Assembly (NCBI GenBank): GCA_951406725.2
Contig: OX597817.1
Location: forward strand, 66,216,001 to 66,280,000
Length of the DNA stretch: 64,000 nucleotides
Direction: 5' to 3'
DNA from: Octopus vulgaris
Taxonomy: Eukaryota
A model generated the notes under the pieces. It was given only the letters and a program-made list of their open reading frames with translations. It ran no database searches and was not told the DNA's origin. The position numbers were made by a program, and so were the translations under genes. Shown piece by piece: positions 1 through 64,000 of the stretch (positions within the stretch are counted from its first letter, which is position 1; the number at the start of each line of letters is the position of its first letter).

Positions 1-21
1 TCAGTTAGGCATAATCTATAA

Positions 22-247
22 CAGCATTTCTCAACCTTATCATTTCGGGTCCCCTGTTTCGATTAGAGCCTCCAGCTGTATGAAAATTTCCTGACTCCCC
101 CCATCCCCTTGTCAGATTTTTCATGGGTCAGCTGGTCTACCTAAGATACATGGGGATCTGAATTAAACTTTTCATCAACACAGACGCAGAAATAAATTCT
201 TCAATGTCCAAGGGGAGCTGAATTGTGAAAAAGGTTGAGAAATGCTG
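22..247. mobile_element. hAT-type MITE (226 bp)
   Basis: Perfect 17-bp TIR cagcatttctcaacctt; perfect 8-bp TSD atctataa (14-21 and 248-255). Confidence 0.9.
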
Positions 248-857
248 ATCTATAATGATGGTTTTTATTTAGGCGCATCGTAAAAGTAGGTATAAAGAAT
301 TGCTAAATATAAAGAAAAGTATGTTTTTTTCAAGTAAATACAGTTAGAAAAAATATTTCCTATTTCAAGTCATCACTAAAAACAGCTAATCAATTTTTGA
401 ATGAAATAATTTTATTTTTTTATTGTAAGTTGTAAATTTTGCCTGAGAAATAAAGCAAATAATCATCAAATGCATTGTAGAAAATTTGCAACTCAATAGC
501 AAATATCTCCAAATTGAGTAAAAATGCATAAATTTAATAATAATGATGCTAAATAAAATTTGGTCGAGAAATACCAAAGAAATTATAACAACAAAAAACA
601 GACACGTACCTTTATAGAGAACAGATTTTACTCAAGGAAAACATCCTAAATACACAGAGTTGAAATGCTGGTTATTCTTTTCAGCATTGAATGTTAACCA
701 TCACACTTCCATTGCACGCACACACACACACATACCCCACCCCTTTTACATTCACACAAATTTTAAACATTTTCATTTATTTTTTCAGTGTACAATTTTT
801 ATCATCATACTATCAAGTATGACATCACCATATCCTTCCTTATTCATGTATCACCCT

Positions 858-1018
858 TTCTTTTCTCATTCATAAACACAAGAGTGTAATTGTAGTAGAT
901 TATCTTGGTAAACATGGGAGCTAAGAAAAAAATATGACATTCTTTTCTCATTCATAAACACAATATTATGATTATAGTAGATTATCTCGGTAACCATTGA
1001 AGCTATGAAAAAAATTAC
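858..1018. repeat. Diverged tandem duplication, period about 82 bp
   Basis: ttcttttctcattcataaacacaa...tagtagattatct..ggtaa...gaaaaaaa starts at both 858 and 940. Confidence 0.75.
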
Positions 1019-3907
1019 AAAGCCCAGCATCACTCCGGATCGTTCTACATACATGTATAGATTTTCGCGCAATTCCACCCAGCCGTTTGACCATGAATCC
1101 CAAGACAAGAAAGAATAGCCCATGTCAAATTTATATATATATATAAACCCACACTAATGTTATGTGATATGCAGTCTCTGAAAAAGCAGGATGCTCACAG
1201 CAAGACCACTGCTTTTTGAATTATAGTTCTGCTCATGCAATTACATACAGTTCAACAATTTTCCAAATAGTTTTCCCAGTGACTTCAGGACCAGCTTATG
1301 CTCCAGAATAAATCATCACAATTTCTGTCACATAAATTCAATCTTGTAGGATCTTGGCTATTCCATTCATTCTATTTACCCACTTCTCTGCTAAGAGTAT
1401 ACCTAAACCATCCATATTACAGTTGTTGCTTACCCATTAAATTTTGTGTTGGTGTCTTGGATGTGAACCATTGGAGGCATGAGCAGTGTTAGGCAAATTT
1501 GCATCTTATGTGATCAACAGTTGTTCAGAGATGATGCATTCTCTAATCTCCTATAAGGTACCCAATTTGTGCTAAACTGCAGCTCGAAATATGCATGGGC
1601 AGTTATCATGAAATGTCATCAGATATCATTAAGTCTATAATTTGAAAAGGCTCTTACTGGTTTTAGCTGAAAGTTTCGTGGTGAACATCATAACCTTTTG
1701 GGTTGTATTTCTAAACAAACTTTATTTTACTTGGTTCATTTAAGTGTTAAAATTATAAAGTTACTGTTTCAAATCTTGCACCAAACCCTTCTATAGTAGT
1801 GAGCTAGATCTGGATAATAACAAAAACATTTGTAGAAGAGATAAATGCCAAACACCCTTGAGTTGCATTTCAAAGCACCCAAGAAATGAGAGCATTTTAT
1901 ATGAAATAATGCTAATTGAGCATGTTTTGAGAAGACCACATATACCTCACCCCCTCTTTAAGACTAGAAAGACATTGTGTCAGAGCCATACATTGGTCAA
2001 AGCCATACATAACATTTCATAAGCTAACAGGCATCTAGCCAGATGCAATATTAGATTTAGTAAAGCTGCTGACCTTGTTTATGAATAGGGATTAATGGTG
2101 GAAGTGGTTTGGCATGTTGAGCACACAAGAATTCCCACCTTGTTGGCTACCTCTTATGGAAGCTGAAAAAATGTTGATTTGAAATAAATCAGCACATTCC
2201 TCTCCAAACTATATTTCATATGTGAGACTAGACTCAACACACAATTTTACAGAGTTGCTACTGCCTTCAGCAGTAAGTGGTGTTCCTACCCTGCAGAACC
2301 TATTTATAGTTTAGTTATTTTGAAGTACTTATCTCTCAGTTGGCCATCGAGTAAAAATGTCTTGACCATCCGTCCTGTCAGTATGTTAGTGCTGTTGAGG
2401 GAGATGGCGAGATATCACAGAAGTGATATACAGAGCAGCAATAAATCTCTATCAATGTGAAAAGAATGAATGTAAGAATTTATTATGAGCAGACTGTTTT
2501 AGCACATGTTTAAAATACCTTCAGCCAAGATAAGGTATCAAATGACTTAACATTCAATACCAACAGTTGAAATTAACACATTTGGAACACCAACAGCCCT
2601 GTTTCTATAGTTAACATAATTACTTACCAAAAGTAATTACAGTTGGTGACGTCTAAAATTAGGATTGATTTGCTTGTTTTTTTTTTGTTTTTGTTTTTTT
2701 TTTTGCTTTGAAGGAAACTGAGGAATTATTTCTTTAAGAACACCTGAGACAAAAAGGTAAAACTCTTGATGAACTGGTTCCAATTCTTAGTTGATGTTAG
2801 TTCACTTTACTTTTGTTGCTTTTGCAAAAGGTACAAGTATCATGCAATTACATATTAACACTTGCACTAAGACATATCTTTTTGTCAAGTCAGAAAGAAA
2901 CCTGTTTTAGAATCATTAGTATGCCAGACAAAATGCTTAATAGCTTTTCTTCCAGCTCTTTATGTTCTGAGTTCCAATCCCACCATCTACTTTTCATCCT
3001 TCTGGAGTCAGTTAAATAAAGTACCAGTTGAGCACTGGAGCAATGTAATCAACTCACCTCCCCTCAAAATTGCTGGACCTTGTGTAAAAATTTGAAACCA
3101 TTCTGTACAAATAGACTAATGAAATTGCTAAGGTTCTAGTTTGGTCCAGATCTCCAAAGAGGAACAGGGATGAGATGAGCAGAATGGCCTGCCTTACCAA
3201 GAAAAGCTGAGAGGAATCTTGAAAGGTTATCTGAAGTGGTGAATGCCCACATTAGCTTCCATCCATGATTGTCTGACCTAACTGGAGCATTTTGCTCTTC
3301 CACTTTTTGTATTCTGCTGGTCGGGCCCCATTCCCTTAAAGTTTCAGGCCTTGTACCTATAGTAGAAAGGATTATTATTTCAAGCTGAAAGGAAATAAGG
3401 CTGGAAAATATCTACTCTGTATTTTCTACCTATTTGCAATCAGTAGTATCTCTTATCAAGACAAAACCATAAAATATTGTTTTTTATACTCCATATAAAG
3501 AGAACTTATACATATATTACCAGTGAAGTTCCTGTCTTTTCCAAGTACATTAGTAATATAAGTGAAATGAAGCCAACATATTACATGAACTTGGTCACAC
3601 CACTGTTCACTAAAGAGTGCTGTCATAATTGAACTATTTTAGACAACTTTAATCTGTACCCAAAGAGAGTGTTTTTCTCACAGGCTGTGTGACATCTAAC
3701 AACAGTATATTCTGAGTAGATGGAATTATTACTCACATACTCTGATCAACATAATCCAAAAACATGGGAATTTACAACATAGACTTGCTAATATAGTTAT
3801 CAAATCCACACTTTTTAAGTATATTGCTGGAATCAGATTTAGAAACCAACCACAAAACTCCAAAAAGCTGAGGTACAAGTGGATTTAAAAACTGAACTAA
3901 CCAATAT

Positions 3908-4370
3908 TCATCATCATCATTGTTTAACGTCCGTTTTCCATGCTAGCACAGGTTGGACGGTTCGACCGGGGTCTGGGAAGCAAGGAGGCTGCACCAGGCT
4001 CCAGTCTAATCTGGCAGTGTTTCTACAGCTGGATGCCTTTCCTAATGCCAACCAATCTGTGAGTGCTTTTAACGTGCCACCTGAGGCTGGCAGCGGCCAT
4101 GATCAGTTGGTGCTTTTTACGTGCCACCGGCACAGAAGCCAATCAGGGCGGCACTGGCATCGGCCACGTTCAGATGGTGCTGTTTACATGCCACCAGCAC
4201 AGGTATCTCAACTACAATTTCCATTTGATATTGATGTACTTGACTCAATTGGTCTCCTCAAGCACAGCAGGTTGTTCTGCAATCCAAGGTACTTTGGATG
4301 GGCTGGGGCTATGCGAAACAGGTGCAGGAAGCAGCCATGAACTCACATTATTTGTCAGGTCTTTGCAGTC
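3908..4370 (-). mobile_element. RTE-type LINE 3' fragment with (ATG)n tail
   Basis: Same 3' end as the copy at 34863-36090, which is joined to RTE ORF2 remnants. Confidence 0.8.
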
Positions 4371-7300
4371 GACAATTAGATATTTGAAGATTTAGCTGCT
4401 ATTTCTAGGATGTGCAACTATGCCCATTTGATTATTTTTTTACATGCTGTCAAAGATGAAAAGGCAGACATCTTTCCATTGTTCGTGAGTTTGCAAATCT
4501 TTATTGGAAAAGCAGTCTAGTACTCATCATCCCATTTCATCCTTTTGTATATTAAGGACTGCATGTTTCAATACATCTTTTTGTCAAGATGGTAGGATGA
4601 GATTTGATGAAGTTTGGCTCCTATTTCTAGCAAGTCAATGCCTAGCAGAAGATAGATCTGTTGTTTAGCCCAGGTCAGCTCTGCTACGGCAGACATATGA
4701 TCAAAAGCACTACAGCCACGACCATCCCATCTACTACACATAACAACAACTGGTGACCTACAACAAATATGTAGATGTATCAAGTACTGGGCACCCATTG
4801 AAGTCAACAACCAGCTATCACGACTAATTGGTGACCAGAGTTGTAAACCACTTCTATATAACAGCAACAATGGTTATGTACAGTCCTGCTAACCTTCTAG
4901 ACAAATAAGTTTTACTGCTATTCCATTCAAGAATGTCTAACTGGAGTTGCTGAAAACCAGCTTTCTTTACTGCATAAATTTTCAGCTACTATCCAAAAAT
5001 TTGCATAGTAGCAATCAAGTCAAGTCAGAAGTGCAAGAAGCCTACAATATGCATTTCTTACCACAATGACAATGACTTCTATTGACTAAGAGCTTACCTT
5101 TCTTCATTTTCCTCAAATTAGTTAAATCTGCTCAGCAATGTCAAGAGGATCCTTTTCTTCCCAGTTCACTAACAGCCAGAATTTTTTTAATCTTTTCCTG
5201 TTCATCAGAACCCCACCACCACAAGAATGGCAAAAGTCCGAAGTTGAAGTTTATCTGCATACTTTGAGTGCACTTAGTTGTACACAGAAGGAACACATTC
5301 CATGCTCTAGCACCTTGTTTCCAGCCAACCAACAACTTCTCTCCATAAGGAAATAACATTAATTTTGCTGCTTTTAACAGTCATTATTATAACTCTCACT
5401 CAACCTAGACATGCCGCTACAGTTTGCTGACATGAACCCAGTATGTATATTTTCTCACCATGGCAGTTTAATTACAGAGCCTTTTGCAAGAGCTACATAA
5501 TTGTTTTTCCAGAGTGTAAACTTTGTTGTGAACAATTACCAGAATTTTATTTTACCACACAAATAAATTGGTCTTGAATTAAGAATTGTTGAGCATTCAT
5601 TATATGCAACCTAAAACTAACTTAACTACCATCTATTACACTCCAAGACACTTCTATCAGGCATTGCATATCTTCGGCATAATCCAATGGGTGGGTCTCT
5701 TCCTTTTCAAGACTACTACTGGATCAAAGTGTATCCCTATCTAGGTTATAGTCTGGACACCATAAAGAGGTAATGACCACTGTGAGCATTACATTTCTTG
5801 TGATACACGTGCATAAAATCCCCTTCAAAGCATCTGCTAAGTCCCAAGTTATAAGGCATGTATCCAGCAATCTGCTTGCAAGCAGTGCTTTCTATAGTCT
5901 ATGTTTTGTTACTTATTAATTTAAAAATGATGTGGCTTTCAAGGTGCTGCTTGATGGAGTTGAGACTACTGTTTTGTGTACATGTAGCTGCTTAGTATAT
6001 AAACAATTGCCTGATTATCCTTTTGCATCTTATTTCCTTAGGGAGCAGTCTACAATGTAAGAGATGATATGCCCTCAGTACTGGTCGATCAACTTTGGTT
6101 ACCAGTCATTACTAGTGACCAGGGTAGCTGCTTCGCTAAATTTAATATTTCATCTAGTTAGATCCTCTTTTAACTTGAGAAATATCTTCATAAAGTTACA
6201 GCAACACTAACTTGAAATTTTGATAAAAAGTACAATATATTTTGCATTGGTTTGGCCTGGAGGAAGATGAACACAGCTATGTTCTTGAATAGTTGTAAGT
6301 CAATGGTTACAGTAGATACTAGTGTGTAAAGGAATTCCAAAGGACTGACATTCTGGGTAGTGGTTACTATAGGGCCTTAATACAGGTACGATTATCACCA
6401 GCCAACTCCAAAGAACCACAGTAAAGCATTTTTATTCTAGGCAGTTGGAAGGCCATTTATTTATTTTTAGAGAGATTGGATCAGTACTTCATTGTAGATC
6501 TAGCTTGGAATTTATAGTTTTGTAATTACTGGAAATACTTAAGCCTTTTTGCTAAAGTTAGGGATGTGTGCTTACAATAAGAGACAATAACACCTAGCAA
6601 TTGTAGCATCCAACATCCAGTTGCATGCTGATGTTTAACAGGATTTAATGTTTTCTTGATATGTGCTGCTGAAGGATAACTTTTGAGGGTATAAGAGAAT
6701 GATGTCCAACAAGTATTTCTGCTGTTAGTGTTTGTTTTTGTCCATTCTCACTTTTATAGAACTGATGCTGTTAGAACATCTCTGAAGACTAATCACAAAG
6801 TTCATGTGAAGCAATTCTACAAGGCAAACTTCAAACATTTTCTTAATTAAACCTACTGCAGGATTTTAGGTTTAGTACTCTAAGCAAATAAAGCATCATG
6901 CATCAATTATACACATTTTCCCGCTTTTTTACAGTACATGCTGTACTTTTTTTGCATATTTTTTTCAAAGGTCTTGGGCTTTTAATTATATCAACACTAT
7001 CAGCTCAGTACTCAATTTATTCATCTCTATTGAAAGCCAAAGTTTACTATGTTACCCTTTTATGATCTTAAATTTAATATTTCCATGAAGACATGCTCTG
7101 TAAGTACTTGTGTAAATCTGCAGGTGTTTGTTTTATTTTTAATAAATTTATTAGAGAATATGAGAAGCAAAGCTCCATAATCTTATCAGTGTCTTCTAGA
7201 TTGATGTGATTGATGCTCAATTATCCTAGGGCCAATATTTGTTGGAGAACAGGTGGATGGGCAAGACAAATGCATACAACAGAGTGAATTCTGTCCAAGG

Positions 7301-7597
7301 TAAAAATGTTCTTGCATTTTTACCAATGTGAACTGCTGACCTTAGTAAGTAAGCAGTTAGCTATAACTATTTTATGTTAATGTTTCAACAGTCTTCTCTC
7401 ATATTAAGTCTATTGAACCACAGATAACAATGTAAGGTATATTTGGAATGAAAGTATTTCTCTGCATACAAAGGCAATAATGGCATTATGGTTAAGCCAA
7501 CTGATACAAGGTACATTACTATACTTTGTCGTTCATCAGCCCAGCTTTTAAATTGGTGCCATATTGGTTGCATTCATTTCATAGCAAGCCATATATA

Positions 7598-7992
7598 CAG
7601 GGTGGTCGTTACAAAAGTAGAAAATTTGAAGGCAAAACTAACAAGCATTAATTAGGTCATCAATAAACTGTATGATGATAGGTGGTTTCTGATTTATTGT
7701 TTCTGTTATTGAATGAGTGAGTAATCATAACAAGCATTGATATCATTTGCTTCTGAGTGAACCTCACATCATGGAAGAAAGCCGTGGAAAGAAACAGCTA
7801 TCAGATTTTCAGAGACAAATTATTTTCAAGAGTGAAAATCTGACTTGGGGACTGACTAAATGTTAAGCTGTGTTATGAAACTTTTTTTCAACTATCACAA
7901 GGCATCAATTTGATACTGTTTACCTAAAATAGATCTTGTGAAAATATAAATCAGCATTTCGCGAATTTTCCACTTTTCTGGTGACCACCCTG
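7598..7992. mobile_element. Tc1/mariner-type MITE (395 bp)
   Basis: TA TSD; ~28-bp imperfect TIR (cagggtggtc...aaaagtRgaaaatt at both ends). Confidence 0.85.
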
Positions 7993-8381
7993 TAGTTGTA
8001 TAAGCATCTTTAAAAATACGTACATATATAGCAGTACCATAATATGACCACAACCAACAGATTCAAACCAGTAAAGGAGTAAAACATATGTAGGAGTGTG
8101 CACAAATAAATAAATAAAAAAAATTATTTAATGAAATTTGCAAAAGTGTGGGAACATCCAACCTGTTAACAAAAAAAAAAAAAAAAATACAAGAAACAAG
8201 TGATCCCAGTATGCAATTTTTTTAATAATTTTTTTTTTATCACCATAATGTTAATCTTTTGAAATAGAAGTGTTAATTTGGTAGTATAACAGTAAATAAA
8301 TCAGGTTAGGTCACTTTGTTTTATGGTTGTAAGCTCTAATTTATAAATTCATATATATGCATGTGTGTATGTATAATAGTT

Positions 8382-8484
8382 TTAAGCCCTTCCGAGTGTC
8401 ATGGCAAGAAGAGCCATCCGAACAAACATACCATTCTCAGCCTGGCGGAAGTATGCAGCACGAGGGTCAGAATCCAGAGCAGTA
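8382..8484 (-). CDS. CAD: CAD terminal coding exon: [34 protein letters not shown]
   Basis: tttcag acceptor, phase 2, TAA at 8384-8382; conserved ATCase C-terminus. Confidence 0.97.
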
Positions 8485-9428
8485 CTGAAATAATGCAAGA
8501 ATGATGACATTAAAAGTCAATAATGTTATATAAGAATAAACGTCAATTGTTTCTAGCTTAGGCACAAGGCTGGTAGTTTTGAAAAGAGGGATGATGAGTA
8601 GTCAATACTGTCAAGCACCAGGACTGGATTTGGTACTTCCTAAGAATAAACATTAATTACTCACCTCTATCCTTACCCCACTACATGCAATCAAACTTTT
8701 GAAGCTCAGGTTTTTTACCCTATAGTCTGATCCAGACAAGAACTAGTTCTTGTATAATTATTGGCAATTCTGTTTGTATAAAGAGTAAACCAAAATGCAA
8801 CAGTTGTACACTCAACACAATCCAATACACATTCTCAATTAGTCCATACCCATAGCAAGATCAGCAACTTTATTAAATCTAATAATACAGCTAGCTAAAT
8901 TATCATTAGCTTAGAAAATGCAGGTATTATAAAACTCCAACACCATAAAGCTCTCTGACAGGAATTTTGTAATTTAAAAGAATTGCCAGCAGTATATTTT
9001 GGCCCTCTAAAAAACATACTCAACCAAAATTAACCTCTCAGTTCTGCTAATTTGCTAGAACCATGTATCCATCAAAGGGTGATTAGTCTTACTGACTTTA
9101 GGTGAGATCCTCTTTAAACTAAATGTACAGTAGTATTTGAGTTCAGCAAGTCAATGAAAGCTTTAATTTCTTCTGAAGACATCTGAAGTAGTGTTTCTCA
9201 AGGTGGAGTGTGGCATAGCATATTTCAGGAAATGGGATAAGGTATGAACAGTTACAGTTCATCCAACAAGCTTCTACACAATTTGTCTGTACAGATCACT
9301 CACAGTAGAAACTAAGTTGCCCAAAATGCTGCACATGAAACCATGTAATAATGAAGTGAACTTCTGAACCACATGGCCAACTGTAACTGGACTATATAGA
9401 AAAGGAAAGAAACAAAACAGATGCTAAC

Positions 9429-9523
9429 CTGATTTCATTAACTCTGGGTAAGGGATGCATAACCACCATCTTCTTTTTAGCTTTAGTCATCAGTTCTGGA
9501 GTCAAAATAATCTGTCCACATGC
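9429..9523 (-). CDS. CAD: CAD exon (ATCase): [31 protein letters not shown]
   Basis: Translated by hand; ttgtag / gttagc, 95 nt, phase 0-2; HPLPR motif. Confidence 0.96.
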
Positions 9524-10068
9524 CTACAAAGGAAAAATAGGAAAAATTCAATCATGGAAAACAATTTGTTTCTATATCTTGAATGGAGAAACTATCGCAC
9601 ACATTCAAACATTTTAGATTAGATTTTTAAAAGATTAGCTAACCTTCACTCAACATCTAATCACTAATTTACTTATACACAGTATCCACTTTCTAGTTTA
9701 GTTATCTTTACTATTATTAGAACTCCTGCTCCTCTAAACTGAATACCACGCTCACCCAAAATACTCAATACACCCATCATCTGTACTGTATCACACCCAC
9801 CCACTCCAAACTTCATTTTAAAAGTTTTGCCATAAATAACTAGAAATTCTAAATTAAAAATAGACTGTATCCATCACACTATTTGGGGTTAAGTGTGCCT
9901 GAGTCTACAGCTGCTGAAAATTAATTGAAAAGATACAGATCAGGTATTATATCATTAGAATGCGTTAGTCAATTAAAACGACTGTAATATATGACAAGCT
10001 AATTTATATCACTCTTTCTCAAAACACAACATACTAGATCAAACTTGTCAGAATTCAACTCAAAGCTA

Positions 10069-10222
10069 CTGTATTTTAACAGTGTATAAAGAGCCCCCTA
10101 ATTTTGGGGGCTTAATATTTGGAAAAAAGGTTTTGTAAAGGATTATAATGCTATCCATGTATAAGAAACTCCCATATCTGTTTAACCTAAAAAAATGGTC
10201 CCTTATACATGTTAAAATATGG
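10069..10222. mobile_element. Short Tc1/mariner-pogo-type MITE
   Basis: TA-flanked imperfect TIR ctgtattttaacagtgtataa / ttatacatgttaaaatatgg. Confidence 0.65.
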
Positions 10223-11306
10223 TATATTTCAAAAAACATTATTACTCTGATATTTTACCATTTGCAACAGCAACACCATTTTTAATGTCTTTTCCAAGCT
10301 TGTAGGGATTGGACAGGGTTTTCTCTAGCACAATATCTCTCCAGTTGTTACAATTTCAGATAGAGGTATAAAGCTAGAAATTTTGGGGAATGTAATAGCT
10401 GACTATATCAAACCCAGACCATGACTTGATTGTGCTGGGTAAGAGATTAAACTGCATCTGTAGATGCAGATCCACAACAAGAATTCAGAGTTATTCCTTA
10501 GTTACCACTACCTAAAGATTAAATACTTCAAGGGTAAGCTTAGGAGAACAAAAGACTTGCAGAATAAACTACATAAACTGGTAAAAGGCAACTGGAAAAC
10601 ACTGCTCTAGCTTTCCCAAGAAAAATACTAATCTTCAGGCTTAGGCATGGCAAGAGGGTCTGTGATTGGCAACACCTGTAAATATGGCACATGAAAAGGA
10701 GTAATACTTTATTTTAATGATCCTGGAAGGATGAAAGACAAATTTGATCTTGGTGGGATTTGAACTCAGAACCTAAGAAATATCACACAGGTTTGTCTGA
10801 TGAGCAAACGATTCTGTCAAAGGCACAGAATCACCAGTTTCAGGAAAATAATAAAAGATAGTCAACCTAAGATGGATCTAAAATCAGAACAAACAGATGC
10901 AACAAAAATACTGCAAAATATTTTCTGTTTCTCTACCAAATTTGTCAATGTACAACACAAGCCCAAGGTAATTCTTCTAGGAAGAAGGAGAAGGGACAAA
11001 GTTAATAGAGTTTGCGTCCTTATATAATATCCATTTGCACCCATACAAGGTTTTCAAGTCAACTTACTCCCTAACAAAATATGGATGAAATACAGGCAGA
11101 TAAGACTAAACTCTGAAAATCTGGTTCACTTCTGCACAGCACAAAGAAAAAAACTCCAAAAAGGATCATTTCATTTGTTAAAAACAGTAGCTAAATTACC
11201 CTCCAAGCTACACTAAAAAAATTTACATTAGATAATGTTCTAAATATACTAAGACTAAATGTAAGCAGACTTCAGACTTAACAAAAGAAAATTAAAAGTG
11301 ACATAC

Positions 11307-11408
11307 CGTTTCATAATCTACAAGGCTACTGAAACGTTCCTTCTGTATTCGGGTAATGTAGAGAACATCTGTATCGGCAATTATATCGGTTAAAGAATTG
11401 AAGGCTGT
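11307..11408 (-). CDS. CAD: CAD exon (ATCase): [34 protein letters not shown]
   Basis: Translated by hand; ttgcag / gtatgt, 102 nt, phase 0-0. Confidence 0.96.
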
Positions 11409-12009
11409 CTGCAATGAGAGAACACATGCAAATTACATCAGATATGAAGCTTAAACAAATAAAGAAAAATTGTTTTGTATCGTTCGTTTTCCCTTACATT
11501 GTTGGGATGCTCCTGACTTTTACTGCAGATATTTCTATAATAAACTTTTCAAAATTATACAACATAATTTTATGCAATCTTTCATGGCACATTCACTTAC
11601 AAATTTTTATTCAAACAATGCTTCAATTTTGGAAAAAAAACAGCTATGAATCTTATTGAGTTTGTTTCTTTTAAAAATGGTTATTTGTTATGATCTAATT
11701 TTAATATTCATGTACTTTTGATAAGTGATTTTCTTTATCATAGTATTTCTATAGTTTATTTCTTTTATAGAATTTTTACTTTCAATAAAAAATGCATCTA
11801 CTTTTTGTGCTTAATTACTTGAAATTTTATATAAATAAAAAGCCACTATAGCACAGTCATTCACAACCATATTTTAAAAAAAATATATACACGAGCAAAT
11901 TACTAAAACAGGATATTATTTAGAGTAGAATTTAAAATATGTAAGAGGAAATGAAATTTCCCTAAAACTATACTTTTATGGGGCATGATAAAAAGAGAAA
12001 AAAGTATAC

Positions 12010-12165
12010 CTGAGTGATTCCTTTGGATCTAACATATTCTTGTACATCGGTTGGCATTTCAAGAGTTGGTGGAGAAATATAACAGAGATTGACACGGTAG
12101 AGGGTCAAAATTCGAGCTAATGAGTGGACAGTACGGCCATTTCGTAAATCACCTACCATGGTAAT
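12010..12165 (-). CDS. CAD: CAD exon (ATCase): [17 protein letters not shown]...SKGITQ
   Basis: tttcag / gtatac, 156 nt, phase 0-0. Confidence 0.96.
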
Positions 12166-13183
12166 CTGAAATGAAGTGGGAAGAAGAAAAAAAAAACATA
12201 TTCAAGGATTACTGAAACATAGCATGATTCAGCTTTTGGTATCATACGTGAGCAGGTTTCACCCCACCCCCCAAAAAAACTTTTGATATTTAGTCAGTCA
12301 TGAAGTATGAACAGTTAGATACTTATCAGGTAATTTCACTGAAGCTAAGTGGCAAGTGTGGCAACACGAACAGTATCAAGAAGTTCAGAAAGTAATGTCG
12401 GGATATTGGTTGGGTGACTAAAGGACAAAGGGTTCACATTCAATAACCAGTGTTCTTTATCTTTGAAGACATTTCCCCTACAACTAACTACAGCAAACTA
12501 GCAATAACCAATTACTATTTATTACTTAACTCTTTTGTTACTACATTTCTAACCAAAATACATCCCTTATGTGTTTCAATTAAATTCTAAAATAATTGTG
12601 CATTTAGACTGGTTTCATAAAACAGTTAATTTTATTTTATTTATTAAAACATTATACTATGATTTTTGGAAAATTTAACAAATGGCTCTTAACCAAATCT
12701 GTTTCAAAATCTAATTACAGGTAAATTCAACAAAACAGGTTAACTATTTAAACCAGGACTCTTGTTTCATCACCTCCACCCCTACTCACAATTCTAATGA
12801 CTCTTCACATTAATACAGCCCACAATTTTTGCTGTGATGAAAAGTCAGTCAACTGAATCACCCATAGTATGTTAATGGTACTACTTATATATTTCATCAC
12901 CCACATCAGAATTTAATACAATGAAGCAATACATTTATTGCTACTATTGAACTGGCTAGCCAATAAGGAATGCCTTCGATCATAGGTTTGATCAATTAAG
13001 GTTGATCTGGGATTAAACAACATTTGATTGTTATGCCATGGCAATAATGATTTTTTTTTTTTTTGTACAATGCCTGAAACAAGTCAGATTAATTTTCAGG
13101 ATATGCACGAAACTTCCCAAAATATCTGACCATTTCAACAAAGAAAGCAGGATTAAGGTATTTGCAATATAAAGTATACTTAC

Positions 13184-13522
13184 AGTAAGGCCATTGACAG
13201 TACCAATTTCTTCTCGGATGGTAAAAACATCGAGTAGTGCTTGAGTAGGATGCTCTCCAGTGCCATCTCCTGCATTGATCACAGGTTTGCGACAGTGCTG
13301 AGCAGCTTTCATAACTGCACCAGGCTTGGGATGTCGTAACACAATAACATCAGCATAACCAGACATGGTCTGCACTGTGTCTTCAAGAGTTTCACCCTTC
13401 TGTACTGATGAAGTAGCTTCATTGAATGTGATCACTGACCCACCAAGTCTTTGCATGGCGGCACCAAAGGAACAGCTGGTCCGAGTGCTGACTTCATAGA
13501 ACATGGAAGCCATCACCTTGCC
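13184..13522 (-). CDS. CAD: CAD exon (ATCase): [19 protein letters not shown]...[16 protein letters not shown]...VNGLT
   Basis: tcacag / gtaagt, 339 nt, phase 0-0; STRT and HPTQ carbamoyl-phosphate motifs. Confidence 0.98.
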
Positions 13523-14413
13523 CTGTGAGTTAAAAGGAATCAATTAACATAAGTAAACATATACACACAGGAAAAAAGGAGAGCAAGAGCTAAAGAAAAG
13601 AAGTCATTTTATCATTTTAAGAATGCTTCTATTAGAATTAGACCATATTATCTATCTACTTGCACAGACACACACACGAGGTGTATGTGTGTGCATATTA
13701 TTCAGGAATTACAAAATAACATCCACAAAACCATATCTATTATTATTCAACATTTCATAATCAAGTTTTGTATAATATATAGGTGGTGATGATCATTAAA
13801 TGTGTATTTGCTTATAAATAACCATACCTGAAGGCACCTTTTTATATTTTATACAGTTAAGATACAAGTGTAAGGGTTTTTCATTGGCCTGTATGTGCTG
13901 AAATCATGAACAGACATACCAACCTAAGATAGACCAGCCAATGAGGGAGCCTCAGCATAGTCCATTCATTTGTTAGAAACAGTAACTAAATCTCTTTCAA
14001 ATCACACTTGAAAGTGTCTTATAAGAGAAAAAGACACTTAAAAATACACATTAAGCCAATGTAGTCTTACATAGACATTCTATAACGAATATGCTGAAAC
14101 ATGCAATGACATAGGAAGAAAATCATTACACATAGTAGGAGAAAACATTTCTACCACGATGTTAGTATTAACAATATATTAACCTTGTCACTCTAATGAA
14201 TACCACCACATGGCCCTTGGCTACTTTAAGCAACAGCCTATTTAGTTGCAAGCATTTGCACCAAATTTTCAGCCTGGATAACGTTAACAGGTTAGATGAT
14301 TTTTAATCACACTATACCTGTAAAAAAAGAGTTGGTCTTCATTGGATAGTCTTGGATTACAAGGTCCAATGTACCATAAGAGACCAAAGACTGAACAACA
14401 AAAGTTTACATAC

Positions 14414-14491
14414 CTTAAGTATATGATCAAGAGCCCTATCTCTCTGTACAGACATCCGGTAATTGTGAGCCTGATTAAACAGTTGATGCAA
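14414..14491 (-). CDS. CAD: CAD exon (ATCase): LHQLFNQAHNYRMSVQRDRALDHILK
   Basis: Translated by hand; tttcag / gtatgt, 78 nt, phase 0-0. Confidence 0.95.
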
Positions 14492-14529
14492 CTGAAATGA
14501 GACAAAATAAAAGCTTACAGTCCTGAAAA

Positions 14530-14889
14530 TCTTTATATATAAAAGTGAGGTTGTGTGCTGTCTGTCTCCAACGATTTAGATTCCTAACTACTCCCACATT
14601 TTGCGGTACAGTTTAACCAAAACCGGGTATCTTATAGTCGTGATTCATATCGAGCCCTTCTACGATTTAAAAAAAAATTTACCATCAATTTTCCCCATTT
14701 TTAATGCATTTTTGGCATATATAAGGGGAGTAACTCTCTAAAAATGTATTATTAAATCTCAGAACGTAAAAAGCTACAGTAACACCCCCCCCCTTTGTGG
14801 TTAGCCATATTGAGATGGCTATTATACTTTACATCTCTAAAAAATGCTTATATAGTTATTTCCCTTACAAACCCGAGCGATACTGCTAG
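14530..14889 (+). mobile_element. Non-autonomous Helitron-like element
   Basis: 5' TC (tctttatatataaaag), 3' CTAG, inserted between A and T, no TSD; subterminal hairpin looks partly deleted. Confidence 0.7.
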
Positions 14890-15282
14890 TGTTATATAAG
14901 CAAGGAAAAGATTATAAGTGACAAACTGAAATAGGTTCTTCTAGGCACTAATGGAAGGAATATTACAACTTTAAAGCACCAAAATTATAATCTCAAGTTG
15001 ACAGCTAACAAAGGATATATCTGTATCTTATACTATAAGCTGTAAATATATGTTATACAGCCAATGGCAGAAATAGATATGTTTAAGAACATATTTAAAA
15101 TATGTTTTGGTATGTCCCTATGTATAGTGGGTCCAAACCCTAAGGAATTTTAAATGATTTTATATTTCTATCTTCCACAACTGATTAAATATGTACTGGT
15201 CAAATGTCAGGGACAATTAAATTGTTTACCTTCTCCAAATGTTTACAATATCATTCTAATGTTAAAAATTTGTTTAATGATA

Positions 15283-15322
<40 letters not shown>

Positions 15323-15719
15323 AATGGTAGACACACTGGGCTGTTAGATAAGGGCTTTTGTGTATCCAGATATATGCCTCTATATTCTGAGGTTGGTTTT
15401 ACTTTTAAAATCTCCCAAAACAATAAAACACATCCAGCACATAGGATTAATTCAAATACTGGTAACATACCTTACAAATATGACCTTGTGTGTGAATATA
15501 AAAATCTATTTTAAAGACATTACTAAGAATTAGAAACTACACACCTAAAGTTGAATTTGTAATAAACAGTATAGGTTGAGCTGACAATTGTGCAGACGTC
15601 CTTCCTAACATTAAACTTCCCCAACCATAAAATGGAGAAATTGGAGTATTTATTTCAGAAATAAATTGATCAACATAGCTAGGGTGGTGATCTATTATTA
15701 TCATTATTATTATTATTAA

Positions 15720-16050
15720 TAGTGAAAGTGCATGGCTCAGTGGTTTGAGTGTTGAACTTATGACCATGAGGTTCTGAGTACGAATCCTGGACTGGGCTGC
15801 ATGTTGTGGTCTTGAGCAAGACAATATTTCACGTTGCTCCAGTTTACTCAGTGTAGAAATGAGTTGCGATGTCACTGGTGCCAAGCTGTATCAGCCTTTG
15901 CTTTTCCCTTGGATAACACTGGTGGTGTGAGAGGGGAGGCTGGTATGCATGGGTGACTACTGGTCTTCCATAAACAACCTTGCCCAGACTTGTGCCTCGG
16001 AGCACTTTCTAGGTGCAAGCCCATGGTCATTCATGACTGAAGGGGGTCTC
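15720..16050 (+). mobile_element. tRNA-derived SINE (second family)
   Basis: A-box-like tggctcagtgg, B-box-like gtacgaatcc, then cttgagcaagaca and ctccagtttactcag core-like blocks. Confidence 0.7.
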
Positions 16051-16361
16051 CGGCTCCAGATTAATAGTGTAACTAGTGTTATGATAGAATTCAAATAACA
16101 TTTTTGTTAACGACCAACACTAATGAATGTTATAAAAATGTAAACTGAAAGTGAAGGATGATTAAATAAAAACCGTCTTAAATTCCATACTGGTTTCCAA
16201 CACTTAACTGGTTACACCCCAAGTTTCAAAGGGGGTCGTTTCTCTAGAAAATAATGTGTTAAATTGAAAGCTTAACTGTCAGAAAAGTGAGACAGTCAGA
16301 CACAGAATGAAGATGGGGTCACAATAGGTTATAAACATTTTATATAACAATTAGAAGTTAC

Positions 16362-16528
16362 CTGTTCCTTGTGGAATGATTGAACATTAAGAATATGATG
16401 ACCGGTCAAACCTGAGTGAACAGGGGGTGTGAACAAGTATGGAACAGGTTGAGCAACAGCCTGTTCCTTCTTGGCCAGAAGATCGTTACAAGGCAACGCA
16501 CTTCCGGTATACTCTCTAAGGATAGGTT
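16362..16528 (-). CDS. CAD: CAD exon (linker end, ATCase start): EPILREY...SGLTGHHILNVQSFHKEQ
   Basis: ttttaacag / gtaact, 167 nt, phase 1-0; matches the LxGxHILxVxxFxKxQ start of ATCase. Confidence 0.92.
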
Positions 16529-17921
16529 CTGTTAAAAACAAAAGCATAAAAAAATGTATGTACACACTGGAAGGACATACATCATACATACACTTATTCA
16601 TTCATTTGAAGATGAAGCTTCTTTCCATTGCTAGTTTCAGTTTTCCAAGACAAAGCAAAACAAGAAATGGAAAGTTACAAGTTCAAATAAATGAATAGAC
16701 ATTACACAAAACGTCAAAGCATTTTAAAATTAAAACTGCAAAAATCATTTGGTTAGAAAATATAGAAGATATTTGAAAGCCAGCCTTGTAAAATTTGTAT
16801 TAAGAAATTACCTCTGCTTACCAGTTGCTTTGAAGCTTTTACATACAAGATCCTTGGCCTAAAGCAGTTAATATGAGCCTATTAGAAAATGACTAAAATA
16901 TGCTGTCCATGCCACTGTGATTTGACTTTGTCAAAAACTTGGCAAAATAACTTGGTGTGGATGAGTGACTGTAGGAATGCAGTAAATGTTAGCAGTGGAT
17001 TTACAATGGCACCAATCATAGTGAAAGCATTTAAAAATCAAATGAAAATAGGTTAGTAACAATTGCTTTAGCATTAGTAATAAATAAGATTTCTAAAAGT
17101 ACAAAAAAAAAAATAGCAGCACAGTGATTATATGTCAGCAACAGCAAGATGCAGTAATGTCTGGAATACATAAAATAGCAGCAATCTCAAATTTGTTACA
17201 AAATAATACACATATTTATTCAAATTTAATTCCAAGTCGTCCTATTTACATATTCTATAAACCCAAAGGTTTATAAAATCACTCAAGTCTAATCTTCTAA
17301 CAGGGACTTCTACATGGTTGCTAATAAACTAGATATGCCAACCAAATCACCCTCAAATTACACCCCATTGTCTTAAAATAAGCAAAAAATACACTGAATA
17401 ACTATCCCAAGTATGCTATCTAAAGAAAAAAAAAAAAAAAAGATAGTCCCAAATAAAACATCTTTGATCATATAGAACTGTTTGACCAGTGATGACCTGG
17501 AGTTTAAGAACTCCAATCTAGTTTGGCTTAGAGAATTAAAAGATATCTAAACAGCTATTACTTCACCCCTTCCCAACTAAGCTTATCTACATAAATGTGG
17601 GAGAAGCCAAGAGGTAAGAGTGAAAATGGAAATGGACAGAGAAGCTAACTCCATATACAAATGAATACATTCCAAACAGTGATACACATCTCTTACATGA
17701 GCCAAAAAGAAGCCTTTATGCATTCACTAGATCTGCTAGAAAAAGCTGCCAAGTATCCCCTTAAGCTACACCCTACCATCTTGAAGAACCAGACTTAGGT
17801 ATACTGTCTGGAAAAAGAAGGGAGGGTCATGGCTGAAGCATATTTCAAATATCAGGCTGAGCTGGGGTTAAGCTATGTTATGTTTAGTATTGAGTTTTAA
17901 TTCTTTAACAAAAAATAAAGG

Positions 17922-18127
17922 ATAAAGATCCTTCTCAAGTCAAAGACTCACAAGGTTAGCTTCCTATATTCCCTACCTGGACGGCACGCCAGTCAGTCAC
18001 AAGATTACTCTTGCTAGCTGAGTGCACTGGAGCATCGCAAAATAAAGTGTTTTGCTCAAGAACACAGTGCATTGCAATCTTATGAGCATGCATCCAATAC
18101 CCTAACCTCTAGGCCATGCACCTCCAC
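17922..18127 (-). mobile_element. Degenerate SINE related to 15720-16050, opposite orientation
   Basis: Reverse complement has gtggaggtgcatggcctagagg head, ttgagcaaaacac and gctccagtgcactcagc. Confidence 0.55.
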
Positions 18128-18759
18128 TTTAGTCCTTTATCCAAGTTTAATACCTGCCTCTCTAATGATTTCCTCCTCAGGCTTAACAGTGGAGTAGAAA
18201 AGAACCATGTTACACAAACACTTTACTAAGTATGTTTTCTCCCTTATAGAGTGTGTAAAAGAAGGAAGCTCCAACCAAGTGGTTTCACTGGCATACAAGA
18301 CATGTAGAAATATAAAGATAAGCTATTACAATATTTCCCTGTCGCCCAAATCTCCCAAACCAAACTAGATGGGACTGGTGGATGGAATATTAAATAATTA
18401 GTATGAAATAAAAAAAAAATTCATTAGTTAACATAAATTCAAATAAAAAAGGAAATTTATAATTTTGTGAAATCCAGAAAAACTAAAACAGAATGTTTAT
18501 TTTTAAATATATTTAAGACATGAAAATGATAAAAACACAAAAATTAAAAGGGGAGAGAGGGAAAAGGTAAATGGAATTCGGGAACAGGAATTAAAACAAA
18601 AGGAAACCCTACTCCCCATCCCCTCAAAAAATAAGTTATATTCCAAAGAATATAAGATTTTTAAAGGTAGCATTAAGCTGGGAATTCATAATGGAGAAAA
18701 TTAGATAGTGTGATGCCATGGCTTAATAAACATTACAAGCTAAAATGGAAGTGACTCAC

Positions 18760-18783
18760 CTTTTGACTTTGAACCACCCATAA
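18760..18783 (-). CDS. CAD: Candidate 24-nt (30 nt if starting at 18789) CAD linker microexon (V)MGGSKSK
   Basis: Consensus donor AAG|gtgagt; two in-frame acceptors 6 nt apart, preceded by UGC motifs; phase 1-1; pyrimidine tract only moderate. Confidence 0.4.
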
Positions 18784-19820
18784 CTATTTCTTTCATAAGC
18801 ACAAAGCATCAGATTTATGGCAAAGAATGTGGGATGAAGTAACTGGCATGCCTTTCTGGAGAGCAATCTAGATCCTATAAAAGGGTCCTCACGATAGAAC
18901 AGGAAATATTTACTTACACTAGCTTCTGGTGCAAAACTATTTTTTGCAGACATAGAGTGAGGGACACCTTTAAAATACACAATATTAAACTTAGCATGCC
19001 AGGATGGGTGGAGCAAAACCATAATGTAACGGAAAGCACACGATTTGGAGAAGGAAAGATATATAAAGCAAAAGTGATAAACAGTCATTTCAGGACCTAA
19101 TTTTGGTGCTTTTGAGGCATCTACCTCAATCATTAGGCTAAACATACCTAGATTTGATCTTCCAAAGAGTATGAACACAATACATTGTTAATACATTTGG
19201 AAATGTGTTCAATTTTGCACAAACTAAATGCTCAACAGATAAACTGACAGAGTTGGAGAAGATTGTTCTAATTTACACTAAGTTAGCAGTCAATACAACT
19301 GACAGTTATAATAGTAATGTCAAAGCCACAACAGATAAAGAAGAGGAGAATGAGAAGAACCGACTAGAACAGCAAAATTGTTGAATCAGTTTCTATAGTA
19401 ATTCAATAAATTGGTAAGCAAAAATGCCAAATTTCAGGCAAAAACCCCTAAATAAAGGTTGAAAGTTGAATTGTAGAGGCATGTGCCTTTTATATGTTGG
19501 GAATTTTGTTGGAAAACCTGAAACTTAGATTATTGGTTAATAACTTTTTTTAAAGCCTTGATCAAAGCCATTCCAGTCATAACAACCTACTCATTAGAGA
19601 CAGTGTATCTAAGACAACATGACCCAATGTTTTTTTACCTTTTCAAGATAGCAAGATCTACTATAAAGGTTTGCCTGCTATTTCTAAGTTTGAATAACTG
19701 TATGTAACTCCATTATTGGTGGTTGATTTGGAACTTATGCTTATCACTTGTACAATCACAAACCATAGCCCAACAATTCATGATACAGTGAAATATTCAC
19801 AAGCTGCGTTAATATGTATG

Positions 19821-19859
<39 letters not shown>

Positions 19860-19860
<1 letters not shown>

Positions 19861-20910
19861 GAGGATGTGTAAAGTATTTGAGGATACACTTTTTATTTGA
19901 TTATTGCTGTATTTTTTGCTACCTCTATATAATCTTTTTTTTTTTTTTTTTTTTCAGAAAATAATAATGGCAGACCTTCAGCTTATTCAAGAAATGAAGA
20001 AGCATGTTATCATGGCTATAAAGGCTGAGCCTTTAGGAATATCTCGATTTTTGGAAGTTGCCAGATTTTTCATCTACAAAGTTTGTAAGGAGTTAGAGAC
20101 CAAAGGTGGAAATGTATCACCAGTATCAATGCATAAAAATCATCAGAACACTTGAATTTATCCAGCAAATTCAACAGACCATTGATCACAATCCCAGAAA
20201 ATCTATGAGGTCAATTGCAAAAGATATCCAGGTGTCAGAAGGAACAACCAGTAACGTTGTCCACGAAGAGATCAAATATAAATCTTATGTGATGAGGAAC
20301 GATCAATTTATGTCAGAAAAAGCAAAATAAAAAATTGCTACATCAGAGCCGTTTGGCTCTTCAGGAAACTGAAAAAACCAGCAGAAGATTTGATTTGGTT
20401 TTTCTCAGACAAGAAAAACTCATACCAAGATCAAAAAGCTAACAGAAGAAATGAAAGATGGTTATGTGCAGACCCTTCTAAAGTTCCACGAGTTATGCAT
20501 ACAAAATTTCCTGCAACTGTCATGGTTTTAGGAGCTGCCAGCAATGAAGGACATGTGATGCTGCCTTACTTCTTTCCAACATTGCTGCATACATTAAGGT
20601 CCTGGAAACAGATGTTAAATCCTGGATATACAATGGAAAGCCTTGTGTGTTTCAGCAAAACTCTGCACCATCACACAAGGCTTAAGTGATGCAGGAATGG
20701 GTGGCTGAAAATTTTCCTAACATAACCTCTAACATTTGGCCTCCTAATTCTCCAAATCTCAATCCATTGGACTATTATTATGTTGTTGAGAGAAAGGTCA
20801 ATAAACACCACAGTCAGAGTAATGTCCAAAATGAACCAGGACCACTTGATTTGAGCATGTAAATGATTTAGATCTCATATAGAAGCAGTTGTTATAAGCA
20901 TAAATACATA
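19860..20910 (+). mobile_element. Decayed maT (DD37D-like) Tc1/mariner transposon
   Basis: Frameshifted remnants IDHNPRKSMRSIAK, WFFSDKK..Q..NRRNERW, TKFPATVMVLG..SNEG, WPPNSPNLNPLDYY; ends approximate. Confidence 0.85.
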
Positions 20911-21655
20911 TTCTTATATCAATTCTAATGCATGCCTTCCCCCCCCCATACGCACACACCAGTTTTCCTCTCACCACCCAGTTACACTGCCTATAACACC
21001 AACCACATGTCTGAGTGAATGAAATTAGAAAGTGTATGAAGGGAGAAAGACAGGTTTTCTTGCCTAACAAATAAGATGATGCCAAATCTAAATCAGTTGA
21101 CCTTCGTGTTCCACAAGTCTGCCAACATGCTGGAAACAGCAGCCAAATCTTCTTCACATCACAACAGCCTATCTTAAAGCATATACTGAATACAGCTCTT
21201 GATACACACAAAAAGATGGAACAGCTGATCTGAGGCTAAAAACACAACTGCCAATGGAGAAGAAGTGGGGGGAAAAAAGCATCTACTTAGTCAACCGGCC
21301 AGCTAGAAATAGCAACCAAAATCCCTCGAGTAACATCCTGCTGTTTTAAATCAAGAACTCATTGAATAATGTAATTGGCATAAACTGGGACTGGATCACT
21401 TGGAAGCTAAGTGTTTTCCCCAAAAAAGATATAACAATGCTAATGATAAGATTATATACTGCTAATGTCTTGGTTGCTGGTTGCCCAACCACTTACTGAT
21501 TCAGCCATGTTTGCTTTCAAGCTGCATAATATAGTAGTAACATCGCCCCCTATGTAGTTTTCTCCCTGACATCTGATTTGTCATTTCTTGATTGAAAAGC
21601 AGGTTGAGTGATCACACATTGGCTTTTCTTCATTGGCTCTAACTTGGTTGTTATC

Positions 21656-21741
21656 GTTTAGTCTCAGATCAACTGTTAACCAGTTGTTCCAGTTAACCAC
21701 TTGTTTAGTCTCAGATCAACTGTTAACCACTTGTTCCAGTT
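21656..21741. repeat. Local duplication of gtttagtctcagatcaactgttaacca(g/c)ttgttccagtt
   Basis: Two near-identical ~38-bp copies about 47 bp apart. Confidence 0.85.
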
Positions 21742-23342
21742 GTGCCATCTAATCTTTTTGTAAAAGAACTACATTATCCAATATATTATTGAAGGTTGTA
21801 AGAGGTGATAAGGAAGATTTGACTTCTATTTTCAGCAGGTTTAGTGATTATGTAGAAGCTCCTTTATGGAACAGAAAGACCAGTTGATATATATTGATGT
21901 TATATTACTTGTTAAGCAACCTCTCTTACACTTTCCATTTCATTCTTTCAGAGAGATGGTTGGTGTAAGAGGCTGTGTGAGTTATGTATCATTTAGGGAG
22001 GGTGAGGTAGGTGCTGAAAAGGGCTGACAACCATTCAGTTAGATATACAGATGTACCTACATTAGCATCGATGAGAAAATAACACACACACATATAGAAA
22101 CTGACAACAGAAGATGAAATTTTAATTTTCGAAGTCACAACATTGATGGAAAATAAAAATATTATAAATGGGGGAAAAAACAGTTACAAAATGAAAAGGT
22201 TTAACTGTATGGCTAATAGTTGCATTGCAACTATAAGGTTCTGGGTTCCATTCCAGTGTGTGGCACTATGGGCTAACATCTTTCATAACCTTATAAGTGA
22301 AATTTGCTGGAGAGAAATTTTGTGGAAGCCTGTTTTATATATAAAAATATGTGTGTGTATGTGTCTGTGTACGCACGCATGCACGCTAGTATGGGATGAT
22401 TGACATTTACACCCTGTACTTTGTATAGGGCTAAACAACATCACATAAAGGATTTAGAAATGTACAAGCTAGATTCATCAACAGAACCAATAATTGATGT
22501 AGGGGTGGTCACTAAGCTAGCAATATCATACATCAATACAGAAAATTCATCAATGGGTTTGAGGATACAGACCAAGCTGGATTCAACAATCAATTAATGA
22601 TTTTAAAGACACACACTGAAGTGGGTTAATCAGTACACATCCCACAAGGAGAGAGAAGAGACAGATAAAATTAGAATATATCTATGAGATGTAAAATGTT
22701 GAAATGCTTAAAAGAGCATGCAAATTGGCCATAACTGGGCCTTTCTCTCTTCCAGGTTGTTGGCTATACAACATTGTCAAGAGGACATGAGATCTGCTCT
22801 GTGAAGTAGGCTTATGAGGAGTCCACTACTCCACTGTAGACATTCAGTACTATATCCAATGACAACCAGTCTTCTGAATCCACAAACACAGATCAAGTGA
22901 TGGCACAAACAATAGAACATTAACAGAATCATAGTAACTTCAATAAGGGATTGTTTTTATTTTGGAAGATAAAGTGTGAATGTGTGTGCTTATTATAGAA
23001 AACAAGTGTGATTAAATGTGTATGTATGTTTATGTGTGGACCCGTGAAAATGCATGTGTACCTGCAAATAAACCATGTAGAAACAAATCATGCATGTATA
23101 CACTTACCCTGCAAACATAAACATATATGGAGATTTGCAGGAAATTGCATTTAAGTGCAACATGCTAGTATTTCTGTGTTAGTGCATGTGAGTATGTGTA
23201 TATGTACATGTCATATGTAATTAGAGTGTGCATGTGTGTGTGTAATGTACATATCAATGGTATGAAAGACATTAAGGCAAGCAGGCAAGGAAACCAACTG
23301 ACACATGATGATGAGGATCATCTACCATCATCATCGCTGTAC

Positions 23343-23360
23343 CTTGAAAACATTTTCCAG
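23343..23360 (-). CDS. CAD: Candidate 18-nt CAD linker microexon (A)GKCFQ
   Basis: ctctctcttctctctttgcccttcag|CTGGAAAATGTTTTCAAG|gtacag; phase 1-1; UGC near the AG; long pyrimidine tract. Confidence 0.55.
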
Positions 23361-23560
23361 CTGAAGGGCAAAGAGAGAAGAGAGAGTGGGGAAAATAAAG
23401 AGAAAATGAGAGATGAAAGATAGAAGAAAAGGAAGTGAAATAGTGTTTAAGTAGAAACGGTAAGAAGCAGGAAGGCAGATGAACAGAGAAAGGGGATGTT
23501 AACAGGAAGACAATGGGTGGAAGTAGGAGTTATAAAGAAAAAAAAAAAAGGAGTATATAC

Positions 23561-23596
23561 CTGTGCCAAGCTCCTTGGAAGTAGGTTCTAAGTGAT
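23561..23596 (-). CDS. CAD: Candidate 36-nt CAD linker exon (D)HLEPTSKELGT
   Basis: taacctttccctccag|ATCAC...GGCACAG|gtatat; phase 1-1, no stop, strong acceptor. Confidence 0.65.
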
Positions 23597-26500
23597 CTGG
23601 AGGGAAAGGTTACAACAAGAAGTGGAGAACAATTATAAAAAAAGCAAACAGAAAATGTTATAAATTAGGAAATAAAGTTGGGGAACAGAAAATCTCAAGC
23701 AATTCCAACACCATGTATGAGTGTGTGTATAATGAATATGAGTGCATATACATATATGTGCATGTAGTAGAGAGTATCTAAGTGTAACAAATCATGAAAG
23801 ACACCCCTACCCAGCAAAGGGTAGGTGTATGACTATATAAACTGGTTTTAAGCAATCTAATTATCAATGCAGCCAATGGCAAGATTGGCAGGATTAAATA
23901 TTTAGAGCTTCAGACAAAATGCTTTCTGATATTTAGTTATATCCCATACATTCTTAGTTTAAATCCTGAGGTTACTACCGACTTTACTTTTCAGCTTATC
24001 CAAGGGTTAATAAAAAAAAGGTACCCATCAAACATTAAGATCAATCTATCATATCCACATCCCATTCTCCATCAAACATTTGGGGCCTGGTGCATATGTT
24101 AAAAACAATACTATCAACATCAATTCAGTCCAAATTAGAATACAGCGGATAAATCAATTACTGGTATCAATTACAGGTATCTACATTCAGAGTTCAAAGA
24201 GTATTGGAGTTGACCATCGACAAAATACTGAACATGTACGGGAGCTGATAAGCTTAATTACATCTTTTTCCAGAATTCATAACCTTGAGTTAAATTTAGA
24301 AATCATCCTCATCAAAAACTAGTTCTTTGAATTTAACTGTAGCTGTTTTAGTCTGACTCCTTACTCACTTCCCCGTTTCCAAATTTCATTAAGTACAACT
24401 TTATTTTCCTTAACCCAAATGTAGACTTGTGTTGGAGGTCAGTAAGTGGCAGGAGTAAATAACACTCAGCTCAACTGATTAATAGCTTTAAAAGTGTCAT
24501 TGAAAACTGTCTTTGGATTCACATTATTTCCCTTCGGTGGTTGTTAGATCTCGTTATACTAAAAACAGATGCCCTGCCTCTTCTACAGCATGATGGGAGA
24601 AATCAGAACAGTCTCACTTTGCCCACCTATCTAAAAAATAACTAACTAGAATTGATAATATACTAATAATAACGAACAATATTTATAATATACTAATAAT
24701 AATGGACAATAAATTTTTGAAACTAGTTATGCAAATAAATTTTTTTAAAGTAGTCTTTTAACCTGCTTTCAACCACCCACTTCAAGCTGCATCACACTAG
24801 CAGAGTAAATATTTTATTTACTGAGTGTATTTAAATAATAATTTCTAACACAGACACAAGGTCAGGAATTTGGAGAGAAGAAAGAACAATTAACTATACT
24901 GAAGCTAGTAATCAGAGTTTATTTTATCAACCCTGGAAAGAAAAATAGCAAAGTTGACCCCAGTCGAATTTGAACATAAAAAGTAATAATTAAATATAAG
25001 GCATTGTGTTAGATGCTGTAATAATTTTCCAATTTAATGCACTTAATAATAGTGATATATATATATATATTATTTAAAAGAACCTAATATGAATGTGTGT
25101 ATTATGAATACATATGTAGACATAATCTGTATGTATATTTACATGCACACACACTCACACAAAACAGAAATTGAAAGGGATTAAAAAAGAAAAGAAACAA
25201 AAACATCAACAAGAATACCAACCATTCAAAGAGATTAATGAAACCTCTAGTGCACATGCACATAAAAACACTGTTTAAATTACTTTCAACTGAGCCCTAG
25301 GAATAATTTTTATTGACAAAACATGCTGTGTGAGGATAGCTCCATCTGATAAGCTGCTTTATTCTTACACTGCAATGTTTAAAGTCTCATAAAACGTCAT
25401 GTGTACTTTCTTTGATTAAGTCATGTAAAAACACACACACAGTGGCTGACTCAGTTCCACATAAAAGTTTTGTGGGTGAAAGACATTACCACACCATCAA
25501 ATACATAGAATGAGAAAATTTAAAGAAATTTAAAAATAGGTATCAAATAGGGACATATAGATCTACATTAGTTAGTTTAGGATAGATGGGTTCTTTAGCT
25601 AGCTAGTGACAACAGTTTTATTACATGCTCCAAAAGGCCAATCAGTTGGCGTTCTCTAGGGTGTGATATTTCGGGGACAACAAAATATGATGCATGAGGA
25701 AATAACTAGTTAGGTGTTGTCAAAATGCATGACAAACTAGGTGACAACCCACAGTTATGATACACTAAATAGGCAATAACTTCCCTAGAGGTGGCAGGGA
25801 ACATAGACCTTCCAATTCTATGTAGGATGGAATTTCCAAGTTATCAGCAGTTAATGGCTTGAAGACACAAGCTCAAAGTCTTTTGCAGTGAGACGGAACC
25901 TAGATCCACATAATTGTAAAACAAACAACTTGTTAACATTCCATATATTCATTATTGTGTGTAGTGAGTAGAGAAACAATTGTAATAACAAGGTTTCATT
26001 TACCCCAGCTCCACAAATCTTAATTATTTAGTGCCGATTCATTAAGCAAGGGAATAGTTATATTGGTTCAATCAAATTTAAAAGGCAGAGCACTTTTGTG
26101 GTGGTATTTAAAAATACCTTAAACTTTTAATAAGGAATTTTATAACTTATAAAGCAACTAGCAAAAAATAAGTTTAAAATAAATGGTTTATTTTTTTATC
26201 TCTTTGAAAGATTCATAATTCATAGTTACAAACTGAATTAATACTCTATGGATTAAACAAGCATAAAATAAATGAAAATAAAACACACACTGTGAACAGT
26301 TTACGTAAGATTTAGAAATAGTAAAGAGTGTATCAAAGTGTATGAAAGTGTTTAGCAGTAGAATGAGAATGAGTATAGAAGTTATAGAACAATTTTAAAG
26401 AATGGAGGGAAGCACTCAAAAGCCCATGAAAGGTGATGGCAACTGAGTAATTGCTAGTGTTTTTATAATGTTTAGTGAGAATAAACAGAAGGAAATGAAG

Positions 26501-27305
26501 TTCCACAACTGATTGTGAGTGAGCATATGTGAAAAAGTGATGAAATGTAGGAAGTCAGGTACTAGAACTCTTGGACTTAAATGTTTCCTTCAAAACGTAT
26601 CTTAAGTAATTTAAAGTGGAAAGAAAACAGATGTGGCAAGTTTGAAAAGACCATGTACATTATTGCAATAGCAAAAACAGTAGAATGAAAGTACAGCACA
26701 GGTTTTAAAGTGGAAAGGTTTGGGAAGTAAATGAATAGCTCTTTGAATACAGTCATGGATTATAAGAACAATACTTTATTAGCAATTGTATTAAGGGCAT
26801 CAGTAACTAGTCAGTGTTAAAGTTCTTAATCTCAAAGACAGAAAAGTATTTTGGATGGCAAAGTTTTAGGTATGCAAACGTTTCAGAAGAGGTTACAGAA
26901 ATATATTTCTTCTGGTTTGATATCATCATTGCATTTTGATATTGTTAAACACAGATTCCATTAAATAGATGTAGAAGACTGTAGAGGGATTGTTGATATT
27001 AGGAGCGAATAGATAGATAATGAGGTTAGAACTATAAAGAAGAGTGCTGCATCAACATGGTTAGTAGTGAGAGAAAAGTCAAAGACAAAAAGATTCAGGT
27101 AGATCATCCAAAAGATTTCAAGAAGTTTGCTGCAGTTTATGGGTTAGGTGTTTGAGAGAAAACAGTTAACATAGTATGTATAAATAAGTTGCAAGTCCTA
27201 GTATACCCATAAGATGGGACTTTGTAGCCAAGGGATTTTGAATCCTACTTTGTTGAGTTTGCTAAAAAGCAACAGCTTTGGTTTCATCATTGTAGTTTAG
27301 AGTTG

Positions 27306-27354
<49 letters not shown>

Positions 27355-27503
27355 CGTACATGCCAGCATGGAACATGGACGTTTAATGAAAACGATATTA
27401 TATAATACACATATATATATTCACAAACATATATAAGATACAAGGAAAGCATCAGTAAACATTAATGCAATCAAATAACATATAAGCACACACTAATATT
27501 AAA

Positions 27504-27563
27504 TACCATTTGCTACATCACAGTAGCTACCTGTACCACTTGCTACATCACAGTAGCTACCTG
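27504..27563. repeat. 30-bp tandem duplication
   Basis: tacca(t/c)ttgctacatcacagtagctacctg x2, one mismatch. Confidence 0.9.
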
Positions 27564-28906
27564 TGTTTATAAAAGAACATCTTGAATTTAAGGTATGACG
27601 AGCACTGAAGTAAATGTTACTTCAGTAACTGACTGCCCATCAATCTCTGAAATTTACAGTGCAAAATGAAATACATTGAAAAATTGCTGAAATAGAAGTA
27701 TTACAAGGGTTACATCAATAGCTCAAGCCTGCTTAGCTCACAATAAAGAGACCAGGGCCTTAAAGCTTTAAAAAGAATTGCTTCAGGCCACAAATAAGAA
27801 AGAAGGTAACTGACAGTTTGAAACATTTATGTTATTATAAATACATCTGAAATATATTACAAATTAAGTAAGTTAGATAGACGGATATGGAAAGTAAATG
27901 ATAACTGTTTGAAATATTATAAATATAAATCAGAGAGAGTGAGTTGAAGAGACAGTTAGAGAGAGAGTGAGAAATTATTACATTTATATGAATAGACTTT
28001 TTCCTTTTCTACATTTTGCACTTTAATTTCACTAGAAATCACAGCGGTTATCCTTTAGTTTCACAATAAATTGCACAAGCAACCCTTTTAGCTGCAGCAA
28101 GGAATTCTACTGTTATCTTTTTATTTCAGGAGGAATATTCTCAAGCATGCCATGAGCTACAAAATGGCAATATAAACACTCTAAAATTGACAGTATTATT
28201 AGCTTGCCTTTCAACCTTTCAGATATTAGTAGAAAGGATTACTTCCATTATTTCAAATTCCAGAGTCTGACTTTGCCTCAAGGTCGTTGAAATAAATACC
28301 AGTCAGTGTAATCAACTAGAACTCTCTCCCAAAATTCCAGGCCTTGTGCTTAGAGTAGAAAGGATGATTATTATAGTCTTATCAATTCACATTCTACACA
28401 TATGGCCATGCAGTAAATGTATATAGGCATAACTTGTAAAAGGAAAATGAAATTCTTTAATGTTCATGCCTTAACACGAGTGAAGTGAGCCAGCTATTAC
28501 CAGGAGGAGAAACTGAACTTCTGAGCTGCAGATTTTGCAGTATGATACTCTTAAGCAATGCAAAGATGAAAGTAAAATAAAAACGTAAGTGAAACTACCA
28601 ATTTAGATACAAAGCTCTAGAAATTGTAGGGCCATATGGCAGTCATGTCTTCTTTCTCAAAAACATTCAGCACAATAAAACCAATCCAACTGAGAATCAA
28701 GATGAGACCGATTTCATTTGTAAAAACGATTTATGAATGAAGACAAAAAAATTATTAACAGTAATTTGAATAAGTAACTTGCTGAAAGGACTGAAGGCAA
28801 CATCTATTTAACAGAATAAATCTCCAAAGCCTTGCAGTTTTACTGTCTAAAATAACGATGATGATGAGGTTTTAAACTGGCTGAGAAGTAGGTAAAAGGA
28901 CACAAT

Positions 28907-29058
28907 CTTTTCTACTCTAGGCACAAGGCCCAAAATTTTAGGGAGGGGGCCAGTCAATTAGATCGATTCCAGTTGGCAACTGGTATTTAATTTATTGAAC
29001 CTGAACAGATGAAAGGCAAAGTTGACCTCGGCAGAATTTGAACTCAAAATGTAAAGAC
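28907..29058 (-). mobile_element. Older SINE-like dispersed repeat fragment (related pieces near 2930-3100, 8550-8640, 24840-24980, 28260-28365)
   Basis: Recurrent blocks aggcacaaggcc, atgaaaggcaaagttgacctcggc, atttgaactca seen at several places in both orientations. Confidence 0.6.
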
Positions 29059-29246
29059 ATAATGAAGTAGTAATAACCACAGCATATTATATTAATACAA
29101 TATTGTATTAGTTATAATTAACAAACAGTTATATACTGCTGCCAGTATTATTTCATTACACCCTTTTACATACTTTTCAGCCAATGTAAGACATCATCAT
29201 TTTAGACAGTAAAGCTGCAAGGCTTTGAAGGTTTGTACCGAGTGTA

Positions 29247-29294
<48 letters not shown>

Positions 29295-30413
29295 TTAGGG
29301 TGGAAACAAAGTTCCTGCACAACTTTATATATGCTTATCTATTTACTGATTTACATACATATAAGTATGAACATTTTCATCATTTCAGAGCTAAGTTCCA
29401 AAAATGGTCCAGGAAATGACTCACAAACAGCTATGTACTTTATCAGTGTATGATTACAAGTCCAGCCTAAATCACAACCAAGCATTTGGAGAAGACACAC
29501 TGTTGTCAAACAGTCCACAATGGGTTTAAGAAGTTTCAGTGTGGCCAACTCAATCAATATCCAAGACCAGCTAAGAAGTGGTCAACCCTCACTTAATGAC
29601 AATGATCGTTTGTGTGTCTGTATCAAAGCTGATCCACACCAGACATCATGTAAGCAGGCTGATAAGTTTGGCTTCAGCCAGTTTGCATTATTTAGAGGTA
29701 ATGGGCAAAGTCAGCAAACTGAACGTATGGGCCCCATGTAAACTGACAAACTTTGTCAATGCCACATAGATACCTGCAGGACACTACTGTCCAAGAAGCA
29801 TCGTTTTGATTGGCTGAACAAAGTGGTTACAGAAGATGAGAAATGGTGTCTGTACTCGAACATGATGCAAAAGAAGCTGGACAGACAAGGGTACAACTGC
29901 ACAACCCCAAGCTGACCTGTATGGGATATGAAGAGCGTGATTTAGGGGGAAATGTTGGAATGCAATCAGACCATCAATGCTCAATTGTACCGTCAACAAT
30001 TGCAATGGGTGGCAGACACAATTGCACAAAAACGCCTGGAATTGACTAATTATCATGTTTCTTCATGATAACAACTGACCACATGGAAATTTCACTCGTG
30101 AAAAACTTGAGCTGGAGTGAGAAGTTCTCCCTCATCCAACCTGGCACCAACAGAATACCACCTATTCCAGGCAGTGTAGACCTTCTTGAATGCCAAAGCA
30201 TTCACAACTGATGATGAACTGATAACAGCATTTGGAGACTTCGATAGCAAACCAGTTGAATTTTACAACAAAGGCATCCATGATCTACCCCATCACTGGA
30301 AGCAAGTGACTGAAAATAACAATTATTATATTAATGTTTGATATGTGCTTTTTATTGCATTGCCTCATCGTATATCATTGTTAATAAAAGTTGTGTGAGA
30401 ACTTTGTTTTCAA

Positions 30414-30419
<6 letters not shown>
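29295..30419 (+). mobile_element. Decayed mariner (DD34D-like) transposon, both TIRs present
   Basis: TIRs ttagggtggaaacaaagttcctgcacaacttt / aaagttgtgtgagaactttgttttcaactttta; remnants RSGQPS, VWAPCKL, VTEDEKWCLY, LAPTEYHLF. Confidence 0.88.
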
Positions 30420-30446
<27 letters not shown>

Positions 30447-30448
<2 letters not shown>

Positions 30449-31510
30449 TGAGATTGGTGAATTGTCACCATTTTATATTTTTAATTTCATGCATGCGCAT
30501 TGTTTGTTTTTGATTTTGTCAACTACACAGTATAGTAGGGTCAGTTGGGCACCATCTGTGAGAAAAACAGCACCATGATGCAAATCACTCTGCCACAAAT
30601 TTGGAAACAATATGCTGTACTGCTTGGCATCTGCACCAGAAGCTCCAACACGAACATTTCAGAGTGTCTGGGTGTCAATTTGAGATAAGTGCAGAAGATT
30701 CGGAAAGAGTTGAATGAGTCTAATGCTGATCACAAAATTACGGCAGCTCAGAAAACTCACCGATTGTTCTTATAAGAAAAGAACTCCTGAATTTGTTGGT
30801 GAGATCCAGGCCATGATTGACAATGATCCCTCCAAGTCAATCAGGTCCATTGCCAGGGACATGGGAGTGCCTGAGTTTCTTATCAGGCAGGTAGTGCATG
30901 AAGACATTCGGTATTCCTAATACAAGATGAAAGACCATGCTACAAAGCTTTTGAACAAACTCAAGCATCCTCTCCAACCAAACATGCTTTGGTGTTTCTC
31001 AGATGAGAAAAATTTCAGCCATGATCAGATGGTGAAGACAACAGCTGTTGGTTCGCTGTGTCCCCAAAACATGTACCGAGAGTGATAAAAATCAAACATC
31101 CAATTAACATCATGGTGTTTGGAGTGGTCACTAGTGATGGCAATGTTATGCCTCTATTGACCTTCCCACACAGCCTCAGACTCAACACAGGGGCCTACAC
31201 CAAATGCCTGGAGGAGGTAGTGCTGCTGCTGGAAGACCCTTTGTTTTGCAACAGGACTCTGCACCATGCCAGACAAGCAGTAGAACTTAGTCATGGCTGT
31301 CAGACAATTTCTGCGACCACATCACCCCTAACATCTGACCACTTAACTCCCCACACTGCAACCCTCTTGATTATTTATGTAGGGCGCATTTGAGCAAGAG
31401 AACAACAAAACTCCTTGTAACACTCGAGATGAACTAAAGGCAAGGATTATGGTAGCACACACACCAACTTAAACAAGGAAACAGCCCAGAAGAGTTGCAG
31501 GGGATTCCAG
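30447..31510 (+). mobile_element. Second decayed maT (DD37D-like) transposon
   Basis: Remnants MIDNDPSKSIRSIARDMGV, FSDEKNF, KHPINIMVFGVVTSDG; homologous in protein to 19860-20910 but a distinct family. Confidence 0.85.
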
Positions 31511-32384
31511 TCATTTCTTAACAACTGCAGTTCAGGTTTGATCCCATTGTTTGACACCTTGAACACATATCTTCTATTAGACTTGGGTTGACCAATACTC
31601 TGAATGAAATTTGGGAAATATAAACTTGTGCAGAAGCTTGTCATTTATATGGCCGACTGAGTTATCTCTCATTAAACTAAGGTCAACTTTTATGAACTTA
31701 AAAGTATTATAAGTACTGACATTCATATGACAATTGACTAAAAACTCTTGAAGATATGCCCACATCCTAATTACCAAAACCAAAACGACATATACACAAC
31801 ACACACACGTGTTTTAATCTATTTGTAAAAAAGAAAAAAAATGAACATAAATTAGTTCAAATAGCTAAAAAAAGAATTAAGAAAAGACTAAACACTGCAA
31901 AACAAAAAGAACTAAACTAATTTTATCCCCTAAAAGCCCAGAGATAAAATTATATTCACACTTGTCAAAGTAAGAACCACACACATTATTATATATATAT
32001 ATATATACACATACATATATATATATATATATATAAAGTGAGAGAGAGCTACTTATAGATTTGCAAGGCAGTGGAGTGTTAAGAGAAATAAGGGTGAGGA
32101 GAGAAGAGAACAAAGGAAAGCCACAACATAAACAAAATCAATGGAAGAAGATAAATTGAATTATTAGGTAAGAAAGAAAAGTGAGTAACAAAAGAAAAGC
32201 ACAAACAAAAGGGGTCTAATTGGTAGGCCTTAGGTGTAAAAGTTGATATTGGTGTAATGATCACTTGAACCAGAGGAACTAGGGTTATACATGGGTAGGG
32301 AGGGGAAGATAAAGAAAGAAAAGCAGAAATTGAAAGTATTTTTTTTAAAAATAAAAGTAAAAGACACAGGCAAACCAGTGGTAC

Positions 32385-32417
32385 CTGCCAACTGTTGTAT
32401 TTTTCTGTCTGGTTTCC
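32385..32417 (-). CDS. CAD: Candidate 33-nt CAD linker exon (G)KPDRKIQQLA
   Basis: cccattccag|GGAAACC...TTGGCAG|gtacca; phase 1-1, no stop, preceded by a ~200-nt pyrimidine-rich tract. Confidence 0.55.
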
Positions 32418-32916
32418 CTGGAATGGGTAAATGTCAAAGGTCATCATTATTTTACAGATAAGAATAGAGACAAGGAAATAGGGTAAAAAGGAAAGGGTGA
32501 AAAACAAAAATGGGAGGGAGAAATACAGGAAAAGGGATGGAGAAAGAAACAAAGAAAAAGAACAAAGCAAGAGAAACATTTTAAAATTATAAACAAAATA
32601 AAAATAAAGCTTGAAAATAAATAAAAAAGCATTTAAAGGGACAATTTTCTGATGAGGTGAATGGAATGGAATGGGTAAGATGGTGGGACATAGTTGTGCT
32701 ATCTAGATCCCCACATGTTAATAAGGCTTTTTTTTGTTTGTTTTTGTAGCAGTTGGAAGGTGATCAGACATAATGAAAGTATCACAAACACAATTATCTG
32801 TATGATCTGCCAGTGTCTCCACAAAATTCAAATGCAGTGGAAGTACCATCGTAGCTAACTGCCTTTGATGATCTAGTTAGAGGAACAGAAATGAAGATAC
32901 ACTACTAAATATTTTA

Positions 32917-32919
<3 letters not shown>

Positions 32920-32968
<49 letters not shown>
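32920..32968. repeat. (TG)n microsatellite; other long (TA)n tracts at about 15284-15317, 27308-27348, 30419-30446, 42837-42870
   Basis: Direct reading. Confidence 0.95.
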
Positions 32969-32971
<3 letters not shown>

Positions 32972-33534
32972 CCAACTTATTAATGAAAACAAAATTCTCC
33001 ATAACGATATTAATGGAGATTCAATAGAAAGAAAACTGCTCTCAGTTTAGTGACCTCACTTTGATAGTATCAGTTAATACAATGCACAAACTTTTACACA
33101 CCAAGCATGACAGACATAAATAAAATTAAATACTACGTAGCAGTAAACCAGATAAATTCTCAGAAGATAAGCCAACACCAACTCGCTTCTCCCCTAGCTA
33201 ATCTGAGAAGAAAACCTCAAGATACAATCATTATACCCCCAAATTTTTCATCTCAATCTGTCAACATAGTCTCAAGAAAGGAATTGGTTCCTTGCAGTAA
33301 ACTAACACAAATTCTTACTGCTCATATATACATGCATGTCAATACACAACTTTCCAATTTGTTTAAAAAATAAATATTGGTCTGGTAGTTATCAGGGATA
33401 ATCCAATGGCCAATCAAGGTTAATGATAGAGATGATGATACAAATGCATAGAATAGTATCATATATAACTTGTAGAGTGATGTTAGTACTGAGTAAGTGA
33501 TATTATCAGAGTCATGTTAATGCATGCTCTAGAC

Positions 33535-33702
33535 CAGTGCTCCGCAACCTTTTTTTCACTTGCGGTACACATTCTTTTCAAAATTCGGTGGCCCACCTGA
33601 ACTAAAGAATATATAACTAAAAGTATAGAGGAAAAAATTATATTCAGGTTACACTGCAGCACACCTAGCATCATCCTGTGGTACACTGGTTGCGGAGCAC
33701 TG
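33535..33702. mobile_element. hAT (Charlie-like) MITE (168 bp)
   Basis: Perfect 15-bp TIR cagtgctccgcaacc; 8-bp TSD ctctagac / ctctagat. Confidence 0.9.
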
Positions 33703-34364
33703 CTCTAGATGAGATATTAAACATATTTACAACTTACCTGGTACTAACTGTTTACACATTACCATAGGAAACACTTAGTTTAGTTTTGACAGTAGTTTAT
33801 TGACTAGACATTAAAAGCAGGTTACATGCTGAACTCTTTTCACAAACAGCCAACCTGTAAAAGGTCAATCAGTAAACCCAATCTCTACAAGTGTCATGGG
33901 GATATTTTCATATGCAACCAGTCTGTGAAGATGGTTGAGGGAACCATACAAATTTGGATGATCAACAGATATATCTTGGAAGTTAAGATCCTGAGGAACA
34001 GCCACCAAGTGTTCCTGTGTAAGGTACATAACATCTATTGATCTTTGTCCAGGTAACATGCTCTACACTCTTGTTTTACAGATGAGTGAGTGATTAGCAG
34101 GAAGAGCATCCAGCTATAATAAAGCAACTTGTTTAATAACAATATATAGTATTTAAATTTGCACAACCCATGCTGACATAAACAAAAAGTTGAAAATAAG
34201 AAACCATCCTGCTTCAGTGACTGCTGGGATTAAAACACTACTTAATTCAGCAATTCATGTTATTATTATGAATGTGAGAAAGAGGAAAACTGGTAGAGAG
34301 AGAGAGAAAAAAAAAGGGTGGGGAGAGAAAGGACATCCAGAAAACATTTGCTGTTTTAACTTAC

Positions 34365-34641
34365 CGTGATGATAAACAGTCTGGTGAGATTCATGTGTTG
34401 GTTGTGACATCTTTGGAAGGCCACGACCAGGGAAGGCAAATGGGCCAGGCTGGTTGCTGGCAGCAGTTAGTGTCGTTGATGGAATCATTTTACGGGGGCT
34501 TGTTGGTTCAGATGGCGGCTGTGACAATGATGCCATTGTCGGAATCTGAACAGTCAACTGCTCATTGATTGGTAGTTGATGATTTGATGTCGGTTGTGGT
34601 AATGAGCGAACATCTACACCGAATCCTGGTTGAACCAGAAC
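34365..34641 (-). CDS. CAD: CAD exon (end of DHOase + Pro/Ser/Thr-rich linker): VLVQPGFGVDVRSLP...PTSPRK...TVYHH
   Basis: actcag / gtaagt, 277 nt, phase 0-1; starts with the conserved VLVxPGxGxDVR. Confidence 0.93.
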
Positions 34642-34862
34642 CTGAGTTCAAATTTGGTAGAAAAAAAAAATTCTTAAACACATTCTGGTTACTAAAGGGA
34701 GCATAAATGGATGCGCTGGCATTTATGTTTTGTCCAAGGATATTACCAATAAATGAACTCAATTAACATTGAAAACTGAGCCATGAAGGAAACATCACAG
34801 TGTTTATCAACCGTTCTTTCTGTTTGATGACAGAAAAAATCTGCAGTGATGCTGAAGCATAA

Positions 34863-36090
34863 TCATCATCATCATCATCATTTAACGTCCACTTTCCATG
34901 GGTTGGACGGTTTGACTGAGCACTGGTGAACCAGAGGCTGCACCAAGCTCAATCTGATCCGGCAAAGTTTCTACAGCTGGATGCCTTTCCTAATCCCAAC
35001 CACTCTGAGAGCGTACAGGGTACTTTTATGTGCCACCGGCATGAGGGCCAGTCAGGCAGTTCTGGCAACAACCACGCTCAAAAGGTGTTTTTATGTGCTA
35101 CCTACACAGGAGCCAGTTCAGCGGCACTGGCAACGATCATGCTCGAATGGTGCTTTTCATATGTCACCAGAACAGGAGCCAATCCGAGGCCCTGGCAACG
35201 ATCACGCTCGGATGTGCTTATAACATTTCACAGGCATGAGTGCCAATCAGGTGGTACTGTTATCAGCCACATCAGCGATATTGATTTGTTTACACTTGCC
35301 TTAATAGGTCTTTGCAAGCAAAGTTCATTGTCCAATGAATGAGGGGTATTCATAAGTGGGCTGGTTACACCCCACGTTCGAATGTGCTTTTAACATTCCA
35401 CTGGCACGAGTGCCAATCAGGCAGTACTGTCATCGGCCACGTCAGCGATTTTGATTTTCATTTCGCTTGCCTCAATAGGTCTTTACAAGCAAAGTTTATT
35501 GTCCAATGAATGAAGGGTATCCATAAGTAGGCTTGTTACACCCACTGGCATAGGCCATAGGCTCACTTGGCTTGTTGGATCTTCTCAAGCACAGTATATA
35601 CCCAAAGGTCTCAGTCACTAGTCATTGCCTCGGTAAGGCCCAATGTTCGAAGGTCATGCTTCACCACCTCATCCCAGGTTTTCCTGAGTCTATCTCTTCC
35701 ACAGGTTCCCTCAAATGCTAGGGTGTGACACTTTTTCACACAGCTGTCTTCATTCATTCGCAACACATGACCATACCAGCGCAGACATCTCTCTTGCACA
35801 CCACATCTGATGCTTCTTAAATCCAGGTTTTCTCTCAGGACACTTACACTCTGTGGTGTATGCACACTGACATTACACATCCAGCACAGCACACTGGCTT
35901 AATTCCTTGCAAGCTTATGCATGTCCTCAGCAGTCATGGCCCAGGTTTCACTGTCATGTAGCATGGCTGTTCATACACATGCATCATACAGTCTATCTTT
36001 TACTCTGAGCAAGAGGCCCTTTGTCACCAGCAGAGGTAGGAGCTCTCTGAACTTTGCCCAGGCTATTATTGTTCTAGCAGCTACACTTTC
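34863..36090 (-). mobile_element. 5'-truncated RTE-clade LINE
   Basis: ORF2 C-terminal remnants AWAKFRELLPLL, LRWYGHVLRM, GRDRLRKTWDEVVKHDL; 3' UTR with internal ~60-bp tandem units and a duplicated block; (ATG)n tail at about 34863-34880. Confidence 0.9.
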
Positions 36091-36361
36091 AAAATCAGAA
36101 ACTTTCATAGGATTTGAATATGAAATTGGTATGGAAAACAACTGCATGCTCAAAACAGGATATAATAATGAAGATATTAACTGAGTGATAGTACAATGTA
36201 CATACAGACAGCTAGGTGGACTGAGTAATGCAAAATCAATCTTGGCCATGAATATACGGTACAGCTATTAATCTCTAAGATGGATGATAAGAACCCTATT
36301 TTATCAATCATCTGCATTCGAATGATAGATAGATAGATAGATACAGAGAAAGAATACTCAC

Positions 36362-36577
36362 CTCCCCATCAATATAGGCAATTTCTCCTCTGATCACCAC
36401 ACGACGAACAGCTCCACACACTCTGTGTCCTGCAAATGGAGTCCACTTGCATTTGCTCTGTTTTGGTTGCTTAGGAATTGTATAAAATGTGTCCATATCT
36501 ACCTCCACATATGTGTCAAGCTGATCAGGCAAATTGAAAATTTTCTTTGGGTTGGAGTGCAATCGTAGTATAATATC
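36362..36577 (-). CDS. CAD: CAD exon (DHOase): DIILRLHSNPKKIF...WTPFAG...RGEIAYIDGE
   Basis: tttcag / gtgagt, 216 nt, phase 0-0. Confidence 0.97.
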
Positions 36578-37849
36578 CTGAAAGGTACAAAGCACATCAA
36601 TTGTTTTGAATTACTGTTGCCTCATTAGAAAAGTATGCTGAATTCTCATTGTGTTAAGAAAAACATCTGTTTTCATGGGCCAGTGGGTTTGGAACTACTT
36701 ACGATGGAAAAATTGTATTACAATTAGTTATTTTTTTCAGCTACAAACATATGCAGTATCATGCATGGTATTTTCTCTACCAAGTAACAATGTCATCAAT
36801 TTCAGAGTCAGAAATGCATTAACCTTTTTGATAAAAACCTGCCCGAGACTGCCCTTGGTTCTATTGGTATAAACTTACTTTTTCAAAAGTGATCTAAATT
36901 AAAACTTCCCATTAAAATGCCAGGTTTCCAAATATCTGCTTAATATCAACTATGTTATCTTACTATATTCATTATTTTTAAAATTAATTTTAAGAAAAAC
37001 AGTGTATTTCAGCAGAAATAGGGTAACAAAAGCATTATAGCAATGACTGGCCAAGCAGATACCTTATAGCAAACCCTTATAGCCCACCAAATGCAATATT
37101 AAAAAATCTTATTTTGAAGTGGCAGTTAAATCTGCTTTGTTTATCAGGTCAATTAGCAAAAACTAAATTATGTGCTTTTGACAGAGGTACGCAACAGTGT
37201 TTAGAGTCACAGCTTATTACCAAATGATTGCTGTGTCTCATTCATAAATAAATAATAAAAGTAAGCGAAAAGCCAGGAATGAGGGAAAAATAAGTTATAT
37301 CCCACAGTTTCCCTAAATTTTTTTGTACAACAAAATTCCAACAATGCTTTGTCAGAATTTAAAACTAAAATATAGAAAAAGAGGAGTTAATGCAACAAAA
37401 TCAAACATATTTACTTTCAGTTTTAAGTTATGTAACACTCAACTATGGGATACCAGCATCAATGAATCACATTAATATATTACAATAAAGTGGCCCCTAT
37501 TTTCTAAGTGTGTAAGAGTAGTATATAAATATAAACCAATGACTTATAATTTTCCAGAATGTTAGAGAAATAAATTAATAAACTTCTTTTAAACAGAATA
37601 CCATTTTAATTTGACCCAATATACCACTATAGATTTATAGTCATCCCTTGAACTTAAGCTGGCAATGAAACAATAGAATATAGCACTGCAATATTTAAAC
37701 CATCTTCCAAAGCAAATTCAGTTGTAAGTGCATTCCACAAAGTACCTTATGATATTTGTTCTGGCTTCCTGTGAGGAGTTCAAGCATCACTGAAGTAAAG
37801 TCTGTGTTTCATCTGTCGGTGGTTAATAAAATATAGTACCAGTCTAGGG

Positions 37850-38028
37850 CAGTGGTTTTCAACCAGGGTTCCGAAAGAAGTTACAAAACTGCTAAAATCG
37901 GCAGTGATTTTTAATTCTCCTGTGCAGATATGTGTGCATAAGACTATTAAATTATTGCACAGGGGTTCCTCGAGCCAGTGGAATGTTTCCTTGGGGTTCC
38001 GTTCCAGTAAAAAGTTTGAAAAACACTG
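37850..38028. mobile_element. hAT-type MITE (179 bp) inserted in an older SINE-like repeat
   Basis: TIR cagtggttttcaacc / gtttgaaaaacactg; perfect 8-bp TSD gtctaggg. Confidence 0.88.
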
Positions 38029-38433
38029 GTCTAGGGTAATAGATTGGTATGATATGCCTTGCAATATTTGCTACAATTCTTTATGTTCGAAGTTCATGGT
38101 GGTAGACTTGTAGCCAGATCTAACACTATCACCTTGCCATTAGGTGCCTTTAGCACAGTTTACTATGCTGCAAATATTTGGACCATGTCTCTAGTTTGAG
38201 GATAACTTTCTATCATAATCTGAGAAGCCCTCATAAAATAACAAGATCATGAGGATTCCCTTCTAATGGCTAAGCAGAGGGGGGAAAAACAAGAACACCC
38301 TTCATCAAAATGTTTATAAGGCTTTGTTATTACTTCCTCATTTGAATTTTTTTCAACTAACCTTTCAAGTAACCAAGAGAAAGAAACAATTGAATACTAT
38401 ATTTTAGTTGCTTGTTACACAAAAATCTTTTAC

Positions 38434-38549
38434 CTCAAGAGTGAGTCTTCCATCACTAACAGCTGTCAGTAACAAAGGAAGCATTGTCTCCAGACCTGGA
38501 AAACCTGGTGGTGGTTTTACACTGTCTTTCTCTTCTAAGGTATGTGGTG
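38434..38549 (-). CDS. CAD: CAD exon (DHOase): [39 protein letters not shown]
   Basis: Translated by hand; ttgtag / gtaaaa, 116 nt, phase 1-0. Confidence 0.96.
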
Positions 38550-39634
38550 CTACAAAGAAAAACAACATATTTCAATAGCATTACAGCTGCTGAGATGGTA
38601 ATGAGACACAGAATATGTGACTACACCCACCTCCACTACCATGAAAAAAATTTCTTTGGATCCTGTTTACAACAGACATTATGATTTTGCCCACAAAACA
38701 GCTTTTCAAAATCTTGCCACCCAACTTGTTTCAAAACTTTTCTTTCTAGGAATTTGTTTTTGAATTCCATGCAAAAAAATAAACAGATTAAGGTTCTGGA
38801 AGTGGGGGATCATTTAATATCCCCACCAACATTGTCCAGTTTTGGAAAAACTCCACACCTGTCTGGTTCAAACAACCAGTTATTTTCAAAAGTATCTGTC
38901 TATTTCCATATGCATGAATGCCTAAACTGACAAACATAGCCTTGATGTGGTTTGTTCAATATGCCAGAAATAACCTCCACCTACATATTTTTGACTTCTT
39001 ACCTTTTCCCCCACCCTTAAACTGAATTACAACTAAACACTAACCCCTAACCTAAACTTTAAATCCAAAACCCTTCAGATTCTCAAATGCTTTCTTTTAT
39101 TTTATAAGATTTGGTTATTTTGTAATGTCTGCTGTCATTGCATAACACAAGATTGGCAGGAGAAGGTGCTTTCTTTAACACATGCTCTACTGATATGAAT
39201 GTCTAATGCTGCCCCCATAACAAAAGCATTCTAGCTCTGTTTACACTCCCCAAGATGTAAAAAAGTTAAACATACTGGATAATTCTCGATATACATACAC
39301 ACAGACATGTTTTTTTCTGTTCTATGACATTTAGGTCAGCAATATAGGACTTTAACTTAAAAGTACTGAAGGGAAAGAGAGAGAAATCAAACTATACTTC
39401 AACATCAAGGGAACTTCTGTTTTCAGTTGGTCTGCTAGAAATAACAGCCAAATATCCCTCAAATAATATCCTGCCATTTTAATTAAGGAAAGGCATAAGA
39501 TGAGCCCTACATAACTCTAAAAAAAAAACGAGATGGTCATAGCTGGAATGTGTGATTATAGGATCTGCTTGATCAGGACTGTCTTCTGGCTAAATAACAA
39601 CAAATATATATATAAAAAAAAAAAGATTTCGCAC

Positions 39635-39836
39635 CATGGTCAGTGGCAAAACAGTCCACGACGTCCATGTGATCCCAAAGAGCTTGCTGGTCTTCAGCGG
39701 TCTGCAGTGAAGGTCGTACTTGGCAACGGCCTTCGCCAATTACTTTATTGTCATCAGTGCTCAAGAACAAATGATGTGGGGCAACTTCACAGGTCACTGG
39801 AATACCCATATCTTTTGCAGCTTTGATGATCATGAT
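39635..39836 (-). CDS. CAD: CAD exon (DHOase): [25 protein letters not shown]...DCFATDH
   Basis: ttttag / gtgcga, 202 nt, phase 0-1; catalytic Asp in ATDH. Confidence 0.95.
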
Positions 39837-41298
39837 CTAAAAATAGAGGAAGGATTAGAAATTTAGTAAAGGCATCAGACATTTATGGACAACAAAGTTT
39901 TATATTCATGTTGCCAGTGTTTAAGTGAAAAATATACAGTCAGCCCTGTTCTGTCAATGCAAACACAGAATATAGAGACAGCTAACAATAAGATTGCCAG
40001 CAAACTACAGGCACAGATATAACGAACTGCAGACTAGTAAACTCAATACAGAGCTGTTGCTTAAGCTCCAGGTTGGTCCTAACCAGCAGATCTGTATCAT
40101 CAAAAGTATTCTAACAATGACCATCTGCATTTTTGTCAAGTATTTTGTATATTAGACCACATTATCCAATGTAGTTTAATACAGAGTGCTATTTCAAACA
40201 GGTTGAGCAAACAACAGCAGCTCCCTTACAGGGTACCAGGAGTAGTAGTTGGGGAAGTAGCAATATTTAGAGGGATAGTGATGAGGAATGCAAGAATATC
40301 ATTTCAAATAAACAGTCAAATACTGTCTAGGATTAACCCATGTAGTCAAAATACCTATATACCTTAATTCCAGACTACGGGTGTTGTGTCTCAGATAAGC
40401 CTTTCACAGAACAGACTTACAATGATGTACAAGTCATAACCATCCAGTTTATTGGTTTGGTGTAGAGGTATGACTTTCACAAACCCTCTGAGGCTGATAA
40501 GACCATCACAGTTACTGTTGGTCTTGAACAGTTGCAATCAAGAATAGTAGTAAAAACATGTGCAGGAAAGGTCTTCTTGTAGAGGAAAGAATGAATGTAG
40601 TTGTTAGTGTGTGGGTAGTGGAAATAATATAGGTGACTAGAGCAAGATAGACGAGTAAATTGGGAATGACTGAATGGAGATGACACAAAATGAACCAACT
40701 CCAAAGAGTAAAGGCCACAACAGTAGTTGCAGAAAAGACAGAGAGAACAGACACCATATCTGGAGGGAGAAATTTAAATCGATGTGGTTGCTCAGCCAGT
40801 TAGAGATCGAGTAAACTGAGCAACTATGTAGAACTTCTCTTACTGGATTATCACAGTATGGTTAATCATGCAAAGGATTCATACCACTGGTGTCTTCAAT
40901 ATTTGTGATATTCAATAGAAGAGATATGAATCTTTTCTACTTAGTTAAGTTCTATTACACAATTTCCCCACAGAGGAAAAAAAATTGATGTCAAGTGACA
41001 ATATCATAAGTCAAGGAGGATGAACAGTTAAAAGAGTCCTTCCTACAGACTCAATGGATATCTGCTATTGGAATATCAATTGTTATTTGATGTACTGCCA
41101 GCTTAATGAATTCTTTTTATCTTCATTTTGCTTCTGCAATACAAGTGTGTGTTAAGGAGTGTTCATGCATGCACTAGCAAGCATTTGTATATGCATGCAC
41201 TTGGGTGTATTTATGTATGTGAGCATGTGCTTCTTCTGAAATGAATTTTATTAGGAAGTGAAAGAGAGAGAAGTGCACACTTGCATCTTCCCACTTAC

Positions 41299-41430
41299 CT
41301 CTTCCTTACGAGCCACATGACAAATATGCACTGGTCTCTGATATAGTTCAGCAAGCAGTATCACAGCAGCTGTTGTAGTCCCTTCAGCATGAACACACAA
41401 AGGTAAGTTGGCAGGCCAGTTCTCAAAATG
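41299..41430 (-). CDS. CAD: CAD exon (DHOase): [17 protein letters not shown]...[12 protein letters not shown]
   Basis: Translated by hand; tttatag / gtaagt, 132 nt, phase 0-0. Confidence 0.96.
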
Positions 41431-42432
41431 CTATAAAGTAAAAAGAAAAGTAAAATTCATAAAGCTATCTTCTTCAATAATTTTTACCAGTTCTTTAAGG
41501 ATACATATTTTATCAACTCAGACAAAAAGTCAAATTAATTCTACATAACTGAAGCCTAACTCGTAGATCTCAGAATTATCTTAACTCTAAAATGCTCATT
41601 ATGTTTTCTCCAGATAAATCTCCCAATCCTGTTAGAAACTAGAGATTTTGATGAACTGCAGTTATTTCAGCATAAAAATAGAACTATCACATCACTGAAT
41701 GAAATTTGCTGATATATTTCTTAGTGTACATTATGAATGTAGCTTTTAACCTGCTGCCAAGTCACTTTCACCAGTACAGCTGAATATAGGTAAATTGATA
41801 ACATGTAGGCATTTTCACAAACATTTACAAGACATCAATTTCTGGGTATTGATTTCTTAACTCAGAACTGAATTTGTGCTCCAGTTAGTTTCTCTTGAAA
41901 GCCACACAAATCCCATTAGAAAAAAAGCATTCAAAATTATGCTTTCATCATTTCAGTTAAAAAATGTAAGGGATAACAAATTAGTAGTATTTATTCTTAT
42001 TACAATAATAATGCTCTCGTAAATCCACCAGCATGCAAAGAACCTACATTTGAAGTAAAACCCAGAGAAATTCACTTAGTAAAATGCAAAAAATAAACAC
42101 AACTTTGTTTCACACAAAGAAGTGTGCTTAGTTCCAGTTTTAGACCACAAACAACATTATTTGAACTATGGATATGTATTTTTAATAGATCCCTGGCACC
42201 AAGATATGTGCTACAGATCTCTCTAGCTTTGCCATTTCACACCATGTGGTAGGGGCTACTTAGCTCTAAGCCAGCCATGATCAAGCAGACTACATGTACT
42301 CCAGCCATAACTGTTCTGTACTATAAAATATTCAAAATTACTTTTAATATATTTTACTTTTTTCTTAGAAATATCTAGCTGAGAACTATAATAACTACAA
42401 GCATTGCATCATTCATTGAGTGAAAGACATTT

Positions 42433-42615
42433 CTCTTTTACTTGTTTCAGTCATTTGACTGTGGCCATGTTGGAGCACCACCTTTAGTCGAGCAAATAGA
42501 CCACAGGACTTATTCTTTGGAAGCTTAGTACTTATTCTATCGGCCTCTATTGGCAAGTCGGTAAGTTACAGAGACGTAAACACACCAGCATCAGTTGTCA
42601 AACAATGATTGAAGG

Positions 42616-42648
<33 letters not shown>

Positions 42649-42825
42649 CACATACATACATTAAAGCTTCCTTCAGTTTCCACCAACCAAATCCACAAAT
42701 CTGCTCACAAGGCTTTGATCGGTCCAAGGCTATAGTAGAAGACACTTGGCCAAGGTGCCACACAATGGGATTGAATCTGGAACCATGTGTTTAGTAAGCA
42801 AGCTGCTTACCTCACAGCCACTCCC

Positions 42826-42826
<1 letters not shown>
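42433..42826 (-). mobile_element. tRNA-derived SINE (main family)
   Basis: Reverse-complement copy of 53419-53826 with central (CA/TA)n. Confidence 0.88.
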
Positions 42827-42870
<44 letters not shown>

Positions 42871-42874
<4 letters not shown>

Positions 42875-44126
42875 CATCCCATAAATAATACGTTTTTTTT
42901 TTAAAATGCAATAACTAACAGTCAGAGGGGGACAGGATAAACCGCCTGCATCAACTTGCTATATAAGAAGCAGGTAGTAATTTTACCATGTCCTTATTCT
43001 TAGTGCCTGTTTTGAAGAGTGCAGTTCGATTTTAACAGCTATTTTTTCAAAGCTATAATGGAAGCTACAAAGGAGCATATTGGGTATATTATGATTTATG
43101 AGTTCAATAAAGGCAATAATGCAAGGAATATTAATACAGTGTATGGGGATCAGACAATAAGCATAAACCAATGTCAATGGTGATTCCAGGAATTCCAAGC
43201 TGGAAACTATAGCCTAGAAGACAAGCCTCATTCTGGAAAATCTGTTAGAGCTAAATCAGGACCTCCTGCAAACCCTAGTGGAACAAAATCCCATCGTAAC
43301 TGTTGAAGAACTACCAGAGAACTTTGGATATGGTCATTCAAGTCAGCACTAGAAGAAAAACAACCACCTTTAGTTTGAAGACGAAAAGTAGTCTTCCATC
43401 AGGATAATGCTCAGCCACATACAGCAAAGAGGACACTCCAAAGGCTGGAACAGTTTGAATGGGAAACGATGCCCCACCCACCATATTCGCTGGACACTGC
43501 ACCATTTATCACGCAGTCTTCAAAATCATTTGGACAGAAAAAACATGAATTGTGCAGAAGAGGTTAGAACAATACTGGAGATCTTTCATCACAGACAAGG
43601 GAATTTTGGAAAAGGGTCCTTGCAAATCTACCAGATACATTGTCGAAAATGAAGGAGGTATATTTTAGATTAAAAAAGAACTTTACTCTTTTACTTGTTT
43701 CAGTCATTTGACAGCGACCATGCTGGAGCACTGCCTTTAGTCGAGGAAATCGACCGCCAGGACTTATTCTTTGTAAGCCTACCACTTATTCTATCGGTCT
43801 CTTTTGCCGAACCACTAAGTTACAGGGACGTAAACACACCAACATCGGTTGTCAAGCGATGCTGGGGGGACAAACACAGATACACTAACACACACACACA
43901 TATATACAATGGGCTTCTTTCAGTTTCCGTCTACCAAATCCACTCACAAGGCTTTGGTCGGCCCAAGGCTATAGTAGAAGACACTTGCCCAAGATGCCAC
44001 GCAGTGGGACTGAACCAGGAACCATGTGGTTGGTAAGCAAGCTACTTACCACAGCCACTCCTGCGCCTTTATCTTAATTTTGAAAAATAAAAGTATAAAA
44101 ACCATATTATTTATGGGAATATACTA
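42871..44126 (+). mobile_element. Internally deleted mariner, interrupted by a SINE at 43686-44068
   Basis: TIR core tcccataaataat / attatttatggga; remnants FHQDNAQPHTAK and WETMPHPPYSLDTAP. Confidence 0.8.
43686..44068 (-). mobile_element. tRNA-derived SINE (main family), nested in mariner
   Basis: Near full-length copy; possible short TSD cttta. Confidence 0.9.
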
Positions 44127-44148
44127 TATATATGTTAGGGTGACCTGA

Positions 44149-44480
44149 CATCAAAATAAAAATCAAATGGAAGTTGTAGTTGTGATACCCGTGCTGGTGG
44201 CATGCAAAAAAGCACCATCCAAACATGGCCGATGCCAGCGCCACCTTGACTGGCATCCGTGCCGGTGACACGTAAAAAGCACCAACCGATCGTGGCCGTT
44301 GCCAGCCTCCTCTGGCCCCTGTAAAAAGCACCCACTACACTCACAGTGGTTGGCGTTAGGAAGGGCATCTTGCTGTAGAAACACTGCCAGATCAGACTGG
44401 AGCCACCTCCTGACTTCCCAGACCCCAGTCGAACCGTCCAACCCATGCTAGCATGGACTTTAAACGATGATGATGATGAT
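44149..44480 (+). mobile_element. RTE-type LINE 3' fragment
   Basis: Reverse complement of 3908-4240; ends in (GAT)n. Confidence 0.85.
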
Positions 44481-44502
44481 AATATACAGAAAGAGCGAGT
44501 AC

Positions 44503-44667
44503 CTTCTGCCAGTCTGCCATGCTATCTAGTTTGAGGGTAGTGTAAGTTTCATTGAGATACATCTTCAATGCTCCTGCCTTAGCTCCAATTTGAACAAGAG
44601 TTTGTGCATTGTCTTTACTGGCACCAACATTGATACCATAATCACAGTGAGCTGCATTCTTGGCGAT
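44503..44667 (-). CDS. CAD: CAD exon (DHOase): IAKNAAHCDYG...LKMYLNETYTTLKLDSMADWQK
   Basis: tttcag / gtactc, 165 nt, phase 0-0; carries the carboxylated-Lys motif and the flexible loop. Confidence 0.95.
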
Positions 44668-45189
44668 CTGAAAAGAGAGAGATGGAAGCTTCAATTGTGA
44701 TGTCTGGTGGAATTAAATTGAAATTGGAGATTTGGAGGAAGGAGAGGAAAAGCATACAAAGAGGAAGATACAAGAGGCAAAAGTTATAAGAAATATAGAT
44801 GGATGAGACAGTAAATTATGAGAGTTAAAGAGAAATCTAGACAGAGGATTAAGTGGTTGTTTAGTACCAAGTTATGAAGAAACAGTCCTATGATCAAAGG
44901 AATTCTAGTAATGACAACCTTGTTTTTAGATGTATAAGGTAGTTGTGAGGTGTACAAATTGTATGTGAAGGGTGCTAGAAGAAAAATAGGAAAAGCATGT
45001 GCAGTTCCTATATGTGTATGTGCATCTGCAAGCAAATGCATATGGCTTTTTCATACTAAGTATAGTGGTATGTAGATGATAGAAAGTTTGATGACATGTA
45101 GATAAAATGTTATGTAGATGAAAAACTACATTTATAGTTATACACATAACAATTGGGTAAGTAGATGATAGATTAGAAATCTTGATTAC

Positions 45190-45356
45190 CTTCTGAACAA
45201 GAGCAAATGAGGCTTGGTCTACAACTGATGGTTGGGTATTTGGCATGGCCAGAATCATGGTTATACCTCCAGCAAGTGCAGCTTTTGTGGCAGTCTGCCA
45301 GTCTTCTTTCTGAATTGCACCAGGTTCCCTTACATGAACATGAACATCAATAAGAC
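45190..45356 (-). CDS. CAD: CAD exon (DHOase): [13 protein letters not shown]...AMPNTQP...LVQK
   Basis: tcctag / gtaatc, 167 nt, phase 1-0; HxH zinc ligands. Confidence 0.97.
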
Positions 45357-45641
45357 CTAGGAAGTATAGAAAGAGTCCAAAATTATTAACAGCCATCATA
45401 GTTCTTATCAGGGTAACAAGTAAACTGCCAACAAAGGGCTCAGTGGCCACAAACTTAAAACCTTTATTAGCCAAAAGATTGTAAACTTTAATCTTGATAT
45501 ATACAGCCAACATTAAGTTGTTACCAGAACTGTTCTTAGAAAGGATGTACAACAATAATAAATTAATTCAGTTGAAAGGTACACAGTCTGTGAGCTAGGA
45601 GATATGAAGAAATTGCTGAGGAAAGTAAGGTGATTCATTAC

Positions 45642-45723
45642 CTGGTAAACGGACAACTCTGCGAGAAGTCATACAATCATATTGTATTTTCAGAGGTGGA
45701 GCATCTCTAAGCCGACGAAGTGC
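45642..45723 (-). CDS. CAD: CAD exon (CPS-DHO junction): ALRRLRDAPPLKIQYDCMTSRRVVRLP
   Basis: Translated by hand; ttacag / gtaatg, 82 nt, phase 0-1. Confidence 0.95.
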
Positions 45724-47353
45724 CTGTAAGAAATAATATATTAAATATATCTTTCAGTTAGTTACATGTGTTACCTTGGGCACAACAACTGATTAAGAAA
45801 GAGCTTACTGAATATGAAATGAAGTAGAAATAAATATGCTGAACCAATACTACAACAGTTTGACAGATTTTCAAATACTTGTACCCTTAAAATAATCACC
45901 AAGCAGAATCAACTTAATGCTAACCTTTGAATTACACATACAACCTACCAAACGGACTTCCACACAGTTTTCTAACAAATATCACTCACATAGATTAGGT
46001 TGACTCAAGATTATGGTAGATAACATCTTAGTGTGGTGCAGAAGATCAAACTTATATGTGAAGAATTTTTGAAGGTAGTGAGGGTAGAGGAATTTGAAGT
46101 GGGGTATATAATGACTGACACTTATTTTGCTATCTTAAGAACAATGTGGTACTAAGCTAGATAGCACCAGGCTTAGACTGGAACTTTATGTCTCTGTCAT
46201 CTCTGAAGATCTTAAGTAAATAAGTGAATGTGAACATGTGTAATCTTTAATGTTACATCAGTGAATGAACACAGCTGTTTTACATATGTTAGGAGATACT
46301 ATCACAAAGTTGACAATTGTACCAACCAAAAACAATACAATCATCAAACTCAAAAGTGTTCTCAAAATTCTTATAGCCATATATTTTCATAGGCTTTTCC
46401 TTATTTCTCTTATCATCATCATCATCATCATCGTTTAGCGTCCGCTTTCCATGCTAGCATGTTTCTAATTTAGAAAACAATGACTTTGAACTGAATGAAT
46501 TTTTTATGTAAGGAGTATAGCACATGGTAGATTTGGAACGAGATGTTTCAATTTCTGATAGTATAAATGATGAGCAGCAGTAGTAAAAGTGATGAGAGAG
46601 AAAAAAAAAAAAAATTATCAGAAGAATCTGAACTCAACTATAATCTTCCTCCTGACTGACTCAAAATCCATTGACTATTTCTGTTTAATTCCACCATTCC
46701 ATACAATAAGACGAAATGAAGTGCTATATAAAGGTGTAAAAAAGGAATAATGGGGCTCTTTTTTTTTAATAAAAGAAAACTCAGTTTAGTTTCATACAGA
46801 AAACAGGAACCTTTAATACAACAAAACTATGTATGTGTCCAAGTATAGAAATTTCCAAATATACCAAATTTGCAATTTATAAAAATTGCTATTATTGAAT
46901 TTATCTGTAAAATGCTTTCTAACATGAATACTAATTTGTAAAATTTATTTGTTACTTGTTAAACAAGCATGAAGTTATGCTCATTTTGTAATTTTCTTCA
47001 AACATTTTCATGCTATTTTATTGATGTCTGTACCTGTTTTATATGTACTCAAGTTCAATTAAAATTTTAATTATGCATATAACTCCTCCTTTGAAGTCCT
47101 ATACCACATTCCATCCTTTATCTCAGTTAAGTATTGGCTGATAAATCATATGATATTTAAATAAAATTTAAAGACTTTTCTATGTCAGTGATTAACCAAG
47201 TAGTTTCAAGATAATGTAGTTGTAATACATCTTTTGTTAAGATGCATTTCAAATATCACATCAATAAATTTATGAAAAAAAGTATAAATTCACAGTTATC
47301 TTGAGAAAGGTTTTAGAAATATAATAATGAGGTTAAAATAAAAAATCTCTGAC

Positions 47354-47602
47354 CTCAACCAAAAGTTTGGTGCATTTGACATCAGTTATGAGAGGTACAG
47401 AATAATCAATGGCCATACGTCGTGTCTTGTAGCCCTGGGTGACAAAAGATGAAGCCCTATAAGTGCCACCATTACGCATAGGCAAATTGATGACTAGGTC
47501 AAACATGTTTTTAGCCAAGTAGTCTGCTATTGTCCTCTGCTCTACACCATTGCCGTTGCCATTTTCACAGATATTTTCATAAGGCCAGTCCACGGCTTTG
47601 AT
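47354..47602 (-). CDS. CAD: CAD exon (allosteric domain): IKAVDWPYE...TYRASSFVTQGYKTRRMAIDYSVPLITDVKCTKLLVE
   Basis: ttccag / gtcaga, 249 nt, phase 0-0. Confidence 0.95.
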
Positions 47603-47728
47603 CTGGAATAGTAATGAAATAGGGGTCAGTTAATACAATGACATGCAGGGGATACCATATATAGAACATGAAAGAGAGACATAGAGGAAAAGAAAAAAAA
47701 AAAACTTTGATAGAGAGAGGATGCTTAC

Positions 47729-47833
47729 CTTGACACCATGTTCTGTGTAGAAGTCAGCTGTCCCCATACTGGCAAAGAGATTGTAGCCAATTTCTTCAAG
47801 TGTCTTTACTGAAGGAAGCAGCTCATTCTTGTG
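47729..47833 (-). CDS. CAD: CAD exon (allosteric MGS-like domain): [35 protein letters not shown]
   Basis: Translated by hand; tttcag / gtaagc, 105 nt, phase 0-0. Confidence 0.96.
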
Positions 47834-48381
47834 CTGAAATGATAAGCATTTAGAATGAGAGAGAGAAGAGAGAGTGAGAAATGAAAGGAATTGTTAAAAA
47901 ATTATGAGAAGTGAACATGAACACTATAGAGATTAGGCAGCATTATCTTAAAGTAGAGTGGTGGAAACAGGATGAACATTAATACAGTAGATTAAATACA
48001 GTGAGGAAGACGAGAGAAAACAGAAGGCCAAAACGTACTGGTTTTTATATTAGCGAGGAAAAAAACCTAGAAGGCATATCTTACACATCTAATGGCACTT
48101 ATGCATGTAAGCATAAACATTTATACCTACCTGTACCTTACTCCAAGATGTGCACATACTCCTAACACCACTCAACATACCTTGACCTGAAGATGAACAC
48201 TCCGACATACAAACCCAGACATGCAACTCCACTCATAACATTCATACATACACACTAATGACCAGAGACAACCACCCAGTGTGCAGACAAGCAAACCTAG
48301 ACAGGCGAACAAACTCACACTAACAATGGCACTAAGAAACCCATTCCCAGCATATACAAACATTTAAGAGACAATCCTTAC

Positions 48382-48564
48382 CTTGAAGCTACCAATGGAT
48401 ATCAAAATATTTCTATGAGGAATTTTAAATCCTGAGCTGAGTTGAGCCTTGAGGTAAGCTTCATAACGGTCCTCACCAAAGCCAGCGACTTCACCTGTAC
48501 TAGCCATCTCAACACCTAGCAACACATCAGCACCACGAAGACGGGAGAAGGAGAAGACAGGCAC
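48382..48564 (-). CDS. CAD: CAD exon: [26 protein letters not shown]...ISIGSFK
   Basis: ttacag / gtaagg, 183 nt, phase 0-0. Confidence 0.97.
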
Positions 48565-49139
48565 CTGTAACATGTGAGCAAATAGTATGTATATGTACAA
48601 GCATAGAAATTGTGTGTACGTGGGAATAGTGAGATGGTATTAAGTTTATTTTAGTTTAGACTGTTAGAAACTGAATTTAGCCTAGAAAATATTATATGTG
48701 TGTATTTCTTGAAAATAAACAGTTTGCCCATGTATCCAGCTTTTAAGGACACCCTGTACACACACACACACGGTTTTTGTTCTCCGAAAATGCTCTTATG
48801 ATTTTTTTCTGCAAACCTTCATTGCAAAAAGAAGTGCTTTAGTGAACTTGATGCAAACGTAACTATTATAACATATCTTCAAGTCACTTTCTATAATCGT
48901 AACATCTTTAAAAAAGACGTATTGTAACGATAGACAAAAAGGACAGTTGTAGTGAAATTAGAAGTTGTAAGAAAAAGAAGGAATATAAATGGCAGCACAC
49001 TATACATATCTGCAATGTGGATACATCTGTGTCCACTGGAGAATTAACTGTAAATTGTAAGCAATGACAATATACTGTTAGAAACTTTTTAAAAACCTAA
49101 AAAGAAAATAGAATTTTTGAAAATAAAAATCTGTCTTAC

Positions 49140-49307
49140 CTTGAGTGCCACTTTGCGGCAACCAGCAAGAACATTAACTGGTTCCAGTTTCTCTCCCATA
49201 ATGGCTCGGGTGGCCATCGCAATGAAGTCATGGTCCAAAGCTTTAGATACAAATGGAAATGACCGTGACACACGGACATTGCATTCAATCACTTTCAACT
49301 GGTTGTC
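49140..49307 (-). CDS. CAD: CAD exon: [22 protein letters not shown]...RKVALK
   Basis: ttttag / gtaaga, 168 nt, phase 0-0. Confidence 0.97.
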
Positions 49308-49794
49308 CTAAAAAATTTCAATAATAATAAATTTTAGCACTGGCACAAGGCCACAATTTTTTGTTAAGGACAACATAATCAAGTAATGATAGTTTACTCC
49401 AGAAGGATAAAAGGTAAAGCTGACTATAACAGGATACTCCTTACCATTTTTGCCAATCTACTCAACTAAGAGAATATTATTATTATTATTATTATAAAAA
49501 TATGAATCAGGATTGTAAAGTATCCAAATGAAGACTAGTAATGGTGGGGCAAGATAAAATATAATGTATGTCAATTAACTAGACCAAGTTGTTGAAAAAG
49601 AAGGAAAATTGTATTAGAAAGTGAAATACTAAAAATTTTGAGAATGCACAACAAATATCAAACTTAAAACCACATAACACAAGAAACTACATACAAAAGA
49701 TAAGTCATGTTCTAAAAGAAACGAATACACACACCACATAAGAAATCTCTCTCTCTCACACACAAAATATTGTAAAAAAAGAGAAGAAACAAAC

Positions 49795-50013
49795 CTTTGC
49801 AATAAGTTGTAGGTTAAATGGGCCTGTCACTTCAAGTGCTCGGCCAACTGTGCAGCAAATCAACTTGATACGAGCTAGGGTCTTTTCATTGATGTCTTGT
49901 GGTGGTGTCATCAGTGTAGCATCACCAGAGTGCACACCAGCATTCTCAACATGTTCAGAAATAGCCATGCAGACGACCTCTCCATCACATGCCACGGCAT
50001 CCACATCAATTTC
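49795..50013 (-). CDS. CAD: CAD exon: [11 protein letters not shown]...[15 protein letters not shown]...[10 protein letters not shown]
   Basis: ctacag / gtttgt, 219 nt, phase 0-0. Confidence 0.97.
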
Positions 50014-50370
50014 CTGTAGAGAACCCCCACAAAAAAGTTGGTGTAAGTATTGGTAAGATTCATATATGTACAGATCTGAGCTATAAGGAAGGGTGAGTTA
50101 ATAACGAAGGGCAAGAGTGTGTGGAATAACTATATAGGTGATCTGGAAGAGTGAAAGAATTCTGGAGTAGTAAAATGGAAGAGTTTTACTGAAAATAGGT
50201 GACGTTAAGAAGAATTAGGACAAAGAATTGAGGAGAGATTGAACAAGAGGGAAAAGTAAATGAAAAAAAGAGAAAAGCAAATGAGAGGGGGGGGCTACAA
50301 ATTGTGACAGTAAAAGTGATAGCAAGAGACAGAGGAGGAAAAAGAGATCAAATGAATTTGCGGTACTTAC

Positions 50371-50553
50371 TTTAGCTTCAAGAATAAACTTAGAAATAAC
50401 AACTGGATGCTCCTTGGATACAGCACTGGCTTGAGTCAAATAACTTTCCAAATCTTTGTGAGTGTGGGCCACATTCATAGCAGCACCACTCAGGACATAG
50501 GAAGGACGAACAAGGCATGGGAAACCAACAGTATCACAGAATTTTTTGGCTTC
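50371..50553 (-). CDS. CAD: CAD exon: [26 protein letters not shown]...ISKFILEAK
   Basis: ttgcag / gtaagt, 183 nt, phase 0-0. Confidence 0.97.
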
Positions 50554-51356
50554 CTGCAATAGATAGACAACACCATAAAGTAATAAATTAATGAAATCTA
50601 GAAGTTGTCACATTCATACCATTGCCAAAGTCATTAACTACAAAAGTGAAGAAATTTCATGGAAAAACTGCTTCATTTTTCATAGGGCTGTGATAAATTC
50701 TGATAATCAACTTTGCAAATTAATTTTATGAAGTTGTTCACTGGTAATAGTAACATGGTAGTTGTAGTGACAGTAATGTTGGTAGTAGGAGTGAAAGTGA
50801 TGCAGCTTTTGAGGGTTTTTAACATTTTTGTTTTCACAAGTTAGTCAGAAGCTAAAGAGCAGTGCTCATAACATTTGTAGGCCTTCCCAGACTGGTGAAT
50901 TGGTTAGGTTGATGCCCATTCTGAACATTATCTGTAGGAAAAAATAAATGTTGTCCCTGAAAGAATCAAGGTTGTAGTCTAAATGATTGCAGCAGAACAA
51001 ACTCTGTTAATGATAGAAAAGTATAAGGTAGTGGTGTTTAACAGAGTGGCATGTTAAGTGTACCATCATAGTAGATGCACTAACACCACACCAACTAATC
51101 AAATAAAAATATTCAACCAGTACTTTCTATCAACTAACACCATCCAAATGTTTATGAAGTAAGTAATCTATTTTAAAATATGCTTTATTGTTTGTTTAGT
51201 AATCAAAAATCAGCAGATACATTAAGTCATGTAACTAAAGCCTTTTCACTTGCTTTGTACATACCCATGCATATGCACATTCATAGAAGGTGCACTGTCA
51301 GATGAGTGAAAGAAATGTTAAGTGCTTTAAATGATAAAAGGGAAGAGATGTCTTAC

Positions 51357-51479
51357 CTCAAGGTCATCTAACTCTCTCCACAAGGGTTGAGAAATGCCCA
51401 TATTGTCCAACATACGAGAGAACTTGAATCGATTTTCAGCATTATCAATAAACTCAGGTGAGGTACCAAGAATACGAGC
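51357..51479 (-). CDS. CAD: CAD exon: [41 protein letters not shown]
   Basis: Translated by hand; ttctag / gtaaga, 123 nt, phase 0-0. Confidence 0.96.
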
Positions 51480-51842
51480 CTAGAAAGAATAAGAGCAAAC
51501 AGTATAGTAGAAATGGAGTGTGCATATACACACAAAAACTGAAAACTTACATAGTTACTTAATAAATCCATTACATATAAATATGCACATGAAAAAATAT
51601 CCAACTCAAACACACAGTAAACCTATCACAAATATGTGTACAACTAGGCCTCCATGATCAGGGCTGACAACAGGTTTATAAACAATAGCTCAGACAGCAA
51701 ATCCAGCGAAGTAAAACCAAAGAAACATACAAATTAATGCAAATACACATTCATAAACAAGCAAACATTTGCAGATGACGTAAACTTTTTATTGAACATC
51801 ATCCCAATAAATTATGGTAGGTTAGGCTATTAGATAGTTTAC

Positions 51843-51944
51843 CTGTTGTCTGTGTAGAGACATAGCAATGTTGTTTGGCAGTTGACCACCCATTGATAAA
51901 ATAATTCCTTCTGGGTTCTCTAGGTCATATATGTCCATTACAGT
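51843..51944 (-). CDS. CAD: CAD exon: [34 protein letters not shown]
   Basis: Translated by hand; tttcag / gtaaa, 102 nt, phase 0-0. Confidence 0.96.
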
Positions 51945-52502
51945 CTGAAATCATCAGAAAGAAAAAGAGAAATAATTAGATATAAAAATAATGGATTTTA
52001 TATATACATATAACATAATCATTGTTTTAAGTTCAATGATATGGTTGGATGGGCCATTGTTGCACTAATAGATTGCTTATAAGTTTCATTTTTGGCTTGG
52101 TTTCTACAGCTAGATGTTCTCTTTAACACCAACTACTTTAGTATGTATTGGGTAGATTTTTCATAACACCAGCACTAGAGAGGTGGTTTCATCTTCAACA
52201 AGAATAAGGTGTCCTCACAACCAGACAGTGTACTAGGCACAAAATCTTGTGGTGCCAGAACTAGAGAGGATAGAGCCAGTGGCAAGTAGAAATAGGTGGA
52301 TAAATGAGTGAATGAAAGCTGACAATAACTAATGGCCAGTGAGGAGTACATATAATGAATATAAGGTACATGCAAGTCTCATGAGGTCACTTAAGTAATA
52401 TATTTTATGGTGATGAAAGAGCTAGGGTGGGATAAAGAGTGGAGAGAATCCAATAACAATGTATTGTAAACCAAAGAAATCAACTTCTATGTGTGTGTGT
52501 AT

Positions 52503-52568
52503 ATATATCGATCTATATAACATTATATATCTATCTATATAACATTATATATCTATCTATATAACATT
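52503..52568. repeat. 22-bp minisatellite x3
   Basis: atatatctatctatataacatt repeated three times. Confidence 0.9.
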
Positions 52569-52966
52569 GAGAAGAGTAAGCTTTTCTTTTCATATGTTTA
52601 ACCAATGTTACAAATAGAAACTATAGAGTGGTACAGTTACTGTTGGAACCAGCCAGAAAACCTCTACATTTAAATGATTTGCTACGTGCTGTTTCAAATC
52701 TTAACACAAGGGTAATAAGGACCAAGACAAGTTCTATCAGGTTCATTTACTATGAAAGCAGAAACTTCAGCTAGCCAATAAGGGAGCCTGTACGTGGCAG
52801 CTCAACTTGCTAGAAATAGCATGAAAAACTTACTCAAAATTAGTCTTAAAAAAAAAAACTAGATAGTCATAGCAGTAATGAATATGACATTAAGTTTAAT
52901 CAAGAGTAACCTAAAATATACAAAAGACTGAAAAAATACAAATACATAGATTTTATTAGTTGTTAC

Positions 52967-53065
52967 CTCAAATGATATTTCATCAAAATAAAGGCGCTCA
53001 CACATGTCATAGTCTGTACTGACAGTTTCAGGATTGCAATTGACCATTATGGTCTTGTGGTTCAT
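52967..53065 (-). CDS. CAD: CAD exon: [33 protein letters not shown]
   Basis: ctacag / gtaac, 99 nt, phase 0-0. Confidence 0.97.
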
Positions 53066-53418
53066 CTGTAGAGAGAGAGAAAAGGGAAAGATTAGACAAA
53101 ATGCAAAGAATTTTGTTTTAGATAGGTGGAATACTTTTTGTTGGAGCAACAATTTTTCAGTTAGCTGTTCTTTCTATGGCTAAGATCTCAAGAAGTCAAA
53201 CAAAAGAAATGGGAAATAGATCAAGTAAAGTAGAAACTGAAGATATTAGACGTCTACAGCAGATGGGGTACTAAATGAAAGGTATGTAAAATTTGCGGAC
53301 AGAATTAGGCAATATTTTTCACTTTGTGTTCAATTAATCATCCACATATCAGAGATCACGATAAAAGCTAGGAAGACTAAGATAGGAACAGCATTGAAGA
53401 CTACCAAAGTATACATAT

Positions 53419-53590
53419 AGGCGCAAGAGTGGCTGTGTGGTAAGTAGCTTGCTAACGAACCACATGGTTGCGGGTTCAGTCCCACTGCGTGGCATCTTGG
53501 GCAAGTGTCTTCTGCTATAGCCCCGGGCCGACCAATGCCTTGTGAGTGGATTTGGTAGACGGAAACTGAAAGAAGCCTGTCGTAGATATG

Positions 53591-53624
<34 letters not shown>

Positions 53625-53826
53625 ATTGTGTGTCTGTGTTTGTCCCCTAGCATTGCATGACAACCGATGCTGGTGTGTTTATGTCCCCGTCACTTAACGG
53701 TTTGGCCAAAGAGACCGATAGAATAAGTATTGGGCTTACAAAGAATAAGTCCAGGGGTCAATTTGCTCGACTAAAAGGCGGTGCTCCAGCATGGCCGCAG
53801 TCAAATGACTGAAACAAGTAAAAGAG
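53419..53826 (+). mobile_element. tRNA-derived SINE (main family), full length
   Basis: A box tggctgtgtgg, B box ggttcagtccc, central microsatellite, 3' end gactgaaacaagtaaaagag. Confidence 0.9.
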
Positions 53827-54266
53827 TATATATTATACTTTTAAAATGAAAAAGTTTACATTGATTTCAAATTTTGGTACAAGGCCAGCAATTTCGAGCA
53901 AGATGAGTAAGTCGATTATATTGACCCCAACACTCCACTGGTACAACGATACCTCACTTTACAAGACAACAGGTTTACAAGTTTTATTCTTTGAGCACAA
54001 GGTTCAAATTTTGAATGACACACACACACATATGTGTATATATATATATGTGTGTCATCATCATCATCGTTTAGCGTCCGTTTTCCATGCTAGCATGGGT
54101 TATATATATACACACACACACACACATATATGTGTATATATATATGTATATATATACACACACACACATATATACATACATACACACATCTGTATATATA
54201 TATATTACGGAGATGTACTTGCATAGCAAGTGACTTGATCTGAGATCGTATGCTGGAACGAAAACA

Positions 54267-54443
54267 ATTGCAGCGTGGAAGGTGTTTATAAGCTATTTAA
54301 TGCAGCACGCAGTTTTGTCAGGGAACCTGTCGCGGTCTCAAAGCAACGAAAATATTTAGACAAATTAAATTTAAATGTTGAAGTGAATCTAACGGTTTTT
54401 GTGTGTTTCTTAAATGGCTTATAAACACCTTCCACGCTGCAAT
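54267..54443. repeat. 34-bp inverted repeat with 109-nt spacer (probably part of a Penelope-like or other repeat at 54205-54445)
   Basis: attgcagcgtggaaggtgtttataagctatttaa (54267-54300) against ttaaatggcttataaacaccttccacgctgcaat (54410-54443), 33/34 complementary. Confidence 0.9.
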
Positions 54444-54593
54444 GGTTTATATATACACACACATATTTATACACATGTATGTATGCACTTATATGTGTGT
54501 GTGTGTCTGTCCCCCACTACTATCATTTGTGAACTGATAGAATAAGAACTAACAGATCAGAGGGATAATCTTCCAACATTCTCTTGTACTCAC

Positions 54594-54840
54594 CGCTCTC
54601 AATTCACTGATACAGTTCACAGCACACCAATCGAATTCAACACTGCTTCCAATTCTATAAACTCCAGAACCAAGCACCATAATGTGACCGTCCACAAAAG
54701 GGAGATCATGTTCAATGCTGTTATATGTCAAATAGAGATAGTTGGTCTCAGCTGGCCATTCAGCTGCCACTGTATCAATCTGTTTCACCCATGGCTTTAC
54801 ACCAAATTGTTCCCTTGTGTGCCTGATCACAAGTTCAGTG
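54594..54840 (-). CDS. CAD: CAD exon: [36 protein letters not shown]...[15 protein letters not shown]
   Basis: ttgcag / gtgagt, 247 nt, phase 2-0. Confidence 0.97.
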
Positions 54841-55272
54841 CTGCAATTAACAAGAAAGTCAAAATTAAGTCAAAGATGATAAAATCATACATTGTTACTC
54901 TATTCAAAGTAACACATACACATAGTGTAGTACTCCCTATACCAGTAGTGAGTAACCTCCATCACTTGTACCCAAACCTGCTCTCACTGACTAATTTGTT
55001 AAGTAGAATGCTGCCAATAAAGTAGACATAAGAAAATATTTGTATCTAATACCAAGCATACACATATCTCTCTCAACTGTCCCCTTCAGCTGTAAACAGA
55101 TTGCATTTAGTAAAGCATTTTAACACATGTTAAGTATATTGATGACAAACCAGCTAAATTTTGATTTAAAGAAGTAACAACATTTGGTAGTGTTAGAAAC
55201 AATAAATCACTGCATGAAACATTTAACAAGGAGATAGAATACAAGTTTAAAGTTAATTTTAAATCAGCTTAC

Positions 55273-55355
55273 CTTGAAACACATTTGGCAATTTGCAGAT
55301 CACAGAATCCAAGTTGCTTTGCTTGCAGTAGTACTTGTTTGGGAAGATCACAGGG
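55273..55355 (-). CDS. CAD: CAD exon: PCDLPKQVLLQAKQLGFCDLQIAKCVS
   Basis: ttctag / gtaagc, 83 nt, phase 0-2; AKxLGFxDxQIA motif. Confidence 0.94.
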
Positions 55356-55963
55356 CTAGAAGACAAATTAGAGAAAGGAATGAAAAATAATTGTATTAGT
55401 ACTTTAGTTCCTTTTAGTCATTGTATCAAGGACCAGTTACATAAAGTAATTTTATAAATAAAATTGTGTATAAATACATATGCGTCTTCTCTTTCCACTG
55501 GATGAATTTCTGAATCTAACATATGGAGCTTCTCAAGAATCATTATCAAATAATCAATACTTCAGGGACAAATTTTCAGTTTTGGGCATTTGGCCATGAT
55601 TCAATGTGATTGTATAACCTGCTAAAAATAGCAGCTACCCTCTATCAAGTTACACTTTTTTAGATTTCAAACTGAGGCCAGAGAGGTAGCTGAATAGAAG
55701 CCAACAAAGGTATAAATTTCATCTTAAATATACTAATTTTAAAGCTATTATTATATCAGTTTTCTTACTTTGCACATCTATATATATATATCATTAATAT
55801 ATGAACAATTTATGCTGCTGGTTTTGGTTTCCAATGGACCAATCACCACATTGTTGTGAACAAGTATCTTGGGACATTACAGTTCCATGATCATTACACC
55901 ATGTTTAAATAATAAAATTTTAAAAATACATAACTTGTACTAATATATGTTTCTTGTACTTAC

Positions 55964-56131
55964 CCTTGTTTGGAATTGTTCCAGCAAAGTATATTGGTCA
56001 ACAATGACCTTAAACCGATTTAAAAACCACCGATCAATTTTAGTTAGCTGGTAAAGTTTTTCAATGGAATAGCCTTTCTTAAGAGCTGAGGCAACGACAT
56101 AGATCCTTTTATCAGTTGGGTTCTGCAGCTC
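55964..56131 (-). CDS. CAD: CAD exon: [37 protein letters not shown]...FQTR
   Basis: Not in ORF track; translated by hand. ctccag / gtaagt, 168 nt, phase 0-0; TKIDRWFL oligomerisation-domain motif. Confidence 0.95.
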
Positions 56132-57048
56132 CTGGAGAATATATTGGAAAAGACGATTTAATTACCATTCACAAAATGTTGATAATAAAACATTACAGCA
56201 TAATTGGATCATTTCTATTTCAATTATACCCAAATGATTTGACAATACTGAAAGAGGAGAGTCATTTAAATTGAAGCACATAGAGTTAATGTTACTTGGC
56301 ATTATTTGGCATGTTCATAAGCTTCTTTGGCTGCTCAGTTGGCTTTTTAGTACTTAACACACACACATATACATATAAAGCAGCAATTAGCTGAAACAAA
56401 ATGCATTAGAGTATTAAGTTTTGTCTTTCTATACCAGAATTGAATTTATGTCTTGATAAACTTTAGACAAGTGTAAAATTTGGGGGAAGGGAGAAATCAG
56501 GAAAAGAAGGGCAACACTGACTTTTTTTGGGGTCACCTGGGACTGCTTGGAAGTTATCTTCACACTTGTTATCTTGAATGTAATGGAGCAGACTTGGCTG
56601 AAATCATTTAGTGTTTAGACCAAACTCCTCCTACTATTCTAGCTGCTCAAAACAGTGGCTTTATAAAGCAGATAACAAATTAAGTCTACAACTAAAAAAT
56701 AGGACTGGTCTTCCTGCGGGCTTCACCCCAGCTTCCATTTACTATATTTCATTCACAGGGTTTAGGGCTACTCATGATAGCAGTAAGATTGAAATGAAAG
56801 CAAGGAGCCACTGATTTGTGCTGATTAAAACCACCAGAAATTTTTCTATACGAATTTAGTCTGGTGCTTCTTAGTAATGAAACAAATTTTTATCACATTT
56901 AAACACATTTTGTATCAATGTCCTTCAATGTCTTTTATAAGCATATGCCCTGCAATCATACATTAGTCTTGCATTTGTCTAAGTTTAGAGAAATTTCTTC
57001 AGTCAAGTGATATAATTCAAAAAGTAAATCATAATATTTAAAAGTTAC

Positions 57049-57186
57049 CTCTTCTGAGGGTTCTTTGTGATAAGGATCAAAACCATTCACACCTTCATCA
57101 ACCATCCTCAAAGCTTTCTGCAAAGCTTCTTCAAACTTTCTTCCAATGGCCATAGCTTCTCCAACACTCTTCATAGAACTGCCAAT
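57049..57186 (-). CDS. CAD: CAD exon: [28 protein letters not shown]...EPSEE
   Basis: ttccag / gtaac, 138 nt, phase 0-0. Confidence 0.96.
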
Positions 57187-57266
57187 CTGGAAACAATAAA
57201 AGCTTATAATAATATCAAGTCTGGATACATTCTATGTGCATTTTCCACCCTTCTTTTCCTTTACAC

Positions 57267-57644
57267 AAATGAATCTCTACTGGGGTCAATATAAGATTCT
57301 GGGGAGTCCAAGCAAGCAAAATAGTAAATGGGGTATCTATGGTAGTATTTTGGGGGGAGGGTCTATAAAAAACTTAGCTTTAGATGTATTTATTGCAAGA
57401 AACAACTAAGCTTATTTCTCTCACATTTTACATAGTTCAACATGTTTTCAACCACTGAAAAATGTTCTCTCAGTGAGTTCTATAGAAAACCTATACATAT
57501 GAATGGGTGAAAAACAAAATAAGAATGTTGAAAGAAATATCTATAAAACTGGTTTTTAATCATTGAAAGTCTATGAGGGTCCACCAGAGTAAAATGGTAA
57601 TCAAAGTGGACCATAGGCAAAAACAAATGGTTGAGAAACCCCTG
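57267..57644. mobile_element. Old hAT-type MITE
   Basis: Right TIR ggttgagaaacccctg; 8-bp direct repeat ctttacac on both sides; left TIR degenerate. Confidence 0.6.
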
Positions 57645-58209
57645 CTTTACACAATCAGATATCATAACTACCCAATATCAGAGAGATTGCATTACTATGT
57701 AACTGCAAGAAACTTATTCCAATTACATTTTCTGTTTCCTGAGAGGCTCACCCAGTTTACATTCACATAACTTGTGAAAAAGAAATTCAAAACATGAAAC
57801 TATTCTGCTTGGGAATACTGAAACTAGTAATGGTTTCTGTAGTTTTAAATCAATTACTGATTATAATACAGCAAGCACTTAAGGTATCAATAAAGGAAAC
57901 TAGTTAAAATTAAGAAACATAATTCATTAATTAGAAACAATGACTTGTGATGTTTTGGGTTACTGAGTTAAAAGTTCTACTACAGCCACTATTTTATGTT
58001 ATTAGAGAAAGGAACACAAACGATTGCTGAACCCAATAAGATATTGCCACTAGTTAGTATTAAGTCAATAAAAATATATCTAATAAGAAAGATATCAATA
58101 ACATGTAAAAGCAAATATTAAAAGATATAAATCAAATTTTGAAATTATATATCATCTTAAACTACATAATACACCGAGATTGCTTAACATAAAAAAGTTC
58201 TCTTCTTAC

Positions 58210-58443
58210 CTTTGTTGACACACGTGAAAATTTACTAAGATCCCATCTGGGTATTTTCACCACACAGTAATCTAAACTGGGTTCAAAGCAGGCAGTTGTT
58301 GAGTTGGTGACTGAATTTCTTAATTCTGGAAGAGGTTTACCGAGGGCAAGTTTGGCTGCTACATAGGCCAGAGGATAGCCAGTAGCCTTGCTAGCAAGAG
58401 CTGAGCTCCGTGACAGACGGGCATTCACTTCTATGATGTAGAA
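58210..58443 (-). CDS. CAD: CAD exon: [24 protein letters not shown]...FSRVSTK
   Basis: tttatag / gtaaga, 234 nt, phase 0-0. Confidence 0.97.
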
Positions 58444-59059
58444 CTATAAAGATAATACAACAATAATGGTAACTTCATTATTGGTCAATAAAACAGTAAT
58501 GATGCAAAACAAGCAAAAGAAAAAAATAAAAGAAAATAACTTCAGAGAACTGTATATTGTGTTTTACTATCTCTGCTGAATAATAAAAAATTTATTTTTA
58601 ACCGACAGAAAGTCTCTAATTTGAGGAAGTGCATAGTCAAATCATGACTAGTATTTATTTTATCAGCTTTTGAAATGACAAAATCTTGACCCTTGCAGAA
58701 TGTGAACTTAATAGGTGTCCAGTCATGCTCTCTCATATCTGCTATACACCATACATCCTTGCACCTCTTTAATCCCTTTTCTATCCAAAATCCCCAACAT
58801 ATGTAACATGACAACCCAAGCTACTCCTATCTTCAGTTATTACAGCCACCTCTATCCCATCTAATCAACACCCGTTACATTCTTATGAAATCTTCCTCTG
58901 TCCCCCACTCAGTCCAATCCTTTGTATCTTCTCTCTTTTTCTCTAACTGGGATATCCTTGTAGCTCTTCTAGAACAAAACACCTCTATCCATCTATTATT
59001 CTAACTTCTCATCAACTGGCATGAAGCCACCTCCCTCAATAATACTCCCACTGTCGAGG

Positions 59060-59222
59060 AAACTTTATCTTGTCTTGCAAGTTACTTAGTGACCCTGCTG
59101 GTGCCACAAAAAAGCATCCAGTAAAGTGGTTGGCATTAGGAAGGGCATCCAGCAATAGAAACCATGCCAAAACAGACAACAGAACTTGGAATAGTCCTGT
59201 TCCAAGCTATCCAACCCATGCT
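59060..59222 (+). mobile_element. Degenerate RTE LINE 3' fragment
   Basis: gtggttggcattaggaagggcatccagc...ccaacccatgc shared with the other copies. Confidence 0.65.
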
Positions 59223-60838
59223 GTTTGTTTTAAACTAATTTAAAACAAGTCCTCTTAATGGTTGAAAAGATTTCAGCCGAAATCATTCTATACTTTAGCC
59301 AGTATTGTTCTAAAAAGTATTTCAGAATGCTTCTACAAACTTCCACAGGAAGTTATAAAAGCCTGGATTTTTTCTCGATTTCATCTAGTGGATAGCTTGT
59401 CTTCTGGAAGACATGTCACACACTCTCACATTTTGTTGTATTCAAACATTCTTGCTATGTTGATACAAGACGTTTGCTTTCCTCCAGAATGACCTTAAGT
59501 CATACATCTAATTTTTCTTTAGATTAGTTAAAAAGAACTAGATAAGAGATTCAATTCTTGTCATCTCTATATGACTGATGACTTTTAGATCAACAAGAAT
59601 TAGATTTGATTGCCGACTATGCTCGTGTTTCTTATGCATTTCTTTATTGACATGACGAAGGGAGATTACTCTCAGTTGTTTATATGTCTTGAATTTAATA
59701 AAATAAACGAGAATCAAATGGAAATATTTTGGAATTGATGTTTTAACATTTCTCCACAAATGTATTCTGACGATGCTTGACATTTTACCAACAGCAAGTA
59801 TGAAAGAATTTATTTTTGAAGGAAAGGCAAATTCATGCCTCTCATAACACACTGTGTCGATTAGAATATATTATCCCCCACAGAATAAGTTGAAGACAAC
59901 CAAATAGAAAACATAGAACAGAAAGCAACAAAACCAGCATGGAGAACAAATCTTAAATGATGATCTACTAACTAAACCATCTAAGATGTCAATAAATTAT
60001 CTACAAGAAAAAAAAAAAAGAAAAAAAAACAGAAATGAATGACAAGCACATTACAGAATGTAAATCACTGAGCAATGAGAATATGGATCAGTGACTAATA
60101 TATGACCCCCTGCCTGGTAGGGCAAAAATTAAATAACAAAAATCTTAACTAGGGAACATTCTGGACACATGCATAACACTTTTTCAAAAACAGGCCATCC
60201 ACTTGATATGCAAGACATCATTCAACAACTCACAACTTCTGGATCAATGTCGAGTGAAGTCTTCATATTTGACTACTTTCTATTACTAACTGCTGTAGTG
60301 CTGTCTATCAGTGTGCGTATGTGATGTTGTTTAAACCTTAGGCCAGCTATAATTGAACAAACATTTGATCCAAAGCATTCTAGCCCTTGACCAACCTTTT
60401 CACTTTTTTTTTTAAGGAGTATCTAGCTCTACATTATCCAGTGTATCCTTTTCGTTTAAGACAGCAAAAATCAAATATATCCACTCAAAATTTCCATTAC
60501 TTTTAACTACAGAAAGCAGTTTTATAAAGGAATGTTATATTTGAAGCAATTTTTTTTATAGAGATATAAAGTTTAGTGAGGTAATGTGATTTGCAAAAAA
60601 TACCAATAACATTTGTTAATAAATATTTACCATCATTATTAGAATAAGTATGAAATTTAATTCACAGTTAAAAGGTCAACAGTGACCCAATAGTTGTAAT
60701 TTCTAGAGTAGTATCTTTCTCATCAAGTGGATCACTTACCCTGCTCTATCTCTCACCCACCACCCACCCACTCTCAGCCAGCCATCAGGAATAGGGGACA
60801 GATAGATTGATAAAACAATTTAAATAAAGCAGACCTAC

Positions 60839-61027
60839 CTCATGAGATTCTGGATTCACAGCATACTGGATGTTACATTCTCCCACAATTTCAAGATGAC
60901 GTACAACCTTGATAGCTGTTGTCCGAAGCATATTATATTCCTTGTTGGTCAATGTTTGACTTGGAGCTACCACTATTGATTCCCCTGTATGAATTCCAAG
61001 AGGATCAACATTTTCCATGTTGCAGAC
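60839..61027 (-). CDS. CAD: CAD exon (CPS A, ATP-grasp): [19 protein letters not shown]...VNPESHE
   Basis: ttccag acceptor, gtagg donor, 189 nt, phase 0-0. Confidence 0.96.
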
Positions 61028-61954
61028 CTGGAAAGTATTTAAAGAAGGGCAAAAAATGTAAATAATATCAGTAAAAAGAAATAGAATATAATAGTACCAT
61101 TGTAGAGGTTACCTGTTTATAAACTTCTTGTTTATTAAACACTGTCAACCATGGGAGAACCTTTATATAGTCAAATTACATACCCAGGTGCAGGTATTAT
61201 TCCACTCTAGTTGTTACTATCACCATGGGAAAAATAACGAACCAGTGATCAACCCTATTTTTTCTCAGTAGCTAGATATCTATTGCTCTCAATGTGTTTA
61301 ACGAGAGAAACGGAGAGCAAGACTGATGCTGTTAATGATAACAGTTTAAAAAACCATTTTCCAATGTTCAACTTTTCTGTGGGCCAAATTTCAGCTACAT
61401 AGAATCTGAAAATGTTTAATCCAGCTCTTTTTACGTATTGTATGTATTTCTAGTGGCATCAATAAAGAAATTATAAGTTGCATTGGTTATAGCTGATAGA
61501 TTAAAAAAATTTTTTTTTCAAGAAATGACAATGGGTTTAGTATTAAAATAAACACATGATGATGAACAGATTGTCTTGTTAAAGTATTTCTCTTTAAAAG
61601 ACTTATAGTCTTAGAGTCAATCATTGTACTTTCTACTGACTTTTCAATGTCAGCAACTTGGACAGCAGATAATTTTGCCAAATGCATTGATTCCAGTAAC
61701 CACGAAAGAGGAATAGTTGAACCTCTTTCTGTAACCAACCCATACTGTCGCCAGCTTTTCTATTTTTTCTCTACTTCCAACAATACAGCTCTATTAAAAG
61801 TTTTTGACGCATCTCTGTACTCCCTTCTTCCCTCTTTAATCATTAGTTAATATTTTGGTCAGTTTAAAGTGGTGAACTGGCAGAATCTTTAGCACGCCAG
61901 GCAAAATACTTAGAAGGCTTTCGTTTGTCTTTACATTCTGTATGTTTAAGACTT

Positions 61955-62600
61955 ATATAATACAGATAGAGTAGTGTTTGTATGTGGCAGATGTGCAGGA
62001 ACAATAAGCACTGAGAGCGCACAGGAATTAGATGCTCTCAAATGCCCAGGAGAGTCTCTTGAGACTGTAGATAGTTTCTGTTACCTAGGTGACCAAATTA
62101 GCAATGGTGGAGGATGCTCTGAAAGTATTGTTTCTAGAATAAGAATTGGGTGGAGGATGTTCAGAGAGCTATTACTTCTGTTGGCAACAAAAGGCCTCTC
62201 TAAGGTAGACTGTATGATGCTTGTGTATGAACAGCCATTCTCCATGGTAGTGAGATGTGCTGTGAACGCTGAAAACATGTAGATTGAAGAAAAACGAAGG
62301 TGGTATACTCCGTTGGATGTGCAACATCAGTGCACATGTAGTATGGAAGAGAGAAGACTACGTTGATTTGGACATGTGAGGGATATGAATGAGGACAGCT
62401 GCATAAAGAAGTGCTGATCACTGAAAGTGGTTGGTAAACGTGGATGAGGGAGATCCAGGAAGACATGGGATGAAGTGGTAAGAACTGGTCTCAGGAAGTT
62501 GGACCGTATAGAGGAAAATGACCATGGACCGAGATGTCTGGCGATATGAAGTTCTTGAGAAAACCTGCCCACATCAGCGAAACTGAGCTCTAGAAGCACT
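61955..62600 (+). mobile_element. Decayed RTE LINE ORF2 fragment (degraded 3' UTR may extend to about 63450)
   Basis: FVCGRC, VDSFCYLGDQISNGGGCSESIVSRIRIGW..FRELL, FGHV, RKTWDEVV remnants with stops and frameshifts. Confidence 0.85.
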
Positions 62601-63585
62601 GTGTGTTCCACCCACACTCAACAAGTCTACATCCCTTCACTTCCTCACACTTCTGCTTCATGTACTATGATTCCCTCCCACTCCCCAATCTTCTCTTGGT
62701 CCAGTGCGACTATATCTTTGCTTGCTCCCGACCTGTGTGTTCTACCCACATGCCTTGTCTCAATCTATTATTGCCATCTGCTAGCCCCAACCAGGGTGTT
62801 CCACCCACACGTAACAAGAAATCTTTTCCCTCACCCTACCCCAACAACCCAATCTACATCTCTTCTCTTTCTTGCATTTCCATCTTCATTCACTATGCCT
62901 AGCTCTCACTCCCCAATCCTGTCCCTCTGTATCATTGCTACCCGATAACCCCACCAACTTTATATACACCCAGGTCTTTCGCTACTTACTCACACTCCCT
63001 CCACAATATCCTGTTACTTATATTATGGCATTTGAACCTCAAAGGTATGCACTGGCACTTGCCACTATCTATATCTCTCTCTTCCTTTACTCAACTACCC
63101 TATTTACACTCTGATCCCCGTTCCCTGTGAGTATGCCCAGCATTTTGCCACCATCTCCAACTTGTGATCTCTCACTCTCCCTCTCTCTCTCTCCTGCACT
63201 TCCCTCAGGTTGGGCAACTGTGTATTTTCTTTACGGTAGCATACCTGTTTCTGTCTCCATTCCTGATCTTTCTCTCTCTGACTAGGTAATCTTGTACTAC
63301 AAGACACCTGTATGTTTCACTATAACCTGTTCATCATCACCTTCCCTCTTAAAAGTTTTGTTTTATCTTGCAAATACTTGGTGACCCTGCCAGTGTAGGT
63401 GCCACTTAAAAGGACCCAGTCTACACTGTAAAGGGAATTTGGCCATAGAAAATGTGTCAGTAGACTCAAGGTATGTGTGCGCGCACACACAGACTCACAA
63501 GCATACATTGGATGGAGACTTCAAAGTATCATTTTATTGTTGAATGCTCTTCCTGTCACAAACTCCTAGCTATTTTTCATGTATT

Positions 63586-63929
63586 CTCTTTTACTTGTTT
63601 CAGTCATTTGACTGCAGCCATGCTGGAGCACTGCCTTTAGTCAAACAAATTGACCCCAGGACTTATTCTTTGTAAGCCTAGTACTTATTCTATTGGTAGT
63701 CAAGTGATGCTGGTGTGAAGGGACAAATAGACGCGCACGCACACACACATTGATATACATATATATGACGGGCTTCTTTTGGGTTCCACCAACCAAATCC
63801 ACTCATAAGGTTTTGGTCAGCCCAAGGCTATAGTAGAAGACACTTGCCCAAGGTGCCACGCAGTGGGACTGAACCAGGAACCATGTGGTTCGTAAGTAAG
63901 CTACTTACCACACAGCCACTCCTGTGCCT
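63586..63929 (-). mobile_element. tRNA-derived SINE (main family), small internal deletion
   Basis: Homologous to 43686-44068. Confidence 0.88.
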
Positions 63930-64000
63930 TAAGTAATTTTTTTTTTATCCTACTTGTCCTTGAAAGTGTAGAGCAGTAAATATGGAATGTGAACATCACC

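Follow-up and report, generated by a model that had tools for sequence, protein, structure and literature searches.

The linker between the DHO and ATC regions of CAD in Octopus is interrupted by an oversized phase-1 intron, and two short in-frame exons inside this intron, exon A (33 nt) and exon B (36 nt), are alternative cassettes as judged from protein records, where inclusion and skipping of both are found. We consider it probable that these are two independent cassettes used in four combinations, which extend the linker by 0, 11, 12 or 23 residues, with a possible third microexon of 18 nt; their inclusion is likely regulated through CU-rich tracts and likely tunes the reach of the linker and a predicted kinase site, not catalysis. 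Overall, the phenomenon is real, mostly annotated and under-studied. The window, i.e., the whole 64,000-nt stretch of Octopus vulgaris DNA that was analyzed, provides the coordinates collected in Table 1.

The window contains the CAD gene and the O. vulgaris proteins match it. Its exons correspond to residues ~613-2267 of the protein P0275, and the first ~610 residues fall beyond the window. The Pfam domains of P0275 are GATase, CPSase, MGS, amidohydrolase and OTCace, and the arrangement that defines animal CAD, GATase-CPS-DHO-ATC in one chain, is present. The upstream flanking exon ends in the donor ACG|GTAAGT, in phase 1, and all 24 words sampled from it were present in at least 19 sequencing runs belonging to 8 studies; none of the runs listed is recorded as RNA, which argues neither for nor against transcription. 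The first-pass annotation had singled out the linker intron for its size, and this observation was confirmed: the skip form measures 17,836 nt, while the window has 28 other mapped introns of 126 to 3,072 nt (median 930). With both annotated cassettes included, the intron is divided into pieces of 1,947, 8,788 and 7,032 nt. Decayed transposon pieces occupy about 2.5 kb of the 17.8 kb, and transposons were therefore rejected as the entire cause of its size. A search of Rfam over positions 16529-32400 produced no matches.

Table 1. Features of the CAD linker region (window coordinates) and accession numbers of the annotated isoforms
Feature	Position	Strand	Length	Content and status
Upstream flanking exon	34365..34641	(-)	277 nt	DHO end and first linker part, VLVQPG...TVYHH+G
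Phase-1 linker intron, skip form	16529..34364	(-)	17,836 nt	
Pyrimidine-rich AG-free zone ahead of exon A	32418..32607	(-)	190 nt	
Cassette exon A	32385..32417	(-)	33 nt	GKPDRKIQQLA; annotated
Cassette exon B	23561..23596	(-)	36 nt	DHLEPTSKELGT; annotated; conserved [S/T]-x-K motif
CU-rich stretch between exon B and candidate C	23361..23560	(-)	200 nt	AG-free over 198 nt; 32 CU-type motifs
Candidate microexon C	23343..23360	(-)	18 nt	AGKCFQ; unannotated; UGC at -10, CAG acceptor, donor AAG|GTACAG
Candidate D	18760..18783	(-)	24 nt	VMGGSKSK (or 30 nt from 18789); unannotated
Downstream flanking exon	16362..16528	(-)	167 nt	Linker end and ATC start, EPILREY...FHKEQ
CAD isoforms X1-X4				O. sinensis XP_029635733-36; O. 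bimaculoides XP_014788813/14/15/17; O. vulgaris CAI9721148-51

The 33- and 36-nt exons are already annotated in the public gene models of three Octopus species. O. sinensis, O. bimaculoides and O. vulgaris have four isoforms each (2244, 2255, 2256 and 2267 aa), which differ solely by the exon A and exon B inserts. In each species, the four isoforms cover every combination of exactly these two exons, and none of them includes the 18-nt or the 24-nt segment. Both inserts match the window at 100%, and the linker of the O. vulgaris proteins does not differ from that of the window. The evidence for the isoforms comes from annotation and assembled contigs, and the O. vulgaris models may depend on those of the other two species. 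Annotation pipelines of this type generally demand RNA support. Since each isoform requires its own junction, the two-by-two set is not a product of bookkeeping. The combinatorial splicing proposed in the first-pass annotation is thus upheld for exons A and B, but not for four exons: the 18- and 24-nt peptides were found in none of the proteins compared, including 20 long cephalopod CAD proteins (0 of 13 from octopods and 0 of 7 from the sister lineage), which is weak evidence for exons so short. The set is 2 x 2, perhaps 2 x 2 x 2, and not 2^4.

All four segments were located at the predicted positions of the minus strand, bounded by AG and GT, with lengths of 33, 36, 18 and 24 nt, stop-free in phase 1 and ending in G, and the translation of the full-inclusion form also agreed with the one proposed earlier. 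Exons A and B have canonical AG/GT bounds and frame-preserving lengths. Nonetheless, frame, absence of stops and a final G are weak criteria because 102 of the 2,902 AG..GT segments of 6-60 nt in the linker intron share them, and these properties were dropped as proof of exons. Three segments, those of 33, 36 and 18 nt, do stand out from chance in their splice context. The two most pyrimidine-rich minus-strand 100-mers of the window are located directly upstream of 32417 (0.89) and 23360 (0.85), in agreement with the extreme tracts claimed for the 33- and 18-nt segments; the tract ahead of the 36-nt exon is milder than these two (0.75 pyrimidine over 100 nt). The 200 nt ahead of exon A have a pyrimidine content of 0.78 and 18 CU-type motifs (median, 6), and its downstream flank is likewise pyrimidine-rich. 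The AG-free zones extend over 190, 95 and 198 nt for the 33-, 36- and 18-nt segments, respectively, and over only 4 nt for the 24-nt segment, the median of the intron being 11 nt; four zones of at least 150 nt were observed in the linker intron versus 0.26 expected from a first-order Markov model.

A splice-site model trained on other splice sites of the gene (29 donors and 29 acceptors; a held-out test) was applied to 539 in-frame candidates. The 36-nt exon ranked first (8.6 bits), the 18-nt segment second (7.8 bits) and the 33-nt exon third (7.7 bits), followed by a next-best candidate with 5.0 bits. The donors of these exons are weak, with 2.6-3.6 bits, compared with 6.4 as the median of the gene's other donors. 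The 24-nt segment ranked 23rd, with -2.8 bits, and its 30-nt form ranked 10th; another candidate, of 45 nt at 18330-18374, ranked 72nd and was rejected. Candidate D combines a very strong donor with a poor acceptor, and UGC motifs are found at -18, -25 and at three more upstream positions. In any case, an in-frame AG precedes four of the six strongest donors of the linker intron. Candidate D is probably a decoy, with a slim chance of being real. The chances that candidate C is a genuine exon are about even. An in-frame donor of the same quality accompanies just 20 of the 861 AGs, and a single one of 1,872 out-of-frame decoys outscored it. Its sole YTRAY branch-like motif lies at a distance of 142 nt, and the CU-rich stretch that precedes it either is its own acceptor tract or regulates exon B from the downstream side.

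Exon B has counterparts outside Octopus. The proteins P0164, P0290-92 and P0294, from the sister lineage, contain DHLEHSTKDLST or DHLEHSAKDIST, and P0293 and P0295 skip it, i.e., both forms were found across two sister-lineage proteomes. A quick tree placed P0164/P0290-95 as the sister group to octopods (SH-aLRT 100/96), with 84-85% protein identity. Exon B shares 7 of 12 and 6 of 12 residues with the sister-lineage versions, and each flank shares 12-14 of 36. All three versions keep the [S/T]-x-K motif, which is present in 14% of the 12-residue windows of the linker. Exon A has no Ser or Thr and was found only in Octopus species among the proteins compared; 10 of its 11 residues are the same in O. 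bimaculoides. The single Argonauta model lacks exon A and exon B.

Short in-frame inserts in this region are not restricted to cephalopods. Isoforms differ by in-frame indels in the linker, which represents about 6% of the protein, in 32 of 42 animal CAD isoform sets, a hand-picked collection biased to names with 'isoform' and with vertebrates that are not independent of each other. The indels were found in 7 of 7 mollusc sets, the one amphioxus set, 22 of 24 vertebrate sets, 2 of 9 insect sets (a 2-residue difference in Culex was scored as no event) and not in the one cnidarian set. The inserts of gastropods, amphioxus and non-mammalian vertebrates (among them Patella X1/X2, Haliotis rufescens X1-X3, and X1-X4 of Branchiostoma, Acipenser and Ambystoma) occupy the matching linker region, downstream of the SP[RK]...F-x-[LF]-P block, and like those of octopus they are short and in frame with G|NN-compatible junctions. 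In vertebrates they are located 5-6 residues past the phosphoserine. Sturgeon, salmonids, bichirs and salamanders also share with octopus two tandem cassettes, a basic one followed by a charged one. Inserts that open with a GNN-coded residue and then meet another number 23 of 25 (0.08 by composition), which fits a phase-1 junction. In contrast to these similarities, comparison by eye revealed no sequence likeness between the octopus exons and the other inserts, whose sequences are unrelated from phylum to phylum, and the distance between the F-x-[LF]-P block and the junction differs, with 16-17 residues in chordates, 25 in cephalopods and 31 in Haliotis; homology of the intron across phyla is proposed from protein position only. 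The loose motif [S/T]-x-[K/R] is absent from 12 of the 25 inserts. Linkers were inspected for 26 of the 150 hits of a profile scan, and none of these was a cephalopod CAD; a protein search with the linker exons within 162-2000 aa gave no match, and a linker search using full-length octopus CAD gave just 3 clusters.

The linker is also the region of CAD that contains the S6K1 site. Passages of two sources (PMC8442968; 10.1101/2024.07.30.605799) describe the human linker as a phosphorylated 96-aa segment of low confidence, and no solved chain matched its middle part. The human S6K1-site phosphopeptide has R at -5 and -2. Compared by eye, the Octopus sequence at this position is FAFPGRGLPKMSQ (R at -6, K at -2), and the sister lineage has KMPG or KLPG, with the serine absent. 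The connection to S6K1 drawn in the first-pass annotation therefore appears weak in cephalopods, with the serine block shifted in Octopus and the serine lacking in the sister lineage. A scan for RxRxxS/T gave no hit in cephalopods, but since it missed the vertebrate site too, it does not validly test for the S6K1 site. According to a passage of a review (PMC8508918), phosphorylation of Ser1859 influences catalysis or allostery to a minor extent.

In the reading that we favor, every exon boundary would be G|NN in phase 1, and therefore any subset of exons would keep the frame. The combination of weak donors and long AG-free CU tracts suggests that inclusion may depend on pyrimidine-binding regulators, e.g., PTB-type proteins. 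The inserts would be part of the segment that fills the gaps between CPS domains in a published hexamer model, and therefore changes in length or charge would affect assembly or phospho-regulation. Exon B would supply a predicted PKC-type [S/T]-x-K motif. The site is probably a single old phase-1 intron where small exons were gained and lost repeatedly. CAD governs entry into pyrimidine synthesis, and allostery and phosphorylation are its known controls; if the inserts are regulated, splicing would be an overlooked layer of control in the immediate vicinity of the mTORC1/S6K1 site. The effect of linker length on hexamer assembly could be addressed directly with the natural 0/+11/+12/+23 series. 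Literature searches at the level of listings found no paper on CAD linker splicing, and linker splice isoforms were not mentioned in the passages of CAD reviews searched. Since the two solid exons were already in gene models, the octopus result by itself is modest.

Other explanations were considered. It is highly improbable that the annotated isoforms are pipeline artefacts copied among closely related genomes. The same four forms occur in all three Octopus species, with proteins that are 98-99.8% identical, as such copying would produce, but contig-derived proteins of the sister lineage have both exon B forms, and the splice model recovered the same exons blind. Unlikely, too, is a neural eMIC (Srrm234) program in which three or four linker exons are turned on in neurons and the 18-nt segment is a true microexon missed by annotation. 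Microexons of this type are defined in published abstracts as exons of 3-27 nt, and a UGC motif is described in only 74-79% of known eMIC targets. Candidate C resembles the eMIC/SRRM3-4 microexons in length, long AG-exclusion zone, UCUC-rich tract and proximal UGC, and its donor is weak, as in Drosophila; its standing in the splice-site comparisons points in the same direction. Aligners often miss exons as short as 18 nt. However, its peptide is absent from the long cephalopod proteins, its tract may merely be a downstream element of exon B (that of exon A is similarly flanked) and its branch-like motif is distant. Candidate D is within the length range, but its AG-free zone is short, its acceptor is poor and its donor is of a kind frequently preceded by an in-frame AG. 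Exons A and B have the AG-exclusion zone and UCUC-rich tract, but they exceed 27 nt and lack a UGC near the 3' splice site: there is none within 93 nt ahead of exon A, and the nearest and only one upstream of exon B is at -50. The neural control proposed earlier was consequently not supported for exons A and B, and eMIC control would fit only the unconfirmed 18-nt segment.

A broader interpretation, which we regard as improbable, is that a bilaterian-old phase-1 intron beside the mTORC1/S6K1 phosphosite acts as a splicing socket, where the small exons of each lineage add length and kinase sites to give tissue-specific or mixed CAD hexamers, octopus adding an unannotated 18-nt neural microexon. 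Its examples would be a vertebrate cassette that spans the position of the human PKC site Ser1873, an amphioxus cassette with RxRxxS and the [S/T]-x-K of cephalopod exon B. A possible, although not likely, account is that the variation is simply tolerated: a long intron spawns small in-frame exons, the disordered linker is indifferent to them and the isoforms behave alike. This account agrees with the lack of relationship between the inserts of different phyla, the restriction of exon A to Octopus, the 7 of 9 insect sets without a linker insert, an intron that is long enough to breed exons and contains decayed transposon pieces, and a disordered linker as the place where in-frame exons are tolerated. 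Against it, one vertebrate cassette is recognizable from sharks through amphibians, the tracts around exon B are the strongest in the 64 kb, and exon B, at least as conserved as its flanks, has been retained and is still optional in two cephalopod lineages at 84-85% protein identity.

The minus strand of the window carries the 3′ three quarters of the CAD gene, which exact peptide mapping of the database protein P0275, whose CAD domain set was confirmed with Pfam, divided into 32 exon blocks and 31 introns. The linker between the DHO and ATC domains contains QPVPY, as do the O. vulgaris proteins; in O. sinensis and O. bimaculoides this stretch reads QPAPY. The phase-1 intron that interrupts this linker is 17,836 nt long when no small exon is included, and the 28 other introns measure 126–3,072 nt. 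The features considered are listed below.

Coordinates of the CAD linker intron and of features within it (window positions)
Feature	Position	Strand	Remarks
Linker intron	16529..34364	-	between exons 34365..34641 and 16362..16528
Exon A, 33 nt	32385..32417	-	
Exon B, 36 nt	23561..23596	-	
18-nt candidate	23343..23360	-	AGKCFQ
24-nt candidate	18760..18783	-	VMGGSKSK
47-nt AG..GT segment	23062-23108	-	235 nt downstream of 18-nt candidate; 9.5 bits, top of all short candidates
AG-free, pyrimidine-rich zones, 106-136 nt	26289-26740, 18374-18610	-	no well-scoring exon behind
Decayed Tc1/mariner-like transposase remnants, two, related to each other	20097-20874, 30714-31393	+	tblastx E 6e-13; Pfam HTH_Tnp_Tc3_2, DDE_3 below cut-off
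Third mariner-like remnant	29454-30341	+	ORF fragments, by eye; no Pfam match
30-nt tandem duplications, two	27504-27564, 24651-24711		

The Octopus CAD cluster includes 15 proteins: 12 isoforms (four each from O. sinensis, O. bimaculoides and O. vulgaris), an Argonauta model and two short fragments. The same four lengths, 2244, 2255, 2256 and 2267 amino acids, were found in each Octopus species, and the isoforms differ solely by GKPDRKI(Q/L)QLA (exon A) and DHLEPTSKELGT (exon B), present singly or together. These frame-neutral cassettes thus generate linkers extended by 0, 11, 12 or 23 residues. The single Argonauta model has neither. The first-pass annotation had proposed combinatorial splicing of four small exons; exons A and B, half of that set, are already in public gene models in all combinations, but the 18- and 24-nt peptides were in no protein examined. 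KCFQ and GGSKS were absent from the whole compared CAD set, octopods and sister cephalopods included. At the level of annotated protein models, optional linker mini-exons are a real feature of this gene.

A quick tree places a cluster of seven long proteins (P0164, P0290-P0295) as the sister group of the octopods, with which they share 84-85% identity; they are probably from squid or cuttlefish. Each full-length member is one uninterrupted reading frame on a contig of roughly 7 kb and is therefore probably a transcript. A counterpart of exon B, DHLEHSTKDLST or DHLEHSAKDIST, is present in five of the seven at the same junction as in octopus, and is skipped in the other two, one of each of two sequence types. 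The motif [S/T]-x-K is kept in all versions. Exon A was found in none of the seven. Optional use of exon B thus appears, from these protein comparisons, to be conserved across cephalopod lineages, an observation added here.

Linker indels were found in 32 of 42 isoform sets, hand-picked from 30 clusters with a bias to named isoforms and including non-mammalian vertebrates that are not independent; the linker is about 6% of the chain. They occurred in molluscs (7/7), amphioxus (1/1), vertebrates (22/24) and insects (2/9), and not in the cnidarian (0/1). The first residue of the insert and the residue following it are both encoded by GNN codons in 23 of 25 inserts (0.08 expected by composition); the two exceptions are located at other positions. 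This pattern is compatible with one shared phase-1 intron, short of proof, and insert sequences differ between phyla. The CAD linker would be a recurring splicing site across bilaterians, which is also new here.

Vertebrate inserts begin 5-6 residues past the HR-x-SDPG serine. If this serine is human Ser1859, the PKC site Ser1873 of CAD, named in a passage of PMC8508918, would lie within the span of the skippable vertebrate segment. A human phosphopeptide given in PMC2773716 extends from the HR-x-SDPG serine into the start of the segment skipped in some shark, fish and salamander isoforms. The proposed connection to S6K1 is weak in cephalopods, whose serine block appears, by eye, displaced or missing. 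P0315, P0329, P0359, P0505 and related CADs of vertebrates have two cassettes in tandem immediately after the phosphoserine motif, one variable and basic, the other conserved and E/K-rich with a start matching the human phosphopeptide. The 34-residue amphioxus insert (Branchiostoma P0338, P0343, P0346) adds a second RxRxxS motif; B. belcheri-type models have a 14-residue duplicate of it, and Branchiostoma CAD has another cassette, of 27 residues, earlier in the linker. Two Haliotis rufescens proteins, P0288 and P0286, differ by one residue at the cassette acceptor, which suggests a NAGNAG site.

The splice dinucleotides, lengths, phase and translations reported for the four segments were all correct. 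Such formal properties are common by chance: among 2,902 AG..GT segments of 6-60 nt in the linker intron, 540 keep the frame and contain no stop, 102 of them with a terminal G as well. The splice context is uncommon. Of all 100-mers on the window minus strand, the two richest in pyrimidines precede the 33- and 18-nt segments, and the upstream AG-free zones span 190 nt (33-nt), 95 nt (36-nt) and 198 nt (18-nt segment). Built from the remaining splice sites of the gene, 29 donors and 29 acceptors, a position model ranked the 36-, 18-, 33- and 24-nt segments 1st, 2nd, 3rd and 23rd among 539 in-frame candidates.

The 18-nt candidate, 200 nt downstream of exon B, has a CAG acceptor, a pyrimidine fraction of 0.93 over 30 nt, a UGC at -10 and 14 UCUC/CUCU motifs within 100 nt. 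An equally good in-frame donor accompanies 20 of 861 AGs, and one of 1,872 out-of-frame decoys outscores it. Its pyrimidine tract might instead serve exon B as a downstream element. We consider this candidate a credible third exon, new here, with an even chance of being real. For the 24-nt candidate, the donor ranks second among 1,077 GTs and five UGCs lie upstream (a count reached in 1.5% of windows), but its acceptor is poor, and four of the six best donors have in-frame AGs upstream anyway; it is improbable as an exon. The 47-nt segment does not preserve the frame and meets an in-frame stop at once, which makes it a candidate poison exon; at its start the sequence can also be read as CAG-G-GTAAGT, an acceptor, one base and a strong donor.

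Because their donors are weak and their tracts long, CU-rich and AG-free, inclusion of exons A and B would depend on pyrimidine-binding regulators. According to passages of 10.1101/2024.07.30.605799 and PMC8442968, a low-confidence linker segment is modelled as lying between the hexamer's CPS domains, and its phosphorylation is proposed to favour oligomerisation. The inserts would fall in that segment and would therefore tune how far the linker reaches, its charge and its accessibility to kinases, leaving the active sites untouched. Optional cassettes under pyrimidine-binding regulators that adjust these linker properties are, with moderate confidence, our preferred explanation.

Splicing variation that the linker tolerates is a less likely reading. 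The unrelated inserts of different phyla speak for it; against it, exon B is identical to its sister-lineage versions at 6-7 of 12 residues, each flank at 12-14 of 36. Slightly more doubtful still is a neural eMIC programme that includes the 18-nt exon, which overlaps the preferred explanation. The acceptor region of the 18-nt candidate matches the eMIC architecture given in passages of PMC8797185 and 10.1101/2024.09.17.613571. In PMC9699675, neural tissue is reported to show the most splicing in O. vulgaris, though the species is not unusual in this among invertebrates. Literature searches (titles, abstracts, matched passages) found no paper on CAD linker splicing.

Lepidopteran CAD models of 2,850-2,940 amino acids (P0445, P0456, P0464, P0403), which in several moths cluster with beta-galactosidase or bear its name, may be fused gene models or reflect shared exons.
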